IMG/VR virus record: IMGVR_UViG_3300022932_000014
Coordinates: 1-29,637 of that record
Length of the DNA stretch: 29,637 bases
Origin: a virus
Direction: 5' to 3' (one strand)
The position numbers and the translations under genes are program-made. Positions within the stretch are counted from its first letter, which is position 1. The number at the start of each line of letters is the position of its first letter. Below are positions 1-29,637 of this stretch, in pieces. Under the pieces are notes generated by a model. That model was not told the origin of the DNA, searched no databases, and saw only the letters and a program-made list of their open reading frames with translations.

Positions 1-1898
1 AATACCTGGGCTTGTTCTTCGGCTTCTTGACCTGTACCTAATCCTAATTCTTTAGCTAATTCGTCATTTTTAACAGCATTTATTTGACGTTGAAAATCAA
101 AAAAGCCTTCCTGTACGCTACTTATAGCTTGATTACGTTCTATGTGAGCTATGGCCGATTCCGCATCAGCTAGTAATTCTCCTGTTAAATCACCTCTTTG
201 TATTGCTTGTTGTTTTGATTCTTGAGAAGCCTGTATTTTATTATTTGCAATTACATTATTTATATGGTTATCTGCTGTAAATGCATTAGCGTAATCAACT
301 GTTCTTTGTGTTTCTTCTCTCTCAGCCGTAACATCTCCAAATTTAAATCTGGAATGCACTCCTGCACCTAATACCCCAACAATAGCTCCTACAAGTCCTT
401 CTGAAAGTCCCTCTTTTGTGCCATAAGTGTCTTGAAGTGCTTCTGTAAATGCATCAGCCACTCCATAAGTTGTTTTTGTTTTTTCGGGGTCAAAAGCATT
501 TAGCATGTATTTTTCGGCAGTTTGTGAAACAACTCTTTGTCCCATTTCTTCTTGTGCTTCTGGAATTGCTGCCCCTAATACTCCCCAAACTTTACCTGCT
601 ATTCTCTGTCCTTTAGTTGCCTCTAAAGCTTTATACAGTATTTTACCTTCTTCTGTAATTGTTTTATCAAATCCAATACCTAATAAGCTTCTTTTTAGAA
701 AGCTATTACCTACATTTGGATTCACTGTTTTTCCTATTAATGCATTTCCAAATTGGGCTAAATTAGAGGTTCCTACAATAATCATATTAGCTCCAAAAAC
801 ATAATTTCCTGTTGTAGTTAATTGGTCTTTGAAAGCAGAATATTCTTCAGGTGTCGGGTCAACTCCATTTACTTTTTGATAATTTTCAAGCCAGTCGTGT
901 TCTGTGGAATTCATATATTGGCGTGCTTCCATTCCAGCCTCATAACCTGCTGAACGTGTTGCTACCAAAGCTACATCCGCTATTTTTCTTATTTTATATG
1001 CATTTATAGAAGTAGTTTTATTTATCTCTCCTATCTTACCTAATACCTGATCACTTACTTTTCTACCTAACGCTGTAGTTTCTGCTTCTAGTAAGGCTGT
1101 AGATGATCCTTTAGACAATATTTTTGCCGCGTTTAAAGCTTCTAAAGTTTTTGCTTCCCCTCCAGCTCCTTTAATTGTCCACTTTGCTAATTTTGCTAAT
1201 TGACTTTCTTGAGCTAATAACCCTAATCCTCCTGTTGCAGCTGTCCATATTCCTTCTGAAATAAGTAAGCCCGCTGTAAATGATAATCCTCCAAATACTT
1301 TATCTGCCCAGAAATTAGTTGTAGCTACCTGACCAAATAAACTTGCATTATTTTCTTGTTCTGTATAATAATTTGGTAATTTATAGTCAAGTTTAACATT
1401 CAAATCATCAAGATAATTGTTGAAATCTGTATTATATGCTTCGGATAAACTTCCTTTAGATATCCCTTCAACTAAACTGTCAACGACTCCTAAAGTCCCT
1501 CCTAATACAGCAACACCTGTTTTACCAAGTAACTTACCAAATCCGTTTGTCCATTTTTCAGATGTTGTTTGTTGTTGCGCAAGCCTTTCTTGGTTATTTG
1601 TACCTGGTATAAAATTCTCATACCTTCCTATATATTCTCCATTAGAAAGAGGCGTGTAAGCTTCATTGTAAGACTCATTAGCATATCCCTTCAATGCTCT
1701 TGGTTCTTCTTTAAATTGAGAGCCAAATAAGGAAGGTGCTTGTGCAAAAGGGTTTGAAGATAAGTCAGGCTGAACTTCTTTTTTCCTTACATCTTGTGCA
1801 ATAAAAGTGGTAGGTGTAGTAATAACAGGAGCCACTGTTGCATCTGCTAGTAATTGAGTATCTATTGGATTATAACCTGCTGTAGTTGGTTCTGCCAT
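1..1898 (-). CDS. Large virion cargo/ejection-type protein, N-terminal 632 codons (truncated at window edge; absent from ORF track)
   Basis: ATG at 1898, 4 nt after the upstream TAA. My translation is open to the window edge (MAEPTTAGYNPIDTQLLAD...NFWADKVFGGLSFTAGLLISEGIW...PEAQEEMGQ...EAEEQAQV). It has several Gly/Ala-rich hydrophobic stretches. Its position matches the giant cargo/virion-RNAP-associated genes of crAss-like phages, but no RNAP motif is visible in this part. Confidence 0.8.
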   Translation of the reverse strand, partial: MAEPTTAGYNPIDTQLLADATVAPVITTPTTFIAQDVRKKEVQPDLSSNPFAQAPSLFGSQFKEEPRALKGYANESYNEAYTPLSNGEYIGRYENFIPGTNNQERLAQQQTTSEKWTNGFGKLLGKTGVAVLGGTLGVVDSLVEGISKGSLSEAYNTDFNNYLDDLNVKLDYKLPNYYTEQENNASLFGQVATTNFWADKVFGGLSFTAGLLISEGIWTAATGGLGLLAQESQLAKLAKWTIKGAGGEAKTLEALNAAKILSKGSSTALLEAETTALGRKVSDQVLGKIGEINKTTSINAYKIRKIADVALVATRSAGYEAGMEARQYMNSTEHDWLENYQKVNGVDPTPEEYSAFKDQLTTTGNYVFGANMIIVGTSNLAQFGNALIGKTVNPNVGNSFLKRSLLGIGFDKTITEEGKILYKALEATKGQRIAGKVWGVLGAAIPEAQEEMGQRVVSQTAEKYMLNAFDPEKTKTTYGVADAFTEALQDTYGTKEGLSEGLVGAIVGVLGAGVHSRFKFGDVTAEREETQRTVDYANAFTADNHINNVIANNKIQASQESKQQAIQRGDLTGELLADAESAIAHIERNQAISSVQEGFFDFQRQINAVKNDELAKELGLGTGQEAEEQAQV

Positions 1899-1902
1899 GT
1901 GC

Positions 1903-4563
1903 TTATTTTAGTCTGTTTAAAACTGTGTCTATTTCTTTAGGGTTTTGTTGTAGGTATTCTAGTACTGCTTCTCCCACTAATATTTGTGGATATTGTTTAA
2001 TAAATAAAAGAAGTTGTTTATCCATTACTTGTTTACCTGTCTCTGTTTCACTTAGAAGTAATGGCGCTCCTCCTTTTTTAAGAGATACAGAAGTTGTCCA
2101 TTGTCCTTGAACTGGAGTAGCGCTAACGGTAAATTTATTGTAAGCATCTTTTGACATTAGTGCTGTTAAAGCTTCAATTTTTTCTGCGGGAATTAACGCT
2201 TGTAATTTTTGTTTATAAACTTGATCTGTTGTTGGTTGAGTTAAAAAATAACTTGGATTAACTTTAGAACCCATTTGAAAATTCGCTCCTAATGTACCTG
2301 AAATAAAATTACTTGCTTTGTTTAAAGCTGATTTTTGTTGTATATCTAAAAATTGAATATTTTCATTATTTATAGGAGTTGTATAATTACCTGCTGTAAC
2401 TTGTCTTGATTGCGCTTCATTTAAAGCCTGTGCATTTAAAACATTATATAAATCATCTCCTCTTTTAACTGTGTATGTTCTGGCACTTCCGAATATTCCT
2501 TTGACACCCTCTTTTAGACCTGATTGTATAACTTCAAAACTTCCATCATCCGTTCTTCTAAAACTAAGTCCTTTTTTAGGATCAAAAGCTACTTCTCCCT
2601 CCATTTGAGGAATTGCATTAATTATCTGTTCTTTTACTTTATCATTAGTAACTGTTGCTAACTTATTTGTTGTTACAATTCCTTTTCCTTTATCGGCCAC
2701 TATTTTATTTCTTCCTGACAAAGAGTCTTCTCTTAAACTGACAGATCCGAATGGATTTAAAGTTGTTCTCACTCCCGCTCTATCTGCTAGGGTCTCTAAG
2801 CCATTTAATACATTTTCAAAAACTGGTATTTTTGTAGGATCTGCCAATAATGTTTTTTGAAGATTATCCCACCCTCCGTTTTTATTTACAAAGTCTTGTG
2901 CTTGCCTTACTTCAGGAGAATCTGCTGTTTTACTCATTATAGGTATACCATAAGCCCCTGTTGTCTCCACTCTTCCTAAAGAATTTAGTTTTTGTCTAAG
3001 AGAGCTTACATATTTTGCAGGATCTTGTTTGAACACATTTACTGTTTGTGTATTAGATTCTTTTAAAACTGAGGCCATGTCGTTTCTTCTAACATAAGCT
3101 TCTAAAATTTGAGAATACTGTTCTGGAAATAAGTTAGATAAACCTGATTTGCTAAATGCTGTCTTTGCGGCAGTTGCTGGAGCATATCCGCTCTTTATAG
3201 CTTCTGCATAATTTGCTTGATATGATTTTTTAGTATTATCATCTATTCCTCCTCCTTGTAGTGTATTATTCGCCAAAGAAACAATTCCAACACTTTCTGT
3301 AGCGAAATCTTTTACTAATGTGGTATATGGATTAGTTTCATCTACATTTTCCACAGGTAAGTTTGAAAGAGAAACTCCTGTACCTGATCCAACTGCACCT
3401 ACGGCTTCTTTATTTATTTCTTGTTGTAGTTTTGTCATTTCTAAAGAATGCTTTTGTACAGCTCTTGATTCGGCAGAATACTTAAGTTCTAAATCTTTAG
3501 CATCATAAAAAGCAGCATCCGTATCATAAGTAACAGAGGTTTTAGCTCCTGCCATTTTTGCAAAAGTAGTTTTCCAATTTGTAGTTTCTAAAAATCCCCC
3601 TATTGAAGCGGAATTGTTAGGGTCAATACTTTTAAAACTTTGTAAATATTGTGATTTTCTATCTTCTTCTGCTGTTTTATTTCTAAATGCTTGGTTTCTT
3701 TGTTCCTGTGTTAAGTTTTTATTATTGTAATCTACATTATACTTTTCAATATTTGCATTTAAGTTTTCTTCTACATTTTTTGTATATGATTTAAATGCTT
3801 CTTGAGCAACTGCTAATCCATTTTCTCCTTGGTATTTAGCCCAACCATTTATCTGTAATTGTTTTCCTTCTTGTGGGGATAGTATTTGAGGCATGTAAGC
3901 CAATATCTCAGATTCTGTAAGTCCTTTAACAGAAGTTGTTTTTGTTCTTCTTACGCCATCACTATCAGTAAACGGAATTTCAACTGTTTCTTCTCCTTTT
4001 AGCTCTTTAAATGCCTTTGCTTTTTCTAAGGCCGATTTATTTACATCAATGTAGTTTGTATATTGAAGCGCTCCAATTTTATCAACCTTATTACCCTGAG
4101 CATCTCTACCTTGAAGATAGTTAGCAATTCCTGCTTGCTCTTGAGCAAATGCATAATTTACATCAGAATAACTGCCATCATTCTTTTCTCTTTTTTTCTT
4201 TATTTCCGTGTCAAAATTACGAATAGACTGTGAAATACCAATTTGATCTAAAGTATAATCATCAATGGCCATATTGGTATAAGCATTGATTTTATTTGTT
4301 AGTCCACTTTTTGCCCAATTTATTTTACCACTTTTATTTACTTCATCAATAAGTCCTTGGACATTTTGAGCGAATCTATCTTTGTCTTCTTGTCGCAATA
4401 ATAGATTTTCCTGCACTTTTAATTGAGCAAGATTATTATTATACTTTTGTAATCCGTTATCATACTTACCCTGATTAACAGAAAGTGCCTGATTAAGTAA
4501 ATTTAGATTTATTGGACTTTGATATTCTTGTGGAGTATCAGGAGTGGATAAATAAGATGCCAT
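1903..4563 (-). CDS. Putative internal virion (cargo/ejection) protein, about 886 aa
   Basis: Long ORF. Start moved from TTG 4587 to ATG 4563 (MASYLSTP), which has an A-rich leader AAACAACAATAT. N-terminus YQSP..L..AL...Q.KYD and helical character resemble crAss-like cargo proteins. Function inferred from gene order. Confidence 0.65.
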   Translation of the reverse strand: MASYLSTPDTPQEYQSPINLNLLNQALSVNQGKYDNGLQKYNNNLAQLKVQENLLLRQEDKDRFAQNVQGLIDEVNKSGKINWAKSGLTNKINAYTNMAIDDYTLDQIGISQSIRNFDTEIKKKREKNDGSYSDVNYAFAQEQAGIANYLQGRDAQGNKVDKIGALQYTNYIDVNKSALEKAKAFKELKGEETVEIPFTDSDGVRRTKTTSVKGLTESEILAYMPQILSPQEGKQLQINGWAKYQGENGLAVAQEAFKSYTKNVEENLNANIEKYNVDYNNKNLTQEQRNQAFRNKTAEEDRKSQYLQSFKSIDPNNSASIGGFLETTNWKTTFAKMAGAKTSVTYDTDAAFYDAKDLELKYSAESRAVQKHSLEMTKLQQEINKEAVGAVGSGTGVSLSNLPVENVDETNPYTTLVKDFATESVGIVSLANNTLQGGGIDDNTKKSYQANYAEAIKSGYAPATAAKTAFSKSGLSNLFPEQYSQILEAYVRRNDMASVLKESNTQTVNVFKQDPAKYVSSLRQKLNSLGRVETTGAYGIPIMSKTADSPEVRQAQDFVNKNGGWDNLQKTLLADPTKIPVFENVLNGLETLADRAGVRTTLNPFGSVSLREDSLSGRNKIVADKGKGIVTTNKLATVTNDKVKEQIINAIPQMEGEVAFDPKKGLSFRRTDDGSFEVIQSGLKEGVKGIFGSARTYTVKRGDDLYNVLNAQALNEAQSRQVTAGNYTTPINNENIQFLDIQQKSALNKASNFISGTLGANFQMGSKVNPSYFLTQPTTDQVYKQKLQALIPAEKIEALTALMSKDAYNKFTVSATPVQGQWTTSVSLKKGGAPLLLSETETGKQVMDKQLLLFIKQYPQILVGEAVLEYLQQNPKEIDTVLNRLK

Positions 4564-4582
4564 ATATTGTTGTTTATTAAAA

Positions 4583-4620
4583 CGCAAAATCCCACCCTAT
4601 TTATATAAGATGGAATTGCG
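4583..4620 (-). terminator. Hairpin with U-tract in the leader of the 886-aa gene (terminator-like or 5' stabilising)
   Basis: Minus strand TTCCATCTTAT-ATAA-ATAGGGTGGGA: 11-bp stem with four G-U pairs, so it pairs well only on the minus strand. Extendable by CGCAA/TTGCG. Followed by TTTTGCGTTTT. Confidence 0.5.
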
Positions 4621-4650
4621 AAATTACGTTATTTATTTGAGATTTGCAAA
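4619..4650 (-). promoter_or_regulatory. Bacteroidota primary-sigma promoter (-33/-7)
   Basis: TTTG-N20-TAATTTCG, one mismatch to TAnnTTTG, in an intergenic gap. Confidence 0.65.
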
Positions 4651-4672
4651 TTAATTATTTTTTGCACTACGT

Positions 4673-7600
4673 TTAAGTTCTTTGAGCGCCTCCAAAACGT
4701 TTCTTTTTAGCTTGGACATTGAATTTTTGTAAAGTTTTCTTTGCATCTAATAATCTTTGATACTCGTCTTGTGGACTTGCGCTGTAATTAGTAGCTAAAT
4801 CTAAATTAGTCATAGCAACTCCATCAGGTGTATACCTAGCATTGTCATACATGGAGTTTATTAGGTTTACAGAGTTTACAGTGTTATAATTACCTAAATT
4901 TACTTTTTGAGCAGTATTATAATAATTTCTAAGATTCTGTTGAGTTATTGCATCAGCTTTTAATATTCTACCTTCATAACTTAATAAATCACTAGCTCTT
5001 GCGTCTTCCTCTCTGGCTTGTATTTGTGCATTTGCTGCATTGGCCTGAAATGTAGAGGCTTGATTTTGTCCTGCGACTTGACCCATTACATTATTTAATT
5101 GAGCTTGTGTATTAGCCTGTACTTGTGCTATTGCCGAGGCTCTTTGCGCGTCTGGCAAACTATTTAAACTCTCTATTGTTGAAGCTTCTTGCCTTCTAAT
5201 TTCATTAACTTGTGCATCAGGTGAAACTAATGGTGCTTCAATTCTATCATATCTCCTATTTATTTTTAGAGCCCCTTGTAAACTATCTGGCAATAAAGGA
5301 CTTTGATCAGGTAAATTTAGTAATCCCAGTGTATTTATTTCCTGATTATTTGCTGTAAATGATGGAAGTTTATTGGTTGGAGAAGGTTTGGTTGCCAGAG
5401 GTCTTGAATCAGGTGTTACTTCTGCAATTCCATAATCAGCTGATGTATCTCCAATAAGACCTTCAATGTTATCTAAATTTTTAATACTAGGAGCAGAAAG
5501 TTTAGCTCTTAAAGGTGAGTTTTTTAGTTGTTTAACTGTTAATATTCCATTGTCGGCCAATAACTGTTTTTCTTCTGGTGTTACTAAGTTAATTTGCATT
5601 GAATATCTTCCAGAAGTAAAATTACCTAATTTTTCATCATACCCTCTAATAGCTCTAGACTGATCTGTTTCTCCTGTTGTATCTGGTAAAAAAGTCTCTT
5701 CTGTTAAATATCTTTGAGCTTCTTTAACTGCATCTGAATTAAAGTTATTAGGGTTATTTATAATAGTTTGAGCTGAGTCTTTCATATTCTCATCTATCAA
5801 TCTTTGCACATTCCCTACAATTTCAGATTGTTTGTTTAAAGGTACATTCCCTTTTAACTTTACATTCCCTTTTGAGTCAACTGTTATCAATTGTTTAAAT
5901 CCAGGATCAGAATTAATAATATTTGGAAAATTATTATACAGATTTTGAAGAGCTTCTTGTGACTTAACTACTCCATATGCCTCTTGATTAGCTGATTGTT
6001 GTTCTCTAATATTTTTACTGTAAGGATTTAAGTTACTAGTTACATTGGCTGTTCTATTTCCTCCGTTTTGAAATTCATAAAGTAATTCTTTTACTTTTTC
6101 TTGTGGAAGACTATATTTTTTAGAATATTCTATAATCATATCTCCATTATAAAGGCCTCCATTTTGCATAATGGGTTTTGTAATTTCCTCTGCATTATGA
6201 CCTACTTTAGAATCTTCTTGTAAATTAAATACTTCATCAAAAAAGCTTTTACGTGCTTCTATTATAGGTAATTTCTCTTGCTCTAATTCTTGAAATTCTT
6301 CAGTTAGGAAATTTACGTTAATTCTAATTGTATCTTCTAAGTTTGGATTATGTAATAATTTATCTGCTTGTTTTTGAAGTTTTGAGGCTATGTCCTCTTG
6401 TTCTTTAATAATTTTATCAAGCCCTGTTTTTCTGTTGAATTTGTCAATTACATCTGCATAAGTGTTTGTAGACTTAACCCCTAAATCATATTCTTCATTA
6501 AATTTTTTAGCGCCGTCTTTACCTATTTTTAAATGGTCGGAAATAATTTGAGAGTCTTCTGGTAATTGTTCTGCTGTAAGTTCAATACCTCCTTTTTCAT
6601 GAGTAGCCCCTAATGCTTTTTGAATTGTCCCATCAGGTTTTTTTATGTACTCATCTTTTTCTATTTCGGCAACTTTTTCTCCTTCTGGAGTTTCAGCTAC
6701 ATATTCCCCTGTTGCTACCTTATTTTCGTCTTTTTTTTTTAATCTTCCCCCGTCTTTCATAAATGCTTGAGGCTCTTGAACAGGCGGTGCTTGTCCTTGT
6801 TGTAAGGTAGAAACCATTTCTTGAAGAGCAGCTTGCTGTTGGTCTGGTGGTAATTGTTGTAGTTCAGCCATTATTGCTTGTGGGTCTTGGCCTGTAGATT
6901 CTGCAAAAGCTATTACAATATCTTCTGGACTAGGGGTTGATTGCTGCCCGCCTTCCTGAAAATATCCACCTATTTGTAAAGACTGAGTTGCAGGTACAGA
7001 AGCTTGTCTTGCTTTCTGTTGATACTCATTTAAAATATTTTGTCTTCTATTGGCCGTACCTAATCCTGAAACAAGATTTCTTCCTAATCCTGTTGCTAAT
7101 TTAGTTGCTGAGACTCCGATATCAAAAGCATTTCCTGTTCCGATACCTTGGCCTAATTTATAAGCTGCGCTAGGAATATCGAAGCCTCCATATGGGTTAA
7201 AATAAGAAAAATTTTCTGTTACATTTGGTGTTTGAGTAGGCGTTTGTAGTGGGTTTCCATTCATGTCGTATTGATCTCTTTGATCTACAACACCATCTCC
7301 ATTATTATCCCCTTGAATATACTCTGATCCTGTATCTTGGACTCCATAAGTATTAGGAGCTGTAATTTGAGGTGGAGTAGAATATGGTGATAGTTCATTA
7401 GGATTGTAGGTAAATCCATTATTTGTAGTATTTGGTAGAGTATATTGTTGAGCTAATTGATTAGAGTAAGTACCAAATTCATTGGTGTCAAACTGATTTG
7501 TTGTTGGTGGTTGCAGTGTTATTGGTTGTGGAGTATACCCTATATTACTAGGCGCTGTAAAATTTCCTCCTATTTGTTTGTTTTTTTGATTCCACATTGA

Positions 7601-7729
7601 ATAAGCAATGGCAATTGCCTGATCTTGTTTATAACCTTCATCTGAAAGTGTTTTTATCTTGTCAGAAATCCATTCCTGTTTAGAATTACCACCATCTTTA
7701 TATCTATTATTTTTTATTCTTCTTTCCAT
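4673..7729 (-). CDS. crAss-like cargo/internal virion protein, 1018 aa, with repeated (Q/K)xGG motifs
   Basis: Contains AEIEKDE...GATHEKGG...IISDHLK, a block I recognise from crAss-like cargo proteins. Also Q/P/T-rich linkers and Q/A-rich coiled coil. ATG directly abuts the upstream TAA. Confidence 0.7.
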   Translation of the reverse strand: MERRIKNNRYKDGGNSKQEWISDKIKTLSDEGYKQDQAIAIAYSMWNQKNKQIGGNFTAPSNIGYTPQPITLQPPTTNQFDTNEFGTYSNQLAQQYTLPNTTNNGFTYNPNELSPYSTPPQITAPNTYGVQDTGSEYIQGDNNGDGVVDQRDQYDMNGNPLQTPTQTPNVTENFSYFNPYGGFDIPSAAYKLGQGIGTGNAFDIGVSATKLATGLGRNLVSGLGTANRRQNILNEYQQKARQASVPATQSLQIGGYFQEGGQQSTPSPEDIVIAFAESTGQDPQAIMAELQQLPPDQQQAALQEMVSTLQQGQAPPVQEPQAFMKDGGRLKKKDENKVATGEYVAETPEGEKVAEIEKDEYIKKPDGTIQKALGATHEKGGIELTAEQLPEDSQIISDHLKIGKDGAKKFNEEYDLGVKSTNTYADVIDKFNRKTGLDKIIKEQEDIASKLQKQADKLLHNPNLEDTIRINVNFLTEEFQELEQEKLPIIEARKSFFDEVFNLQEDSKVGHNAEEITKPIMQNGGLYNGDMIIEYSKKYSLPQEKVKELLYEFQNGGNRTANVTSNLNPYSKNIREQQSANQEAYGVVKSQEALQNLYNNFPNIINSDPGFKQLITVDSKGNVKLKGNVPLNKQSEIVGNVQRLIDENMKDSAQTIINNPNNFNSDAVKEAQRYLTEETFLPDTTGETDQSRAIRGYDEKLGNFTSGRYSMQINLVTPEEKQLLADNGILTVKQLKNSPLRAKLSAPSIKNLDNIEGLIGDTSADYGIAEVTPDSRPLATKPSPTNKLPSFTANNQEINTLGLLNLPDQSPLLPDSLQGALKINRRYDRIEAPLVSPDAQVNEIRRQEASTIESLNSLPDAQRASAIAQVQANTQAQLNNVMGQVAGQNQASTFQANAANAQIQAREEDARASDLLSYEGRILKADAITQQNLRNYYNTAQKVNLGNYNTVNSVNLINSMYDNARYTPDGVAMTNLDLATNYSASPQDEYQRLLDAKKTLQKFNVQAKKKRFGGAQRT

Positions 7730-10294
7730 TTATGAAAATCTTTTATTTTTAGTTCTTTTTAACTGTGGGGTTTCGTGTATTACTTTACCTTTGAATTGAT
7801 ACTCTTGATTAGGATACATCATTTGTTGATTTCCATATTCATCTACACCCAAAATAGGGTAATTGACATTTTTCATCGTAATTAATCCTGAATCAGTTGG
7901 GACAATAACTTCTTGTTGAGGATAATCATAAACACCATTCGGGCTTATAGGAATATTCCCACCATTTTGTGCGTAAACAGCACTAGTTTCTTGGTTGTTT
8001 TGAGCTATTGTATTTATGGCTTTTACTATTTTATCATCATCATAAGCCTTGTAAAATATCTCTTCATCTAGGCCTTTTTCTTTGACCATTTGTTGAAGTT
8101 GTTTTATATCTACTTTTTGTCCTGGTTTTAAACCTAAGTTTTGTCTAAACATGTGAAAATTACCATATGTTTCTTCAGGATGTGATAAGTACTCTCTATC
8201 TCTTTTAAATGTCCCTTTCTGTTGGTTATTTACATCTCCTAAAACTCTTTGTAGCGCTGGTGCAACTACAGCATCTATATTGGAGGCATGGCTAAGTTCA
8301 TGACCTAAAACACTTCTCATATTAGGCGCTTTAGAATATGGAGTGGATTCTCTTTGTCTTTGATATAGTATCTCTCCTGTTTTTTCATTTGTACCTCTAT
8401 TACTAGTTTGCTGAAAATATGGACTAGTATACAAAGCGTCTGCTCCTATTTTAGACAAGTATCCAATATCTTCATTAGTTTCCGCCTCTCTTATTGGAGT
8501 TCTTAACCCTTTACCAATAAAATCTTGAAGCCTATTAGCATCTAAACCTGTGTTCTTAGAAAATTTTTCTTTAGTGGCTGGATCAGAATACCAATTAATA
8601 AAATCTTGAGAAGCTTGTTGCTCAACTAATTTATCTCTCTTTAGGGGTTTATCTGTAGGTTTTACTGTTCTTACATAATTTGTTTCTCCTTGGTTTAAGG
8701 AACTGTTTATTTTAATTACATCAGATAATTTTCTTTTATCGTTATTATCCTCTATTAAAACTTTAGGTATAATGTTAACCAGCCCTGTTTGTCCAAATAC
8801 TGATGACAGAGCTCCTCCATTTTGTCCATAAATTAAATTATTATCTTCATTTTGCGCTACATTATTCATTAAATATATAATAGCTTCGTCTGAATAAACA
8901 CTTTGTAATCTATCTTTAGTGGCAGATTTTTTAGTTCTTTTAAACATCTCTGGAGTAAAATCTTGCTTTCCTGCATCATAAACACCTTCTCTTTTAAGTA
9001 GGTATCTGAACGCATCTAAATCTGCTTTGTTTTCTCCTGGAATTAAATCATGTTCAGGGATATTTTTATCTTTTTTATGATAATTAGTAAGCCTTCTTAT
9101 ATCTGTCTTATTAAACCTGTCTTCTGGAAATAAACTAGTAGTGGCATGTGATCTCTCGTGAGTCTCTATTTCCTCAGATGTTGGTTGAGTTGCATTTGGA
9201 TAAACATCTCTATGAGTATCAATATTATATTTAGAATCTAATTGTATTTTCTTTGTAAATGGACTGTAATAACTGCCTCTTTCACCTTCTTCTTGTTTTT
9301 TACCTAATAATGACTGTATTACATTTGGTGCTGGTGGAGCTTTATATGGAAAAACTTCAGGGTTTGTTCCTACTAATCTTCTTTTTATTTCACCCTCAAC
9401 ATCTTCATAACCGCTATTTTTTAAACGTTCTCTATATTTAGGCGAGTTAAGGTATTCTAGAGTGAATTGCTTTGGTGTTATTGGATTAGCGTTATTCATA
9501 GGAAGATCATAAATACCTCCTCTTTGAAAGTATTGCTCTTGATTATAGATATCTTCTTGTTGTACTTGGTTAGGATCAACATACTGTACTTGGGAAGCTA
9601 CTAATAAATCTTGTATGAATCTTTGTTGATTAATTTGTTCTTGCTGTTTACTGTTTAACTCTTCTTTGGCCTTTTTTACGGCTTCTGTTTCATTTTCTGG
9701 CGCTAAGGTAGGTATATCTATAATGGAAACCAAATTACTTACTTCTGGTGTGTATGTAATAGGTATTTCATTAGTAGGTGGCGTATAACTGTCTATTGCT
9801 CTTTGTGCTGTTCCTTTTAAAAACTGTTGTTGGTCTAACTCTGTGAGGGAACTGCCTGATAATTTTTTATAAGTGTTTAATACTAAGTTTTGTCTTTTAG
9901 TATCAGCATGAAATTTTACTTTTGGCCTCTCATAATCATCTGATACAATTCTACCTGTATTATAAACACCTTGCGCTGTTCTTAACTTATCTCCTGCTTT
10001 TTTATGAGTATTATTTAATTCCCAATTTACAAAATCTAATTGGTTGTCTAAATCTGTCCAATTTGATCCGTATTTATTTTGTAAGGCCTCTAATCTTCCA
10101 CTGTGCCACTGCGCGATACCTTTTGATCCTTTTGTATCCGCTGTTCCTAATATAGTAGTATTCAGATTACTTTCTCTTATCAAATTACCCACAATACCTG
10201 CTGCTTGGTCAGGAGTCCATCCATAACTAAGCATTTTCTTATAGGCGTATTCTTCTTTGTTTTGTTGCTTTATTTTATCTTTTATTAGCACCAT
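7730..10294 (-). CDS. Virion protein: phage tail lysozyme (Phage_lysozyme2-like) + two HExxH zincin-like domains + small C-terminal domain
   Basis: N-terminal AAGIVGNLIRES...GIAQWHSGR...QLDFVNWEL...YERP. HERSH (9146-9160) and HELSH (8288-8302), each with a downstream Glu. TAATG overlap with the upstream gene. Confidence 0.8.
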   Translation of the reverse strand: MVLIKDKIKQQNKEEYAYKKMLSYGWTPDQAAGIVGNLIRESNLNTTILGTADTKGSKGIAQWHSGRLEALQNKYGSNWTDLDNQLDFVNWELNNTHKKAGDKLRTAQGVYNTGRIVSDDYERPKVKFHADTKRQNLVLNTYKKLSGSSLTELDQQQFLKGTAQRAIDSYTPPTNEIPITYTPEVSNLVSIIDIPTLAPENETEAVKKAKEELNSKQQEQINQQRFIQDLLVASQVQYVDPNQVQQEDIYNQEQYFQRGGIYDLPMNNANPITPKQFTLEYLNSPKYRERLKNSGYEDVEGEIKRRLVGTNPEVFPYKAPPAPNVIQSLLGKKQEEGERGSYYSPFTKKIQLDSKYNIDTHRDVYPNATQPTSEEIETHERSHATTSLFPEDRFNKTDIRRLTNYHKKDKNIPEHDLIPGENKADLDAFRYLLKREGVYDAGKQDFTPEMFKRTKKSATKDRLQSVYSDEAIIYLMNNVAQNEDNNLIYGQNGGALSSVFGQTGLVNIIPKVLIEDNNDKRKLSDVIKINSSLNQGETNYVRTVKPTDKPLKRDKLVEQQASQDFINWYSDPATKEKFSKNTGLDANRLQDFIGKGLRTPIREAETNEDIGYLSKIGADALYTSPYFQQTSNRGTNEKTGEILYQRQRESTPYSKAPNMRSVLGHELSHASNIDAVVAPALQRVLGDVNNQQKGTFKRDREYLSHPEETYGNFHMFRQNLGLKPGQKVDIKQLQQMVKEKGLDEEIFYKAYDDDKIVKAINTIAQNNQETSAVYAQNGGNIPISPNGVYDYPQQEVIVPTDSGLITMKNVNYPILGVDEYGNQQMMYPNQEYQFKGKVIHETPQLKRTKNKRFS

Positions 10295-11049
10295 TAGTCT
10301 GTTATTTCTACTTGATAATTTATTAAAGCTTCATATGTTTTTGGAGCTAATTTAGGTTTCCATATTTCGGCAACTTCTTTTATGTGTGTCTCTTTGGCTA
10401 CTTTGTAAGCCTGAAATGCTTCTTCAGGGGTGTTGAACATACCTAAGTGAATTAGTTTATTCTCTACTCTAATCTTAGCGTCAAATCTTCCGTTTCTTCT
10501 ACTTACACCTAAAGGTAGTTCCCCTCTGCAAGATTGCCTTTTTGTCAGTAGTTTATTTATCTCTAAAGGCACAAAACAGCAATTTTCAGGAGAATATATT
10601 TTATTTCCTTTTATAAGTACATCTTTATCTAAATGCCATCCTTCCATATGAGGTTTCCAATTTTCTTCATACCATTTTGCAAAGTTTTGGAAATTGTGCC
10701 ATTCTGAATTAACACTACATCCAATGTAAGTGGGATATTTTTTATGTAATTTATCATCATAGCTTCTCTGTAATGCAGACCCCCAAGATTTATAATACTT
10801 TGTCACTACACCATCTATAATAGACTTATAATCCCCCTCTCCCATATATCCAACTCCATAGACATTTTTTAAATATGGATTTTTAATTGAACCACTTTTA
10901 ATATTTGTATAAGTTCTATTATATAATATATACTTTTCGTTAACTATTATTGTGCAATTACGCGCACTGATATAATCAATTATTCTAACAGATTCACATT
11001 GGTTGGATATGTGAATTTCTCCAACCCTTTCTTTTTTCTTTGATTTCAT
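10294..11049 (-). CDS. Free-standing putative homing endonuclease (HNH-related domain + AP2-like C-terminus), copy 1
   Basis: VYGVGY...EWHNFQNFAKW...LDKDVLIKGNKIYSPENCCFVP..IN, followed by GVS...F.AKI...HLGMFNTPEEAFQAY (AP2-like). Confidence 0.75.
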   Translation of the reverse strand: MKSKKKERVGEIHISNQCESVRIIDYISARNCTIIVNEKYILYNRTYTNIKSGSIKNPYLKNVYGVGYMGEGDYKSIIDGVVTKYYKSWGSALQRSYDDKLHKKYPTYIGCSVNSEWHNFQNFAKWYEENWKPHMEGWHLDKDVLIKGNKIYSPENCCFVPLEINKLLTKRQSCRGELPLGVSRRNGRFDAKIRVENKLIHLGMFNTPEEAFQAYKVAKETHIKEVAEIWKPKLAPKTYEALINYQVEITD

Positions 11050-11065
11050 TTATAAATTATTTGTC

Positions 11066-11097
11066 CAAAGATATAATTTTATTTTGATATATGCAAC
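11066..11097 (-). promoter_or_regulatory. Bacteroidota-type promoter for endonuclease copy 1
   Basis: GTTG-N20-TATCTTTG, 16 nt upstream of ATG 11049. Confidence 0.75.
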
Positions 11098-12038
11098 TAT
11101 TGCTCTAAATTTACTTTTGAACTTAAAAGATTAATTGCATATCTAAGTCTTGTCTCTATTGACTGTTCTAACCTAATTGTGAATACATTGCTGCGGAGAG
11201 GTTCAAGAACATTCTTGCCACTAAATTTTACAATATCTGTATTAATTGTTTTATTTATTTGATTTTTATCCCAAATCCAAGTAGGCTGGTTAGCCTTATG
11301 AGAGAGCATCCTATTATAAAAATAATTAGTAGTATACTCACTTCCCACCTTCGTCACAAGTACTTCTTGATACGAACCATCTTTTGCGGTAATAGGATAT
11401 TTAGAAATAAATGATAATTGACCTGTATTTGGTACAAGTCTTAGTTCTCCTGAATTGGTAAACGGTGAGTAAATCCACATCTTATTAAAAGGCTTATCAT
11501 CTATTTGAGCTGAATCATAGGCATTGTGATACCTACTCACTTCCATTTCAAAACCAACTGTTTTTAACAGTATTTCTCCATATTCTCGTTTCAGCATGTA
11601 TTCAACTAAGAATGGATACTTTTTACCGTAAAATACTTGATAACTTCTATTAGTTAGTAAGTGTGACCACAATCCTAATTCTGTTGAGTCTGTACTTTGG
11701 TTTATTCCTGTTTGGAAATAATTTTGGTGAGGGATGTAATAGTTTGGAGTGTAACTGTAAAACCCTACCCACTTTTGCTCTATGGGAGAAAATGCGATCG
11801 TCCAGCTAACGTCTTCAAAATAGTTAGGATCTGTCACTGAAACAGGTGTTTTTACTTTTTCAATTGTTGGCTCAACGCTCTCAGTACAAGAACATACTGC
11901 ATTTCCATTTGGGAGTATTATTGTTTCACACCCATCATCGCATACAATATCATTTATAACTACTGTGCAGTTACAATATACTATTCCTTCTATTGTTTGT
12001 TGAGAGCATGTCTCATTTGGACAATTACATGTTGCCAT
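11097..12038 (-). CDS. C-terminal part of the tail stabilisation/muzzle protein, encoded as a separate ORF (313 aa)
   Basis: Start moved to ATG 12038 (MATCNCPNETC), 2 nt after the endonuclease stop. FEDVSWTIAFS...WVGFYSYTPNYY...LWSH...FYGKKYPFLVEY matches what I recall following the GYD...ITKKDY block in crAss-like muzzle proteins. Confidence 0.7.
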   Translation of the reverse strand: MATCNCPNETCSQQTIEGIVYCNCTVVINDIVCDDGCETIILPNGNAVCSCTESVEPTIEKVKTPVSVTDPNYFEDVSWTIAFSPIEQKWVGFYSYTPNYYIPHQNYFQTGINQSTDSTELGLWSHLLTNRSYQVFYGKKYPFLVEYMLKREYGEILLKTVGFEMEVSRYHNAYDSAQIDDKPFNKMWIYSPFTNSGELRLVPNTGQLSFISKYPITAKDGSYQEVLVTKVGSEYTTNYFYNRMLSHKANQPTWIWDKNQINKTINTDIVKFSGKNVLEPLRSNVFTIRLEQSIETRLRYAINLLSSKVNLEQ

Positions 12039-12040
12039 AG

Positions 12041-12625
12041 TTAATCGGTTATTTCTACTTGGTAGTTTATTAATGCTGAATAGCATGCTTCTGTAATCTT
12101 ACTGCGCCATTTATATGCAATCTCTTTAATATAAATTTCTTTGGCGATCTTGTATACTTGGAAAGCTTCTTCAGGAGTATTAAATATTCCTAAATGATCT
12201 CTATCTTTACCAAATCTGGCTCTAAATTTTTTACCTGATTTTGTAACACCTATTGGATATTTTCCTCTTGATTTTCCGCTTTTTATAAATAAACTATTAA
12301 TTTCAAGTGGAACTAGACAACATGCTTCGGGAGAGTAAATTCTATTACCTTTTATTAAAATATCTTTATCTAAAGCCCAACCCAACATTTTTTCAACTGT
12401 ATACCTTTTTTCAAACCATTTTGCGAAGTTTTGAAAATTGTGCCATTCTTGATGTACTTCACATTTAATATAAGAAGGTTTCGTTTTATGGTATTTGGGG
12501 TCATAACACCTTTGTAACATACTTTGCCATATCTTGTAAGACTTATTAGAACTAATATACTTACCTATCCCTCTATATCCAACACCATATACAGAAGGTT
12601 TTAATCTGTGATCAATCTCAATCAT
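12041..12625 (-). CDS. Free-standing putative homing endonuclease (HNH-related + AP2-like), copy 2
   Basis: WQSMLQRCY...EWHNFQNFAKW...LDKDILIKGNRIYSPEACCLVP..IN...HLGIFNTPEEAF. Ends in ALINYQVEITD exactly like copy 1. Confidence 0.75.
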   Translation of the reverse strand: MIEIDHRLKPSVYGVGYRGIGKYISSNKSYKIWQSMLQRCYDPKYHKTKPSYIKCEVHQEWHNFQNFAKWFEKRYTVEKMLGWALDKDILIKGNRIYSPEACCLVPLEINSLFIKSGKSRGKYPIGVTKSGKKFRARFGKDRDHLGIFNTPEEAFQVYKIAKEIYIKEIAYKWRSKITEACYSALINYQVEITD

Positions 12626-12640
12626 TTTATTTTTAATTTT

Positions 12641-12700
12641 TTACAAATATAGTAATAATATTGTTAATACACAAATTTCACTCAGACAATTACAAACCAT
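12641..12700 (-). pseudogene. Relic 5' end of the muzzle-C gene (19-aa mini-ORF MVCNCLSEICVLTILLLYL)
   Basis: ATG GTT TGT AAT TGT CTG AGT GAA ATT TGT versus ATG GCA ACA TGT AAT TGT CCA AAT GAG ACA TGC at 12038; both give CNCxxExC. It begins 11 nt after the muzzle-N stop behind an A-rich leader. Confidence 0.6.
12644..12675 (-). promoter_or_regulatory. Bacteroidota-type promoter for endonuclease copy 2
   Basis: TTTG-N20-TATATTTG, full consensus, 18 nt upstream of ATG 12625. Confidence 0.8.
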
Positions 12701-12711
12701 ATTTAATTTTT

Positions 12712-15700
12712 TTAAGGTATTATAGTCCATCCTTTAGCTAAAAGTAATGTTTCTGTATTTGTTCCTGTAATACCTAGTGCAGGTATATTACTTGATGCTT
12801 CTAGTATTCCATTATTTCCAGCTAACGCTATCCAACTTGTTTCCGTGTTCCAAGATGTAACAGTAATTTTATTATTATTTAAATACAATCGCTGAAGGCT
12901 ATTTGGTAAAGCTAAACTTGGATTAAATATTACAATATCATTAGCATTTAAGAATAGTTGCTGAAGGCTACTTGGTAAAGGAATTGTGGGATTAAATGTG
13001 ACAATCTCATTAACTTGTAATCCTAAATCTAATAGCCCACTTGGTAAAGCTAAACTTGGATTAAATATTACAATATCATTAGTAGCCAGATTTAAATTTT
13101 TTAAACTAGTTGGCAAAGGAATTGTAGGATTGAAAGTTACGATTTTATTAGCTTGTAAATTCAAAGTTTCAAGTCCATTCGGTAAAGGGGTTGTAGGGTT
13201 GAATGTGACAATATCATTACTAACTAAATTTAAATTTTTTAAACTAGTTGGCAAAGGAATTGCAGGATTGAAAGTTACTATATTATTATTTTGTAAACTT
13301 AAATTTAACAACCCATTTGATAAAGCTTCAATAGGGTCAAAAACTACAATAGAATTAGTAACAAAATTTAAACCTGTAAGACTTGGTATTTTTACAATGT
13401 TAACCGTAGTTACATTTTTACTGTCTATTATTAAACTTGTCATATTAGTATTAACTCTAAATCTCACTCTTCCTCCAACTAAAGAGAAATTTGTTATAGT
13501 TGCAAATGTTGTTCCAGATTGCGTTAAGAAAAATGATTCCCAAGCACTCACTGTAGACAATGTTCCCCAATTTGTTGAAACAACATCAAAATTTATTGCG
13601 GGCGGTTGAACTGTCACTGTAACAACTGTCGTAATTGAAATACATCCATCAATTGTAGGTGTAATCGTATAAACGGCTGTTCCCGAAGTAATTCCATCAT
13701 TAATTAATAAGTCAGTTATTGATGTTCCTGATCCGCTTGTTGCTCCTGTAACTCCACTTTGAACTACTGTCCATGTGAAAAGTGCTCCTGGATCTCCACT
13801 TAAAGTGATGTTTGTTGTTTGGCCACTATTTATGTTTTGAGAAGGCGGTGTTGCAACTACTGTAGCTTCACAATCACAATCTGCTGGTACTGTTGTTGAA
13901 AGTGTACAGGTCTGTGTATCTTCATCATAAATATAACCATCTGGGCACAAAGTCCCTGATAATGTTGTTTTTTCACATAACTCTGTTATTGGATTATATT
14001 CGTACCCTATCGGACAAGTTATCTCACTTTCTCCACAATCTGTGTAAAAACCAATATTCTTGTCAAATTTTAGACATGGATCAACTTTAGGTATATAGTC
14101 TTTTTTAGTTATAAATACGCGTCTGAATCGACTATCGTAACCCATAGCTATACCAACTCCATTTATTGCATTATCTGTATCTAAATCGCTTATATTAGCT
14201 ATTTGAGATTTTAGTATTTTAAATGGAAGATGTTCTTTAAACCAATTTCTCATTCCACTTGGTTTACCATTTATAAGACTTGATATCTCGTTCATTCCTT
14301 GACCACCACTTGGGATCTCAATAACTTGGCCTCTTTTAGCATCTACGTGATAATGACCAAATTCACAACTTACAGATTCTGAACTTCCTGTTCCTCCAAA
14401 TCCAAGATCTGTTTCTGAATAGGTCATTGGTCTTCTTGCAAAAGCTGAAGATAAATTTCTTGAATCCGCTCTTTTACCATCATCTACGGCCACATCAATA
14501 GCATTGAATAGAGAAGTTGCATTTTCTTGTCTAATTAGAATTTGCTCTCTTTCAATTGTGCGGATATCTTTTAGTTTTCCATATTTACTATCAAACTCAT
14601 AAAAGTCTAGTGGTTTGTAATTTAAGTAAGGATCATTATAATTATTTTCACTGTTGTCTGGTTGCGACCACATTATACCATTAGGCTTATCATTTCTACA
14701 ATCGCTTTCTGACTGATCAAAATTATCTGACAAGGTTCTATATGCTGTAGTTGTTACAGGTTTAGAATATATTTGATTATAAAAGAAAAATTCTCCTTTT
14801 TTAATTGATACATTTTTTTCTTGTGTCCATTCAGATGTATCTCCTGTATTTGGATAAAAGTTTCTTTCTAATGTTGGTTCGGCGGTTCTATTCCAGGTAT
14901 TTATTCTAGTTTCAGTTAAGAAATTAGGAACTCCATAATAATATAGATAAAATTTGCTTGGTGGTCTATAGTAATTAGTTTGTTTAGTTTCACAATCAAA
15001 TTTTAAATCATAATCTATGTCTGGAAATAAAGCAGACTGTCTTCTGTAGTCTGTCATTACTTCATAATCTACATAAAATCTAGGTTCTCTCCCTATATTA
15101 GAATAAAATTTATAATTAAAGGGTGTTAAACTTGCTAAACCAAATGCTGTATCTGTAAACAACGGCATTTTTCTTTTAAGCGTATGTCTAGAAATAAAAG
15201 TGTCTCCTCCAAAAATAGATAAGCATGTTGTTTTAGGATTTTTCAAGTCTCCTCTGTATCCTGTTGACAACCATTTTATAGAATTAATTGTACCGTATTG
15301 TGAAGGTAAGTAGTTTTTTAAAGCCACATATGGATTGGCAACATTTTTCTTTATTACTTTACTTATTCCTGTAGTACAAGCATTATTTTGACTTGCTATA
15401 GTTAAAGACGAGGTATTTGTATCTATCTTATTGTTATCAAAAGATACATATTCTGTAGGATAATTTAGTGTATTAGAAACACCTAAAGTTAACAGAACAG
15501 ATTTTTCTCTATCTAAATTATTTATGCTTATTTTTTCTCCTGTGACATCATCTACTTGTGAAAAATTACCTTCTTTTAAATACTTTGCGGAATATAGAGA
15601 CCTGATTTGATTTCCATTTTCTTGTAATAATTGCATGTAATTATACTTAGCACTAGAATGAAAATATGAAGAAAAGTTTTCAGGTTGCCCTAAATCTCTA

Positions 15701-18700
15701 AATGCTTTTATCCATTCTAATCTGTGTCGCCCGTAATTTACAACTACAGAACTAATTGCTGATAATGCTCCTGCTATAATAGAAAGCACAATACCTGCTG
15801 GATTGACAGATACTACAAATCCTGCGGCAACTCTATAGTTCTCCCCTGCATTTGCCAACTGTACTGCAACTTCTGTAGCTACCTCTAGTCCTGCTAATAA
15901 TCCTGCTAAGTCTTTTGCTTTTCTTGTTAAGATTACAAATTTTGGATGATCTTTTACTTCATTAAAATAACTGTTATCTGTTTGTCCAAATACATATCCC
16001 TGCACAGATAATTCTGTTGGTAGTGTGTATCTATAATAATCTGTTTCTGGACTGTGATAAGTGAATTTATCGTTCTTTAATCCATTGTAAGGATGTGGGA
16101 TAAATGTTGTTCTACTTCTGTCTGAATAATTTAAAATATCACTTCCTAAATCATTATAAGGATAATTAGAATAGTAAATAGACTGTGTTTTGTCATTATC
16201 ATCTATATACTTTCTCATATCAAATATAAGACCTGAAGACATTATACTTCTATCTTGTGCTATATCTCCTCTGAAGATTTCATATCCTGATATTTGATTT
16301 CTTTTTTCTTCACTTAATAATCCGTTATTGACCGAGATATCTAAGAATGAATTGATTGTAGTTTCATCTATTGTTATTCCTAATGGATATATCACTGAAT
16401 CACTTTGAGTCAATTGAGGATTTTCATACATGAAAGGACTAACCTTATTATCAGGAAATTTAAAATGTCTTATATTTCTACAAGTAAAATTTACTAAAGG
16501 TTTTTCAACACTATCTTTCTTCCACTGGTAATTGCCTTCTGAATCTAAAATAGGTATGAACACCTCTGAAATAGTTGTACCTTCTACAAATTCTAATTCA
16601 AATTTTTCTCTTTGAAAGATATTTATATCCGCAGGTTTTATTTTTAAAGTGCTAGAATCATATAAAGAAGTATTATCGGGATAAATCTCTTGACTTTCCC
16701 AATAAGCAAAATCTCCTTTTTTATATGGAGTGGCTATACATGAATTTGCAACAGGTTTATTGAATGTACAAGTTGCCGTGTAAGTTTGTTTTTTATCTAT
16801 TCTTATAGATTCATAAGTTACATCTATTCTGGAGTATTCTCTACTTCTAATAACTACAGCAAAACACCCACTTAAAGGTGCTGTTCTGTACACTATTTCT
16901 TCTGCGCAATTCTCTTGGCTTATGATTTTAGCATCAATAGCTACATAAAAGTTTTGACCTGAAATTTGACCTATATTTGTAGAAATTCCTGCTTCATTAG
17001 TAATAGTCCAATCTAAAGAGTTATCTGCTTTCTGGAAAAACAACATCTCTCCTTGTGTTGCATCTACTACTTTAGAATATAAAGGTGTTGTTGAATTACA
17101 TTTATTATAAATAGAAAATCTTATATCATTTCCTGCTGAAATATTATCTGTTTGCTGTAATTCTTTTATTTTAGATACTTCTAATACGAATCTATCTCTA
17201 CTTAATATATCTCCCTTAAACCATAAAACTCCTTTGTGTAATTTATTTGTCCATTCTGCTCCTGAAGCAACTGTATCTTTTGTTGTTTGAAGTTCTGCTA
17301 CAGTTTCTGCCCCATAATAATCATGAAAATATCCTTGATTAAAACTACTTGTAGGTGTAACTTCTGCAATTGCATCAGCATATGTACATTCTAAATTTTC
17401 AAATTGAAGAGTTCTGTAAAAAGCAGTTCTTGGTTGAGGGGGGAATCCTCCTCTACATTGCATAAAAGCAGTTTCAAAATCTGTATTTCTTTTTGGATTC
17501 CCTGTACTTGTATCTAATTCATAAATTGTACAAGTTTGTGGAGGTTTTGTTTTAATATACTCTGTTGGGAAAACAGCATCCACCATAGTAGCAGATTCTC
17601 CGACAATGGCTCCTACAATTAATTCTTCATCATCTAATATGGGCGCTTCACAATTATTATAATTTGGTGTGCAATTTAAGTTACTATAACAGTCTATATC
17701 AAAATAATTACAGAAAGGGTAAGAATTTGCATCAGAAGGAGACGGACAATTTGCATAAGTTAAACAATCACCATTAGTAATAGTGTCAGTTATAAAGGTT
17801 GTTAAATCTACGTAATTCTGAGTTGTTTCTATACTAAATGTTGCGCCTGGTGTAGTGGTAACATTTTGATAAACACAGTTTTTTTGAATGTCTTCCTGTA
17901 CTTCAACTATTTCCAAAGAGTCAGAAGAACAAAAATCTTCATCTTCAGTTGCTGTATTATAATATTGCCAATATTTAGTTCTGTCTGTTGAATTACAAGC
18001 GCTTTTATTTGACTCTATAGAAATTCTATCTTTATTAGTGATAGGCACTTCTATTAAATCATTTTCTTTTGCATTTCTATTAATTAAAGGAAATAAAGAT
18101 GTTTTATAACCACCTTCTAATAAAAATCTTATAGAGTAAGGTACTACTTCATCTCTATTGATAGATAAATATAGTGAGTCTTTTACTCCGTCTTTATATA
18201 GATCTTCTTTAGCTATATGTGTTTGCCACTTTAAAAAAGAACCTAATAAATTAACTACAGGTTGCAGATTTATTTCTTTTTCAGTTGTTATTCCCGCGCC
18301 TATTAATGAATTATTACTCTCAGTTAAAAATTCCCAGCGTTGAATATATAAATTCTCTCTGATTAAATCAGATAATTCAATTGTTTGTTTATTTTGTTCC
18401 CCTCCATAAATAACTGTTGTGTCGTTTATATTGTGAATTCCTTCTATGAAAAATCGTGTCACTCCAACATCCTCTAAAGTTGTTTGAATAACTGCAATTT
18501 TATAATGTGTAAATCTTTTATCTAAATTACCAACTTGAAGTTTAATAGAAAAATTAGTTGGTGTTCCTAATTCTGCTTGAGTTAAAGTAACATTATTTCT
18601 GTCAAATATTTGAATAGGGTTAGTTATAGAAGTATATTCTGATATTTCATTACCTAATTGATCTGTATAAGCAATTAGAAACTCATAAGTCCCTAATTTG

Positions 18701-19413
18701 AGTCTTCCTCCTAATTCAATTGAAACTGGAGTTAATTCTGGTAAGTTATATCTTTTAAAAATAAGAAGTTTATCTGCGTCTAAACAGGTAGGAACTATTT
18801 CATCTACTCCGCAATTAATATCTCCTGTTTGTTTATATTGTTGTAAATTATCTAATACTATGTATCTAGGAGGTGTATTGTCATCAGTGAAGTATATTGT
18901 TTTACCACACTTCTCATTTTTTATAACTGTTTTTTTTATCGGCGAGTTAACAGAAAATTGAAATCCTTTTTCTGGTTCCCCCGCTAATATGTGACATTCA
19001 TCACTAAGTAATGTTTCATATATATTTAGTTCTGTCTGCGTAATATTTTCTAATGGTTCCGCTAAATCAAAGTATTTTACACATCCTTCACAATCATTCT
19101 GCAAGTCGTCTATATTTTGAATTTGCTGAACATTTTTTATCTGGCCAAATTCTCCCACGCCTGTTGTAGGATTTACTAGGAAGAAATAGGTTGAATTGGA
19201 ATAAATATCATTTGTACCATTAATTACTTTAAATCCTGCTTTAAATCTAGAGGAAAGTAAATTAGACATCTCATTGGTTAAAGTGAAACTTCCTCCATCT
19301 ATCCCATCAAAAAGGCCATTCAAAAGAGTTGAGTAATCAGCTTCTCCTAAATTATATTGATCTCTATTTAATCCTCTTTGAGGTTGATTTAATTTTATAT
19401 CTGGTTTAGCCAA
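12712..19413 (-). CDS. Tail stabilisation/muzzle protein (P22 gp10-like, crAss-type), N-terminal part, with C-terminal PKD-like and LRR domains (2233 aa, TTG start)
   Basis: GLNRD...LTNEMSN start, RDEVVPYSIRF, FAYWES.E.YP, IRHFKFPDN, FGGDTFISR, VDAKRG, GMRNWFKEHLPF, GYDSRFRRVFITKKDY. Lies directly downstream of the tail tubular gene. Confidence 0.8.
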   Translation of the reverse strand: MAKPDIKLNQPQRGLNRDQYNLGEADYSTLLNGLFDGIDGGSFTLTNEMSNLLSSRFKAGFKVINGTNDIYSNSTYFFLVNPTTGVGEFGQIKNVQQIQNIDDLQNDCEGCVKYFDLAEPLENITQTELNIYETLLSDECHILAGEPEKGFQFSVNSPIKKTVIKNEKCGKTIYFTDDNTPPRYIVLDNLQQYKQTGDINCGVDEIVPTCLDADKLLIFKRYNLPELTPVSIELGGRLKLGTYEFLIAYTDQLGNEISEYTSITNPIQIFDRNNVTLTQAELGTPTNFSIKLQVGNLDKRFTHYKIAVIQTTLEDVGVTRFFIEGIHNINDTTVIYGGEQNKQTIELSDLIRENLYIQRWEFLTESNNSLIGAGITTEKEINLQPVVNLLGSFLKWQTHIAKEDLYKDGVKDSLYLSINRDEVVPYSIRFLLEGGYKTSLFPLINRNAKENDLIEVPITNKDRISIESNKSACNSTDRTKYWQYYNTATEDEDFCSSDSLEIVEVQEDIQKNCVYQNVTTTPGATFSIETTQNYVDLTTFITDTITNGDCLTYANCPSPSDANSYPFCNYFDIDCYSNLNCTPNYNNCEAPILDDEELIVGAIVGESATMVDAVFPTEYIKTKPPQTCTIYELDTSTGNPKRNTDFETAFMQCRGGFPPQPRTAFYRTLQFENLECTYADAIAEVTPTSSFNQGYFHDYYGAETVAELQTTKDTVASGAEWTNKLHKGVLWFKGDILSRDRFVLEVSKIKELQQTDNISAGNDIRFSIYNKCNSTTPLYSKVVDATQGEMLFFQKADNSLDWTITNEAGISTNIGQISGQNFYVAIDAKIISQENCAEEIVYRTAPLSGCFAVVIRSREYSRIDVTYESIRIDKKQTYTATCTFNKPVANSCIATPYKKGDFAYWESQEIYPDNTSLYDSSTLKIKPADINIFQREKFELEFVEGTTISEVFIPILDSEGNYQWKKDSVEKPLVNFTCRNIRHFKFPDNKVSPFMYENPQLTQSDSVIYPLGITIDETTINSFLDISVNNGLLSEEKRNQISGYEIFRGDIAQDRSIMSSGLIFDMRKYIDDNDKTQSIYYSNYPYNDLGSDILNYSDRSRTTFIPHPYNGLKNDKFTYHSPETDYYRYTLPTELSVQGYVFGQTDNSYFNEVKDHPKFVILTRKAKDLAGLLAGLEVATEVAVQLANAGENYRVAAGFVVSVNPAGIVLSIIAGALSAISSVVVNYGRHRLEWIKAFRDLGQPENFSSYFHSSAKYNYMQLLQENGNQIRSLYSAKYLKEGNFSQVDDVTGEKISINNLDREKSVLLTLGVSNTLNYPTEYVSFDNNKIDTNTSSLTIASQNNACTTGISKVIKKNVANPYVALKNYLPSQYGTINSIKWLSTGYRGDLKNPKTTCLSIFGGDTFISRHTLKRKMPLFTDTAFGLASLTPFNYKFYSNIGREPRFYVDYEVMTDYRRQSALFPDIDYDLKFDCETKQTNYYRPPSKFYLYYYGVPNFLTETRINTWNRTAEPTLERNFYPNTGDTSEWTQEKNVSIKKGEFFFYNQIYSKPVTTTAYRTLSDNFDQSESDCRNDKPNGIMWSQPDNSENNYNDPYLNYKPLDFYEFDSKYGKLKDIRTIEREQILIRQENATSLFNAIDVAVDDGKRADSRNLSSAFARRPMTYSETDLGFGGTGSSESVSCEFGHYHVDAKRGQVIEIPSGGQGMNEISSLINGKPSGMRNWFKEHLPFKILKSQIANISDLDTDNAINGVGIAMGYDSRFRRVFITKKDYIPKVDPCLKFDKNIGFYTDCGESEITCPIGYEYNPITELCEKTTLSGTLCPDGYIYDEDTQTCTLSTTVPADCDCEATVVATPPSQNINSGQTTNITLSGDPGALFTWTVVQSGVTGATSGSGTSITDLLINDGITSGTAVYTITPTIDGCISITTVVTVTVQPPAINFDVVSTNWGTLSTVSAWESFFLTQSGTTFATITNFSLVGGRVRFRVNTNMTSLIIDSKNVTTVNIVKIPSLTGLNFVTNSIVVFDPIEALSNGLLNLSLQNNNIVTFNPAIPLPTSLKNLNLVSNDIVTFNPTTPLPNGLETLNLQANKIVTFNPTIPLPTSLKNLNLATNDIVIFNPSLALPSGLLDLGLQVNEIVTFNPTIPLPSSLQQLFLNANDIVIFNPSLALPNSLQRLYLNNNKITVTSWNTETSWIALAGNNGILEASSNIPALGITGTNTETLLLAKGWTIIP
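12860..13380 (-). repeat. Leucine-rich repeat array: about 8 units of 23 aa (69 bp)
   Basis: Consensus LxxLxLxxNxIVxFNPxxxLPxx. 12903-12944 is identical to 13041-13082 (42 bp); 13090-13140 matches 13228-13278 (51 bp, 1 mismatch). Confidence 0.9.
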
Positions 19414-19435
19414 AACTGTACTTTATTTTTAATTG

Positions 19436-20305
19436 TTAACCTCTGCCGAAATTATTGAATTTTCTAAATCTCTTATCTCTTCTTTGTTTTAACCCTTCGT
19501 CCCAATTTTCTCCTGTGATAGAATTAAACCTTACTTGTGCTAAAGCAGCTGTTTTATCTTTTTGTGACTCCCCTTTGTAAAACTGTAATTTAGTTAGTAC
19601 GTTAGCGTCATCGTCATTTGCCCAAACCAATTCAAATACTTTGGCTTTCCCTGATGAAATAAGATATTTATAAATATTTTTATTTGGGTCTTCGGGTAAA
19701 ATAATTTCTTCCTCTTCATCAACTAATAGTCCTTGATACCAGATACATATAAACCCATTTGAGAAATTTGTTTGTAAAGTATTATTTATAATATTTATAT
19801 GATAAGGTGATGATTTAACATATACATTTTCACATTTTAAATCTAATTTACTTTTATCAAATCCAGGAACTAATTTTAAAATAGTGTTATTTCCATAGTA
19901 AAAATTAGCTTTTAAATCTCTATTAAAAAAATAAGTTTTCTCTTCTACATACTTATAGTCTCCTTCTAATATTTTTGAACCGTTGTCCCAAATTTCAGAG
20001 GCTTCTTTTCTAACTCTATAAAAATAACTGTTTATTAATTCTGGCTCGTTGCAGTCTGCTTCTGGAACACATCCTATCGGACTTGTTTTTACAGCTTTAG
20101 TGAGCGAGAAAAAGTTATCAGGCAAAGTAGCTTGGCCGTTTTTAATTTGTAATACATGGGAATATACTTCCATGACATTACCGCCAAAACCTTTTAGCTC
20201 ATTTAATAAGAATAGTTTTAATGAGATGTCGTCAATCAATCCCATTTCATCATACATTTTTAAATCTGATGTTATGTCGGCCAGTACATTTTTTAATGTT
20301 GTCAT
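19436..20305 (-). CDS. Tail tubular/ring protein (crAss Ttub-like, P22 gp4-like)
   Basis: IKNGQATLPDNF and LQTNFSNGFICIWYQG..VDEE..I.LP motifs. Sits between the IHF-like and muzzle genes. ATGA overlap with the upstream gene. Confidence 0.7.
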   Translation of the reverse strand: MTTLKNVLADITSDLKMYDEMGLIDDISLKLFLLNELKGFGGNVMEVYSHVLQIKNGQATLPDNFFSLTKAVKTSPIGCVPEADCNEPELINSYFYRVRKEASEIWDNGSKILEGDYKYVEEKTYFFNRDLKANFYYGNNTILKLVPGFDKSKLDLKCENVYVKSSPYHINIINNTLQTNFSNGFICIWYQGLLVDEEEEIILPEDPNKNIYKYLISSGKAKVFELVWANDDDANVLTKLQFYKGESQKDKTAALAQVRFNSITGENWDEGLKQRRDKRFRKFNNFGRG

Positions 20306-20898
20306 TTCAATATTGGGGGATCAATTTTAGAATTTTCTCGGCCATATAAATTATTCAATAACATAAATGACATTCTATATTTTTTACTTTTTTTTCTAAG
20401 TCTGTATTTCAAACTATTGATTAGTCGTTGATCAAAAGCTTTATCCATTGTCCATTGTTGCATGGAACTATCTTTTCTTATCGGCATAAAAACTGGACTA
20501 TACATGCAACCCATAGTTTGTAAATACTTTCCTTTAACTAAATAGCCATCAATATAGAAATTTCTTATTTTTCTTTCAGGGTGGCGCATCATACAGAAAT
20601 ATCCAAAACCTTCTATAAATACACCTGCTTCATTTTCTAACATACGTTTCTTAATTTCTTTAAGGCATTCTCGCATTAGAAAGAATAATTTTTGTTTAGC
20701 TATCCGTTTTTTATACTTTGTCTTTTGTCTGTAAAACTTATGTGCTCGAGGAGAAAATATTAATTCGGACTTTAAAAATTTAGTACTTTCTTCATATAAA
20801 GGTTCGGGAAGCTGTTTTGTAGGTGGTATTTGTTTTTTATGATTAGTACATCTAAACACCCTTTTTACAGCATCTCTTTTTAAATATTTCTTAGCCAT
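20302..20898 (-). CDS. Basic IHF/HU-like DNA-binding protein
   Basis: Very K/R-rich. Helix followed by GVFIEGFGYF, resembling the HU/IHF V.I.GFG.F signature. crAss-like phages carry an IHF-like gene before Ttub. Confidence 0.6.
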   Translation of the reverse strand: MAKKYLKRDAVKRVFRCTNHKKQIPPTKQLPEPLYEESTKFLKSELIFSPRAHKFYRQKTKYKKRIAKQKLFFLMRECLKEIKKRMLENEAGVFIEGFGYFCMMRHPERKIRNFYIDGYLVKGKYLQTMGCMYSPVFMPIRKDSSMQQWTMDKAFDQRLINSLKYRLRKKSKKYRMSFMLLNNLYGRENSKIDPPILK

Positions 20899-21556
20899 TA
20901 GGATTTAAATTCGGATTTGTATCTTCTTGAATTTGCTTAGTTAAAGATAACTGTTTTAATGTTTCCTGGACTACAACTTCTTCTAATTTATTAGGACAGA
21001 CAAATTCAAAATCCCAAACAGAATCACATTTATTTTTACTGCATTCAGATATTTGCTCTAACTCATATAAGTCCTGAGAAATTAAATATAAGTTTCCCGT
21101 ATAAAATTCATAATCTGGGATGTAAATATAATTGTCTTTGATGTAAAAATACTTTTTATTTGTTTTTCCCGTTCTTTCCTTATTTTTTCGGTATTGTGTG
21201 GCTGTTATAGGATCAAATGCATAACTTCCGTCTATACTTGTAACTTCTTTTAAGGTGTGTCCATATTTTGACCAAATAAGTTCTGGAATCTTTTTCTTAC
21301 TTCTCATTAAAGTCTTGCAAGTTTTAAATTCCACTATTGGGCAATCTATAATGTCAATGTTTTTAAATTCCGTACAAGGTATTTCTTTATATATATTAGC
21401 TTCTCTGTATAAACTTTTATCATTTAATTTCTGACTAATATAAAATTTTGCTTTGCTCTCTAAAGTAGATAATACAAGCCTCCTACTAATTCTACTATCT
21501 TTGGAATCAGCTTTTAGTGTGTCTAATACAATAGATGTTATTTCTAAGTTTGTCAT
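20891..21556 (-). CDS. crAss-like tail ring/adaptor protein
   Basis: DSRISRRLV...MRSKKKIP...VTSIDG...YFYIKDNYIYIP...EF.CP pattern, plus gene order. Confidence 0.6.
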   Translation of the reverse strand: MTNLEITSIVLDTLKADSKDSRISRRLVLSTLESKAKFYISQKLNDKSLYREANIYKEIPCTEFKNIDIIDCPIVEFKTCKTLMRSKKKIPELIWSKYGHTLKEVTSIDGSYAFDPITATQYRKNKERTGKTNKKYFYIKDNYIYIPDYEFYTGNLYLISQDLYELEQISECSKNKCDSVWDFEFVCPNKLEEVVVQETLKQLSLTKQIQEDTNPNLNPNG

Positions 21557-21560
21557 GTTG

Positions 21561-21592
21561 CAAATTTAGTGATATTTAATTACTTTAACAAA
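21561..21592 (-). promoter_or_regulatory. Bacteroidota-type promoter for the tail-core operon (probably leaderless)
   Basis: TTTG-N20-TAAATTTG-CAAC-ATG. Confidence 0.8.
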
Positions 21593-21604
21593 TTACTTAA
21601 TTTT

Positions 21605-21634
21605 AAACAAAAAGGAGAGCATTTCTACTCTCCT
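21605..21634 (-). terminator. Intrinsic terminator closing the fibre cluster
   Basis: AGGAGAGTA-GAAA-TGCTCTCCT (9-bp stem, GNRA loop) followed by TTTTGTTT. A second hairpin AATATAGG...CCTATATT (21640-21666) precedes it. Confidence 0.85.
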
Positions 21635-21667
21635 CGTTGAATATAGGATGACCAAAAACCTATATTT

Positions 21668-22252
21668 TTAACAAACTTCATTCGTATGTATCCTATTGAA
21701 AGTATTTGTAAATAATATATTTGATGTAGCTAAATCAGTTACTTTTATAAATATAGAACTTGTGAAACCTACTCCTGCTTTTGCATTCATACCAAATATA
21801 TAAGTGGTATCAGTAGATATATTAACTGTAGTGTCTGTATCAATTCCTGTCTGACCAGGTAAAACGGGTAGTCCTATGACAGGGATATAAGTAGCAACAC
21901 TTAAAAAATTAGATGTTATCTCTACGGTTACTGTGGCCTCTGGTAGTATTCTGATTGTAAATATTCCATCACAATTATCCTGCACTATTGTTATTTTTTT
22001 AATTGTATCAGGTATGCAAAGACCGTTATTAGTTATAGATGTATCAACTGTCTTTACTATACTGTTCTCTATTGCGCAAAATGTTTCACTTGTCATTCCA
22101 TCAACTCCCCCGACACTGCTATTTACTAATATTGATGTACAATCTAAATAGCTATAAGCTTGAGATAAAGGGTCTGACGAACTAACTGTATAATTTATAC
22201 AATTTGTTGATTGTGTTTCTGTCTTAAATATTAATTTTTTTATGTTGTTCAT
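21668..22252 (-). CDS. Hypothetical beta-rich virion/fibre-associated protein (194 aa)
   Basis: Co-oriented ORF 3 nt after the upstream stop; T/S/I/V-rich with spaced Cys; no family recognised. Confidence 0.55.
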   Translation of the reverse strand: MNNIKKLIFKTETQSTNCINYTVSSSDPLSQAYSYLDCTSILVNSSVGGVDGMTSETFCAIENSIVKTVDTSITNNGLCIPDTIKKITIVQDNCDGIFTIRILPEATVTVEITSNFLSVATYIPVIGLPVLPGQTGIDTDTTVNISTDTTYIFGMNAKAGVGFTSSIFIKVTDLATSNILFTNTFNRIHTNEVC

Positions 22253-22255
22253 ATC

Positions 22256-23596
22256 TTAGGCTTTAGTGTCAGCAATCAGGTCAAAAGAGTTACTTGTACC
22301 TATTTGTTCTAATCCTACAGCATATCCTTGACCTTTAATCTTTAACCCTATAGGATTAGTTATGGTTGTACCTGAGCCTACAAATGTTACATCAGCTGTT
22401 CCTTTTTGAGTAAATCCTGCGAAGAAGTTTTCTGGTAATCCTGATGGAACTGTAATTGTAATTGGGGTTGCTCCATTATTAATTTTAATGCTATAATTGT
22501 TATCTGCCTCCAATAAAGTGTAGTTTGTAGTTATTGCTTTTTGTAAATTAACTGTTTCTACAGTATAGGGTGTTGCAATAGTTCCGTTTCCTGTTACTAC
22601 TGTAGTTATTCCACTATTTAATTTGGTTTCAGATCCATCTTGTGTATTACTTATTACAAATGGTGATCCTGATGTACCTGCGCCTGTTACTGAGATGTTT
22701 GTCCCTGCATTTATTACTGTAGAGGCTCCTGTGGCAGTTGAATTAATTATGTAAGGAGTCGCCGTAGTTCCGTTTCCTGTTATAGTTACATTAGTGCCTG
22801 CACTAACTTTGGTTTCACTCCCATCAACTATTGGTATTTGGTCTACAGTTGCTAGTACTCTTGTTCCTGACCCCGATCCATTTGGAAATAATAAATTGAC
22901 ATCATTATATAGAGGAGTTTCAAATCTTACTTTAATTTTTTTATTATTAACAAAATCAACTTGTTGCCTTAGTTCTATTATTCCGCCTGAAATAGACATA
23001 ACTCCAATATCAAAAATACCGTCGTGGCCATAATTACCACTTAAAGTTGTAACATTTCCACCTATACTGAAATTACCTGATTGTATGTTAGCTCCAGGAT
23101 TTTCTATAATTTGTGCAAGAAATTGAGTAGGTGTCAGGTTGTACTCGGCTGTACTTCCTTGAGTAGCAGTATTACCCGTATCCAATACACTTTGCAAATC
23201 TTGTAATTCAGGCACAGAAACAGATAACTGTATTTCATTAGTACTTGGGGTAATTACAATTGATCCGTCTGATGTTATTGTTTTCAGTTCTTTTCGTCCG
23301 ATTCCATCAACTCCTTTGTATATTTGAGCACCTGACCCTACATTCACTAAATTAATAGACGCAATTAGTTCTGCAATAGCTGTACAAATATATTCATCAA
23401 GTTGTTGTACGGCCTCTGTAAAAACCGTTCCTGCTGAGACACCTGAGCATTCTAAATCTTGTGCCAAAACAATGCAATCTGTGGAAAGATCTGCAACTGG
23501 GCATGTACAGGGTTCTGGAGGACATAGTGGATTACAAAGACTGAATTGAGGTTCTGGTTGACAACCACAATTATTTTGTTGGCAATTAGTGCACAT
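22256..23596 (-). CDS. Tail fibre-like protein with Cys-rich N-terminus and DGSETK/AGTNV repeats (446 aa)
   Basis: MCTNCQQNNCGC...; LQSVLDTGNT fibre motif; three ~30-aa repeats; beta-rich C-terminal tip. Confidence 0.65.
   Translation of the reverse strand: MCTNCQQNNCGCQPEPQFSLCNPLCPPEPCTCPVADLSTDCIVLAQDLECSGVSAGTVFTEAVQQLDEYICTAIAELIASINLVNVGSGAQIYKGVDGIGRKELKTITSDGSIVITPSTNEIQLSVSVPELQDLQSVLDTGNTATQGSTAEYNLTPTQFLAQIIENPGANIQSGNFSIGGNVTTLSGNYGHDGIFDIGVMSISGGIIELRQQVDFVNNKKIKVRFETPLYNDVNLLFPNGSGSGTRVLATVDQIPIVDGSETKVSAGTNVTITGNGTTATPYIINSTATGASTVINAGTNISVTGAGTSGSPFVISNTQDGSETKLNSGITTVVTGNGTIATPYTVETVNLQKAITTNYTLLEADNNYSIKINNGATPITITVPSGLPENFFAGFTQKGTADVTFVGSGTTITNPIGLKIKGQGYAVGLEQIGTSNSFDLIADTKA
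22550..22825 (-). repeat. Three ~30-aa repeats (DGSETKVSAGTNVTITGNGTTATPYIINS type)
   Basis: Visible in the translation; DGSETK at 22808-22825 and 22622-22639. Confidence 0.8.
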
Positions 23597-23608
23597 AAAT
23601 TATTATTG

Positions 23609-23854
23609 TTATGCGTTCTCTAACGCGGTTATTCTTGTTTCAAAGTTTGCTCCTTGAGCTTCTAAAACTAATATTCTATTTCTTGCGTCTACTAATGAAA
23701 GTAAATAAGCATTTAAAACTGTTGTTATTGTTGAATTAGGTGGTAAATTTAAGTAAGTGATTGCAGTTTCTAACACTACACAGTTTGCGCTTACTTGTTC
23801 TCCATGACATTCATCTTCTATTATTACAGGTATTATTGACTCTTGACAGCTCAT
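23609..23854 (-). CDS. Small Cys-motif coiled-coil structural protein (81 aa)
   Basis: CHGEQVSANCV followed by heptads RILVLEA...RITALENA. Confidence 0.6.
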   Translation of the reverse strand: MSCQESIIPVIIEDECHGEQVSANCVVLETAITYLNLPPNSTITTVLNAYLLSLVDARNRILVLEAQGANFETRITALENA

Positions 23855-23863
23855 ATTTTTAAA

Positions 23864-24313
23864 TTATCCATTATTTATGCAAATTTTTTCTGCTACTACT
23901 TTCATCCAATCTCCTAATGTTAAAATAGAATTATCACAAGGATCTACTAGACATCCTATTACATCTAAACAATCTCCAATTGGTTTTGAACAAATAGCTT
24001 CTGTTTCTAATTCTGTAACTCTATTTTTTAAGTCGCATATCTCAGCTTCAAATTTAAGTAGTGCATTTTTTACAATTATTTTTCCTTCTGTTGTTACATA
24101 CTCCAGACAAGATTCTCCTAATTCTGATAAGTCAATTTCATTTTTTATTTCCCCTACTTGATTGTACAAATCCTGTGTTACTTGTTCTTGATCTAGACAT
24201 AATTCTTCTGCTAATTCTGACTGTGAGTTTGGTGTCCCCTCAAAATCTACGCATGCTGAATAGCTTCTGGTTCCGCAGGTATTACTTACTTTATTACCGC
24301 AATTTTTTGCCAT
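23864..24313 (-). CDS. Cys-rich coiled-coil structural protein (149 aa)
   Basis: Start moved to ATG 24313 (MAKNCGNK), 2 nt after the upstream stop, which removes a long overlap. CGTRSYSACV motif and LKNRVTELE coiled coil. Confidence 0.65.
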   Translation of the reverse strand: MAKNCGNKVSNTCGTRSYSACVDFEGTPNSQSELAEELCLDQEQVTQDLYNQVGEIKNEIDLSELGESCLEYVTTEGKIIVKNALLKFEAEICDLKNRVTELETEAICSKPIGDCLDVIGCLVDPCDNSILTLGDWMKVVAEKICINNG

Positions 24314-24315
24314 TT

Positions 24316-25683
24316 TTAATATATTTCTGTACCTGTTATGTACGTTACTGATGCTGTTCCTGTTGTTGCTGTTCTTAATCTCACTAAAGCATTTGCTGGT
24401 ATAATACCTACTAAAGTTCCTGTTTGACCATTTGTTAATTGTAAAGTCACTGTAATTCCTACTCCGCTTGAATTTCCATTTTGCGCTGGTAATAGCCAAG
24501 TACTACCTGCATTCGTTGAATATTCTAGATATGACATAGCTGATGATGTACCTATAAGTAAAGGATTTGTTACAGAACATGTCACTGAATATGAAACCAT
24601 TGCTTGCTTTGTAGTCGATATTGTAAAATTACTATTAAGCGTTCTTACAACTGGTGTATTTATTGTCGGCTCAACATAACCTATTGTAAAATTTGGATAA
24701 GTGCCTGTTATTGACATTCTATTACCAGCTGTTAATGTTACTGTTTGATCTGGTGATAAGTTTGTTATTATATTGCTAGTTATATTTATTCCAGATCCTG
24801 CTGTATAATTATTGTTGATTATTAAATCTCCTGAGCCTAAAAGTGTATTACCATTTAGTGTTTTAATATTTGTGCCACTTACTAAAGTGTTTTGTTTGGT
24901 ATTTAATGCTGTTTGTGTGGCTGTACTTATTGGTTTATTTAAATCAGAAATATTATCTATATTACCTAACCCTATATCTGATTTTGTAAGAGATATATTG
25001 GAAGTAAGTGCAACTCCATTTATTGTTCTACTGTCTGTTATAGGTGTATAACCTAATGCTAATGTCACTTGACCTGAAGTTATTCCAGTTAAGAAACTAC
25101 TTGGATTTCCTGTTAAAGGGTAAGCATCTGTGATACCATATCCTGATATTGTTGTTGGCTTTCCTGTCAAACTACTAAAAGATTGAGCAGGTATACTTGT
25201 CAAGTATCCACTGTTATTTGTCCATTGTGATATATTACCACTCTTATTTGTAAGCGTGTTTGTAGATGTTGCTGTTATATACCCGCTTCCATTAATAAGT
25301 TGATTATTATCCGTAGGGATCGTAGGTTTATTCAATATCTGTGATACTCCACTAACAGAACTCCAATCTGAATTAGCCTGACTGGCAGGTATTGCAGGGA
25401 ATGTAGATAATGTGCCATCTCCTCTTATATATTGTGTTATAGATCCTGTTGGTGTTGTATACTTTGTATCTAGAGATGTTTGTAGGTTACTAATTTGGTT
25501 TATAGGTAGAATTAAATGTGAAACATCCGTCTTTTGCCAATAATTGTTTCCAGGTTGAACAAATACAAAATTAGGGGGTGATATTAAAGCATCAACATTT
25601 AATACTGGTAGTATTTCCGAAGATTTTTGACAATAGATATTTCCAGCAATTAGAAATAGTAAAAAAGACAAATTTTTTTTCAT
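24316..25683 (-). CDS. Fibre-repeat protein with N-terminal signal peptide (455 aa)
   Basis: MKKNLSFLLFLIAGNIYC/Q. Fibre motifs QYIRGDG, ILNKPTIP, KPTTISGYGITDA, DIGLGNIDNISDLNKPISTATQTAL, LVSGTNIKTLNG. Confidence 0.7.
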   Translation of the reverse strand: MKKNLSFLLFLIAGNIYCQKSSEILPVLNVDALISPPNFVFVQPGNNYWQKTDVSHLILPINQISNLQTSLDTKYTTPTGSITQYIRGDGTLSTFPAIPASQANSDWSSVSGVSQILNKPTIPTDNNQLINGSGYITATSTNTLTNKSGNISQWTNNSGYLTSIPAQSFSSLTGKPTTISGYGITDAYPLTGNPSSFLTGITSGQVTLALGYTPITDSRTINGVALTSNISLTKSDIGLGNIDNISDLNKPISTATQTALNTKQNTLVSGTNIKTLNGNTLLGSGDLIINNNYTAGSGINITSNIITNLSPDQTVTLTAGNRMSITGTYPNFTIGYVEPTINTPVVRTLNSNFTISTTKQAMVSYSVTCSVTNPLLIGTSSAMSYLEYSTNAGSTWLLPAQNGNSSGVGITVTLQLTNGQTGTLVGIIPANALVRLRTATTGTASVTYITGTEIY

Positions 25684-25699
25684 TTATATTTATTAGTTA

Positions 25700-28393
25700 T
25701 TATATTACAATCCACTTTGAACCATTACTGTATAATTCTACATTTGAACCCATCAATAGACTATAGGTGTTTACTAGAGGTAATCCTCCGTTATATATTA
25801 CATTCAGTCCTCCATTTGAATTAACTATAACTGTTCCAGACCCTGTGTTATATAAAGCTACTTTTTTAGTAGTGTTTCCAATTGGATTAGGTAATGTCCA
25901 TGTAGCTGTACTACCTTCAAATACATAGTAATTAACTGCTGAATCTGAAGTGAGCGTTAAAGTTGAAGAAGATGTATTTGTGTTAGATATTAGCACCTGT
26001 GCTGATAAGTTACCGCTTGCATCTGCTACAACTGTTCCTGTTCCTGCTAAATTAGGTATTGTTACAGCCCCCGTGGATTTATTTATGGTAAATCTTTCTG
26101 TCCCTCCTGTTTTTATGTTAAAGGTGGTTGCATCGAGCCAAATCTGATTGTCAAAATTGTTTCCAAAATCTATCGTCGGGGTTGATCCATTAATACGCAT
26201 CCCGTCTTTTAAGTCTAAAATCCTGTTTGGAGAAGCCGTTGCTAAACCTAACCTTTTATTCGTGTTGTCCCAAATAAAATTTACGTCTGCTGATTGATCG
26301 CTACCACTAATCCAAAAAGGCACATAACCCGATGTTCCTGTTCCTGTTACCGGATCTGTTAAAATATCTTGTTTCCCATTAAGTCCATCTGTTACAAACT
26401 CCGTTGTAGCAACACCCACAGTAGACGTGCCGCTTGGAAGGGTTATAGCTGTTGGATATTTAATATAGTCTCTGTCGAAAAACGTTAGCGCATCATCTAA
26501 TATAAAATGACTCGGGTCTCCATGCTCCCCTATACAAACAACAACCTGAGTTATTAAAGCGTAGGGGTCCATTCTTGTGTTAAATAGCAAACTGTTATCG
26601 TCAATATCTACAACGGTATCCTCAGGACTTGCGGTCATTCGGTACTTAATTTTAGGAAAATCAGTAGCAAGTTTTAAATTAGGATCGTGACCCGCCGTGG
26701 CCGTATCATAATCCGCAGGATTAGAGAAACCGTAAGCCGTTTGTATAGCTCCAGCAAATCCTATATCGTACTGTGCTCTTAAGTTAGTAGCGGGATATAT
26801 TCCGTACCACGCATCAATATTATGTGAGGTAGAACTCATTAAATTTAATGATACTATACCGCCCATGCTTTGACCTATAAGTATTATTTTAGTTATATTG
26901 TACTCACTTTGAAGATATGTTATTAAAGCGTCATAAGCATCAATTCCGGCTTGATTTCCCCAACTGTCTCCCGCTCCATTAGAAGAAGCCACCATATAAC
27001 CTGCTTGGATAAATTGATCTGTTATTCTTTTTTGGTCTGGGTCAACAAAAGGGTCGTTTTGGTTTCCGCTTGCCCCGTGAAAATAGACCATCAAAGGGAA
27101 TCCCCTGTTTCCGTTTTCACCTTTTCTGAAAGCTATTCTAGTGTTTTGACCTCCGATAACTGGTGTTAATGTTTCTACTTCCCAAAGTTTGTCATATAAC
27201 AAATCACTCTTCGTTTTTACGTAATTGTTGTACAAATTCAAAGCCGTTACTTTTTTAGGAGCAGAAGAAGCCGACCCATCAGAAATTGCAAAGGTGTCTA
27301 TATCAGTAATAGTTCCTTTATTTGGCAAAGCAGTTATTTGTGCTCCTAAATCGCCTAAGAAATTACTTTCTACTGACCATTGATTACCAACAGGATCATA
27401 AATAAAATTCCATGTATCATAAGATTTTGCGCTTGTTGGCACTTTGTCAATTACAGCGCCTGCATTAATAGTTAAATTTGTAACTGACGCGTTAAATGCA
27501 ATCGTGACTTTTTTAGCCTCTGTTAGTGTTGGAAGTGTTACTGTGTAGTTCGCCACTAATCCCCCTTCAACCAATAAGGCATCTTCATCCGCAGTAATTA
27601 TTCTGCTACCTCCATTTGTTGCTGTTACGTAGCCCCATGTTAAAAGAATCGGCAATTGATCTTTTAATATCTTACCATTTACATCTAATCCTGCATATCC
27701 GTTTGCTATATTTTTTTCTACCTTATTTTCTTTTGCATCCAAAGAACTTTGTAAATTAACTACTGTTGAAATAGCTTGTGTGCCTGTATGATTAACTCTG
27801 TTTCTATTATTTGTATCCCTAGTATTTAATTGAGAAGTATTTTCAAATCCAACATTATTTACAAACTCTGTTAAGTTTATATTATCTGCTAACTCAGTTG
27901 GTGTTATTGAATTAGGTTTAACACTTGCAGATATACTCGGTATAGCATCGTTGTAATTAAAATCTATTGTTGTTGTGTCTGTTAAAGTATTCCCTACAGC
28001 ATCTTGTGCTTGCTCATCTGTGTAGTTGTTTACATCCCCAACAAACAGAAAATTCCCATCAACCAATTGATTATTAAATTGTACTTTTGTACTTGGTAAA
28101 TCTTCTGGTTGAACTGCGGAATTAATTGTATCGAGTATATCTGATTGAATACTGATTTTTACATCTGTTGTTCCTATAATTGAAATAGTTCCGTCTGTAT
28201 TAAAAACTGTCTGTACCCCTGGGTTTGTTATACTACCATCGTCTTTTAAAGGATAAGGTATTCCATTTACATCTGTTATATATGTGGAAATAGCTGAATC
28301 TCCATCTGCTTTTATATATAATATAGCATTCGGTATAGGCTTATTAGGTAAGGCTTTTAATTTATAATTTTTTACTTCTATCCCTGTACTCAT
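25700..28393 (-). CDS. Tail fibre/spike with central alpha/beta-hydrolase (esterase) domain (897 aa)
   Basis: Fibre motifs YTDEQAQDAVG, NHTGTQ, NGYAGLD. Hydrolase motifs YFHG, GQSMGG (26858-26875), EDTVV, GEHG. Also NFIWDNTNKRLG and TERFTI repeats. Confidence 0.8.
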   Translation of the reverse strand: MSTGIEVKNYKLKALPNKPIPNAILYIKADGDSAISTYITDVNGIPYPLKDDGSITNPGVQTVFNTDGTISIIGTTDVKISIQSDILDTINSAVQPEDLPSTKVQFNNQLVDGNFLFVGDVNNYTDEQAQDAVGNTLTDTTTIDFNYNDAIPSISASVKPNSITPTELADNINLTEFVNNVGFENTSQLNTRDTNNRNRVNHTGTQAISTVVNLQSSLDAKENKVEKNIANGYAGLDVNGKILKDQLPILLTWGYVTATNGGSRIITADEDALLVEGGLVANYTVTLPTLTEAKKVTIAFNASVTNLTINAGAVIDKVPTSAKSYDTWNFIYDPVGNQWSVESNFLGDLGAQITALPNKGTITDIDTFAISDGSASSAPKKVTALNLYNNYVKTKSDLLYDKLWEVETLTPVIGGQNTRIAFRKGENGNRGFPLMVYFHGASGNQNDPFVDPDQKRITDQFIQAGYMVASSNGAGDSWGNQAGIDAYDALITYLQSEYNITKIILIGQSMGGIVSLNLMSSTSHNIDAWYGIYPATNLRAQYDIGFAGAIQTAYGFSNPADYDTATAGHDPNLKLATDFPKIKYRMTASPEDTVVDIDDNSLLFNTRMDPYALITQVVVCIGEHGDPSHFILDDALTFFDRDYIKYPTAITLPSGTSTVGVATTEFVTDGLNGKQDILTDPVTGTGTSGYVPFWISGSDQSADVNFIWDNTNKRLGLATASPNRILDLKDGMRINGSTPTIDFGNNFDNQIWLDATTFNIKTGGTERFTINKSTGAVTIPNLAGTGTVVADASGNLSAQVLISNTNTSSSTLTLTSDSAVNYYVFEGSTATWTLPNPIGNTTKKVALYNTGSGTVIVNSNGGLNVIYNGGLPLVNTYSLLMGSNVELYSNGSKWIVI

Positions 28394-28405
28394 TTTGTTT
28401 TTTAT

Positions 28406-28741
28406 TTACCAACTTATTTGTGTCCAGTCGTATTTATTATATATATTTGTTATATTTTGTGGAGGACAATCTCTAAATGGTTTCATTTTTTCTATATCAC
28501 ACCTCTTAGGATTCCCTAAAGTACCATTTATTTTTTTCCAAACCCATTCTGATAATTCACAATTTTTCATTGAAAAAGTTTTTATGTAAAGCTGATAGAA
28601 TTCAATCTTACTATTATCTCCCCCGTCACCTAACATAAAATGATCTTTCAAATACTGTTTATCATTTTCTTCTAGTAGGTTTTGTTCCCATTGCAATAAG
28701 TAATTTACAATATTTATTTTTTCTAAACTTTCTTGCCCCAT
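28406..28741 (-). CDS. Hypothetical protein (111 aa)
   Basis: TAATG coupling with the upstream gene; no family recognised. Confidence 0.6.
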   Translation of the reverse strand: MGQESLEKINIVNYLLQWEQNLLEENDKQYLKDHFMLGDGGDNSKIEFYQLYIKTFSMKNCELSEWVWKKINGTLGNPKRCDIEKMKPFRDCPPQNITNIYNKYDWTQISW

Positions 28742-29052
28742 TATACTACTGTTTTTAAATCACCCGCTGGGGTTTTATACCACCTACTTGTCTCTAAACC
28801 TCCTAATATTGCTGAAGCATTATCTGCAAAAGTGGGTAAGGTAATACTTGTGCCATTTAATATATTGTAAACTTCACTAATAGTTGCAAATGGATTTAGC
28901 TTACTAGGAGAATTTGAATTATCCAAAGCATCTATTTCATCTTGTGTTAACTTGTATCCTTCTGACCTATTATATAAATCTAAAAGGATTGGTTTTAGTT
29001 TTTCAGGTTGATTGAACCAAATTAAATTTTTTATTTTTTGCAGAGTGGTCAT
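28741..29052 (-). CDS. Small putative structural protein (103 aa)
   Basis: Start moved to ATG 29052 (MTTLQK), 1 nt after the upstream TAA. NPFATI and C-terminal LPTFADNASA..GGL....WY.T..G.LK.V motif. Confidence 0.6.
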   Translation of the reverse strand: MTTLQKIKNLIWFNQPEKLKPILLDLYNRSEGYKLTQDEIDALDNSNSPSKLNPFATISEVYNILNGTSITLPTFADNASAILGGLETSRWYKTPAGDLKTVV

Positions 29053-29053
29053 A

Positions 29054-29587
29054 TTAACATTTTTGTTTATCAAATAGGGAAATAGCTTCTTGAAAATATC
29101 TATCAGCCTTAACAAAATCTCCTAATTTAGTCCATGATTTAGCTACAGATAAAAATTGATCTATTTTTTGAAAAGGTTTTATTTGTTTTTCTGTTTGATC
29201 TGTGAAATCAAATCCTATTTGAGTTAGGGACTTTGCTATTTCTAAGTCTATTTCATCTGTTTTAAGGTAATATTTCTCTTTTTCTATATCTTCATACCCG
29301 CTAAGTAATTTAATGGTGTAAATGCCATCAGGTAAGTTTACATAAGTTTCTTTTGTACAATCACCTTTTAAACATGATATTCCTAAATTATGAGAGTTAA
29401 AATTATTTACCGCCCACTTTTTAAAAGAAACTGTTTTGTATTTTGAAGATCCTGGAATTTTTATTGATATGTAACTTGGTTTATTTTCCGCATATAGCCA
29501 ATCACTATTATCAGCTACGGAGAGTATTTTTGGATTGCCTGTTTCAAAAACTTCAAAATCTATTTTTATTTGGCCAACTATTTCCAT
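29054..29587 (-). CDS. Putative virion structural protein (177 aa)
   Basis: ATG 29587 (MEIVGQ) preferred over GTG 29596. Beta-rich N-half with LPDGIYTI motif and helical C-end. Role inferred from context. Confidence 0.6.
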   Translation of the reverse strand: MEIVGQIKIDFEVFETGNPKILSVADNSDWLYAENKPSYISIKIPGSSKYKTVSFKKWAVNNFNSHNLGISCLKGDCTKETYVNLPDGIYTIKLLSGYEDIEKEKYYLKTDEIDLEIAKSLTQIGFDFTDQTEKQIKPFQKIDQFLSVAKSWTKLGDFVKADRYFQEAISLFDKQKC

Positions 29588-29588
29588 A

Positions 29589-29637
29589 TTATACACGAAT
29601 TAAATCTATTTCTTTTTTTATTGACAAGTAATCGGCT
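29589..29637 (-). CDS. Probable 3' end of an upstream gene (...ADYLSIKKEIDLIRV*)
   Basis: Open frame from the window edge to a TAA 1 nt before ATG 29587, matching the tight coupling seen elsewhere; too short to be sure. Confidence 0.3.
   Translation of the reverse strand, partial: ADYLSIKKEIDLIRV

Follow-up and report, generated by a model that had tools for sequence, protein, structure and literature searches.

Two adjacent virion genes and a recurrent Gly-Gly motif

The window, a 29,637-nt stretch, belongs to a complete phage genome of ~143 kb (209 ORFs with 144 GG dipeptides in total). Within a block of virion genes it carries two neighbouring genes on the minus strand, the strand to which all features below belong. 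P0001 (7730..10294) encodes an 854-aa protein in which translation of the ORF, Pfam and PHROG searches and an AlphaFold2 (AF2) model distinguished a lysozyme, two zincin modules and a beta domain. P0002 (4673..7729), whose ATG directly adjoins the stop codon of P0001, encodes a modular, non-enzymatic protein of 1018 aa (phrog_36695, virion structural protein, 3e-78). The PHROG matches were to tail protein families for P0001 and to virion structural proteins for P0002. In Cellulophaga phage phi17:2, the P0002 homologue gp41 is annotated as virion structural, and gp41 and gp42 are virion or tail proteins by annotation. Gene order, the virion annotation of relatives and the analogy with crAss001 suggest that P0001 and P0002 are probably ejected cargo. 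Elsewhere in the same genome, a 2102-aa protein carries an ART-PolyVal domain.

Almost every module of the two proteins is preceded by the same peptide motif, an aromatic residue or Met, then Gln or Lys, any residue and Gly-Gly. We describe its copies together with the modules, with positional conservation scored over 47 homologues of P0001 and 39 of P0002.

The lysozyme module of P0001 (9866..10255; residues 14–143) matched Pfam PF18013 (Phage_lysozyme2, 1e-28) and, in a fold search, phi29 gp13 (3csq_A; Z 15.6, rmsd 2.6, 137 aligned). The first tag, YFQRGG (9515..9532; residues 255–260, GG codons 9515–9520), marks the junction between the lysozyme region and zincin module 1. It lies within a linker of pLDDT <50 (residues 234–269) in the AF2 model, and at least 90% of the 47 homologues retain its Q257, G259 and G260. 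Zincin module 1 (8852..9487; residues 270–481, pLDDT 80–95) contains HERSH at residues 379–383 (nt 9146–9160). Aligned with VIA-align, residues 272–481 resembled the M13 peptidases Zmp1, neprilysin and PepO at Z ~7.2, lethal factor at Z 6.3 and PPEP at Z 5.7, values that are only middling. The second tag, YGQNGG (8813..8830; residues 489–494, GG codons 8813–8818), follows this module in a segment of pLDDT <50 (482–521), and ends of BLAST HSPs cluster at residues 491–500. Zincin-like module 2 (8000..8632; residues 555–765) contains HELSH at 665–669 (nt 8288–8302); it is internally similar to module 1 and matched Pfam Peptidase_M91 weakly (residues 631–672, E 0.022), with lower model confidence. 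The third tag, YAQNGG (7958..7975; residues 774–779, GG codons 7958–7963), lies in a segment of pLDDT <50 (766–780), with G778 conserved in at least 90% of homologues, and precedes the C-terminal beta domain (7757..7954; residues 781–846, AF2 strands with pLDDT 78–92). In other phages this domain forms the N-terminus of P0002-like proteins, and blastp aligned it with the N-termini of P0029, P0048-51, P0054 and P0026 at E 7e-7 to 2e-5.

P0002 begins with a basic leader of 14 residues that ends in YKDGG (7688..7729). A similar leader is present on 30 or more homologues and also on some P0001-family proteins (MRFKEYKEGG). KQIGG follows (7565..7579; residues 51–55; Q52 invariant, G55 conserved in at least 90%), then the tandem tags LQIGG and YFQEGG (6947..6979; residues 251–261), which belong to the family consensus and lie in a segment of pLDDT <50 (244–265). 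MKDGG (6746..6760; residues 324–328; G327 and G328 conserved in at least 90%) stands directly before a conserved beta module with a long helix (6203..6742; residues 330–509, pLDDT 76–93). The position of MKDGG is a natural gene-split point in other phages, where the split genes begin with a leader of their own. Residues E355, E357, E360, H377 and S397 of the beta module are invariant and D398 is found in at least 90% of homologues; its THEKGG is a GG outside any tag, buried in a confidently modelled fold. A reading of this module as an M23 Gly-Gly endopeptidase was rejected, since in the homologue P0052 the M23 domain (605–694) occupies a different region from SHEEGG (258). Further downstream lie MQNGG (6155..6169; residues 521–525; G524 and G525 conserved in at least 90%; pLDDT <50 segment 510–530) and FQNGG (6059..6073; residues 553–557; in the family consensus; pLDDT <50 segment 552–590). 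The protein ends in a basic tail of KRFGG plus four residues (4676..4702; residues 1010–1018), and KKRFGG followed by 2–4 mostly basic residues is kept at the C-terminus of most family members. The P0002 model had no Foldseek match at E≤0.001, and VIA-align returned only generic helical hairpins. For the Gln/Glu-rich three-helix modules, a UBA-like reading found only a marginal match (HOIP UBA region, E 0.86), and we make no such claim.

Exactly three GG dipeptides occur in P0001, all of them in tags. In P0002, 7 of 10 fit [QK]xGG (residues 13, 54, 254, 260, 327, 524 and 556), and the terminal KRFGG at 1013 is similar. None of the nine GG sites in the 2233-aa muzzle protein fits. The initial annotation, made from the letters of the sequence, had reported these counts and motif positions, and all were correct on recount; Pfam, the AF2 model and the fold search all bear out the order it had proposed for P0001 (lysozyme, zincin 1, zincin 2, C-terminal domain). 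In the gene that follows (894 aa), K-type sites that the annotation had overlooked are present at 571 (KNGG) and 839 (KKGG).

Enrichment, conservation and module exchange

Of the 13 GG sites in P0001 and P0002 together, 8 follow the QxGG pattern, compared with 1 of 131 elsewhere in the genome (Fisher p = 3e-9). With [QK]xGG, the figures were 10/13 and 14/117 elsewhere in the genome (p = 5e-7). Since K-type sites are no more than background in the remaining ORFs, what is specific is the combination of an aromatic residue or Met at P5–P6, Gln at P4 and Gly-Gly. The (Q/K)xGG rule proposed earlier was too narrow: some related lineages have Ala or another residue in place of Gln, in both genes together. 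Such a joint change is as expected for a shared reader.

The motif keeps its position in about 100 homologues. A profile of 539 GG sites in 48 proteins had Y/M/F at P5 in 49%, Q at P4 in 41% (4.7-fold enriched) and N or D at P3, with K, E, I and R also found at P3 of individual copies. Conservation in this profile covers P6–P1, and there is almost no information after the GG. Both gp41 and gp42 of Cellulophaga phage phi17:2, at ~35–38% identity, carry the motif. Across 32 related phage loci, QxGG made up 30–32% of the GG sites in the two cargo genes vs 1–6% in flanking virion genes; the motif is confined to the two cargo genes in these loci.

According to the models, all three tags of P0001 and all eight of P0002 lie in linkers of pLDDT <50, just upstream of the next folded module. 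Breakpoints of homology fell at the same places. HSP ends lay within 8 residues of a GG in 29 of 55 cases for P0001 (6.3% expected), and HSP starts did so in 29 of 46 cases for P0002 (12.9% expected), counts that, like those per locus, are phylogenetically non-independent. Homologues carry SET, SLT, CHAP, YkuD, ART-PolyVal, M23 or VanY domains in place of the zincins or beside them. Where modules are encoded separately, they keep the tag in a short N-terminal leader (at least 8 loci), with 10–25 residues upstream of the tag. The boundary between P0001 and P0002 is itself placed in a linker, shortly before a tag, in a region that is continuous in other phages. These comparisons of homologous sequences indicate that enzyme modules (SET, CHAP, YkuD, ART, M23 and zincin among relatives) are exchanged at the motif, and that P0001 and P0002 are beads-on-a-string proteins of swappable modules. 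The initial annotation had suggested that the motif marks domain boundaries and that enzyme modules could be swapped between tags; both suggestions hold, and the motif is conserved at these boundaries. Literature searches turned up no account of the motif, nor of how such cargo might be processed. We conclude that the motif is real, conserved and apparently new to the literature.

Candidate readers of the motif

We searched the genome for an enzyme that could act on the motif. The Pfam models Peptidase_C48, C5, C39, Prok-JAB, ThiF and S78 prohead protease gave no match genome-wide, although divergent enzymes are possible and many ORFs lack an assigned function. Twenty head and tail proteins scanned against PHROG and Pfam likewise gave no protease family. 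The parallel drawn earlier with the di-Gly sites of SUMO, adenovirus and ASFV proteases therefore found no support in the genome. For a 377-aa gene between the portal and the capsid-like gene, the atlas gave weak hints to a scaffolding protein (0.84) and to a Prp protease (0.83, at chance level). The segments before the GG are disordered or helical, not a beta-grasp fold ending in Gly-Gly, and with C48, C5 and ThiF lacking matches in the genome do not fit a ubiquitin-like system of clan CE; nor do the tags fit double-glycine leaders for C39 export, the genome having given no C39 match and most tags being internal and repeated. Self-cleavage by Asn cyclisation at N-G-G was ruled out, P3 being variable. 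HExxH zincin domains are present in ~70% of the P0001 family and in none of the P0002 family. Because more than half of the motif-bearing related loci have no HExxH within 10 kb, the embedded zincins appear, from this survey of loci, to be poor candidates for a universal tag protease.

Could the motif have arisen without any reader? Chance or local composition would require Gln-rich linkers that happen to hold Gly-Gly, and both proteins are indeed rich in Gln (7–9% vs 4% genome-wide). This explanation is refuted: none of 20,000 composition-preserving shuffles reached 8 QxGG or 10 [QK]xGG, binomial tests on local composition gave p ~1e-3 for P0001 and for P0002, each alone, and the motif keeps its position in distant homologues, while GG contexts are random in lysozyme-bearing tape-measure proteins of unrelated phages. 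The clustering of homology breakpoints at the motif would also be explained by a joint at the DNA level, at which short shared nucleotide homology promotes recombination of modules and the peptide is a by-product. However, the codons vary between motif copies (GGA GGT, GGA GGA, GGT GGG, GGC GGG and others; CAA or CAG; AAT or AAC), so that no shared stretch extends beyond a few bases, and it is amino-acid classes that are conserved, in proteins only 25–40% identical. Selection thus acts on the protein, and a DNA joint is largely refuted and very improbable. A hinge or helix stop that merely separates domains, passive and without a specific reader, agrees with the flexibility of Gly-Gly, with the location of all tags in predicted disordered linkers between folded modules and with cargo that must thread a narrow channel as beads on a string, as in the crAss001 model. 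Yet a hinge needs neither the conserved aromatic residue or Met nor the Gln; it is not needed at the free N-terminus of separately encoded modules, where the tag is kept; it would not change in step in two genes across lineages; and the flanking giant multidomain virion proteins manage without the motif. We therefore regard a mere hinge as improbable. With chance, a passive hinge and a DNA joint set aside, the motif is best seen as a tag that some other factor, of whatever kind, reads; we give this reading a probability of about 75%.

Our tentative preference, at somewhat less than even odds, is an uncut docking tag that would bind a partner. The aromatic and Gln residues would bind a repeated site on a conserved part of the virion (portal, tail-barrel lining or scaffold), and the Gly-Gly would serve the tag as a pivot. 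In this way each module would enter the cargo space and be retained there irrespective of its enzyme, able to leave in order. Modules travel between proteins and genes with their tag and thereby form a swappable payload. Partner binding and the uncut chain are steps that we infer.

Alternatively, the tags may be cutting sites, P0001 and P0002 being polyproteins that are cleaved at or beside the Gly-Gly during head maturation or after ejection; we consider this only slightly less probable than docking. Cleavage would set individual enzymes and short helical peptides free and take off the N-terminal leader, as with the T4 capsid targeting sequence or the multi-site processing of phiKZ/SPN3US ejection proteins. 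Candidates for the protease would be a phage protein not recognised as such, a host enzyme or, in some phages, an embedded zincin. Conservation solely N-terminal of an invariant Gly-Gly is the typical pattern of protease sites (adenain, SUMO and ubiquitin proteases), and the asymmetric conservation of P6–P1 with its invariant GG conforms to it. Each site is placed in a disordered linker with a module directly behind it, where a cutting site would be accessible with its recognition side conserved; the short N-terminal leaders end in a tag and resemble propeptides; and gene boundaries and tag boundaries are interchangeable. Zincins usually read the side after the cut, which here is the side after the GG, and the residue at that place is unconstrained. 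This argues against cleavage, as do the protease models and scans without a match, the lack of zincins described above, the absence of the motif from the portal, capsid-like protein and scaffold-like protein of this phage, and the tag-like element 2–4 residues from the C-terminus, where cutting would have little effect. The chain of crAss001 gp45 also runs through its AFGG at 425–428, by analogy only, homology to P0002 not being established. In favour of cleavage, autoprocessing of polyvalent proteins by zincin domains such as those in ~70% of the P0001 family is predicted in passages of Iyer et al. 2017 (PMC5512222), and multi-site processing of ejection proteins has phage precedents (PMC10052503, PMC5694885). 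Docking and cleavage could also be combined, by analogy with the T4 capsid targeting sequence.

Podophages of the crAss type select, package and eject several megadaltons of cargo protein by means that the crAss001 structure (PMC10172136), which locates parts of the cargo, leaves unexplained. A six-residue tag read by another factor would be a concrete, mutable element that precedes every module, travels with exchanged modules and changes by lineage, and it would account for how quickly injected enzymes (lysozyme, peptidases, SET, ART, CHAP) turn over. Culturable relatives suited to its study are Cellulophaga phages phi17:2 and phi4:1. A portable and self-sufficient cargo code, in which any module behind aromatic-Gln-x-Gly-Gly would be loaded, later cut at the tag and released into the infected cell, seems to us rather unlikely. 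If true, it would explain the free shuffling of injected enzymes across this large group of Bacteroidota phages, a clade to which crAss-like phages with variant tags also belong, and would offer a direct handle on the packing and ejection of crassvirus-type cargo. If no partner reads the tag, it is merely a conserved linker habit of modest interest.

Comparison with known systems

Substrates of Gly-Gly proteases comprise SUMO (QTGG), ubiquitin (LRGG), adenovirus sites ((M/L/I)xGG) and bacteriocin double-glycine leaders with their C39 peptidase. As in these, recognition of the tag would lie N-terminal of an invariant Gly-Gly, and QIGG and QNGG resemble SUMO-type ends. In contrast to these systems, C48, C5, C39, JAB and E1 enzymes were not found here, and the segments before the GG are without a ubiquitin fold. 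In T4, the capsid targeting sequence of internal proteins is an N-terminal leader that ends in Leu/Ile-x-Glu and is removed by the gp21 prohead protease. The likeness to the tag lies in a short N-terminal leader on head-packed, injected proteins; unlike in T4, the tag is repeated internally before every module, and the families searched gave no prohead protease match in this genome. Encapsulin cargo-loading peptides are short and contain Gly, dock diverse enzymes inside a shell of HK97-type fold and are usually single and terminal. Their sequence differs from that of the tag, and encapsulins are bacterial compartments, not virions.

The processing consensus of phiKZ and SPN3US ends in Glu. According to PMC10052503 and PMC5694885, many packaged and ejected proteins of these phages carry a short consensus at several internal positions, as here, and SPN3US gp245 is an essential prohead protease (PMC10052503). 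In our phage, by contrast, no known prohead protease was found, and the consensus does not end in Glu. With phi29 gp13 (morphogenesis protein 1, PDB 3CSQ), P0001 shares a lysozyme fold in a virion-borne wall-degrading enzyme fused to a peptidase; the likeness covers one module of P0001 and not the tag.

The crAss001 protein gp45 (cargo protein C1; Bayfield et al. 2023, PMC10172136; PDB 7QOG and others) is, in the parts of that work concerned with it, encoded directly after the giant tail gene, as here. Like P0002, it opens with a basic leader that closes on GG, and its C-terminal tail is likewise basic and includes a GG. It further contains a Gly-rich hydrophobic stretch and many aromatic-x-GG sites (AYGG, AFGG, FAYGG). 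Its resolved segments, 214–245 and 425–552, lie between such GG sites, and the portal-bound segment 425–552 begins at AFGG (425–428), where the motif is ordered. The variant is Ala-aromatic in gp45 and aromatic-Gln in P0001 and P0002. The likeness is one of architecture only, the hhalign E values of P0002 vs gp45 (0.12–0.24) not being significant; the profiles A2 and A3 did not match the gp45 chain among PDB sequences, and there was no Pfam family at E≤0.1. The gp45 passages of PMC10172136 make no mention of the motif, and nothing in the parts consulted concerns cleavage, proteolysis or proteases.

P0001 resembles the polyvalent proteins of Iyer, Burroughs, Anand, de Souza and Aravind (2017, PMC5512222), which, in passages of that paper, are described as unrelated enzyme domains in one virion-delivered polypeptide, with frequent HExxH zincins and with an architecture that varies between relatives. 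P0001 likewise combines a lysozyme with two HExxH zincin-like modules (HERSH 379, HELSH 665), thus at least two unrelated enzyme domains, and its relatives vary in architecture, with ART-PolyVal in family members. Processing of polyvalent proteins is predicted in the same passages, which set out no motif for junctions or for cleavage (the word 'linker' is absent, and 'cleavage site' appears once). In contrast to the polyvalent proteins so described, a defined peptide marks the joints here, fills P0002, which has neither enzymes nor zincins, and persists in loci without zincins.

Genomic setting and frequency of the Gly-Gly tag

Every large ORF of the window is encoded on the minus strand, and together they make up a virion block of the phage, whose complete IMG/VR record comprises 143,127 bp, with the window as its first 29.6 kb. 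The nearest cultured relatives, Cellulophaga phages phi17:2 and phi4:1 (genus Lightbulbvirus, 145 kb), share its gene order at a protein identity of ~35–38%. The order starts with a giant tail protein of 2233 aa and its 329-aa tail piece, which are followed by P0001 (854-aa modular cargo-type protein; 7730–10294, minus strand), its 1018-aa partner P0002 (4673–7729, minus strand), an 894-aa protein and more giants; terminase, portal, a 377-aa scaffold-like and a 571-aa capsid-like protein are encoded farther along. Two paralogous HNH endonuclease genes (phrog_953, E 5e-69 and 2e-63) flank the 329-aa ORF (window 10294–12625 and 11097–12086), which matches the C-terminal end (positions 2051–2278) of the phi17:2 2289-aa giant tail family (phrog_37948). 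The giant tail gene was thus split by homing endonuclease insertion. Another homing endonuclease gene (phrog_559, E 5e-70; genome 38598–39935, L002:8998–10335, minus strand) adjoins the capsid-like gene inside the head block.

The tag, (Tyr/Phe/Met)-(Gln, less often Lys)-x-Gly-Gly, stands ahead of modules in P0001 and P0002. Translation of both ORFs recovered, at its coordinates, every site listed in the initial annotation. Across the whole genome (144 GG sites in 209 ORFs), Q-x-G-G accounted for 8 of the 13 GG sites in the two proteins versus 1 of 131 elsewhere (p = 3e-9), and [QK]-x-G-G for 10 of 13 versus 14 of 131 (p = 5e-7). None of 20,000 composition-preserving shuffles reached these counts. 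K-x-G-G by itself occurred at background frequency in the rest of the genome, with two of these sites in the gene that follows P0002. What is specific is thus the sequence aromatic residue or Met, Gln, any residue and Gly-Gly. Beyond the cargo block, one of the giants (2102 aa; genome 131888–138196, L003:5888–12196, minus strand) with an ART-PolyVal ADP-ribosyltransferase domain (residues 100–173, E 1.6e-11) had two loose matches to a relaxed motif pattern, neither of them a GG tag.

The motif is carried by 52 P0002 homologues and more than 55 true P0001 relatives. In a profile of 539 GG sites from 48 non-redundant P0002 relatives, counted back from the last Gly (P1), P3 was Asn or Asp, P4 was Gln in 41% (4.7-fold enriched) and P5 was Tyr, Met or Phe in 49%, with next to no information downstream of Gly-Gly. 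Q52 of P0002 does not vary, and conservation is 90% or more at G55, G327/328 and G524/525. In the P0001 family, the first tag copy was kept in ≥90% of the 47 sequences in the alignment, and GG outside the lysozyme fold is nearly always [YVI]-[AFG]-Q-[QN]-G-G, while lysozyme-bearing tape-measure proteins of unrelated phages, the control from the same search, had random GG contexts. Among 32 related viral contigs, the QxGG share of GG was 30–32% in the two cargo genes versus 1–6% in flanking virion genes, and GG density was doubled in the P0002-like gene. The codons of the tag vary from copy to copy, and in some lineages Ala or another residue replaces Gln, apparently in both genes jointly (three lineages with data). 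The P0002 family (48 proteins of ~1100 aa each) has essentially no Cys (0.0%) and very little His or Trp.

Modules, their exchange and sliding gene boundaries

P0001 comprises a lysozyme module (residues 1–160; phi29 gp13 fold match, Z 15.6), a zincin fold with HERSH (residues 270–481; M13 peptidases Z ~7, lethal factor Z 6.3), a second HExxH module (residues 555–765; AlphaFold2 model, lower confidence) and a beta domain (residues 781–846; AlphaFold2 pLDDT 78–92). The motif had been proposed to mark domain boundaries, and in the model the three tags of P0001 indeed lie in linkers with pLDDT <50 between modules. All eight tags of modelled P0002 lie in low-confidence linkers, and the non-tag THEKGG is buried inside a confident beta module (residues 330–509; window 6203–6742). 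Across 27 diverse phages, this module has an invariant Glu-x-Glu-x-x-Glu, His (in THExGG) and Ser, followed in at least 90% by Asp. These residues look like a catalytic or metal site; fold and family searches gave no assignment for the module. Upstream of the tag the linker is poorly conserved; downstream, 0–3 residues separate the tag from the conserved beginning of the next module. Since conservation begins right behind the tag and not ahead of it, the tag belongs to the module behind it.

The suggested exchange of modules at the motif was supported by BLAST breakpoints against homologues, which cluster at tags in both proteins. HSP ends fell within 8 residues of a GG in 29/55 cases for P0001 (expected 6.3%) and HSP starts in 29/46 for P0002 (expected 12.9%), counts that are not phylogenetically independent but show a large effect nonetheless. 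Between the tags, relatives carry SET, SLT, CHAP, YkuD, ART-PolyVal, M23, VanY or zincins, the last in one to three copies. In at least eight loci and several database proteins, the conserved beta module of P0002 stands as a gene of its own, opening with a 20–25-residue leader ending in FFAEGG or FFQNGG; a basic leader of 10–16 residues ending in YK(N/K/D)GG starts many members of both families. The C-terminal beta domain of P0001 is elsewhere the N-terminal domain of P0002-like proteins (E 7e-7 to 2e-5) and continues there via a tag into the next module. Here, a stop and start codon pair (window 7730/7729), abutting without a gap, breaks that linker shortly before the tag. The order of the modules is constant, but the gene boundaries shift along it and can fall at different places among the modules. 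Some relatives (P0048–P0051 and P0054; loci L022–L037) carry four or five copies of a Gln/Glu-rich three-helix module of ~60 residues, each preceded by YYQ(D/E)GG and followed by PQ(L/M)(K/R)RGG, so that two tag classes occur in fixed order.

Possible functions of the tag

Taken together, the leaders on stand-alone modules, the sliding gene boundaries and the codon and lineage variation suggest that another factor recognizes the peptide. These three observations jointly rule out chance and, codon differences between copies included, a DNA recombination joint; they also count against a simple passive hinge, which we consider improbable. We favour, with a probability of about 40%, a docking or anchoring element that would leave the chain uncut.

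A cutting site, possibly combined with addressing, is a serious candidate that we rank just behind docking. The one-sided conservation ahead of an invariant Gly-Gly, the location of the sites in linkers, the resemblance of the leaders to propeptides and precedents in phages T4, phiKZ and SPN3US would all suit cleavage. However, the Gly-Gly-type and prohead protease families searched gave no match in the genome, the portal, capsid-like and scaffold-like proteins lack the motif, and one tag-like element stands only 2–4 residues from a C-terminus. The P0002 family has no zincins, and more than half of the loci with the motif have none within 10 kb; zincins therefore look like one further swappable payload rather than the reader. 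Pertinent experimental results exist solely for an analogous protein, crAss001 gp45 (PMC10172136): the resolved portal-bound segment 425–552 begins exactly at A-F-G-G (425–428), so the chain continues through that Gly-Gly, and both resolved segments fall between such aromatic-GG sites. Homology to gp45 is not demonstrable, so this speaks against cutting by analogy only. The remaining readings have small odds.

Comparison with known systems

In crAss001, the giant tail gene is followed by two genes for cargo proteins C1 and C2 (PMC10172136), a gene order parallel to that found here, with no demonstrable homology between C1/C2 and P0001/P0002. Neighbouring crAss001 genes (L004 41395–43793) carry the annotations ThiF (E1-like) and metalloprotease-domain protein (gp76, gp77); ThiF had no match in the genome of our phage.

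The tag matched none of the families tested (ubiquitin-like/clan CE, double-glycine/C39), and our literature searches did not find it described. The modules varying between tags fit the polyvalent proteins of Iyer et al. 2017 (PMC5512222), who predict processing by embedded zincins; the passages of that paper covered define no site and do not contain the word 'linker'. As predicted virion proteins, P0001 and P0002 can be counted among the phage polyvalent proteins. With the tag, the loading and ejection of cargo become open to experiment in phages that can be cultured, and we rate capsid-targeting or cargo-loading peptides and the polyvalent proteins as the known kin of this finding.

Follow-up and report, generated by a model that had tools for sequence, protein, structure and literature searches.

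The window analysed here, the whole stretch of 29,637 nt that runs from position 1 to 29,637 of the IMG/VR record IMGVR_UViG_3300022932_000014, comes from a 143-kb phage whose genome is 100% complete according to CheckV. Its single-copy muzzle gene is found on the minus strand as two ORFs, termed here the N-fragment and the C-fragment, with an HNH-family ORF lying between them. In crassvirus-like phages the muzzle is the hallmark protein of the tail tip, and it is likely to make the first contact with the host envelope. The features of the locus are listed below in the order in which they are transcribed.

12712..19413 (minus strand): muzzle N-fragment gene, 2233 aa, with a TTG start and a TAA stop (12712-12714)
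14095..19392 (minus strand): conserved N-block with the C-terminal end ...RVFITKKDY, delimited by the PHROG match and the motif
13870..14094 (minus strand): outgoing Cys-rich stalk, made up of the hairpin C-LKFDKNIGFYTD-C, a pair of CPxGYxY..C modules and then CDC
13603..13821 (minus strand): PKD-like domain, PF19406 PKD_5 (Pfam E 9.3e-9, above the curated cut-off)
12814..13467 (minus strand): leucine-rich repeat region of about 8 repeats at the C-terminal end of the N-fragment, from phmmer against the PDB
12671..12700 (minus strand): relic C-fragment start, MVCNCLSEIC..., 11 nt past the TAA, aligning with the intact starts of loci L005 and L007
12644..12675 (minus strand): promoter-like motif of Bacteroidota type, TTTG-N20-TAtaTTTG, lying 19 nt before the ATG of the HNH-family ORF
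12041..12625 (minus strand): mobile HNH-family/AP2-like ORF, 194 aa (phrog_953, E 2e-63, covering only 198-388 of the 420 profile positions)
11097..12038 (minus strand): gene for the muzzle C-fragment, 313 aa counted from MATCNC (312-313 aa in relatives, with the start M-x-CxC)
11886..12038 (minus strand): return Cys-rich stalk, two C..C..CxC modules, recognised by Cys conservation in C-fragments
11139..11846 (minus strand): conserved C-block, from YFEDVSW... to the end, recognised by phrog_37948 profile positions 2051-2278 and by the structural match to the crAss001 muzzle
10294..11049 (minus strand): paralogous HNH-family ORF, 251 aa, adjoining the C-fragment gene downstream and 57% identical to the 194-aa ORF; given as context only

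At the junction, 86 nt lie upstream of the HNH-family ORF, and only 2 nt separate its stop from the C-fragment ATG at 12038. A further ATG at 12086, which overlaps the HNH-family ORF, is probably not the C-fragment start that is used. A scan for sigma-70 promoters and terminators gave background levels only. The TTTG-N20-TAtaTTTG motif has five matches in the window against 2.25 expected, which is not a statistical enrichment and makes the motif weak by itself; its location directly 5' of the HNH-family ORF is nonetheless suggestive of a putative promoter.

The profile of phrog_37948 (2289 positions) covers both fragments. Residues 8-1784 of the N-fragment align to profile positions 7-1743 (E=0), and the C-fragment ORF aligns to positions 2051-2278 (E 3e-57). 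The N-fragment has 969 homologues at E<=1e-10; the window protein itself had no match to the Pfam family crAss_MUZ (PF25731) at E<=0.01, while homologues about 60% identical to it match that family with E values of 1e-18 to 1e-20. The first-pass annotation had reported that conserved muzzle sequence breaks off in one ORF and resumes in another, and both positions were right: the N-side block ends with GYDSRFRRVFITKKDY (residues 1758-1773 of the 2233-aa ORF, 14095-14142) and the sequence resumes at FEDVSWTIAFS (11787-11819). Between the two blocks lie two CPxGY..C modules, the PKD_5 domain, the leucine-rich repeats, the TAA, the 194-aa ORF that PHROG names an 'HNH endonuclease', and two more Cys modules. 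When the PDB was searched by sequence, only LRR proteins were returned and no muzzle; the LRR region matched the Leptospira LRR protein 4u09 (phmmer, E 3e-11), whilst the Pfam families LRR_4 and LRR_8 scored under their cut-offs.

The idea that the two blocks belong to one chain in crAss-like homologues is borne out by relatives. The PHROG spans both blocks, and in BLASTP searches the C-fragment ORF matches the C-termini of two unsplit proteins far beyond chance: gp042 of the Cellulophaga phage phi4:1 (43% identity, E 6e-59) and the muzzle protein of csAssE-Sib (39% identity, E 5e-53). The GenBank entry of the former (YP_008240630, 2289 aa) records it as a virion protein on MS/MS evidence; the latter is WOZ57294 (2257 aa). 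Each resembles the window locus in having both blocks collinear within the same gene neighbourhood, but differs from it in being a single chain. The 313-aa ORF thus aligns with unsplit muzzle C-termini, the comparison on which the first reading of the locus had made its claim depend.

Structure prediction extends this relationship. In Foldseek, the model of the C-fragment hits the crAss001 muzzle (7qol_P/7qok_A) with an E value of 1.6e-7 and a probability of 1.00; in VIA the match has Z 12.2 and an rmsd of 3.7 over 149 residues, in the chain range 11..1371. The next-best matches of the model are podophage nozzles, those of T7, P22, SU10, Pa223 and PhiM1, at Z 4.4-6.5. As the match reaches both ends of the crAss001 chain, it fits a completion in trans of the propeller and the ring-joining domain by the C-fragment. 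From the model, the C-block would comprise the closing part of the propeller and the ring-joining/platform sandwich. Residues 79-129 of the C-fragment, its most conserved segment, have pLDDT below 50 when modelled alone, as is expected of strands that need a partner. The model of a fused homologue carrying a von Willebrand factor A (VWA) domain (pLDDT 63, pTM 0.41) is reliable only in that domain and in the sandwich, and gives no reading of stalk pairing or of blade numbering.

The C-fragment has a dN/dS of 0.04-0.10 and its return stalk one of 0.12-0.23, values which indicate that strong purifying selection is acting on both the stalk and the C-block. Residues C4, C6, C22, C33 and C49 of the return stalk are each at least 90% conserved among 56 C-fragments, and the most invariant residues of the whole muzzle family sit in the C-block.

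Many related phages known only from uncultured material have the split as well. Stand-alone C-fragments number 73; they measure 290-335 aa, are 40-89% identical and all begin at the same M-x-CxC. At 11 related IMG/VR loci, the first ORF ends in a stop, followed by 10-26 nt of A/T and then an ATG, with no endonuclease gene. The stop at these loci is TAA or, in one case, three consecutive stops (TAG-TAA-TAA), and the frame relation of the two ORFs may be +0, +1 or +2. Altogether, no fewer than 12 independent contigs, drawn from different samples, share the split architecture; no split form was found among the cultured phages of the phage collection. This recurrence points to an inherited two-piece design rather than to an error or to damage by an endonuclease. 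On sequence evidence, the split is real and old, and each half is a separate ORF with its own start and stop.

The place at which the chain is broken is variable across the family. In 122 homologue clusters, of which 119 have the ITKKDY-type motif, the break site is a hairpin of 15-25 aa in 44, an insert of 160-550 aa in 29 and a split in the remaining 49. About 40% of the homologue clusters in the clade therefore have a two-piece muzzle, cut at the same residue every time. In csAssE-Sib the site is about 22 aa long, and in phi4:1 gp042 it holds a Cys-free insert of about 306 aa. Single-linkage clustering of the tails and inserts yielded one large, uninformative cluster, and a Pfam census was used instead. 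In every case that Pfam could name, the fused insert was a VWA domain, which is integrin-I-like (Z 18); the order in these proteins is outgoing stalk, VWA, return stalk (...VVCTCPEGY...) and C-block, such that the outgoing-stalk modules also flank the VWA inserts. The tails of split proteins are more varied, with PKD_5 in 8 of 22 and also LRR, Ig_7, DUF285, DUF11 and TSP1. By this census the break is a hypervariable insertion site, or hot spot, which can be empty, carry a VWA insert or be split with varied tails. The N-block tree does not allow the split to have arisen only once (AU p 1e-5, with at least 10 changes); these changes may reflect repeated splitting or re-fusion, or recombination of a cassette.

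These comparisons bear on how the split was first explained. The proposal that an ancestral single chain came apart at a variable loop, leaving two polypeptides that would have to cooperate, is supported by the homologue alignment and by the break-site census. The junctions had been said to echo each other, in PADCDC (13870-13887) and MATCNC (12021-12038). Both lie where they had been placed, and the echo resides in a CxC motif common to the two sides: of the 75 stand-alone C-fragments of 290-335 aa, 73 start with M-x(0-3)-CxC, and a CxC follows ITKKDY by 40-130 aa in 32 of the 49 split N-fragments. The suggestion that the opening created a free C-terminus able to carry accessory domains holds in part. 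PKD, LRR, Ig, DUF285, DUF11 and TSP1 tails are in keeping with it; however, 28 of the 49 split tails end in Cys, as in the fused VWA forms, and a free, non-returning C-terminus is thus not universal.

The HNH-family ORF is absent from the junction in L004, L005, L006, L007 and seven other split loci. Relatives that are 89-92% identical lack it, and its presence varies among genomes that are 89-94% identical. From this pattern, the ORF is a secondary mobile insertion, placed 10 codons into the C-fragment gene. The original arrangement of stop, spacer and ATG is kept as a relic 5' of the cassette (12671-12714), which makes the split junction older than the cassette. The present ORF was ruled out as the cause of the split by the ORF-free split relatives and the relic junction. 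Searches of Pfam (E<=10) and NCBIfam (E<=1) found no nuclease domain in the HNH-family ORFs, and the 194-aa ORF is about 55 aa shorter at its N-terminus than the 251-aa paralogue. Its label of homing endonuclease is putative, taken from PHROG names and the pattern of mobility.

In T4-like phages, free-standing homing endonuclease genes have produced 'genes in pieces', as in nrdA of Aeh1, which mobE splits, and in T4 genes 39 and 60, with mobA. The window resembles these cases in that an essential gene is divided into two ORFs, an endonuclease-family ORF separates them, and their products would reassemble. It could be supposed that here too an endonuclease insertion made the split, with the present ORF as culprit or descendant. 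An HNH-family ORF lies exactly between the muzzle pieces in the window and in L003/L017, paralogues and GIY-YIG-like ORFs move around the muzzle structural module in relatives, and an ancient insertion followed by loss could have been the original cause. Against this, the pieces are 10-26 nt apart in the 11 split loci, some of them 85-92% identical, where there is no endonuclease gene, and the relic junction predates the arrival of the cassette. Unlike in the T4-like cases, the endonuclease-family ORF came after the split and is missing from most split relatives. An endonuclease origin is therefore improbable.

An endonuclease-like ORF between two exons is also the classic layout of an intron, and crAss-like phages contain many group I introns, inteins and recoded stops (PMC7886860). 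One full-length muzzle might then be made if the two ORFs were rejoined as they are expressed, whether through a self-splicing intron, through read-through or recoding of the stop, or through a frameshift or translational bypass. Several observations make this highly improbable. A search of Rfam over 10500-15000 at E<=1 gave no matches and no intron RNA, and the 10-26 nt between the ORFs of relatives are too short for an intron. The reported recoding in crAss-like phages involves TGA or TAG (PMC7886860), whereas the stop in the window is TAA. The frame relation changes from locus to locus, one locus has three stops in a row, and the codon before the stop varies such that there is no common take-off and landing pair. 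Finally, every C-fragment has its own ATG at the same place. That the split might be an artefact of assembly or sequencing, or the C-fragment a decaying remnant beside an N-fragment functional alone, is suggested by the origin of the window in a single metagenomic contig. With the architecture recurring in independent contigs and in 73 C-fragment clusters, purifying selection on stalk and C-block, and the most invariant residues of the family in the latter, this is scarcely credible.

It is instead likely that the muzzle, a nozzle-type tail-tip protein, is produced from two co-expressed genes whose halves join in trans, and that the HNH-family ORF arrived later. The N-fragment carries nearly the whole protein; once past the ITKKDY strand and a small hairpin bracketed by Cys, it would leave the fold and run out through two small CPxGY..C modules to a PKD-LRR adhesin-like arm. 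The C-fragment opens with two matching Cys modules, followed by the last conserved strands and a beta-sandwich, which would finish the propeller and the ring-joining domain as in one-chain relatives. Co-expression is suggested by the spacing, 10-26 nt in relatives and 2 nt after the HNH-family stop here. The pieces may lock by strand complementation, probably aided by pairing of the two Cys stalks, and six adhesin arms would be displayed per hexameric muzzle. The HNH-family ORF, as a later mobile insertion, would have supplied a replacement start for the C-fragment gene.

The crAss001 muzzle gp44 (PDB 7QOK/7QOL), about 1370 residues long, is one chain. Bayfield et al. 2023 (PMC10172136) noted that muzzle length varies through insertions, and those they describe lie in the crass and IG2 domains. 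The window protein belongs to the same tail-tip family, with a ring-joining domain and a nozzle-type propeller bearing large insertions. It differs from gp44 (PMC10172136) in being split, in its late insertion site, in its Cys stalks and in its PKD and LRR domains, with VWA in fused relatives. The precedent that comes nearest is the Pseudomonas podophage A1002, whose split nozzle is composed of gp39 (nozzle-rope) and gp42 (nozzle-base), in which cryo-EM has shown that a separated C-terminal platform with propeller strands completes the other piece by strand complementation (PLoS Biol 2026, PMC13730344). In both phages a nozzle-family protein consists of two polypeptides; complementation was seen by cryo-EM in A1002 and is proposed for the window. 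A1002 belongs to an unrelated phage group, in which the event was independent and the genes are not adjacent. There, the platform-C piece bears a long rope for fibre docking, whereas in the window it is the N-fragment that bears the accessory arm. A1002 is without Cys stalks, and no family-wide polymorphism of fused, insert-bearing and split forms was reported for it (PMC13730344). If complementation does occur, the muzzle would be a second, independent and far more widespread natural case of it in the nozzle fold.

The alternation at the break site between empty, VWA-bearing and split-with-adhesin forms suggests that the tail tip has a site dedicated to display, one that is likely to help determine adsorption or host range among the uncultured phages that infect Bacteroidota. 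In the integrin alpha I-domain, a VWA domain is likewise inserted into a beta-propeller loop. The VWA of the fused relatives, in a propeller-containing protein, would be a 'closed' version of the display site; this likeness is an analogy of architecture only, the host proteins not being homologous.

More tentatively, and with some doubt, the break and its paired Cys stalks may form a conserved 'socket' for swappable adhesin arrays. If so, an exchange of the 3' end of the N-fragment gene would be enough to attach any adhesin array to the muzzle, even a long one with distant ends. The cassette of stalk, tail, stop, start and return stalk would move from phage to phage by recombination in the invariant ITKKDY and YFEDVSW blocks on either side, and the two new ends would be joined through their CxC motifs, by a disulfide between the chains or by a metal clasp. 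The muzzle too, beyond the tail fibres, would then be a fast-evolving determinant of host range or adhesion.

For annotation, the two 'stabilization protein' ORFs are best treated as parts of a single functional unit. The endonuclease-like ORF between them should not be taken as the sign of an intron. Orthologues of the 251-aa paralogue are found at the same position downstream of the C-fragment gene in L004 and L006.

All genes of the window lie on the minus strand, and the muzzle protein is encoded among them in two pieces, with an HNH-family ORF between:

12712-19413, minus strand: large ORF (muzzle N-fragment), 2233 aa, TTG start, TAA stop
12041-12625, minus strand: HNH-family ORF, 194 aa
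11097-12086, minus strand: small ORF (muzzle C-fragment), 329 aa if read from its first ATG, 313 aa if translation begins with the ATG at 12038 (MATCNC)

The first-pass annotation had claimed that two muzzle blocks forming one chain in homologues are separated here, and the motifs it quoted were all found in place. A single "virion structural protein" profile of 2289 positions, PHROG 37948, covers both: residues 8-1784 of the large ORF match positions 7-1743 (E = 0), and residues 81-316 of the small ORF match positions 2051-2278 (E 3e-57). In the nearest annotated phages, Cellulophaga phage phi4:1 (gp042, 2289 aa, listed in its record as a virion protein identified by MS/MS) and csAssE-Sib (WOZ57294, 2257 aa, "Muzzle protein"), both blocks lie in one chain, and BLASTP aligns the 313-aa ORF with these unsplit C-termini at 43% (E 6e-59) and 39% identity (E 5e-53), respectively, which bears the claim out.

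The split is a genuine and long-standing feature that does not depend on the endonuclease gene. In four relatives, L004, L005 and L007 (89-92% identical) and L006 (85%), an A/T spacer of 10-11 nt separates the TAA of the large ORF from the ATG of the C-fragment (312-313 aa), with no endonuclease gene between the pieces at any of these direct junctions. In seven further split loci (~50% identical) the spacer measures 10-26 nt and all three frame relations occur, one locus having the stops TAG-TAA-TAA; the variable frame and triple stop exclude read-through, frameshifting and bypass. Splicing, which could have joined the pieces in the mRNA, fares no better, as these spacers are too short for an intron and an Rfam search across the window junction gave no match. 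A search with the small ORF, restricted by protein length, returned 99 proteins, 73 of which are 290-335 aa long at 40-89% identity; M-x(0-3)-CxC begins 73 of the 75 proteins of 290-335 aa, and conservation of C4, C6, C22, C33 and C49 in stand-alone C-fragments is 90% or higher. Comparison with four relatives indicates purifying selection on the C-fragment (dN/dS 0.04-0.10 overall, 0.12-0.23 in the Cys-rich stalk, 0.04-0.07 in the C-block, the conserved closing part), and it holds the sole C-block of the 143,127-bp record (CheckV 100% complete). The split-form phages are all uncultured. The stretch that precedes the C-block is longer in some C-fragments (L014:10236-11403, >389 aa, running off the locus; L019:11093-12154, 353 aa), and others of 277-292 aa (P0018, P0020, P0021, P0040, P0077) have a single Cys module, so stalk length varies in module units.

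The HNH-family ORF arrived after the split. It is found at the junction only in the window and its near-twin L003/L017. The large-ORF TAA is followed after 11 nt by a relic junction (12700-12671, ATG GTT TGT AAT TGT CTG AGT GAA ATT TGT, MVCNCLSEIC), which aligns with the intact C-fragment gene starts of L005 and L007, and after the TAA of the 194-aa ORF come 2 nt and the fresh ATG GCA ACA TGT AAT TGT of an L004-type allele. A relic start upstream and a fresh start downstream show that a cassette entered ~10 codons into the C-fragment gene, bringing a replacement 5' end. After the relic lies one further feature:

12644-12675, minus strand: TTTG-N20-TAtaTTTG, a promoter-like motif of Bacteroidota type, without enrichment over the window as a whole

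On the minus strand the window has just one other match (TTTG-N(17-21)-TAnnTTTG, 21561-21592, coding strand), in the intergenic gap immediately before the ORF starting at 21556. The 194-aa ORF is 57% identical to a 251-aa ORF (10294-11049, minus strand), and these two HNH-family/AP2-like paralogues bracket the C-fragment gene, the upstream copy being short by ~55 N-terminal residues. The downstream paralogue is conserved in position, with orthologues 3' of the C-fragment at L004:10992-11753 and L006:11008-11769. Both match PHROG "HNH endonuclease" families in the C-terminal half of the profile only, and no nuclease domain was found in either in Pfam or NCBIfam; what the comparison shows is mobility, and nuclease activity is thus putative.

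The break lies at an insertion hot spot. The site was delimited in 122 proteins (119 related large proteins, the window protein and two annotated ones) by where the N-block ends (...ITKKDY) and where the C-block begins (...YFEDVSW), giving three states:

44 of 122 clusters: short hairpin of 15-25 aa
29 of 122 clusters: insert of 160-550 aa in a single chain
49 of 122 clusters: protein ends 180-740 aa past ITKKDY, without a C-block

Many fused inserts run from one or two outgoing CPxGY..C modules through a VWA domain and a terminal Cys to a return module (...CTCP...) and the C-block. In a model of the fused L010 homologue, too weak at the cut region to number the propeller blade, the insert folds as a VWA domain resembling integrin I domains (Z 18). 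When 22 split and 21 fused-insert proteins were compared with Pfam, the fused inserts matched only VWA families, while the split proteins carried PKD_5 (8), LRR_4 (2), Ig_7 (2) and, in one each, DUF285, DUF11, TSP1_spondin and Lcl_C. PF25731, "Crassvirus muzzle protein", was matched by two proteins of each kind (E 1e-18 to 1e-20). A fused homologue of 3070 aa (L025:1840-11052; also L018) has a link of just 40 aa at the break site, and its ~800 extra residues must sit at other N-block insertion sites.

On a tree built from the 700 residues that precede the junction, the split state requires 12 changes, at least 10 of these forced by well-supported branches, and on the C-block tree it requires 13 (both FastTree, as were all trees except the AU subset). 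A single split clade was rejected (AU test, 45 representatives, delta lnL 1312, p 1e-5), and sisters ~80% identical differ in state, P0113 being fused with a VWA and P0114 split with an LRR-like tail. That a single cassette spread through recombination within the invariant flanks is the favoured hypothesis over many independent cuts, because the cut point and return stalk are the same everywhere.

The muzzle of crAss001, gp44, comprises a ring-joining domain and a T7 nozzle-like seven-bladed propeller, with IG1, IG2 and a "crass" domain inserted (PMC10172136). The 313-aa C-fragment, modelled with AlphaFold2 from a 56-sequence alignment (mean pLDDT 72), has a confident beta-sandwich at residues 136-313; residues 79-129, where the family is most invariant, fall below pLDDT 50. 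The top Foldseek matches are the crAss001 muzzle (7qol_P, E 1.6e-7; 7qok_A, E 2.1e-7; next, E 0.04), which VIA-align superposes over 149 residues spanning 11..1371 of its chain (Z 12.2). Nozzles of Pa223, SU10, PhiM1, T7, P22 and Kp9 follow (Z 4.4-6.5), their aligned ranges also reaching both termini. Fold and sequence therefore agree on membership of the crassvirus muzzle/podophage nozzle family. On these single-chain models of moderate confidence, the C-fragment would contribute the C-terminal part of the ring-joining/platform domain, built in nozzles from both chain ends, and the closing propeller strands, which may not be foldable without the N-fragment.

Both ORFs are conserved and the cut point is identical across relatives. 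The two genes would be co-transcribed and translationally coupled, in the window via the HNH-family ORF, and their products may join by beta-strand complementation, as shown by cryo-EM for the split nozzle of the Pseudomonas podophage A1002 (PMC13730344). The outgoing Cys modules and the return modules, which are contiguous partners in fused VWA forms, could pack against each other and hold an accessory arm at its base; the PKD-LRR arm would be displayed as an adhesin in six copies per muzzle. VWA domains, whose termini are adjacent, fit into a loop, whereas PKD-LRR or DUF11-DUF285 arrays do not, a constraint that cutting the chain would lift. The first-pass proposal that an opened loop freed a C-terminus for accessory domains agrees with the varied domains on split tails. 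The topological rationale for cutting the chain is only partly supported: 28 of the 49 split N-fragments have a Cys in their last six residues (e.g. ...SLPTC, ...LSSC, ...SLTPC; examples P0107, P0112, P0143, P0154, P0123, P0195), paralleling the Cys that closes the fused VWA insert, and in some the last domain is VWA-like, just as in the fused forms. The window N-fragment ends ...GWTIIP, without Cys.

No description of a split muzzle was found in full-text literature searches on muzzle proteins and on crAss-like phage tail stabilization proteins/homing endonucleases. T4-like phages have endonuclease-made "genes in pieces". There, splitting by the endonuclease is the defining feature, unlike in the window muzzle. 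The A1002 nozzle is a near precedent, although in another phage group, in another arrangement and from non-adjacent genes. These two are the nearest precedents.

Downstream of the muzzle, two large virion genes measure 569/1109, 883/981 and 779/1238 aa among genomes >85% identical (compared with L003:10992-16030), and GIY-YIG-like ORFs lie between them at L007:13601-14197 and L005:4521-5417 (starting MIGKHYLYRHIRSDKNEVFYVGIGT... and MKRVKEDIEIFYILYKTTNIVNGKE...), a pattern indicative of extensive shuffling of modules and movement of endonuclease genes within this block. In csAssE-Sib, where the muzzle gene is unsplit, its immediate upstream neighbour is an annotated TnpB-family RNA-guided endonuclease gene (L002:1530-2753).
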